From contig JBCCHT010000084.1 in the NCBI GenBank assembly GCA_039028615.1, positions 1 through 14,462 of the forward strand: DNA of 14,462 bases. The letters run 5' to 3'. Below are positions 1 through 14,462 of this stretch, one piece after another. Each line of letters starts with the position of its first letter. The stretch's first letter is position 1. The notes under the pieces were generated by a model that was not told where the DNA came from, did no database searches, and was given only the letters and a program-made list of their open reading frames with translations. The position numbers and the translations under genes are program-made. Source of the stretch: Myxococcota bacterium (GTDB lineage: Bacteria > Myxococcota_A > Polyangia > Nannocystales > Nannocystaceae).

Positions 1-54
1 ACGAGCTTCGGCTCGGCCGCGGCGCCCCGATCGCGAGCCTCCAGAGGCAGGGCG

Positions 55-60
55 TATCAT
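55..60 (+). promoter_or_regulatory. Candidate -10 element (TATCAT) 7 nt upstream of ATG 68, possible leaderless promoter
   Basis: TATCAT at 55-60 fits TAnnnT. It is followed by CGTCGCG and ATG, with no Shine-Dalgarno in between. No convincing -35. Confidence 0.4.
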
Positions 61-67
61 CGTCGCG

Positions 68-853
68 ATGGTCTACGTCCCAACCTTCGAGGGAACCATT
101 GCGCAGTGGGCGAGCCTGCTCTTCGTGGTGACCTCGCCCCTGTTCTTCTTGGGGGAGGCGACGGGCTGGACGAGCTTCGGCTACTCGAAGTTCGCCAAGC
201 GTGAGCGACGATTCGCCTTGCCCTCCCGGCTGGGCATGCTGGTGATCTACGCGCCCGCCGTGGTGTTGGTGTGGCTGCCGCTCGTGCTGCGGGGCGTCGA
301 GATGACGCCATGGCACCTGCTGGTGGCCACGCTCATCAGCCTTCACTTCGGCAAGCGCTGCCTCGAGGTGCTGTTCGTGCACCGCTACTCGGGAGTGATG
401 AACCTCGGCAGCGTGCTGCTCATCTGCTCGCTGTACTCGTCGGTCTCGTTGTTGCTCGGCGAGGTCGCGGCCACCGAGGTCGGAGCTTCGGGCATGCCGA
501 CGGAGGGCTTCGAGCTTTGGCTGGGCATCGGCCTGGCGCTGTGGATCCTCGGCACGGTGGGGAACCTGCACCATCACCGCTTGCTCGCGGGGCTGCGCAC
601 GCCGGGAGAGTCGGGCTACAAGGTGCCGCGCGGCGGGTTGTTCGGCCTGGTCGCGACCCCGCACTACTTCCTGGAGGTGGTCGGGTGGTGGGGCTTCGCC
701 CTCGTCTTTCACCACGTGGCCGCGGCCTGCATCGTGTGGACGATGATGCTGTACCTGGCCGGCCGCGCCCACAACACCCGCAAGTGGTATCGCGAGCGCA
801 TGGCCGACCAGCTGCCGTCGGGGTGGAAGCGGATGATCCCGTTCGTCTACTGA
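68..853 (+). CDS. 3-oxo-5-alpha-steroid 4-dehydrogenase / steroid 5-alpha-reductase family membrane reductase (261 aa)
   Basis: Multi-pass hydrophobic protein with family motifs HFGKRCLEVLFVH, GNLHHHRLLAGLR, YKVPRGGLFGLVATPHYFLE, WYRE and terminal KRMIPFVY. Confidence 0.9.
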   Translation: MVYVPTFEGTIAQWASLLFVVTSPLFFLGEATGWTSFGYSKFAKRERRFALPSRLGMLVIYAPAVVLVWLPLVLRGVEMTPWHLLVATLISLHFGKRCLEVLFVHRYSGVMNLGSVLLICSLYSSVSLLLGEVAATEVGASGMPTEGFELWLGIGLALWILGTVGNLHHHRLLAGLRTPGESGYKVPRGGLFGLVATPHYFLEVVGWWGFALVFHHVAAACIVWTMMLYLAGRAHNTRKWYRERMADQLPSGWKRMIPFVY

Positions 854-865
854 GGGCGCCCATCG

Positions 866-2098
866 ATGAGCGACGTGCCCGAACTCGACCCCGCGCAGCG
901 TCGCGCGAGCCGACGGATCGTGGCGGCTCAGACCGCGAGCAAGCTCGGCGACGTGCTGGTCGACGCCAAGACGGTGCTCACCTGGCTGATGACTTCGGTG
1001 GGGGCTCCGGTCGCGCTGATCGGCGCGCTGGTGCCCATCCGCGAGAGCGGCTCGATGCTCCCCCAGCTGTGGCTCACCGAGGGGGTGCAACGCTTCGGTC
1101 GCCGCAAGTGGGCGTACTTCGCCGGAGCAGTGGGGCAGGCCTTGGCATGCATGGCGATGGCGCTCGCGTTCGTGCTGCCGTCGGGGATTCGCGCGGGGCT
1201 GGCGATCCTGGTCGCGCTCGGGGCCTTGGCACTGGCTCGGGCGCTCAGCTCCATCGCGAGCAAGGACGTCCTCGGGCGCACGGTGCCCAAGGGCGCGCGC
1301 GGTCGGGTCGGTGGCCTGTCGTCGGCGATCTCCGGGGTGCTGGGCGCGGGCGGATCGCTCGCGGCGATCTTCTGGATGCGCGGCGACGGTGAGGCGGCCA
1401 CCTACGCGGCGGTGGTGGCCATGGCCGCGGGCGCGTTCCTCACGGCGGGGCTCGCCTACGCGACGGTGGCCGAGCCCTACCACGAGCCCAAGCCATCGCC
1501 GGGGGGGTCGACCGCTCGCCTACGCATGTTGTGGGACGACCGATTGCTGCGGCGCTTCGTCATCGTCCGCGCGCTGTTGCTCGGCTCGGCGTTGGGAGGG
1601 CCCTTCTTCGTGTTGTTTGGGCAACAGAGCTCCGACAGGCTCTCGACCCTGGCCACCTTCGTGCTGGCAGCCGGGGCGGCCAAGGCCCTCAGCTCGCCGT
1701 GGTGGGGGACGCAGGCCGATCGCTCGGGGAGCCGCGCCATGGCGTGGGGTGGGGCGCTGGCGGGCCTCACCGCCGTCGTCGCGGTCGCCGTGCGCCAGGG
1801 CTTGGAGGGCCACGTGACCCCGAGCTACCTGTGGCCGGCGCTCTACTTCGTGTTCACCGTGGGCTACGTGGGCGTTCGCGTGGGGCGGAAGACGCACGTC
1901 GTGGACATGGCGGGCGGCGATCGACGCACCGCCTACGTGGCGGCGAGCAACACCGCCATCGCGATTGTCTTGCTCGCGTTCGGCGGGCTCGGGGCGGTGC
2001 TACAGGCCTGGTCCGACCTCGCCGCCCTCGGGCTGATGGGGAGCCTGACCCTCGTCGGAGCCGGGCTCGCCCTGCGCTTGCCCGGCACCGGAGACTGA
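866..2098 (+). CDS. MFS transporter (410 aa)
   Basis: Many hydrophobic segments in two halves, MFS-type loop motifs (QRFGRRKW; QADRSGSR). Starts 12 nt after the upstream stop, so probably co-transcribed. Confidence 0.85.
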   Translation: MSDVPELDPAQRRASRRIVAAQTASKLGDVLVDAKTVLTWLMTSVGAPVALIGALVPIRESGSMLPQLWLTEGVQRFGRRKWAYFAGAVGQALACMAMALAFVLPSGIRAGLAILVALGALALARALSSIASKDVLGRTVPKGARGRVGGLSSAISGVLGAGGSLAAIFWMRGDGEAATYAAVVAMAAGAFLTAGLAYATVAEPYHEPKPSPGGSTARLRMLWDDRLLRRFVIVRALLLGSALGGPFFVLFGQQSSDRLSTLATFVLAAGAAKALSSPWWGTQADRSGSRAMAWGGALAGLTAVVAVAVRQGLEGHVTPSYLWPALYFVFTVGYVGVRVGRKTHVVDMAGGDRRTAYVAASNTAIAIVLLAFGGLGAVLQAWSDLAALGLMGSLTLVGAGLALRLPGTGD

Positions 2099-5000
2099 GG
2101 CGCCCTCGCGCTGTGCGAGCCAGCGCTCGACCTCGGCTCGGTGGGCGTGCTCATAGGCGAGTCGATGCTCGTGAACCGCCCGCTTGGCTAGCGCGAGCGA
2201 GCGTTCCGACTCCCCCGTCGCGTCGAGGGCCTGGGCGAGGGCAAAGTGCGCGCGGGACCAATGCCGCGGACCGACCTCCCGGGCCTTGGCGATGCTCACG
2301 GCTCGTTGCGCGAGGCTGACGGCACGACCGGGGTTGCCCCGGGCCAGCGCGACCTCGGTCAGGCCGGCGAGGCTCGGGATCAGTGCCTCGTCCTGCAGCC
2401 CGATCACGCGCTCGGCCAGCGCGAGCGCTTCGCGGTGAGCCTCGCCGGCCCGTTCGACATCCGAGCGCTCCAGCAGCAGCACGCCGAGCTCGTCGAGCGA
2501 GCGGATCCGCTGGCGGTCGTTGTCGATCGGGGAGGCGTGGCGGCGCCCGAGCGCTTGCCGTCGCCACTGCACGGCGTCGTCGAGCCGCCCCATCGCGTGC
2601 AGGATGTCGGCCTTGCGCTCCATCGCCCGCAGCACATCGGGGTGCTCGGGCTCGAGGAAGCCTTCGAGGCCGGCGAGGGCTTCGTCGCATCGTTGGAGAG
2701 CGCGATCGAGCTCGCCCCGATGCATGTCGATGTCGGCGAGCTCGAGCAGGCCTTGGGCGACTGCCCGGTTGCGCTGCCCCGATGAGTCGAGGCGGATTCG
2801 GGCGGCGCGGGCTTGGCTTCGTTGCGCGGCCTCGATCCGCCCGAGGGCTAGCTGGGTCCGAAACATCCCCTCGAGCGTTCGCGAGATGCGGATGTGATCG
2901 GGACGAACCACGCGCTCGTACAGCGCCAGGCCCTGCTCTTGCAGGGCGAGCGCCTCCTCGACGTGCCCGAGCTCGAACAACGCTCGCCCTCGCTGCTCGT
3001 CGAGCTCACCGATGTAGGGATGCTCGGGCCCGACCGCATCGAGCCAGACATCGTGGGCACCGACGAACAGCGCCAGCGCCTCGCGGGGACGGCCCTGTGC
3101 CAAGTAAACCCGGCCCAGGTTGCGGACCGCGGCCGCCGTGATCGGGTGCTCGGCGCCGAGCGCTTCGGTGCGCAGCTCGACGGAACGCTCGCCTTGCCGG
3201 GCGGCCTCGGCGTAGTCGCCCAGCCCGAGGTAGACGTGCAGGAGCAGGTAGTGCTTCTCGGCGCGGTCGAGCCCGCTCGGGTCCGACAGCGAGGCGGACA
3301 GGCGCGTCGCGTGGCGGGCCCACAGCTCCGCCTCCCGGTAGCGGTGCAGGGGAGTGAGGGCCTGGATCAGCGAGTGGGCGGAGCGGAACGCCACCTCGAT
3401 CGAGCCGGCGTCCATGGCCTTGAAGTAGGCGTCGGTGAGCATCAGCTCGGCGGCGCGGAAGCGGCCGGTCATGACCAATCGACGCCCCACGATGAACTGG
3501 GCCTGAGCGAGCAGCGGCGGCCACCCCAGCGCGCGCGCGCGCGCCATCGCTCGCTCGCCGAGCTCGAGCCCTTCGTCGTAGCGACCGGCGTAGCTCAGCC
3601 CGTCGGACTCGCTGATCTCCATGCGAATGGAACGAATCTCCGCGCGCTGGTCCAGCGGAGGCACGGGGAGGTTGCGCAGCGACGCCGCTTCCAGGCAGGT
3701 CGAGACCGGGTCGAGGTACGACGCGATGCGAACGGCCCGGCGGGCGCCCTTGTCTCGGAGCGTGGCGATCTGATCGACGGTGACCTCGAGCTGGAGGCGG
3801 CGGTCGTCGAGGCACCACTGCGCCCGGTCGCGTCGGTCCCGGCTCCAGTCGGGCTCGATCGACGCGTGCACGCAGGCCTCGGTGCGGGCGGCGCTCCACT
3901 GGTCCCGGTAGGCGTCGAGCCGCTGAATGACCTTGTCCGCGTTGTCGGGGGCAAAACGAGCCCCGGTGGCGAGCAAGCCCTTGCGCACTCGCTCGCGCTC
4001 GTCGTCGTTCCAGACCTCGTCGATGCGGTCGCCTCGAGCCTCGCACTCGGCCTGCTGCGCGTGGGCCCGATGCCGTTGCTGCACGACGACGAGGCTCGCC
4101 ACCCCGGCCACGGTCACCGCCGTGCACAGGCCCGCCTGCCATCGCCAGCGCCGTCGGCCGCGCTCGAGGACGACGAGGAGCCTCGCCATCGATGCCCAAC
4201 GCGCGCGCGGTTTGGCGTCGAGCCCTCGCTGCAGCGCGCGGCGAAGCCATCGTGGCATGCGAGCGCTCTTCGGCGGGGGATGAATCTTGCCTTCCGCCGC
4301 GTTGGCGAAGGTCTCTGCCGTCGTTGCTCCGTCGAAGGGCCGCTGCCGACAGATGCCCTCCCACAGGCTGACGCAGAACGAGAACTGGTCCGCGGCGGGA
4401 GTCAGCTCGTTGGGCATGACCTGCTCGGGCGCCATATAGGCGGGCGTGCCGGCGAAGCGATCGACGGTGGCCTCGTCGAGCAGCGAGCTGCGGAGCGACT
4501 CGACCTCGGCCTCGACGTTCTCCGAGCTGGCGTCCTGGCTGGGACGCGCGAGCCCGAAGTCCATCACACGGACCTGGCCGTCGAACGAGACCATGACGTT
4601 GTCGGGCTTGAAGTCGCGATGGATCAGCTCGTGTTCATGGGCGGCCCGCAGCCCCTGGCCCGCGCCCAGGAACACCTCCAGCACCTCGCGCCACGATCGT
4701 GACCCGGCCCGTAGCCACTCGGTCAGCGTGGTGCCCTCGATGAACTCCATCGCGACGTAGACCGTGCCGTCGTGCTCGCCCGCATCGTGGACGGCGACCA
4801 CGTTCGGGTGCGTCAGCTTGGCCATCGCCTGGGCCTCGCGCAGCAGCGCCCGGCGGTTCTTGGCGCTCGTGTGTCCGCGCAGCAGCTTCAGCGCGACCCG
4901 ACGATCCAGCTCGGGATCGTAGGCCAGGTACACCACTCCCATGCCGCCCGCGCCGAGCTTGCGCAGCACGACGTAGCGCCCGATCTCGTCGCCCTTGGCC

Positions 5001-5101
5001 GGGAGCTGCGACGGCGACGGCACGCGTCCAGATCCTTCGATGCTCGGATCATCACCGGGCAACGTGGCGTCGAGTGTCTCGGCGGGCGTATGCGGGGGCA
5101 C
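2000..5101 (-). CDS. Hanks-type Ser/Thr protein kinase with transmembrane segment and C-terminal TPR repeats (~1033 aa)
   Basis: GAGGMGVV, VALK, HRDFKPDN, DFG, GTPAYMAPE and ADQFSF motifs. Hydrophobic AGLCTAVTVAGVASLVVV segment. Repeated helical units with (L/V)GxEHP-type linkers. The start is my choice of in-frame GTG 5101, because the 5884 ORF start runs antisense over the lipoprotein gene. Exact start uncertain. Confidence 0.9.
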   Translation of the reverse strand: MPPHTPAETLDATLPGDDPSIEGSGRVPSPSQLPAKGDEIGRYVVLRKLGAGGMGVVYLAYDPELDRRVALKLLRGHTSAKNRRALLREAQAMAKLTHPNVVAVHDAGEHDGTVYVAMEFIEGTTLTEWLRAGSRSWREVLEVFLGAGQGLRAAHEHELIHRDFKPDNVMVSFDGQVRVMDFGLARPSQDASSENVEAEVESLRSSLLDEATVDRFAGTPAYMAPEQVMPNELTPAADQFSFCVSLWEGICRQRPFDGATTAETFANAAEGKIHPPPKSARMPRWLRRALQRGLDAKPRARWASMARLLVVLERGRRRWRWQAGLCTAVTVAGVASLVVVQQRHRAHAQQAECEARGDRIDEVWNDDERERVRKGLLATGARFAPDNADKVIQRLDAYRDQWSAARTEACVHASIEPDWSRDRRDRAQWCLDDRRLQLEVTVDQIATLRDKGARRAVRIASYLDPVSTCLEAASLRNLPVPPLDQRAEIRSIRMEISESDGLSYAGRYDEGLELGERAMARARALGWPPLLAQAQFIVGRRLVMTGRFRAAELMLTDAYFKAMDAGSIEVAFRSAHSLIQALTPLHRYREAELWARHATRLSASLSDPSGLDRAEKHYLLLHVYLGLGDYAEAARQGERSVELRTEALGAEHPITAAAVRNLGRVYLAQGRPREALALFVGAHDVWLDAVGPEHPYIGELDEQRGRALFELGHVEEALALQEQGLALYERVVRPDHIRISRTLEGMFRTQLALGRIEAAQRSQARAARIRLDSSGQRNRAVAQGLLELADIDMHRGELDRALQRCDEALAGLEGFLEPEHPDVLRAMERKADILHAMGRLDDAVQWRRQALGRRHASPIDNDRQRIRSLDELGVLLLERSDVERAGEAHREALALAERVIGLQDEALIPSLAGLTEVALARGNPGRAVSLAQRAVSIAKAREVGPRHWSRAHFALAQALDATGESERSLALAKRAVHEHRLAYEHAHRAEVERWLAQREGASVSGAGQAQGEPGSDEGQAPHQPEGGEVGPGL

Positions 5102-5290
5102 GTGGACTCGCGCTGGTTCGACAAACAGTACGGCCGCTGCTTCCGGGCCAGCAACCACACGAAGTGGCGATGTGTCCCAACCGCGCCGCGGAGTGCATCG
5201 GGCACCGCAGGGTCGATATTCGTTCCGATGGCGGCCACCGCGAGGCAGACGGCGTTCCACTGCGGCAGCAACGCCATGCCGTCGCGTGGT

Positions 5291-5320
5291 TTGGCCTTCG
5301 GTGGAATGGGCGCCTATAAC
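5291..5320 (+). promoter_or_regulatory. Candidate sigma70-type promoter TTGGCC-N18-TATAAC, 6 nt upstream of ATG 5327
   Basis: TTGGCC at 5291-5296 and TATAAC at 5315-5320, with no SD between the -10 and the ATG. The last base of the -10 departs from the conserved T. Confidence 0.35.
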
Positions 5321-5326
5321 GCAATC

Positions 5327-6376
5327 ATGCTCCGCCCCCTGTTCGCTTCCGCCCTTTTGCTCCTCGGCGCGTGCAAGAACGACGAGGCCGACAAAACGCA
5401 GTCGAAGACGGAGGCCAAGGCGGAGGTCGAGCCGGCCGCGAAAGACGAGCCGCCCGCTCCGTCCGAGGCGGGCGAGCAATCCGACGATGAGCCGAGCGTC
5501 GAGCCCCGCCGCGGCAAGGGCTTGACCGGCGCGATCGGAGAGGTGGTCGGTGGGGTCGAGCCGTCGAAGCACGCGCTGCTCATCCCCGACGGCGCGACGG
5601 TGCTCCTCGGCATCGACCTCTCCGCCGTCGTCTCCCACCCCTTGCTGCCGATTCTGGAGAGCCGGCTGCGGTCCCGACAGCGGGAGCAGCTGCGGGCGGC
5701 CAAGGCCTGCGGCGTCGGCCTTTCGCAAGGCAAGACCTTCGTGATCGGGATGGATCTGATGACCCGTAACGTGGCCATGGTGGTCGAGGCGAAGGGGCTG
5801 GGCACCCGCAAGACCTTGCAGTGCATGGCCAAGGAGATCGGCAACTTCACGCTCTCCGAGGACGGCAAGACGCTCAGCGATCACACGGGCGGCGGCATCG
5901 TGCTCGACGACGACGCGGTCGCCTTCGCGTCGCCTGCCTGGATGGACCCGCTGCGCGAGCGGATCGCGGGCAAGGGCAAGGCGGCGGTCGAGGGCTCGGC
6001 CCGCGAAGCCTTCGCTCGAGCGAAGCCGTCGCGACCGCTGTGGCTCGCCGGGGAAATCCCCGCGTATCTGGGGGCCATGGCGGCCGGCGTGTTGGGGGCC
6101 CAGCCCTCGATGGTGCTGGTCGACGCCAAGCTGGGCGAGACGGTCGACGTGGAGGTCGCCGTGCAGGTCCCCGATCCGGCGGCCACGCAGCGCGGCTTGC
6201 AGGAGAAGTGGAATGCCCTACGCGGTTTCGCCGTCTCCAGCGGGGTGCCGCGGACGGTCAGCGAGAGCCTGAAGATCAGCAACGATGACGAGATGGTGCG
6301 GATCGAGGTTCAGGCCACACCCGACGAGATCGACCAGCTGTTGCGAACCGCCGAGGGCGGTTCCCGCGGCTTCTAG
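5327..6376 (+). CDS. Lipoprotein of unknown function (349 aa)
   Basis: MLRPLFASALLLLGAC signal peptide with LGAC lipobox (Cys16), followed by a charged Pro/Glu/Lys-rich linker and a globular region with two further Cys. ORF-track start 4772 rejected because it overlaps the kinase. Confidence 0.8.
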   Translation: MLRPLFASALLLLGACKNDEADKTQSKTEAKAEVEPAAKDEPPAPSEAGEQSDDEPSVEPRRGKGLTGAIGEVVGGVEPSKHALLIPDGATVLLGIDLSAVVSHPLLPILESRLRSRQREQLRAAKACGVGLSQGKTFVIGMDLMTRNVAMVVEAKGLGTRKTLQCMAKEIGNFTLSEDGKTLSDHTGGGIVLDDDAVAFASPAWMDPLRERIAGKGKAAVEGSAREAFARAKPSRPLWLAGEIPAYLGAMAAGVLGAQPSMVLVDAKLGETVDVEVAVQVPDPAATQRGLQEKWNALRGFAVSSGVPRTVSESLKISNDDEMVRIEVQATPDEIDQLLRTAEGGSRGF

Positions 6377-6444
6377 AGGGCAGGGTTGGTGGCGGTCGTG
6401 AGCGCTGTGTACAGTGCTCGCGGGGTACCGCTCGTCTTCTCGCG

Positions 6445-7383
6445 ATGGAAAATCTCGTCTCGTTTCCCTTCTCCGCCCGCGCTCCGAGTTCCCTCGCGGA
6501 GCCCGTCACCCAGCACTCTGCCGCCTGGGTGCGGGAACTCGGCTTGCTCGAGCAGCTCCCCAATCGGCAGCGCTACGAGATGCTGGCCATCGGTGACCTG
6601 GTCACGCGCACGCATCCGTCGTTTGCCCTGGCCGAGCTGCAGATCATCGCCAACTGGAGCCTGTGGCTGTTCGTCAACGACGACATCTACCAGCACCTGT
6701 CGCCCGACGAGCTGGGGGGATGGGTCGAGCGCTGCGTCGCGATCGTGGGCGGGCAGGACGTGCCCGCCGACACTCCCTTGCTGCGGGGGTTGGCCAGCCT
6801 GGTCGAGCAGACCTGGCCGCACGTGTCGGAGCGATGGCGCGAGCACTTCGCGGACAACCTGCGCGACCACCTGGCCTCGCTACAGTGGGAGACGGCCCTG
6901 GCGGTGGACGGTCGCTCACCGGACATAGCCACCTACCTCGACAAGCGCCAGTCCACGAGCGGCTTCAAGGCCTACGCCGACCTGCTGCACATCAGCCCCG
7001 GCTTCACCGTGCCCGACGACGTGCGCTTCAGCCCGCCCGTGCAGCGCATGGAGCTGATGATCAACAACATCGCCAGCTGGGCCAACGAGGTGCTCTCGTT
7101 CGACAAAGAGCGGGAGCAGGACGACCTGCTCACCAACATGGTGTGGGTCTACCACTGCGAGAAGGGCATCTCGGTCGAGGACGCCAAGGCCCAGGTCATC
7201 AGCCTTTGTCAGTCCGAGATCGACAACCTGCACTTCCAGATGACCCACTTGCCCGACTTCGGGGAAGACGTGGTGCCCAGCCTGCGGCACTACGTGTCGG
7301 TCTTGCAGGACCTGGTGGTGGGCACGTTCCAGTGGCACTTCGCGACGTCTAGGTATCGCCAGCACTGGAAGCCGTCGCAGTAG
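6445..7383 (+). CDS. Class I bacterial terpene synthase/cyclase family protein (312 aa), non-canonical metal-binding motifs
   Basis: Motifs in canonical order: WLFVNDDIYQ (DDxxD position), YLDKRQSTSG (diphosphate-sensor Arg), WANEVLSFDKE (NSE position), TNMVWV, WHFATSRY (WxxxxxRY). Confidence 0.88.
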   Translation: MENLVSFPFSARAPSSLAEPVTQHSAAWVRELGLLEQLPNRQRYEMLAIGDLVTRTHPSFALAELQIIANWSLWLFVNDDIYQHLSPDELGGWVERCVAIVGGQDVPADTPLLRGLASLVEQTWPHVSERWREHFADNLRDHLASLQWETALAVDGRSPDIATYLDKRQSTSGFKAYADLLHISPGFTVPDDVRFSPPVQRMELMINNIASWANEVLSFDKEREQDDLLTNMVWVYHCEKGISVEDAKAQVISLCQSEIDNLHFQMTHLPDFGEDVVPSLRHYVSVLQDLVVGTFQWHFATSRYRQHWKPSQ

Positions 7384-8374
7384 CAAGGACGGCCGTGGCA
7401 CTACGCGTGTGCATCGGGCATCCGACGGGGGTCGCCGTGGCGGGGCGAGCCGTGCGGTGCACGGGGCAGCCGACGCTGGGGCCGTGGCCCGCCTTCGTAC
7501 CGCGACGCTTGGCCATGGCGCGGAGGACCTTGGGCGGGCCCAGCTGCAGCGGCTCGTAGCCATCGGGGTAGGTCACGAGCTCGTGGAAGCGGCGAGCGTC
7601 GCGGTAGGGCCGACGCTGGTGGAGGTTGAAGCGCCGACGCAAGGCCCGGCGGGCTCGCATCACGCCGAGCACGGTCGTGCGGATGGGCCAGGCGGCGCGT
7701 TTCAGGCCCAACGCTCGCCGGAGGTCGTCGTCGATGACCGTCGCGATGATCGAAGGCACGAGCCAGTGCAAGGGCCGGGGCACGTCGGCGCACAGGCCCC
7801 GAATGGCCCCGCGCGTCACCGCTTCGTTGTCCGGGTGGTACCGCTGGCAGCGAGCCTCGTAGGCCTGCCGCCAGCGCTTCATCGCATCGTAGGTCTCCGG
7901 GATGTCGGTGATGCCCATGCGACTGCCGAGCTGGATCCCGAAGTTGTGCAGGGCTCGGCGCTCTCGCTCGCGGAGCTGGCGGTGCCCGAAGCGGACCAAC
8001 CAGAAGTCGAGATCCATGTACAGCGTGGTGAGCGTGTACAGGTTGTCGTCGTTGGTGATCGGGTAAAACGAGTGGATCTCGTTGAGGTGCTCGATCATCG
8101 CGCCGACCTCGGGCTTGTCGAAGCCTCCGAACAGCTCGAGCCCGATGCCGAGGGTGTCGTCCAGCCGCTTGCGGCTGTCGTCCTCGTACTGCCGCGTGCC
8201 GTGCAGGACCCGCGAGATGCTCGGGATCCCGAACGTGGTCAGCTGACCGAGCTCGACCGAGTGCAGGTAGTCCTCGGTGAACACGTGGTCGAACAGGATG
8301 CGAACGATGGTCGCCGCGTCTTCATCCGGGTCCAGAGCATCGATGCGTGCCTCCCAGGTCTCGGTTCTCCACAT
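7349..8374 (-). CDS. MpaB / DUF2236 (Lcp-like) heme oxygenase family protein (341 aa)
   Basis: TFGIPSISRVLHGT, KRLDDT, HLNEIHSFYPITNDDNLYTL, GSRMGITDIPETY and YPDGY motifs typical of the family. ATG 8374 has GAGG 6 nt upstream. ORF-track start 8476 would overlap the LysR start. Confidence 0.85.
   Translation of the reverse strand: MWRTETWEARIDALDPDEDAATIVRILFDHVFTEDYLHSVELGQLTTFGIPSISRVLHGTRQYEDDSRKRLDDTLGIGLELFGGFDKPEVGAMIEHLNEIHSFYPITNDDNLYTLTTLYMDLDFWLVRFGHRQLRERERRALHNFGIQLGSRMGITDIPETYDAMKRWRQAYEARCQRYHPDNEAVTRGAIRGLCADVPRPLHWLVPSIIATVIDDDLRRALGLKRAAWPIRTTVLGVMRARRALRRRFNLHQRRPYRDARRFHELVTYPDGYEPLQLGPPKVLRAMAKRRGTKAGHGPSVGCPVHRTARPATATPVGCPMHTRSATAVLATATASSAGDT
7409..7474 (-). repeat. 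Imperfect 18-nt direct repeat (7409-7426, 7457-7474) encoding VGCPMH and VGCPVH
   Basis: GTGCATCGGGCATCCGAC vs GTGCACGGGGCAGCCGAC on the + strand, 15/18 identical, 48 nt apart. Confidence 0.75.
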
Positions 8375-8384
8375 ATCGGCCTCG

Positions 8385-8466
8385 GGTCCATCTTTGGCTA
8401 CGAAAGGGTGATTGAAAATGGACCAAGATGATCCGATAGGTGTTACAAAAGCGTCCATCTCATGGA
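8385..8466. promoter_or_regulatory. Divergent promoter region with candidate LysR sites
   Basis: TCCAT-CTC-ATGGA at 8454-8466 is a T-N11-A dyad overlapping the LysR ATG. GGTCCAT 8385-8391 and ATGGACC 8418-8424 form an inverted pair. GTCCATCT occurs at 8386-8393 and 8453-8460. Confidence 0.55.
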
Positions 8467-9328
8467 TCTCGACCAAACCCGGGCGCTACTGGCCGTCGCG
8501 GCGACCGGCAGCATCAGCGGGGCCGCGACCGAGCTGGGGGTCGCCCGACCCACGATTCGGCGCCGGTTGGCCGCGCTCGAGCAGGCGCTCGGTACGGCGG
8601 TGGCGGTGGCGGACGAGAGCGGGGTGACGCTGACCGAGGCGGGACGGCTGTACGCAGAGCACGGCGCGGCCCTGGTGCGTGACCACGATGCCCTACACGA
8701 GCTCATCACCCAGAACAGCGACGAGCCGCGGGGGCTCATCGACGTGGCGTTGCCGATCGGCGCGGCGGGCCCGCTCGCGCCCGCGTTCCTGCGGCTGGCG
8801 CTGCACCGCTGGCCCAAGCTCCGCTATCGCATTCGCTCCACCGTCGACCCGGTGGCGGAGATCTATCGGGGCGCCGACGCGGCGCTGACGATGTCGTTGC
8901 CCCAGACGGGTGACCTGGTGGTGCGCTCGCTGGGCCGCTTTCGCACCGGGCTCTACGCCAGCCAGGCCTATATCGACCGCGAGGGCACACCGCGGACGAG
9001 CGCCGCGCTGGTCGAGCACACCCTGCTGCATGCGCTGGTCGAAGGCGCGCCGCCGATCGCCTGGCCGTTGATGTCCGGGGGCACGCTGGCGGTGGAGCCC
9101 AAGGTCATCGCCTCGGACGCAGAGTTCATCCGCACGTGTGTGCACGACGGCGATGGCATCGGGCTGCTACCCAAGTTTGCCGCGGTGGGCCTCGTGCCCG
9201 TGCTGCCCACCGTGGTCGGCACGCTACAGCCGCTGTGGTCGGTCACGACCCGAGCGGGTGCGGCGATGCCCCGGTTGCAGCAGCTGCTCGACGCGAGCCT
9301 CGAGTTCTTGGCCCCGGTCATGCGCTGA
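8462..9328 (+). CDS. LysR-family transcriptional regulator (288 aa)
   Basis: N-terminal HTH GSISGAATELGVARPTIRRRLAALEQALG...LTEAG, linker EPRG, effector domain LYASQAYI...GTP and GDGIGLLP. Divergent from the oxygenase. Confidence 0.92.
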   Translation: MDLDQTRALLAVAATGSISGAATELGVARPTIRRRLAALEQALGTAVAVADESGVTLTEAGRLYAEHGAALVRDHDALHELITQNSDEPRGLIDVALPIGAAGPLAPAFLRLALHRWPKLRYRIRSTVDPVAEIYRGADAALTMSLPQTGDLVVRSLGRFRTGLYASQAYIDREGTPRTSAALVEHTLLHALVEGAPPIAWPLMSGGTLAVEPKVIASDAEFIRTCVHDGDGIGLLPKFAAVGLVPVLPTVVGTLQPLWSVTTRAGAAMPRLQQLLDASLEFLAPVMR

Positions 9329-9445
9329 CGACCGACGTGACGGTGTCGCGGAAACCCGGACGGTTGCTCTAGCCGTTCGGGCGTCGCGGTTCGGACCTCG
9401 GCGACGGAAGCGCGGCCGATCGCGGTGTGCCCGAGCCTACGCCGG

Positions 9446-9486
9446 GTTTCGTCGCCAATCGTGCCATTCGCCGACGTTTCGTCACC
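9446..9486. repeat. 11-nt direct repeat GTTTCGTC(G/A)CC, 30 nt apart, upstream of the copper monooxygenase
   Basis: GTTTCGTCGCC 9446-9456 and GTTTCGTCACC 9476-9486. Inverted imperfect copy GGCGACGGAAG at 9400-9410. Confidence 0.5.
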
Positions 9487-9521
9487 TCGTGATCGCTTGT
9501 GCTGCGGCGGACCGCCGCGAT

Positions 9522-10982
9522 ATGAACAGTGCTGTGACATGGTCTAAGCGGAGTGCGGTGGGGTTGGCGAGCGCGGCGATGCTCGGGTTGACGCTGGGTG
9601 CGTGTGGCGAGGAGGCCCCGGCCGAGAGCCCCGAGGGCGGCACCGCCAGCACGGGCGACGTCGCGACGTCAGACGACACCGACGGCGAGTCCGAGAGCAC
9701 GGGCGAGGGGCAGGCCGAGCCGCCCCCGACCTGGTATCAGGACATCGCGCCGCTGGTCGTCGGCAAGTGTGCGGGCTGCCATGCGACCGGCGGCATCGCA
9801 CCCGTGGAGCTCGGCGACTACGAGTCGGCGCGACCGCTCGCGACGCTGGTGGCCGACTCGGTCGAGGCGGGCAACATGCCGCCCTTCGCCGCGGCGGAGA
9901 CCGACGAGTGCCAGATGCAGCACGGTCTCAAGGACGACCTGCGGCTGAGCGACGAGGACAAGGCCTTGCTGCGGGCGTGGGCCGAGGCGGGCGCACCCGA
10001 GGGTGATCCCAACGATCCCGCGCCCGTGCCCGAGCCGCCGTCGGTCGAGCTGACCACGGTGGACACCCAGCTGCAGATTCAGTCCGGCGTCACCATCGAC
10101 GGGGCCAACGACCAGTTCTTCTGCTTCAGCGTCGACCCCGAGCTGACCGAGGACACCTACCTGCAGGCGATGCAGGTCGTGCCCGGCAACGAGAAGATCG
10201 TCCACCACGTGCTCATCTACGTGGATCCCGACGGCAGCTCGGCCGAGGCGGCCGGCGAAGACGGCTACTACCCGTGCAGCGGTGGCGGGGCCCAGGGCGA
10301 CCTCATCGGCGCATGGGCTCCGGGCGCGCTGCCCATCCAAACGCCGCCCGACGTCGGCTTCGAGGTCCCCGCCGGCTCGCGGCTGGTGATGAACATTCAC
10401 TATCACCCCAACGGGGTGGCCGAGGTCGACGACTCCACCCGGATCGAGATCGACTGGATGGACGAGCGGCCGGCCAACGTCGCGCAGCTCCAGCTCATCG
10501 GCAACGGCCAGGGCCTGCTGTCGGGCCCCAACGACGACGGCGGCCCGGAGTTCTTGATCCCCGCCGGGGTCTCGGATCACACCGAGTCCATGCTCGTCAC
10601 CCTGCCGTCGGAGATTCCCGAGCTTCGGCTGTGGTCCATCGGTTCCCACATGCACTACGTGGGCGTCGACATGATCATCGGGGTCGCGCGCGAGAACAGC
10701 TCCGGCCCCGACGAAGAGTGCCTGCTGCACACGCCGACGTATAGCTTCGAGTGGCAGCGCAGCTACGAGTACGATCGCGAGCTCGACGACCTGCCCCGGC
10801 TCGCGGGCGGCGACAAGTTGTTCATGCGTTGCACCTACGACAACACCATGAACAACCCGGGGGTGGTCGAGGCGCTGGGGCAGCTGGGCCTCGACGAGCC
10901 CATCGACGTGCAACTGGGCGAAGAGACCCTCGACGAGATGTGCCTGGGCATCTACGGGCTCATCATCCCGAACATCTTCTGA
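9522..10982 (+). CDS. Lipoprotein: monoheme cytochrome c domain fused to copper type II (PHM/DBH-like) monooxygenase (486 aa)
   Basis: LGAC lipobox (Cys28), acidic Ser/Thr linker, CAGCH heme motif with downstream MPP. Copper ligand motifs VHHVLIY, IHYHP, SHMH and DEMC. The start could alternatively be GTG 9534. Confidence 0.85.
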   Translation: MNSAVTWSKRSAVGLASAAMLGLTLGACGEEAPAESPEGGTASTGDVATSDDTDGESESTGEGQAEPPPTWYQDIAPLVVGKCAGCHATGGIAPVELGDYESARPLATLVADSVEAGNMPPFAAAETDECQMQHGLKDDLRLSDEDKALLRAWAEAGAPEGDPNDPAPVPEPPSVELTTVDTQLQIQSGVTIDGANDQFFCFSVDPELTEDTYLQAMQVVPGNEKIVHHVLIYVDPDGSSAEAAGEDGYYPCSGGGAQGDLIGAWAPGALPIQTPPDVGFEVPAGSRLVMNIHYHPNGVAEVDDSTRIEIDWMDERPANVAQLQLIGNGQGLLSGPNDDGGPEFLIPAGVSDHTESMLVTLPSEIPELRLWSIGSHMHYVGVDMIIGVARENSSGPDEECLLHTPTYSFEWQRSYEYDRELDDLPRLAGGDKLFMRCTYDNTMNNPGVVEALGQLGLDEPIDVQLGEETLDEMCLGIYGLIIPNIF

Positions 10983-11008
10983 GCGATCCCGGCCGCGAGT
11001 TCCGGTCC

Positions 11009-11872
11009 TCAGCGCTCGAGGGCCGAGTTCGCGACCGAGATCAATCGCCCCAGGGTCTGCCGTCCGCCGAGGACGAGCAGCCCTCCGCGATACCAGGGGA
11101 TGCGCGTGACCACGATGGCGGTGCCGGCCGTGTCGGCCACGACGCAGCGCGGCTCACCATCGTGGCGAGTCACCCGATTGGCGACGAGCCGGTGCAGCCC
11201 CGCCGTACACAGGCCGAGCAGATCGAGCGTGGCCCGCTCTTCGCCCGTGGTGGGATGAAGCAGCGTGCCCTCCTCCTCCTCGATGACGCAGGCGACCTCG
11301 AGGCTCGGGAGTCGCTGCCGACACTGCTGCACCAGCGCTTCGAGCCGGGCTCGGGCATCGGGGCTGGGCGGGGTGGGGCGCACCATCAGCTCGGCGAGGC
11401 TGAAGGTGAACGCGTGGTCGTAGCGGTAGAGCCATCCGCTGGTCTCGGCCGTGACCGGGCCCGCCCAGGTCAGCAGCTCCCACAGCTGGTCGGAGATGTG
11501 GCGGAACAGGCAGCTGCGTAGCTCGGCGGGCTGCACGAGTCCCAGCGCCACCAGGCCCTCGCCGAAGCGCAGCCCCGAGTCGCGGCAGTGGGCGATCGCC
11601 CGGCCGAGGGACGCCTGGGAGAGACCGAGCTCCCGCTTCATGACCGCGCCGAGGTGCTCGGGATGGTCGTCGACGCGGATCCAGGCCACCGTGCCGTCGT
11701 AGAGGCAGCAGCGCGCCTGGGATTGGCCTCGGAACAGGACCTCGCCGTTGAATCGCGCCGCGAGGAGTCCTTGAAGCAGGGGCTCGGCCTCCTCGATCGA
11801 GGCCAGTGTGCGTGCTGCTTCGCTGCGCTCGGGCCCGCCTCCGTACACGAGGCGAAGCTTGGGCACGCTCAT
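11009..11872 (-). CDS. DUF4388-like protein with MshEN-like tandem motif and C-terminal Roadblock-like domain (287 aa)
   Basis: ATG 11872 overlaps the upstream TGA (ATGA) and has GAGG 7 nt upstream. FNGEVLFRG...LYDGTVAW then HLGAVM...RFGEGLVALGLV pattern. The C-terminus LEALVQQCRQRLPSLEVACVIEEEEGTLL...LGRLISVA parallels the upstream Roadblock proteins. CDS well supported, domain names less so. Confidence 0.65.
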   Translation of the reverse strand: MSVPKLRLVYGGGPERSEAARTLASIEEAEPLLQGLLAARFNGEVLFRGQSQARCCLYDGTVAWIRVDDHPEHLGAVMKRELGLSQASLGRAIAHCRDSGLRFGEGLVALGLVQPAELRSCLFRHISDQLWELLTWAGPVTAETSGWLYRYDHAFTFSLAELMVRPTPPSPDARARLEALVQQCRQRLPSLEVACVIEEEEGTLLHPTTGEERATLDLLGLCTAGLHRLVANRVTRHDGEPRCVVADTAGTAIVVTRIPWYRGGLLVLGGRQTLGRLISVANSALER

Positions 11873-13005
11873 CGGTGGGCCTCGAGCTGGTGGACGAGCG
11901 CCGCCTGCTGTGGGGTCTGGATGGACCCGGGCGCGTTGGCCCGAACGCGGGCGATCGCCTCGTCCGCGGACATGCCCAGGCAGACGCCCACGCCCGCGAC
12001 GATGGTGCCCGTGCGCCCGAGGCCTGCCCGGCAGTGCACGGCGACGACCTGGCCCCGATCCATCGCGCGTACGAGGTCGTGGCACAGGGCGATGGCATCG
12101 GCGAGCGAAGGGATGCCCATGTCGCGGATGGGGAAGTGGCGGCCCGCGATCCCGAAGGGGCGCAGGCGCGAGGAGGGGAGAGGGTCTTCGGTGAGGCTCA
12201 CCAGCAGAGTGACGCCGGCATGGGCGATCGAGAACAGGTCGTCGTCGAGATCTCGAAAGAGCCCGGGCATGCCCATGCCGGCGAGATGGCCCTCGCGAAA
12301 CCAGTGAAAATGGCTCGGGCACGAGGGCAGAGCGGGCTGTTGGGCGCAGGTCCCGTAGCGGAGAAACTGCCGGACCAGGGCGCGCTGCGGCTGCTCGAAG
12401 AACTCGGAGGCCGAGCAATGGGTGATGAGCTCGCCGTCGCACAGCAGACACACATGGTCGGAGGCGCGCTGGGTGAACTCGAGATCGTGAGAAACGAAGA
12501 CCACCGTGCCGCGGTCGACATGGTCGTGAAATCGCCGCAGGAGGTCCTCGCGGTCTTCGGGGGGCATGCCTCGGGTGGGCTCGTCGAGCAAGACGACCTC
12601 GGCCCCGCAGAAGAATGCGCCATCGATCCTCGCGCGGACCATGGCGACGCGCTTCGGGTCCGAGAACGGGCCTGCGGGGGCATGGGGGATCTGGGGCACC
12701 CACGCGACCTGACCGAGCGGGGCGCCTCCGCGGGCGAGGGGACTCATGGGGCGCCCGCGGAAGCGCCAGCACCCGCTGGCCTGCCACCCCTCGGAAGGGG
12801 CGCGGCCGCTGAGCAAGCGCAGCAGGGTGCTCTTGCCGCTACCCACCGGGCCGACCACGGCCGTCACCTGGCGATGGGGCAGCGCCAGGTCGAGCGGTCC
12901 GAGGACATGACCCAGCGGGCCCTCGATGCCGACTCGCTGCAGCTCGAAGAGCGGAGGAGCCGGCGGTGGCTCAGAGGGCACGCTCGATGTCGTCGATCTG
13001 TCCAC
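11869..13005 (-). CDS. ABC-type ATPase domain fused to dual-specificity/tyrosine phosphatase (CX5R) domain (370-378 aa)
   Basis: Walker A GPVGSGKST, Q-loop WVPQ, Walker B VVLLDEP, H-loop VSHD. Phosphatase motifs FHWFREGHLAGMGMPG, HFPIRDMGIP, VHCRAGLGRTG and SIQTPQQ. Start is GTG 13005 or GTG 12981, and both overlap the upstream gene's end. Confidence 0.9.
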   Translation of the reverse strand: MDRSTTSSVPSEPPPAPPLFELQRVGIEGPLGHVLGPLDLALPHRQVTAVVGPVGSGKSTLLRLLSGRAPSEGWQASGCWRFRGRPMSPLARGGAPLGQVAWVPQIPHAPAGPFSDPKRVAMVRARIDGAFFCGAEVVLLDEPTRGMPPEDREDLLRRFHDHVDRGTVVFVSHDLEFTQRASDHVCLLCDGELITHCSASEFFEQPQRALVRQFLRYGTCAQQPALPSCPSHFHWFREGHLAGMGMPGLFRDLDDDLFSIAHAGVTLLVSLTEDPLPSSRLRPFGIAGRHFPIRDMGIPSLADAIALCHDLVRAMDRGQVVAVHCRAGLGRTGTIVAGVGVCLGMSADEAIARVRANAPGSIQTPQQAALVHQLEAHR

Positions 13006-13375
13006 GAGCCTTGACCATCACCATGCCCAGGTTGGCCTTCTTGCGGCAGACCACGACGACCACCATGTTCGAGTGCCGTTTGCAGCGTTGAAACAGGTGG
13101 AGGAGGTTCTCGGAGAAAATGACTATTTCTCGAAAGTAGTGAAGATCGGGGTCGTTGATCCCACGAATGCGTTTGAATGTGTCTTCGATGGCAGTGACGT
13201 TTTCTCCTTGAAACAATTCTCCAGTGGCGGCCGCGACCAGGTCGAGGACGTCCTGAGGGTGGCTGTCGACGGTGCGGACGGCCAGCAGCATGCCGCTGGT
13301 GATGTCCACGACGCCAGCTGCGACACACTCTGGAACTGTACGTTGTAGGGTCCTGAGGGGGTTGTCTAGGCTCAT
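12971..13375 (-). CDS. Roadblock/LAMTOR2-like domain protein, paralog A (134 aa)
   Basis: ATG 13375 with GGGAG SD at 13383-13387. Pattern LRTLQRTVPECVAAGVVDITSGMLL...FREIVIFSENLLHLFQR...VVVVVCRKKANLGMV fits the helix-2 strands-helix-3 strands-helix Roadblock layout. Confidence 0.78.
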   Translation of the reverse strand: MSLDNPLRTLQRTVPECVAAGVVDITSGMLLAVRTVDSHPQDVLDLVAAATGELFQGENVTAIEDTFKRIRGINDPDLHYFREIVIFSENLLHLFQRCKRHSNMVVVVVCRKKANLGMVMVKARGQIDDIERAL

Positions 13376-13477
13376 TTGGGGGCTCCCGCGATGCTCTGCG
13401 CAACTGTGCGTTCGTGTCTCGGCGGCAGGTGTGCGCAGTCCTGCTACCGTTGAGAAACGGCACGAAGATTCAGTCGC

Positions 13478-13511
13478 TCGAGCCCAATGGCACATTGCCG
13501 TTGGGGCTCGA
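13478..13511. repeat. Inverted repeat / stem-loop in the leader of Roadblock paralog A
   Basis: TCGAGCCCAATGGCA-CAT-TGCCGTTGGGGCTCGA has about 15 paired positions, with one bulge and one non-Watson-Crick pair. Confidence 0.7.
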
Positions 13512-13540
13512 ACCTATGCTGTTTTCAATCGACGTCGAGG

Positions 13541-13569
13541 AGTATCAGTCAGCGCGTTCACGAGAGCAA
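13541..13569 (-). promoter_or_regulatory. Candidate sigma70-type promoter TTGCTC-N17-GATACT for the Roadblock A / ABC-phosphatase / DUF4388-like operon
   Basis: On the minus strand, TTGCTC (13569-13564), an exact 17-nt spacer, then GATACT (13546-13541). An alternative -10, TAGGTT, lies at 13516-13511. Confidence 0.4.
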
Positions 13570-13590
13570 CTGTTTGTAGGGGAAACACTC
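13564..13590. promoter_or_regulatory. Shared upstream motif, copy 1 (upstream of Roadblock A)
   Basis: GAGCA-ACTG-TTTGTAGGGGAAACACTC matches copy 2 at 14402-14428 at 20/27 positions without gaps. Confidence 0.6.
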
Positions 13591-13872
13591 CGTCCTTTTG
13601 TTGGCCATGCGTTCCAATGTCGAAGCGTCGAAGTGTGAACATGCGGGCTTTCGCGCGGCCGCCCGTGGCCATTTCGAAATCGGGTTCAAAGGGGCCTGGT
13701 GCTTTCGTGCTAGTCCGACGTGGGCCGTCCTTTTCTGGAGAGGGTGACACCAAGGCGCGGCCAAGAGAAAACGCGCGCCGTTTTGAAGCGACGCGCGTCG
13801 TCGAGGAGGCAATGACCCGCGAGCGAAGTGCGGGCTCGAGACGGAGCCGCCCGAGCACGCGATGCACAGCGC

Positions 13873-14274
13873 TCAGACCAGCGTGTCGATCGTTTCGGCT
13901 GCCTCGCGAGCCTTGGTCCTCACGACGTCCAGATCGGCGTCCTTGTGACAGATGATGACCACCACCAGTTGCTCGAGCCGCGGGCAGCGTTGAAAAACGA
14001 GTAGGCGGTCGGCTGAAACCATGACGATCTCTCTGCAATACTCGTGTTGGTAGTAGTTCCGGTACCCGCGCTCGAAGGCCCTCTGGAAGGCGGTGATGCC
14101 GGTACTCGCGAGCAGGTCTTGGGTACTGGAACCGAGCGTGTCGAGGATGTCTTGCGGCAGGTCTTCGTCGCAGAGGACGGACATCATCGCCCCGGTGGTG
14201 GTGTCGACGACGCCAGCGGCAATGCACTTCGGGGCGTCTTTCTTGAGCGTAGTGAGAGCGGGTTGTAGATCCAC
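13873..14274 (-). CDS. Roadblock/LAMTOR2-like domain protein, paralog B (133 aa)
   Basis: Aligns end to end with paralog A (CIAAGVVD, PQDILD, REIV, FQRC, KAR), roughly 40% identity by manual count. GTG 14274 chosen because it aligns with the paralog A start. ATG 14355 is the alternative. Confidence 0.75.
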   Translation of the reverse strand: MDLQPALTTLKKDAPKCIAAGVVDTTTGAMMSVLCDEDLPQDILDTLGSSTQDLLASTGITAFQRAFERGYRNYYQHEYCREIVMVSADRLLVFQRCPRLEQLVVVIICHKDADLDVVRTKAREAAETIDTLV

Positions 14275-14401
14275 GGGAGGAGTTCCGATGATGGTGTACG
14301 CGCGTCGTTGTGGTCGATGAATTTGCGCGGCGTTCGATCGACCAGGCTTGCCCATAACATATCGCCAACGGGGAGCCGAGCGGACGCGGCCGTCGATCGA
14401 C

Positions 14402-14428
14402 GAGCAGACCTTTGTGGGGGGAACTCTC
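14402..14428. promoter_or_regulatory. Shared upstream motif, copy 2 (upstream of Roadblock B)
   Basis: GAGCA-GACC-TTTGTGGGGGGAACTCTC, same orientation relative to its gene as copy 1. Confidence 0.6.
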
Positions 14429-14462
14429 GGCCAAACGAAACGCGCGTCGCTCGAGAGCGACG

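Follow-up and report, generated by a model that had tools for sequence, protein, structure and literature searches.

Roadblock proteins have known regulatory roles towards Ras-like GTPases (MglB, Ragulator) and dynein. MglB homologues adjoining PATAN genes are already known from the MglA Group 1/5 loci (Wuichet and Sogaard-Andersen 2014, PMC4316618), in a survey that left out the GTPases longer than 240 amino acids, such as the GTPase-kinase fusion type considered below. Section 18 of that paper does not name an ABC-phosphatase fusion, and three of its supplement files (file 1 being outside the search) gave 0 matches to phosphatase, DSPc or ABC_tran. A literature search, the coverage of which left out two key surveys, returned no description of the module presented here, in which Roadblock genes accompany an ABC-derived ATPase domain fused to a phosphatase.

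Layout of the locus

The window, i.e. the whole stretch of 14,462 nucleotides that was analysed, is an entire contig (C84) of a 96.7%-complete Nannocystaceae genome; the corresponding public-run contig stops at 14446. The preliminary description listed four co-oriented genes, all the minus-strand ORFs of which were verified, as were the overlap between Roadblock A and the fusion, and the ATGA junction (11869-11872) between the fusion and the DUF4388-like gene. The features are as follows:

13873-14274, minus strand: Roadblock B, 133 aa, GTG start
13770-13799, minus strand: terminator-like hairpin, 11 pairs then TTTCTCTT, 74 nt 3' of Roadblock B
12971-13375, minus strand: Roadblock A, 134 aa
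11869-13005, minus strand: ABC-phosphatase fusion, 378 aa
12829-12852, minus strand: Walker A GPVGSGKS (K58) of the fusion, from the sequence
12586-12690, minus strand: Q-loop-to-Walker B remnant of 35 residues (Q105 to D141), which replaces a helical subdomain of about 79 residues; no LSGGQ
12580-12585, minus strand: Walker B D141 and catalytic E142 (DEPTRGMP, the D-loop Asp being replaced by Pro)
12487-12489, minus strand: H-switch H173
12121-12123, minus strand: putative general-acid D295 (IRDMG), aligned with the Asp of the DSP structure 25xa
12010-12036, minus strand: phosphatase P-loop HCRAGLGRT (C325, R331), from the sequence
11009-11872, minus strand: DUF4388-like (PATAN-Roadblock) gene, 287 aa
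11498-11656, minus strand: degenerate MshEN-like tandem motif (24+5+24, residues 73-125), NF053729 at 21.9 bits versus a cut-off of 38
11012-11371, minus strand: C-terminal Roadblock-fold domain of the PATAN protein (168-287), ESM Atlas TM 0.85 over 117 residues, Robl_LC7 cluster

Roadblock A and the start of the fusion overlap by 35 nt, or by 11 nt with the later start of the fusion (a GTG at 12981, corresponding to the 370-aa database protein P0001), and a GGAG lies about 10 nt ahead of the Roadblock A ATG. Because Roadblock B and Roadblock A are separated by a 497-nt spacer with the terminator-like hairpin, itself no better than chance (3 such hairpins versus 1.8 ± 1.5 expected; z −1.4), a transcript spanning the four genes is putative. 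As previously described, the window encodes one P-loop NTPase and one CX5R phosphatase, both motifs being found, together with three Roadblock-like domains, recognised by an AlphaFold2 model (Roadblock A), by 40% identity to Roadblock A (Roadblock B) and by a structure match (PATAN C-terminus). A Pfam search of the window gave neither a permease nor a small GTPase, none of the three Roadblock domains matched PF03259, and the four proteins have 0 predicted transmembrane segments.

The ABC-phosphatase fusion

The fusion, which has 149 homologues at E ≤ 1e-30, scores 39 bits with ABC_tran, 53 bits with PTP-SAK and 57 bits with Tc-R-P. The P-loop NTPase is present, as claimed before, but the loss of its signature motif and of most of its helical subdomain had been overlooked. 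Conservation was counted in 95 non-redundant fusions, selected by a filter on the Walker A lysine and the CX5R motif, both of which are hence not evidence. First, the Q-loop glutamine, the Walker B aspartate and glutamate, the H-switch histidine and the acid aspartate of the phosphatase are each kept in 95/95 fusions. Second, an S-x-G in the signature window occurs in 7/95 fusions and the D-loop aspartate in 20/95, as compared to 56/57 other ABC domains of the host genome in both cases. Third, the distance from the Q-loop glutamine to Walker B is 36 residues in the window, 21-51 in the 22 short forms and 72-80 in the 73 long forms; this region is the least conserved one (22% identity to the window protein across 84 short-form homologues), and the helical subdomain is mostly deleted in the myxobacterial clade of the window. 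The in-cis catalytic residues are retained and the motifs acting across the ABC dimer are lost. As a naturally minimal ABC domain, with the in-cis catalytic residues but not the signature, the short form can serve to test whether ABC hydrolysis proceeds in the absence of the canonical sandwich dimer.

Similarly to the ABC importer ATPases (PstB, DppD), the fusion presents Walker A, Q-loop, Walker B and H-switch in that order, and its best NCBIfam matches are importer ATPases such as PstB, though far below the cut-off (67 bits versus 343). That the domain energises a transporter with its permease elsewhere is nevertheless extremely improbable. Unlike these importers, the fusion has no signature, D-loop aspartate, helical subdomain or permease; no membrane-protein family recurs among the neighbours of the fusion loci, and a same-strand ORF with at least four predicted transmembrane segments occurs within 2.5 kb at only 6/55 loci.

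The phosphatase domain lies above the Pfam cut-offs of PTP-SAK and Tc-R-P and below that of DSPc, and it possesses both the HCX5R P-loop and the upstream acid aspartate of the cysteine-based dual-specificity phosphatases. Profile matches to human DUSP23 (PDB 4erc, 2img; E 5e-30) and to the DSP of PDB 25xa (E 2.6e-42) extend across the whole domain and align its Cys, Arg and acid Asp; both of these chains stand alone (150-162 aa), whereas the phosphatase domain of the window is joined to an ATPase. Against the best explanation, in which the substrates would be phosphoproteins (see below), the phosphatase could have a small-molecule substrate. More broadly, its target might be a small molecule or a nucleic-acid end (stress, repair, conflict) instead of a protein. 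This possibility is consistent with the polymorphic toxin system label of Tc-R-P, the best Pfam model together with PTP-SAK; with the UniRef name of the Marinobacter members ('phosphatase domain-containing putative toxin'); with the frequent neighbourhood of metallophosphoesterase and ferredoxin-reductase-globin genes and the patchy distribution; and with a linked kinase-like domain that is as close to small-molecule kinases (APH, Kdo) as to protein kinases. We regard it as quite unlikely, since signalling proteins (MglA, Roadblock, PATAN, receiver, histidine kinase) are what recurs next to the fusion, the neighbour clusters show no recurrent gene for secretion, immunity or a nuclease, and the closest named phosphatase structure is DUSP23.

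Roadblock proteins and the conserved core

Neighbourhoods were counted in the 54 fusion loci flanked on both sides by 3 kb or more. A member of the Roadblock A family occurs at most 6.5 kb from the fusion in 52/54 loci, and within 600 nt in 43/54, which bears out the suspected co-occurrence of the fusion with Roadblock genes. The four-gene make-up did not hold as a conserved unit: a PATAN partner is present at 14/54 loci, and none of the 86 family copies is an orthologue of Roadblock B at more than 40% identity. What is conserved as a core is the ABC-phosphatase fusion together with Roadblock A. The gene order Roadblock-ABC-phosphatase is retained in six loci where the fusion is split into two genes.

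Roadblock A is predicted to adopt the Roadblock fold, in line with the earlier assignment. Its AlphaFold2 model (pLDDT 91.6) superimposes on M. xanthus MglB (6hjm) with a Z of 16.0 (VIA) and an rmsd of 2.0 Å over 117 residues, and reaches an E of 6e-9 with 3kye in Foldseek. The family is a strongly conserved Roadblock subfamily of about 134 aa with an extra helix at residues 58-71, and Roadblock A matches 41/41 of its conserved columns. The module is patchily distributed (Roadblock A family in 21/73 genomes of the host's family and 3/5 of the genus), and the Roadblock A family also occurs without the fusion (L212, L215, L216, L226, L227, L228), so that the family is not exclusive to the ABC domain; a distant member lies among dynamin genes in Ruegeria. 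Among the 34 Roadblock-family matches of at least 190 aa, natural fusions were found to a phosphatase (three: P0205, P0300, P0306), to an MglA-like GTPase (two: P0212, P0215), and to PATAN/receiver and Ser/Thr kinase domains, with 0 joined to an ABC domain.

These data bear on an unlikely alternative, in which Roadblock A would be a phosphorylated hub on which the phosphatase acts (as would the kinase-like domain in fuller operons), and not a regulator of the ABC domain. Its near-invariant hydroxyls (Ser88 in 86/86 copies, Tyr80 in 85/86, Thr51 in 83/86, Ser38 in 82/86) are compatible with this role, as are the Roadblock fusions to phosphatase and Ser/Thr kinase domains, and a conservation that surpasses both enzyme domains (mean pairwise identity of 60%, versus 38% for the ABC core and 43% for the phosphatase; 86 loci). 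However, the conserved hydroxyls may be structural, the Roadblock A distances correlate slightly more closely with those of the ABC core than with those of the phosphatase (partial r 0.24 versus 0.09, from non-independent pairs), and one locus (L223) keeps Roadblock and ABC without the phosphatase.

Roadblock B is a diverged, fast-evolving duplicate of the Roadblock A family, outside the conserved core: it scores 145.6 bits versus 209.5 bits for Roadblock A, matches 20/41 conserved columns, and has a terminal branch of 1.16 versus 0.14.

The DUF4388-like protein is probably a PATAN (DUF4388/PatA_N)-Roadblock protein encoded by a lineage-specific accessory gene, with 29 homologues at 45-55% identity. 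Its PF14332 score is 17 bits versus a cut-off of 25, PF14332 is found at E ≤ 0.1 in 28/30 close homologues (best 5.8e-6), and its Atlas feature matches are PatA_N clusters (0.84-0.86, at lead level only). An hhalign comparison of its C-terminus with the Roadblock A family spans 110 columns at an E of 0.015 and a probability of only 2.9%. The MshEN motif consists of two 24-residue motifs and a 5-residue joint, with Arg9, Gln32 and Gln61 as ligand contacts (PMC5013675). The PATAN protein has in common with this c-di-GMP receptor the 24+5+24 spacing (residues 73-96 and 102-125, joined by 5 residues), the Leu/Gly scaffold and R38. Unlike the receptor, it is below the NCBIfam cut-off, and the contacts are replaced by His73 (for Arg9), Cys96 (for Gln32) and His125 (for Gln61), also in 30 homologues.

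It seems very unlikely that the window copy is a decaying remnant of a larger operon, without current function. GTPase-kinase and phosphoesterase genes are lost, module pieces are scattered in relatives, one PATAN copy in relatives contains an internal stop, Roadblock B has its long branch, and GC is about 60% at this contig end versus 68% genome-wide. Yet none of the three core ORFs is disrupted and their starts and stops overlap, the Roadblock A-fusion-PATAN order recurs in L057, L138 and L139, Roadblock A retains all the conserved columns of its family, and, as an indirect sign, 7/29 PATAN homologues have a longest contig equal in length to that of a fusion homologue.

Neighbouring GTPases, proposed function and known systems

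A GTPase is found nearby in 26/54 fusion loci, and as half of the loci lie beside MglA-type GTPases, the module is part of the MglA/PATAN world. The long-form fusion lies inside Group 3 MglA operons (wHTH protein, MglA, canonical Roadblock) in 15/54 loci; a separate canonical Roadblock is present in 15/15 of them and in 0/39 other loci. No Group 3 component (receiver-like/wHTH, Group 3 MglA, canonical MglB) was found in the window or at any of the 22 short-form loci. At 7/22 short-form loci (L007, L059, L061, L062, L063, L150, L151), an extended MglA-like GTPase carries a C-terminal domain, which appears to be kinase-like from its motifs (Gly-rich, C-x-K-T, LDVHPSNF, Y-x-D-D) and from predicted models (Atlas matches to AceK, RIO, APH and Kdo kinases at TM 0.52-0.58, i.e. 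near 0.55); it has no Pfam match and no PDB sequence match. Neither this extended GTPase nor its kinase-like domain was found in the host genome, as far as its completeness allows and with the contig ending 188 nt upstream of Roadblock B; an MglA-type GTPase is also absent at L138 and L139 (flanks of at least 7 kb).

The Roadblocks might serve an MglA-type GTPase, in cis in the relatives and here in trans through the host MglA or a second MglA-like protein, the ABC-phosphatase being a downstream or co-located effector. This alternative, which we consider doubtful, fits with the GTPase-bearing loci, with the GTPase-Roadblock fusions mentioned above, with the two loci (L215, L216) where two Roadblocks flank a GTPase-kinase gene without the fusion, with the host mglBA (C18:79114-80340) and second MglA-like gene (C47:39498-40349), and with MglB being the closest structure to Roadblock A. 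Conversely, 26/54 loci have Roadblock A without a detected GTPase (flanks guaranteed to 3 kb only), the Group 3 loci each bring a canonical Roadblock of their own, the host MglA comes with an MglB, and the extended GTPase type is missing from the host assembly. From the first two of these points, an adjacent GTPase, named beforehand as an explanation that would undo the proposal, does not account for Roadblock A.

We propose, with moderate confidence, that the module is a likely cytoplasmic ATP-gated DUSP23-like phosphatase organised by Roadblock dimers, its activity and binding being inferred. The stripped ABC domain would bind and hydrolyse ATP and thereby switch the phosphatase to which it is joined; both enzyme domains would be active, and the substrates would be phosphoproteins. 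The complex would be kept together and regulated by Roadblock A dimers, possibly with the Roadblock domain of the PATAN protein as a pairing partner. Where the myxobacterial operon is fuller, the MglA-like GTPase fused to the kinase-like domain would write marks that the phosphatase removes, and the window would be the 'eraser' arm left over from a GTPase-kinase operon. As the GTPase-kinase gene appears to have been lost in the subclade of the window, the phosphatase there would be directed at the targets of the host's own kinases, for which the genome gives at least 150 Pkinase matches (150 of 419 candidates scored). Counting against this reading are the lack of ABC domains among the natural Roadblock fusions, the Roadblock A relatives at loci without the fusion, the GTPases at 26/54 loci, the absence of sequence matches for the kinase-like domain and the patchy distribution.

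By analogy with MglB acting on MglA, it is possible, though tentative, that the ABC ATPase has been rebuilt as a monomeric G-protein-like switch with the Roadblock dimer as its GAP, the nucleotide state toggling the DUSP23-like phosphatase, in opposition to an MglA-gated kinase in the fuller operons. The Roadblock dimer would then supply the catalytic push missing after the loss of the signature, D-loop aspartate and helical subdomain, and a paired NTPase-kinase and NTPase-phosphatase circuit would operate on a single Roadblock scaffold.

Myxobacteria possess hundreds of Ser/Thr kinases and, to our knowledge, few characterised phosphatases, so that a nucleotide-gated phosphatase would be a candidate control point. 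With a very conserved, widespread subfamily tied to a domain of ABC origin, the Roadblocks would reach a second class of NTPases, and the three-gene version of the window is the smallest kit for experiments on the module.

Compared with MglA-MglB (with MglC) of Myxococcus xanthus and Thermus thermophilus (PDB 6hjm, 6izw, 3t1r, 7ct3; PMC6785124), Roadblock A has the MglB fold in common, and the relatives of the window operon likewise include an MglA-like GTPase. Roadblock A differs from MglB by its 14-20% identity, its extra helix and its lack of a Pfam match, and its constant partner is the ABC-phosphatase fusion, no GTPase being detected at this locus. The actinobacterial conservon (CvnA-D) is similarly a compact operon combining a Roadblock, a phosphoryl-transfer enzyme and an NTPase. 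Unlike the conservon, the window has no histidine kinase, CvnC or small GTPase (four genes searched); its NTPase is ABC-derived and its enzyme is a cysteine phosphatase.

Architecture of the ABC-phosphatase fusion

The four genes under study lie at the contig end, on the minus strand, in the following order:

13873-14274 (-), Roadblock B
12971-13375 (-), Roadblock A
11869-13005 (-), fusion of an ABC-derived ATPase domain with a DUSP23-like phosphatase domain
11009-11872 (-), PATAN (DUF4388-like) protein

The fusion combines an ABC-type P-loop domain and a cysteine phosphatase domain, the latter being closest, among solved structures, to PDB 25xa and human DUSP23 (E 2.6e-42 and 5e-30, respectively). 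Both domains occurred in one ORF in 109 of the 122 loci examined (the window, L007, L008 and L057-L175, the L handles designating loci from other genomes). Nine loci were left out (seven that are truncated where their contig begins; L067, whose Walker A motif reads GKP; L131, by a length filter) and five near-duplicates were removed, leaving 95 non-redundant fusions, for which the Walker A lysine and the CX5R motif were filter criteria. The Q-loop glutamine, the Walker B aspartate and glutamate, the H-switch histidine and the acid aspartate of the phosphatase were each found in 95/95. By contrast, the motifs by which the two halves of an ABC dimer contact each other have largely disappeared: S-x-G stands in the signature window of 7/95 fusions, as compared with 56/57 other ABC domains of the host genome, and the D-loop aspartate in 20/95, as compared with 56/57. 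The retention of the in-cis motifs, together with the loss of the in-trans ones, suggests that ATP hydrolysis by the ABC domain persists without a canonical ABC dimer.

A rival explanation, and a very unlikely one, is that the ABC domain serves a transporter. No recurring permease family was found among the neighbours of the fusions, and a same-strand ORF with four transmembrane segments occurred within 2.5 kb in 6/55 loci. The ABC domain of the fusion is not a transporter subunit. An ABC-only match in L231, which sits among genes of the Mla-type permease and MCE-like kinds, was dropped as a family member.

The fusions come in two forms. The long forms (n=73) have 72-80 residues between Q-loop and Walker B and a degenerate signature; the short forms (n=22), in which the helical subdomain is mostly deleted, have 21-51, the window's fusion having 36. 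A FastTree phylogeny computed from 330 columns with less than 10% gaps unites 21 short forms in a single clade (support 0.983) and places the remaining one, L147, elsewhere. A cruder motif rule called 89 of 120 listed protein matches short, three of these being misread long forms; 16 matches were incomplete. A protein with 2Fe-2S ferredoxin, FAD-NAD reductase and truncated globin domains accompanies the long-form fusions in 23/44 well-flanked loci (for instance L102:3801-5384 and L071:9431-11056), and could possibly provide an oxygen or redox input to the cysteine phosphatase.

The Roadblock A family and the distribution of the module

Roadblock A (134 aa) matched nothing in Pfam or NCBIfam. 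Its predicted structure, modelled from a 46-sequence alignment (pLDDT 91.6, as compared with 52 for the single-sequence fold), is a Roadblock fold to which one helix (residues 58-71) has been added. It resembles 3kye (Foldseek E 6e-9) and M. xanthus MglB (Z 16.0, rmsd 2.0 Å over 117 residues), in agreement with the Roadblock identity assumed in the preliminary description. Across 86 loci, the Roadblock A family is more conserved (mean pairwise identity 60%) than the phosphatase (43%) and the ABC core (38%); the mirror-tree correlation for Roadblock A is weak and its data points are not independent. Serine 88 is conserved in 86/86 copies and tyrosine 80 in 85/86, which would fit a less likely rival explanation, with Roadblock A as a phospho-substrate. 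In another unlikely rival, the phosphatase would act on a small molecule or in conflict.

The association anticipated between Roadblock genes and fusion homologs was borne out by the neighbourhood survey. Of the 54 loci flanked by at least 3 kb on each side, 52 carry a Roadblock A family gene within 6.5 kb of the fusion, and 43 within 600 nt. A less likely rival explanation is that Roadblock A serves a GTPase in trans. The Roadblock A family accompanies the fusion in 26/54 loci with a GTPase and in 26/54 without a detected one, so that an adjacent GTPase does not explain its presence. All 15 loci with a Group 3 MglA carry a canonical Roadblock in addition to the Roadblock A family, whereas the canonical type is found in 0/39 others; therefore, the Roadblock A family tracks the fusion, not the GTPase. 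The MglA-like genes found in the host are only mglA and one gene on contig C47; the canonical mglBA is located after recR on contig C18, in keeping with a myxobacterial host. The link runs one way, the Roadblock A family also occurring without the fusion (L212, L215, L216 and L226-L228).

Members of this family are also fused to phosphatase (proteins P0205, P0300, P0306), MglA-like GTPase (P0212, P0215), PATAN/receiver or Ser/Thr kinase (P0241, P0256, P0331) domains, some of these proteins being possible gene-calling read-throughs; a fusion to an ABC domain was found in 0/34 matches of at least 190 aa among 150 listed representatives. Split versions with separate Roadblock, ABC-only and phosphatase-only genes, in the same order, occur in L145, L146, L148, L222, L229 and L230, and L223 has Roadblock and ABC alone. 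The module is patchy: the Roadblock A family was found in 21/73 genomes of the host's family, and a one-piece full-length fusion in 20/401 genomes sampled from the phylum, host included. Among cultured bacteria, Bradymonas sediminis and Persicimonas caeni have members of the Roadblock A family.

Several neighbours and distant relatives were also observed. A protein of about 370 aa without a Pfam match adjoins the module in 9/54 well-flanked loci (for instance L110:8761-9945, L147:9277-10521 and L145:9385-10467 (-)); no homologue was found in the host genome. A Ralstonia solanacearum megaplasmid (CP015851.1, L232:4649-6402) carries a 52%-identical Roadblock A homologue after a 436-aa 'ABC transporter-like protein', the pair lying between mobile-element genes; eight Ralstonia records match. 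On a Ruegeria plasmid (NZ_CP081107.1, L233:2136-10677), a distant Roadblock A family member (36% identity) sits among four dynamin-family genes and adjoins a Ser/Thr kinase gene.

The window's version of the module and its putative missing writer

The window's order Roadblock A-fusion-PATAN was found again in L057, L138 and L139. Its version is a fusion devoid of the helical subdomain in a GTPase-less three-gene arrangement. The four-gene unit of the preliminary description proved to be local: the PATAN gene is present in 14/54 well-flanked loci, and Roadblock B has no relative above 40% identity among 86 family copies. Roadblock B is 40% identical to Roadblock A and keeps 20 of the 41 conserved family columns, all 41 being kept in Roadblock A; the two genes share 72% DNA identity across 89 nt. 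A profile of close PATAN homologues matched 13/73 genomes of the host's family.

In the PATAN protein, a DUF4388/PatA_N domain is predicted from a match below threshold, and the C-terminal domain matches Roadblock models (TM 0.85). A separate receiver-PATAN-like/Roadblock/PAS-like histidine kinase locus of the host (contig C21, 2675-6081) resembles genes that precede the module in L139, L062 and L144.

Operons of the short-form clade and of its sister clade often have the order Roadblock-PATAN-extended GTPase-(metallophosphoesterase)-fusion, the extended GTPase being an MglA-like GTPase with a kinase-like C-terminal domain. Of 12 aligned copies of this extension, picked partly for their motifs, 9 share four of them (Gly-rich, C-x-K-T, LDVHPSNF, Y-x-D-D), and the motif was seen in 6/17 listed entries. 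The extension gave TM values of 0.52-0.58 against AceK, RIO, APH and Kdo kinase models, and no sequence match in Pfam or PDB.

Extended GTPases with intact-looking motifs:
L007, 5705-7744
L061, 4538-6214
L062, 4270-6249
L092, 9062-10708
L165, 5362-6930 (-)

Paralogues in the same loci, motifs lost:
L092, 1607-3193
L165, 12580-14169

The window's subclade (L057, L137, L138, L139; support 0.958) has no extended GTPase-kinase gene in cis. The profile of the kinase-like domain matched 5/401 phylum genomes, and was not found in the host (G000) or its relatives G001, G002, G014, G016 and G017. An unlikely rival explanation is that the window's module is a relic. A metallophosphoesterase on contig C62 (position 15284) does not qualify as an operon gene moved elsewhere, since it has only 32-36% identity to the operon type and its neighbours are unrelated.

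The host genome (12.3 Mb, 96.7% complete) has a GC content of 68%, as compared with about 60% at this contig end (also about 60% over 12971-14462); third-position GC is 0.71 and 0.78 in the Roadblock genes versus 0.86 in the fusion and 0.88 in the PATAN gene. The contig stops 188 nt upstream of Roadblock B, no host contig overlaps the window's end, the window being the entire contig (C84), and the public-run contig also stops there, at 14446. Because both versions end there, a neighbouring gene may have been left unassembled. An Rfam scan of 13376-14462 gave nothing credible (a single match, E 0.6), and no sigma-70 promoter was found.

The rest of the window holds a steroid 5-alpha-reductase-like gene (68-853, +) followed by an MFS transporter (866-2098, +), a Ser/Thr kinase-TPR protein (2000-4975, -), and a terpene synthase gene (6445-7383, +; Terpene_syn_C_2, E 1e-34), which is convergent and overlapping with an ORF without Pfam match (7349-8476, -), itself divergent from a LysR regulator (8462-9328). 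The gene at 9264-10982 (+), which ends 26 nt from the PATAN gene stop, encodes a protein that resembles copper type II ascorbate-dependent monooxygenases and includes a cytochrome c-like stretch.

Proposed mechanism and relation to known systems

The module, fusion plus Roadblock A family, is real and conserved. We propose that it forms a soluble complex: the stripped ABC domain would control the attached phosphatase through its nucleotide state, Roadblock A would be the obligatory partner of the fusion, and the PATAN-Roadblock protein might be a lineage-specific subunit for input or localisation, perhaps acting via Roadblock heterodimers. In the boldest version, a Roadblock dimer acting like MglB (PMC6785124) would supply the missing push for ABC hydrolysis. 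Roadblock control of the ATPase is putative; the core idea of the preliminary description survives the refutation tests named beforehand.

No description of the fusion was found by full-text literature search. Two surveys, one of the rhodanese-phosphatase superfamily (Burroughs and Aravind 2023) and one of ABC classification (Krishnan et al. 2020), might list the fusion, so that the module is only provisionally, and apparently, undescribed and unstudied. The papers on MglA, MshEN and PATAN returned by these searches are, by title or abstract start, not about the fusion. Wuichet and Sogaard-Andersen (2014; PMC4316618) report PATAN genes near Group 1/5 MglA, describe the Group 3 operon and exclude GTPases over 240 aa from their survey; the fusion is not named in the text and three supplement files searched. 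Two unstudied M. xanthus PATAN proteins are mentioned in PMC11580455.

Concerning MshEN, the PATAN domain contains a 24+5+24 motif with the same spacing (motif and residue positions from PMC5013675), but all 30 members of the PATAN family have His in place of Arg9, Cys in place of Gln32 and His in place of Gln61; therefore, c-di-GMP binding by the PATAN protein is doubtful. Together, these data place the module with the Roadblock/MglA/PATAN signalling operons, among which its ABC-derived component is unusual.

Follow-up and report, generated by a model that had tools for sequence, protein, structure and literature searches.

The window, a stretch of 14,462 nucleotides from a Myxococcota bacterium (GCA_039028615.1, contig JBCCHT010000084.1, positions 1-14462), carries at 11869..13005, on the minus strand like every feature named below, the short form of a gene that joins an ABC ATPase core to a DUSP23/CCaDUSP/Tk-PTP-like phosphatase. 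The frame is open for 378 residues from a GTG at 13005; the GTG at 12981, giving 370 residues, is the likelier start, given that the database record (P0003) has 370 residues, that the Atlas copy of the protein begins at residue 9 and that this codon lies 8-10 nt ahead of the TGA of the upstream gene. Residue numbers (K58, Q105, E142 and so on) refer to the 378-residue frame. Walker A (GPVGSGKST, residues 52-60, including K58; 12826..12852), the Q-loop Gln105 (12691..12693), Walker B (VVLLDE, residues 137-142, with the catalytic Glu142; 12580..12597) and the H-loop His173 (12487..12489) were all located in the ORF, as a preliminary description of the locus had stated, and the translation confirmed its further statements that 31 residues separate the Q-loop from Walker B, that no LSGGQ is present and that the D-loop reads TRGMP. 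The 31-residue linker (106-136) that replaces the helical subdomain lies at 12598..12690, and the altered D-loop, PTRGMP with Arg145, at 12562..12579. The A-loop position, placed by alignment column, is a glycine (G29, 12919..12921), an aromatic loss absent from the preliminary description. The phosphatase domain (11872..12324), assigned from Pfam, structure and sequence matches, has an acid loop FPIRD (residues 291-295, 12121-12135) and a P-loop HCRAGLGRT (residues 324-332, 12010-12036), both intact as described, and by alignment has Gln363 (11917-11919) at the site of the second acid of DUSP23; a conserved G-x-C (G218, C220; 12346..12354) marks the junction between the two domains. Pfam ABC_tran matches residues 37-106 only (profile positions 3-67 of 137), DSP-PTPase families match residues 231-368, and no transmembrane segment is predicted in the fusion protein.

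The fusion gene is closely packed with its neighbours. Upstream, a gene for a 134-residue protein (12971..13375), recognized as a Roadblock fold by fold search, overlaps the start of the fusion gene with its 3' end, and a second, divergent Roadblock-fold copy (13873..14274, start inferred; 81 bits against 198 by profile) lies about 190 nt from the end of the contig. Downstream, a gene for a 287-residue DUF4388/PATAN-like protein (11009..11872), named from a weak Pfam match below the cut-off (E 0.006), has an ATG that overlaps the stop codon of the fusion (ATGA). That the DUF4388-like protein might end in a C-terminal Roadblock domain was considered but found no support, hhalign giving 1-5%. 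There is no GTPase gene within the window, the contig ending beside the locus.

The AlphaFold2 model of the fusion (88-sequence alignment; pLDDT 94.3, pTM 0.80) consists of an ABC core followed by the phosphatase domain and, at the site of the helical subdomain, has a loop and a single helix (117-132), which agrees with the absence of that subdomain from the sequence. In structural searches the ABC half gave PstB (9k3s, 9k3x) as the top matches, with a VIA-align Z of 22.1 and an rmsd of 2.9 Å over 195 aligned residues, tied with PhnK (7z15, Z 21.8). The PstB family TIGR00972 was also the top NCBIfam match (E 1e-18 for the short form and E 1e-35 for one long form), with scores far under the equivalog cut-off. 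The phosphatase half was matched to DUSP23 (4erc; Z 21.7, rmsd 2.1 Å, 146 aligned) and to 2img (target TM 0.87).

The deletion is a trait of a family. In the fusion the distance from the Q-loop Gln to the Walker B Asp is 36, compared with 81 in the PstB-like protein of the host genome, so that about 45 residues are missing. The best 120 database matches split by length into a short group, of about 300-395 residues with a handful of fragments, and a long one of 440-473 residues. Pooling these matches with 89 loci gave 196 ABC-domain sequences, 186 of them non-redundant; three outgroups were added, and four rows that did not fit the anchor patterns (three family members and one outgroup) were dropped. 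The distance from Walker A to Walker B is bimodal in this set, with 115 short and 70 long rows; setting aside two outgroups and an unrelated sugar ATPase among the long rows gives 67 long forms. The median Q-to-Asp distance is 31 in the short forms (113 of 115 placed), 79 in the long forms and 81 in PstB, and an identical deletion occurs in about 100 homologs at 37-65% identity to the fusion. With the helical columns removed before tree building, a single clade gathers 111 of the 113 short forms (FastTree support 0.94 and 0.88), and in an IQ-TREE subsample of 53 rows the short clade holds 25 rows at 99/88, these being rough bootstraps on a tree whose deep branches lack resolution. Two short forms (L011, L052) lie outside the main short clade, which suggests further independent shortening, and in a phosphatase-only tree two further short forms leave it. 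A derivation of the short clade from long forms with a D-loop Arg was also considered and is unsupported, the deep branches being without resolution. Named carriers of the short form belong to Myxococcota, Nitrospirota and Acidobacteriota, and cultured bacteria with the long form include Lysobacter daejeonensis and Thiobacillus denitrificans; in two loci (L009, L010) the ABC and phosphatase parts are split into adjacent genes. Among the matches listed for longer fusions of the short ABC domain, there were generic ABC proteins, mostly UvrA, and none with a phosphatase domain, a weak observation.

In the wider family, no member has an LSGG-like motif between the Q-loop and Walker B, and only two outgroup ATPases do. 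The long forms keep the helical subdomain and have L[PST]L[AG]xQR where LSGGQ is expected; LSGG is already lost in relatives still having the helical subdomain. The FSDPK-type stretch of the fusion, previously proposed to be a signature remnant, did not hold up as such, since it varies freely among homologs and only the post-signature helix survives. The A-loop residue is aromatic in 3 of 109 short forms compared with 62 of 67 long forms, and in PstB.

The remainder of the core is maintained. Because the anchored set had been chosen by motif, conservation was recounted over the best 101 matches with no motif selection, the denominators being the rows that cover each column: K58 is kept in 94/96, Q105 in 92/97, D141 and E142 of Walker B each in 99/100 and H173 in all 101, while in the phosphatase C325 and R331 are each kept in 99/100 and D295 in 100/101. 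The junction is conserved in the same matches (G218 101/101, C220 93/101), and its G-x-C is retained in 97 of 112 short and 58 of 64 long fusions. Mean identity over the ABC core is 0.42 among the short forms and 0.45 among the long forms; this near-equality argues that the short core is not decaying. Two stand-alone short relatives (P0328, P0348) are without the H-loop His, one of them also without the Glu, and these losses would count against a uniform catalytic role.

The fusion had been described as an orphan, which did not stand: it is part of a conserved multi-gene module, of which the Roadblock-fold gene is the most constant member. Searches of the upstream 134-residue family against Pfam (Robl_LC7 included) and NCBIfam gave no match, nor did a sequence search against solved structures, and it was the fold search alone that found the likeness: the model (pLDDT 90.6) matched Streptomyces Roadblock and MglB best in Foldseek (E 3e-8 to 4e-7), and hhalign against the MglB-like neighbours gave 92.5%. 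Mean pairwise identity within the Roadblock family is 0.61. The gene is present in 85 of 90 loci (the window, where it overlaps the fusion, nine loci of relatives with 1.5-kb flanks and 80 genome loci, with two duplicates), a count to be read with the profile having been built from the same 90 loci and with kin not being independent; of the five loci without it, one (L122) has none even across 13 kb. In the reverse test the family was found in 14 of 201 genomes of the phylum, and in the 13 other than the host an ABC gene lies no more than about 3 kb from 12 of 16 Roadblock places; of the four misses, three lie on stretches cut by contig ends and one is a divergent copy. Among 30 longer Roadblock matches, fusions to the phosphatase family (14), to an MglA-like GTPase (3) and to DUF4388-like domains (2) were met, some of which may be read-through annotations as they retain a Met at the Roadblock start. 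Roadblock residues that appeared specific to short-form loci (G52, Q96, R100) were set aside as confounded by kinship.

The other neighbours are less constant. With loci classed by rough length, such that four are unclassed, one is counted twice and one with both forms is counted as long, a Roadblock gene was counted in 28/31 short-form and 53/54 long-form loci, an MglA-like GTPase in 14/31 and 40/54, and a DUF4388-like gene in 14/31 and 9/54. The gene order of the window (Roadblock, fusion, DUF4388-like) recurs in two further loci (L117, L119), and in P0328 a short ABC domain is itself fused to DUF4388. A Group 3-type MglA gene is found in 27 of 54 long-form and in none of 31 short-form loci. 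A further long-form neighbour, cluster 6, is absent from all 31 short-form loci and has no match in the host genome (G000); it may be the conserved receiver-like/wHTH protein of Group 3 in PMC4316618. Profile searches of the host genome likewise gave no match to canonical MglB, Group 3 MglA or the cluster-9 neighbour. The host genome does encode two unlinked MglA-like GTPases and, with a linked GTPase in only the 14 short-form loci, the real target of the Roadblock protein could be such an unlinked GTPase, a point that goes against the explanation favoured below.

The phosphatase domain has CCaDUSP as its best sequence match (E 8e-25) and Tc-R-P and PTP-SAK as its best Pfam matches. At the position of the second general acid, Gln363 rather than Glu is present in 99/99 of the best matches. 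In the available text of PMC13687992, CCaDUSP hydrolyses pNPP, its E135Q variant has a kcat/KM that is more than halved, and only two bacterial dual-specificity phosphatases are counted as characterised both structurally and biochemically.

In the canonical ABC dimer, as set out in the available text of PMC6906923, ATP is held between Walker A and the LSGGQ of the partner, LSGGQ stands in the place that RecA-like ATPases give to an arginine finger, and the cleft that receives the coupling helix of the permease is made by the helical subdomain. With neither a canonical sandwich nor such a cleft being possible in this protein, and yet with the catalytic base and the switch His kept, a switch that needs an activator is suggested, and the Roadblock protein is favoured in that role because the most constant neighbour shares the fold of MglB. 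We therefore favour, tentatively and as a reading slightly more apt to be wrong than right, a PstB-like ABC core that acts as a soluble nucleotide switch and gates the Cys phosphatase fused to it, with the Roadblock protein as activator. The core would bind ATP, or another NTP given the loss of the A-loop aromatic and, without LSGGQ to complete a canonical sandwich, would hydrolyse it slowly on its own. A Roadblock dimer would then bind and stimulate hydrolysis, possibly by positioning Arg145, much as dimeric MglB stimulates MglA by positioning the catalytic residues of MglA itself (available text of PMC4316618). The nucleotide state, or the binding of the Roadblock protein, would govern the access of the phosphatase to phosphoproteins and, as the weakest step, the signal might be handed on by the DUF4388 protein or by an MglA-like GTPase, with polarity or motility as a possible end point. 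For the earlier suggestion that a partner might supply the missing function in trans, the overlapping Roadblock-fold gene is a candidate by fold and linkage, and its product would supply that function under the conditional scheme given here.

A further reading, possible but on the doubtful side, is that an ABC ATPase has been turned into something resembling a G protein, LSGG having been lost first and the helical subdomain and A-loop thereafter, so that the enzyme is activated by the Roadblock protein and times the fused phosphatase. If true, Roadblock and ABC protein would correspond to MglB and MglA, and the core would be a natural minimal ABC enzyme that hydrolyses without a sandwich dimer.

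Given that the signature, the helical subdomain, the A-loop aromatic and the canonical D-loop have all been lost, it could also be that the ABC core is a non-hydrolysing sensor or scaffold, which binds NTP or NDP, informs the phosphatase of the energy state and provides a docking site for the Roadblock protein. The few stand-alone relatives without His or Glu would fit this, as would the low ATPase activity of isolated ABC domains whose helical subdomain is badly placed (available text of PMC6906923). However, this is unlikely, as Glu142 and His173 are retained almost without exception in the best matches. Catalytic residues usually decay in dead sites. The preliminary description had called the fusion a nucleotide-sensing module, and this holds only in part, the kept Glu (99/100) and His (101/101) fitting a hydrolysing switch at least as well.

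The D-loop raises the possibility that a non-canonical homodimer hydrolyses ATP unaided, Arg145 standing in for LSGGQ in trans, and that the Roadblock protein serves a GTPase or localises the complex. An Arg at this position is found in 73 of 115 short forms compared with 7 of 67 long forms, the D-loop of MalK touches the Walker A and H-loop of the partner subunit (available text of PMC6906923), and GTPase genes are at hand in the 14/31 short-form and 40/54 long-form loci counted above. We consider this scenario less likely still, for two reasons: first, the Arg is absent from 42 of 115 short forms and from most long forms, the latter also being without LSGG. Second, a Roadblock gene accompanies the ABC gene even where no GTPase is visible, as in the window and in L117 and L119.

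Pfam describes Tc-R-P and PTP-SAK as polymorphic-toxin and Swiss-army-knife phosphatases and the family has a patchy distribution that crosses phyla, which could point to a conflict system, anti-phage or inter-organism, with an ATPase sensor-effector and a phosphatase that acts on nucleotides or nucleic-acid ends. This is improbable, given that PADLOC matches just stretches of 21-54 residues at Walker A or Walker B, that neither PADLOC nor the recurring neighbours gave a full-length match to a PARIS, Septu or MADS ATPase with its cognate effector, and that these neighbours have roles in signalling and redox (Roadblock, GTPase, DUF4388, globin-oxidoreductase), with nucleases or other defence genes absent among them. 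It is very improbable that the protein is a transporter ATPase, or a PstB-like regulator of phosphate uptake, docking on a permease encoded elsewhere. PstB is its closest relative by both NCBIfam and structure; nevertheless, the helical subdomain that makes the coupling-helix cleft is absent, the host genome encodes another PstB-like protein, intact and with LSGGQ (named from its motifs), and ABC permease genes were met in merely 4 of 90 loci, one from each of four families and each at least 2.5 kb away, with none in the window, in a scan of 55 ORFs with at least three predicted membrane segments that is heuristic and from which contig ends can hide some. These families are BPD_transp_2, ABC2, BPD_transp_1 and UPF0014, the last of which we take to be a permease. 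The preliminary view that this is not a transporter motor is accordingly upheld by the family-wide deletion, the lack of predicted membrane segments and the lack of a conserved linked permease. Lastly, that the deletion is confined to one strain, comes from faulty assembly or marks a decaying pseudo-domain is hardly credible for, although the public sequencing runs listed with the stretch are a single DNA run, which may be the source of the assembly, and no RNA run, about 100 homologs have the same deletion, 115 short forms sharing it with 111 in one clade, and their core is as conserved as that of the long forms. The reservations first attached to the observation that sequence analysis could address, including that of a cognate permease, were not borne out in the loci.

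An ABC ATPase is defined by its signature motif and helical subdomain, both regarded as necessary for hydrolysis. The contribution here is a derived short clade in which the helical subdomain and the A-loop aromatic are lost and the catalytic residues kept. The family offers a graded natural series, from PstB with both elements, through long forms without LSGG and split forms with a partial loss, to short forms in which the subdomain is gone, with Glu and His of the catalytic site kept throughout. Its members are small and soluble, so that it is testable whether an ABC core can dispense with the sandwich in hydrolysis and what takes the place of the signature. The literature searched contained no account of the fusion or of the module; two works outside that coverage could contain one, Burroughs and Aravind 2023, which reportedly treats the Rhodanese-phosphatase superfamily, and Krishnan et al. 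2020, which is said to classify ABC ATPases. The three supplementary files of PMC4316618 that were covered make no mention of module terms. Should the Roadblock protein prove to be an activator, the older idea of Roadblock proteins as regulators of NTPases (cited in the available text of PMC4316618) would extend from GTPases to ABC ATPases, and bacterial dual-specificity phosphatases would gain a regulated context.

Compared with known systems, the fusion is like PstB of the PstSCAB importer in its RecA-like core, Walker A and B, Q-loop, H-loop and C-terminal helices, and differs in being without the helical subdomain, LSGGQ, the A-loop aromatic and the SALD D-loop, in having a phosphatase attached and in there being no linked pst or other permease gene in the loci beyond the four scattered families. 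It also resembles PhnK/PhnL, ABC-F and the UvrA family, whose ABC domains function with no permease in the membrane. These generally keep the signature motif and act as sandwich dimers, whereas the fusion family has no LSGG-like motif between Q-loop and Walker B. DUSP23/VHZ, Tk-PTP and CCaDUSP (4erc, 5z5b, 25xa) share with it the fold, the HCxxGxxRT P-loop and the general-acid Asp, but are stand-alone domains, and their second acid is Glu134 in DUSP23 and Glu135 in CCaDUSP where the fusion has Gln.

The actinobacterial conservon CvnABCD, as covered in the available text of PMC4316618 and PMC13343842, is similarly an operon in which phosphorylation chemistry is linked to a Roadblock protein and an NTPase switch, but its enzymes are a histidine kinase of the membrane and a GTPase of the Ras-like kind, in place of the soluble Cys phosphatase on an ABC core seen here. 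In MglA-MglB and Group 3 MglA systems, as here, a Roadblock-fold gene stands next to a P-loop NTPase gene. The long-form loci of beta/gamma-proteobacteria, which combine a small GTPase with an MglB-like gene and a conserved protein, have the Group 3 layout (available text of PMC4316618), and the one or two MglB/Roadblock homologs of Group 3 are matched by the two Roadblock-fold genes of the window. The difference is that the constant partner here is an ABC-fold ATPase with a phosphatase and that the window has no GTPase; the word 'phosphatase' is absent from the main text of PMC4316618. Although no Group 3 MglA GTPase was found in the window or the host genome, it is most plausibly in the manner of MglA and MglB that the ABC core and its Roadblock neighbour would work together.

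The conserved Roadblock protein (window 12971-13375, minus strand) carries two nearly invariant cysteines, C17 and C110, positioned on the first and last strands, and both are present in 70 of the 81 sequences of the Roadblock family alignment A3. Taken together with C220 and the catalytic cysteine of the ABC-phosphatase fusion (11869-13005, minus strand), this pair hints at redox control. A gene for a 2Fe-2S/FAD/NAD oxidoreductase-globin recurs in the neighbourhood of the fusion, and this recurrence suggests that oxygen or NO serves as an input. By a rough length classing, it occurs in 26/54 long loci, in which the fusion keeps the helical subdomain, and in 4/31 short loci, in which it does not (for example L096:8361-9917 and L123:5069-6670). 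The source genome encodes an oxidoreductase with an adjacent globin match, unlinked to the fusion (contig C50:17870-19314).

A gene for a calcineurin-like metallophosphoesterase, a second phosphatase type of the module, lies near the fusion, often directly upstream; under the same rough classing it occurs in eight of the 31 short loci and eight of the 54 long ones (L035:1061-1840 and similar). A protein family of ~370 aa with no Pfam match (L062:7728-8834; also L118 and L120-L123) is a frequent neighbour, found in five of the seven close-relative loci, and no match to it was found in the source genome. In several myxobacterial loci (L007, L031, L038, L039 and L048) an MFS transporter gene adjoins the fusion or lies at most 1.5 kb away, and DUF420 is recurrent in L044, L046 and L054.

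Within the window, a second, divergent Roadblock-family gene (13873-14274, minus strand; 81 bits versus 198 for the conserved copy) lies ~500 nt upstream of the conserved gene, where the surrounding GC is reduced (0.59) and the contig end is close by; the operon may extend past that end. Residues 74-122 of the DUF4388-like protein (11009-11872, minus strand) weakly match NF053729, a c-di-GMP-binding motif related to MshE, at a below-cut-off E of 1e-4, and the L029 homolog matches it too. Convergent with the operon is a gene (9522-10982, plus strand) with weak Pfam matches to a c-type cytochrome-like motif and copper type II monooxygenase domains. A Ser/Thr kinase-TPR gene (2000-5200, minus strand), whose product is a conceivable source of phosphoprotein, is not among the conserved neighbours of the fusion. 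The window also has genes for a bacterial terpene synthase (6445-7383, plus strand; Terpene_syn_C_2, E 1e-34), a convergently encoded 375-aa protein with no Pfam match (7349-8476, minus strand) and a divergently encoded LysR regulator (8462-9328, plus strand).

Elsewhere, the short ABC domain is found stand-alone or fused to DUF4388 in the protein records P0328 and P0348, both of which have lost the H-loop histidine, the latter together with the glutamate; these are possibly pseudo-ATPase offshoots.
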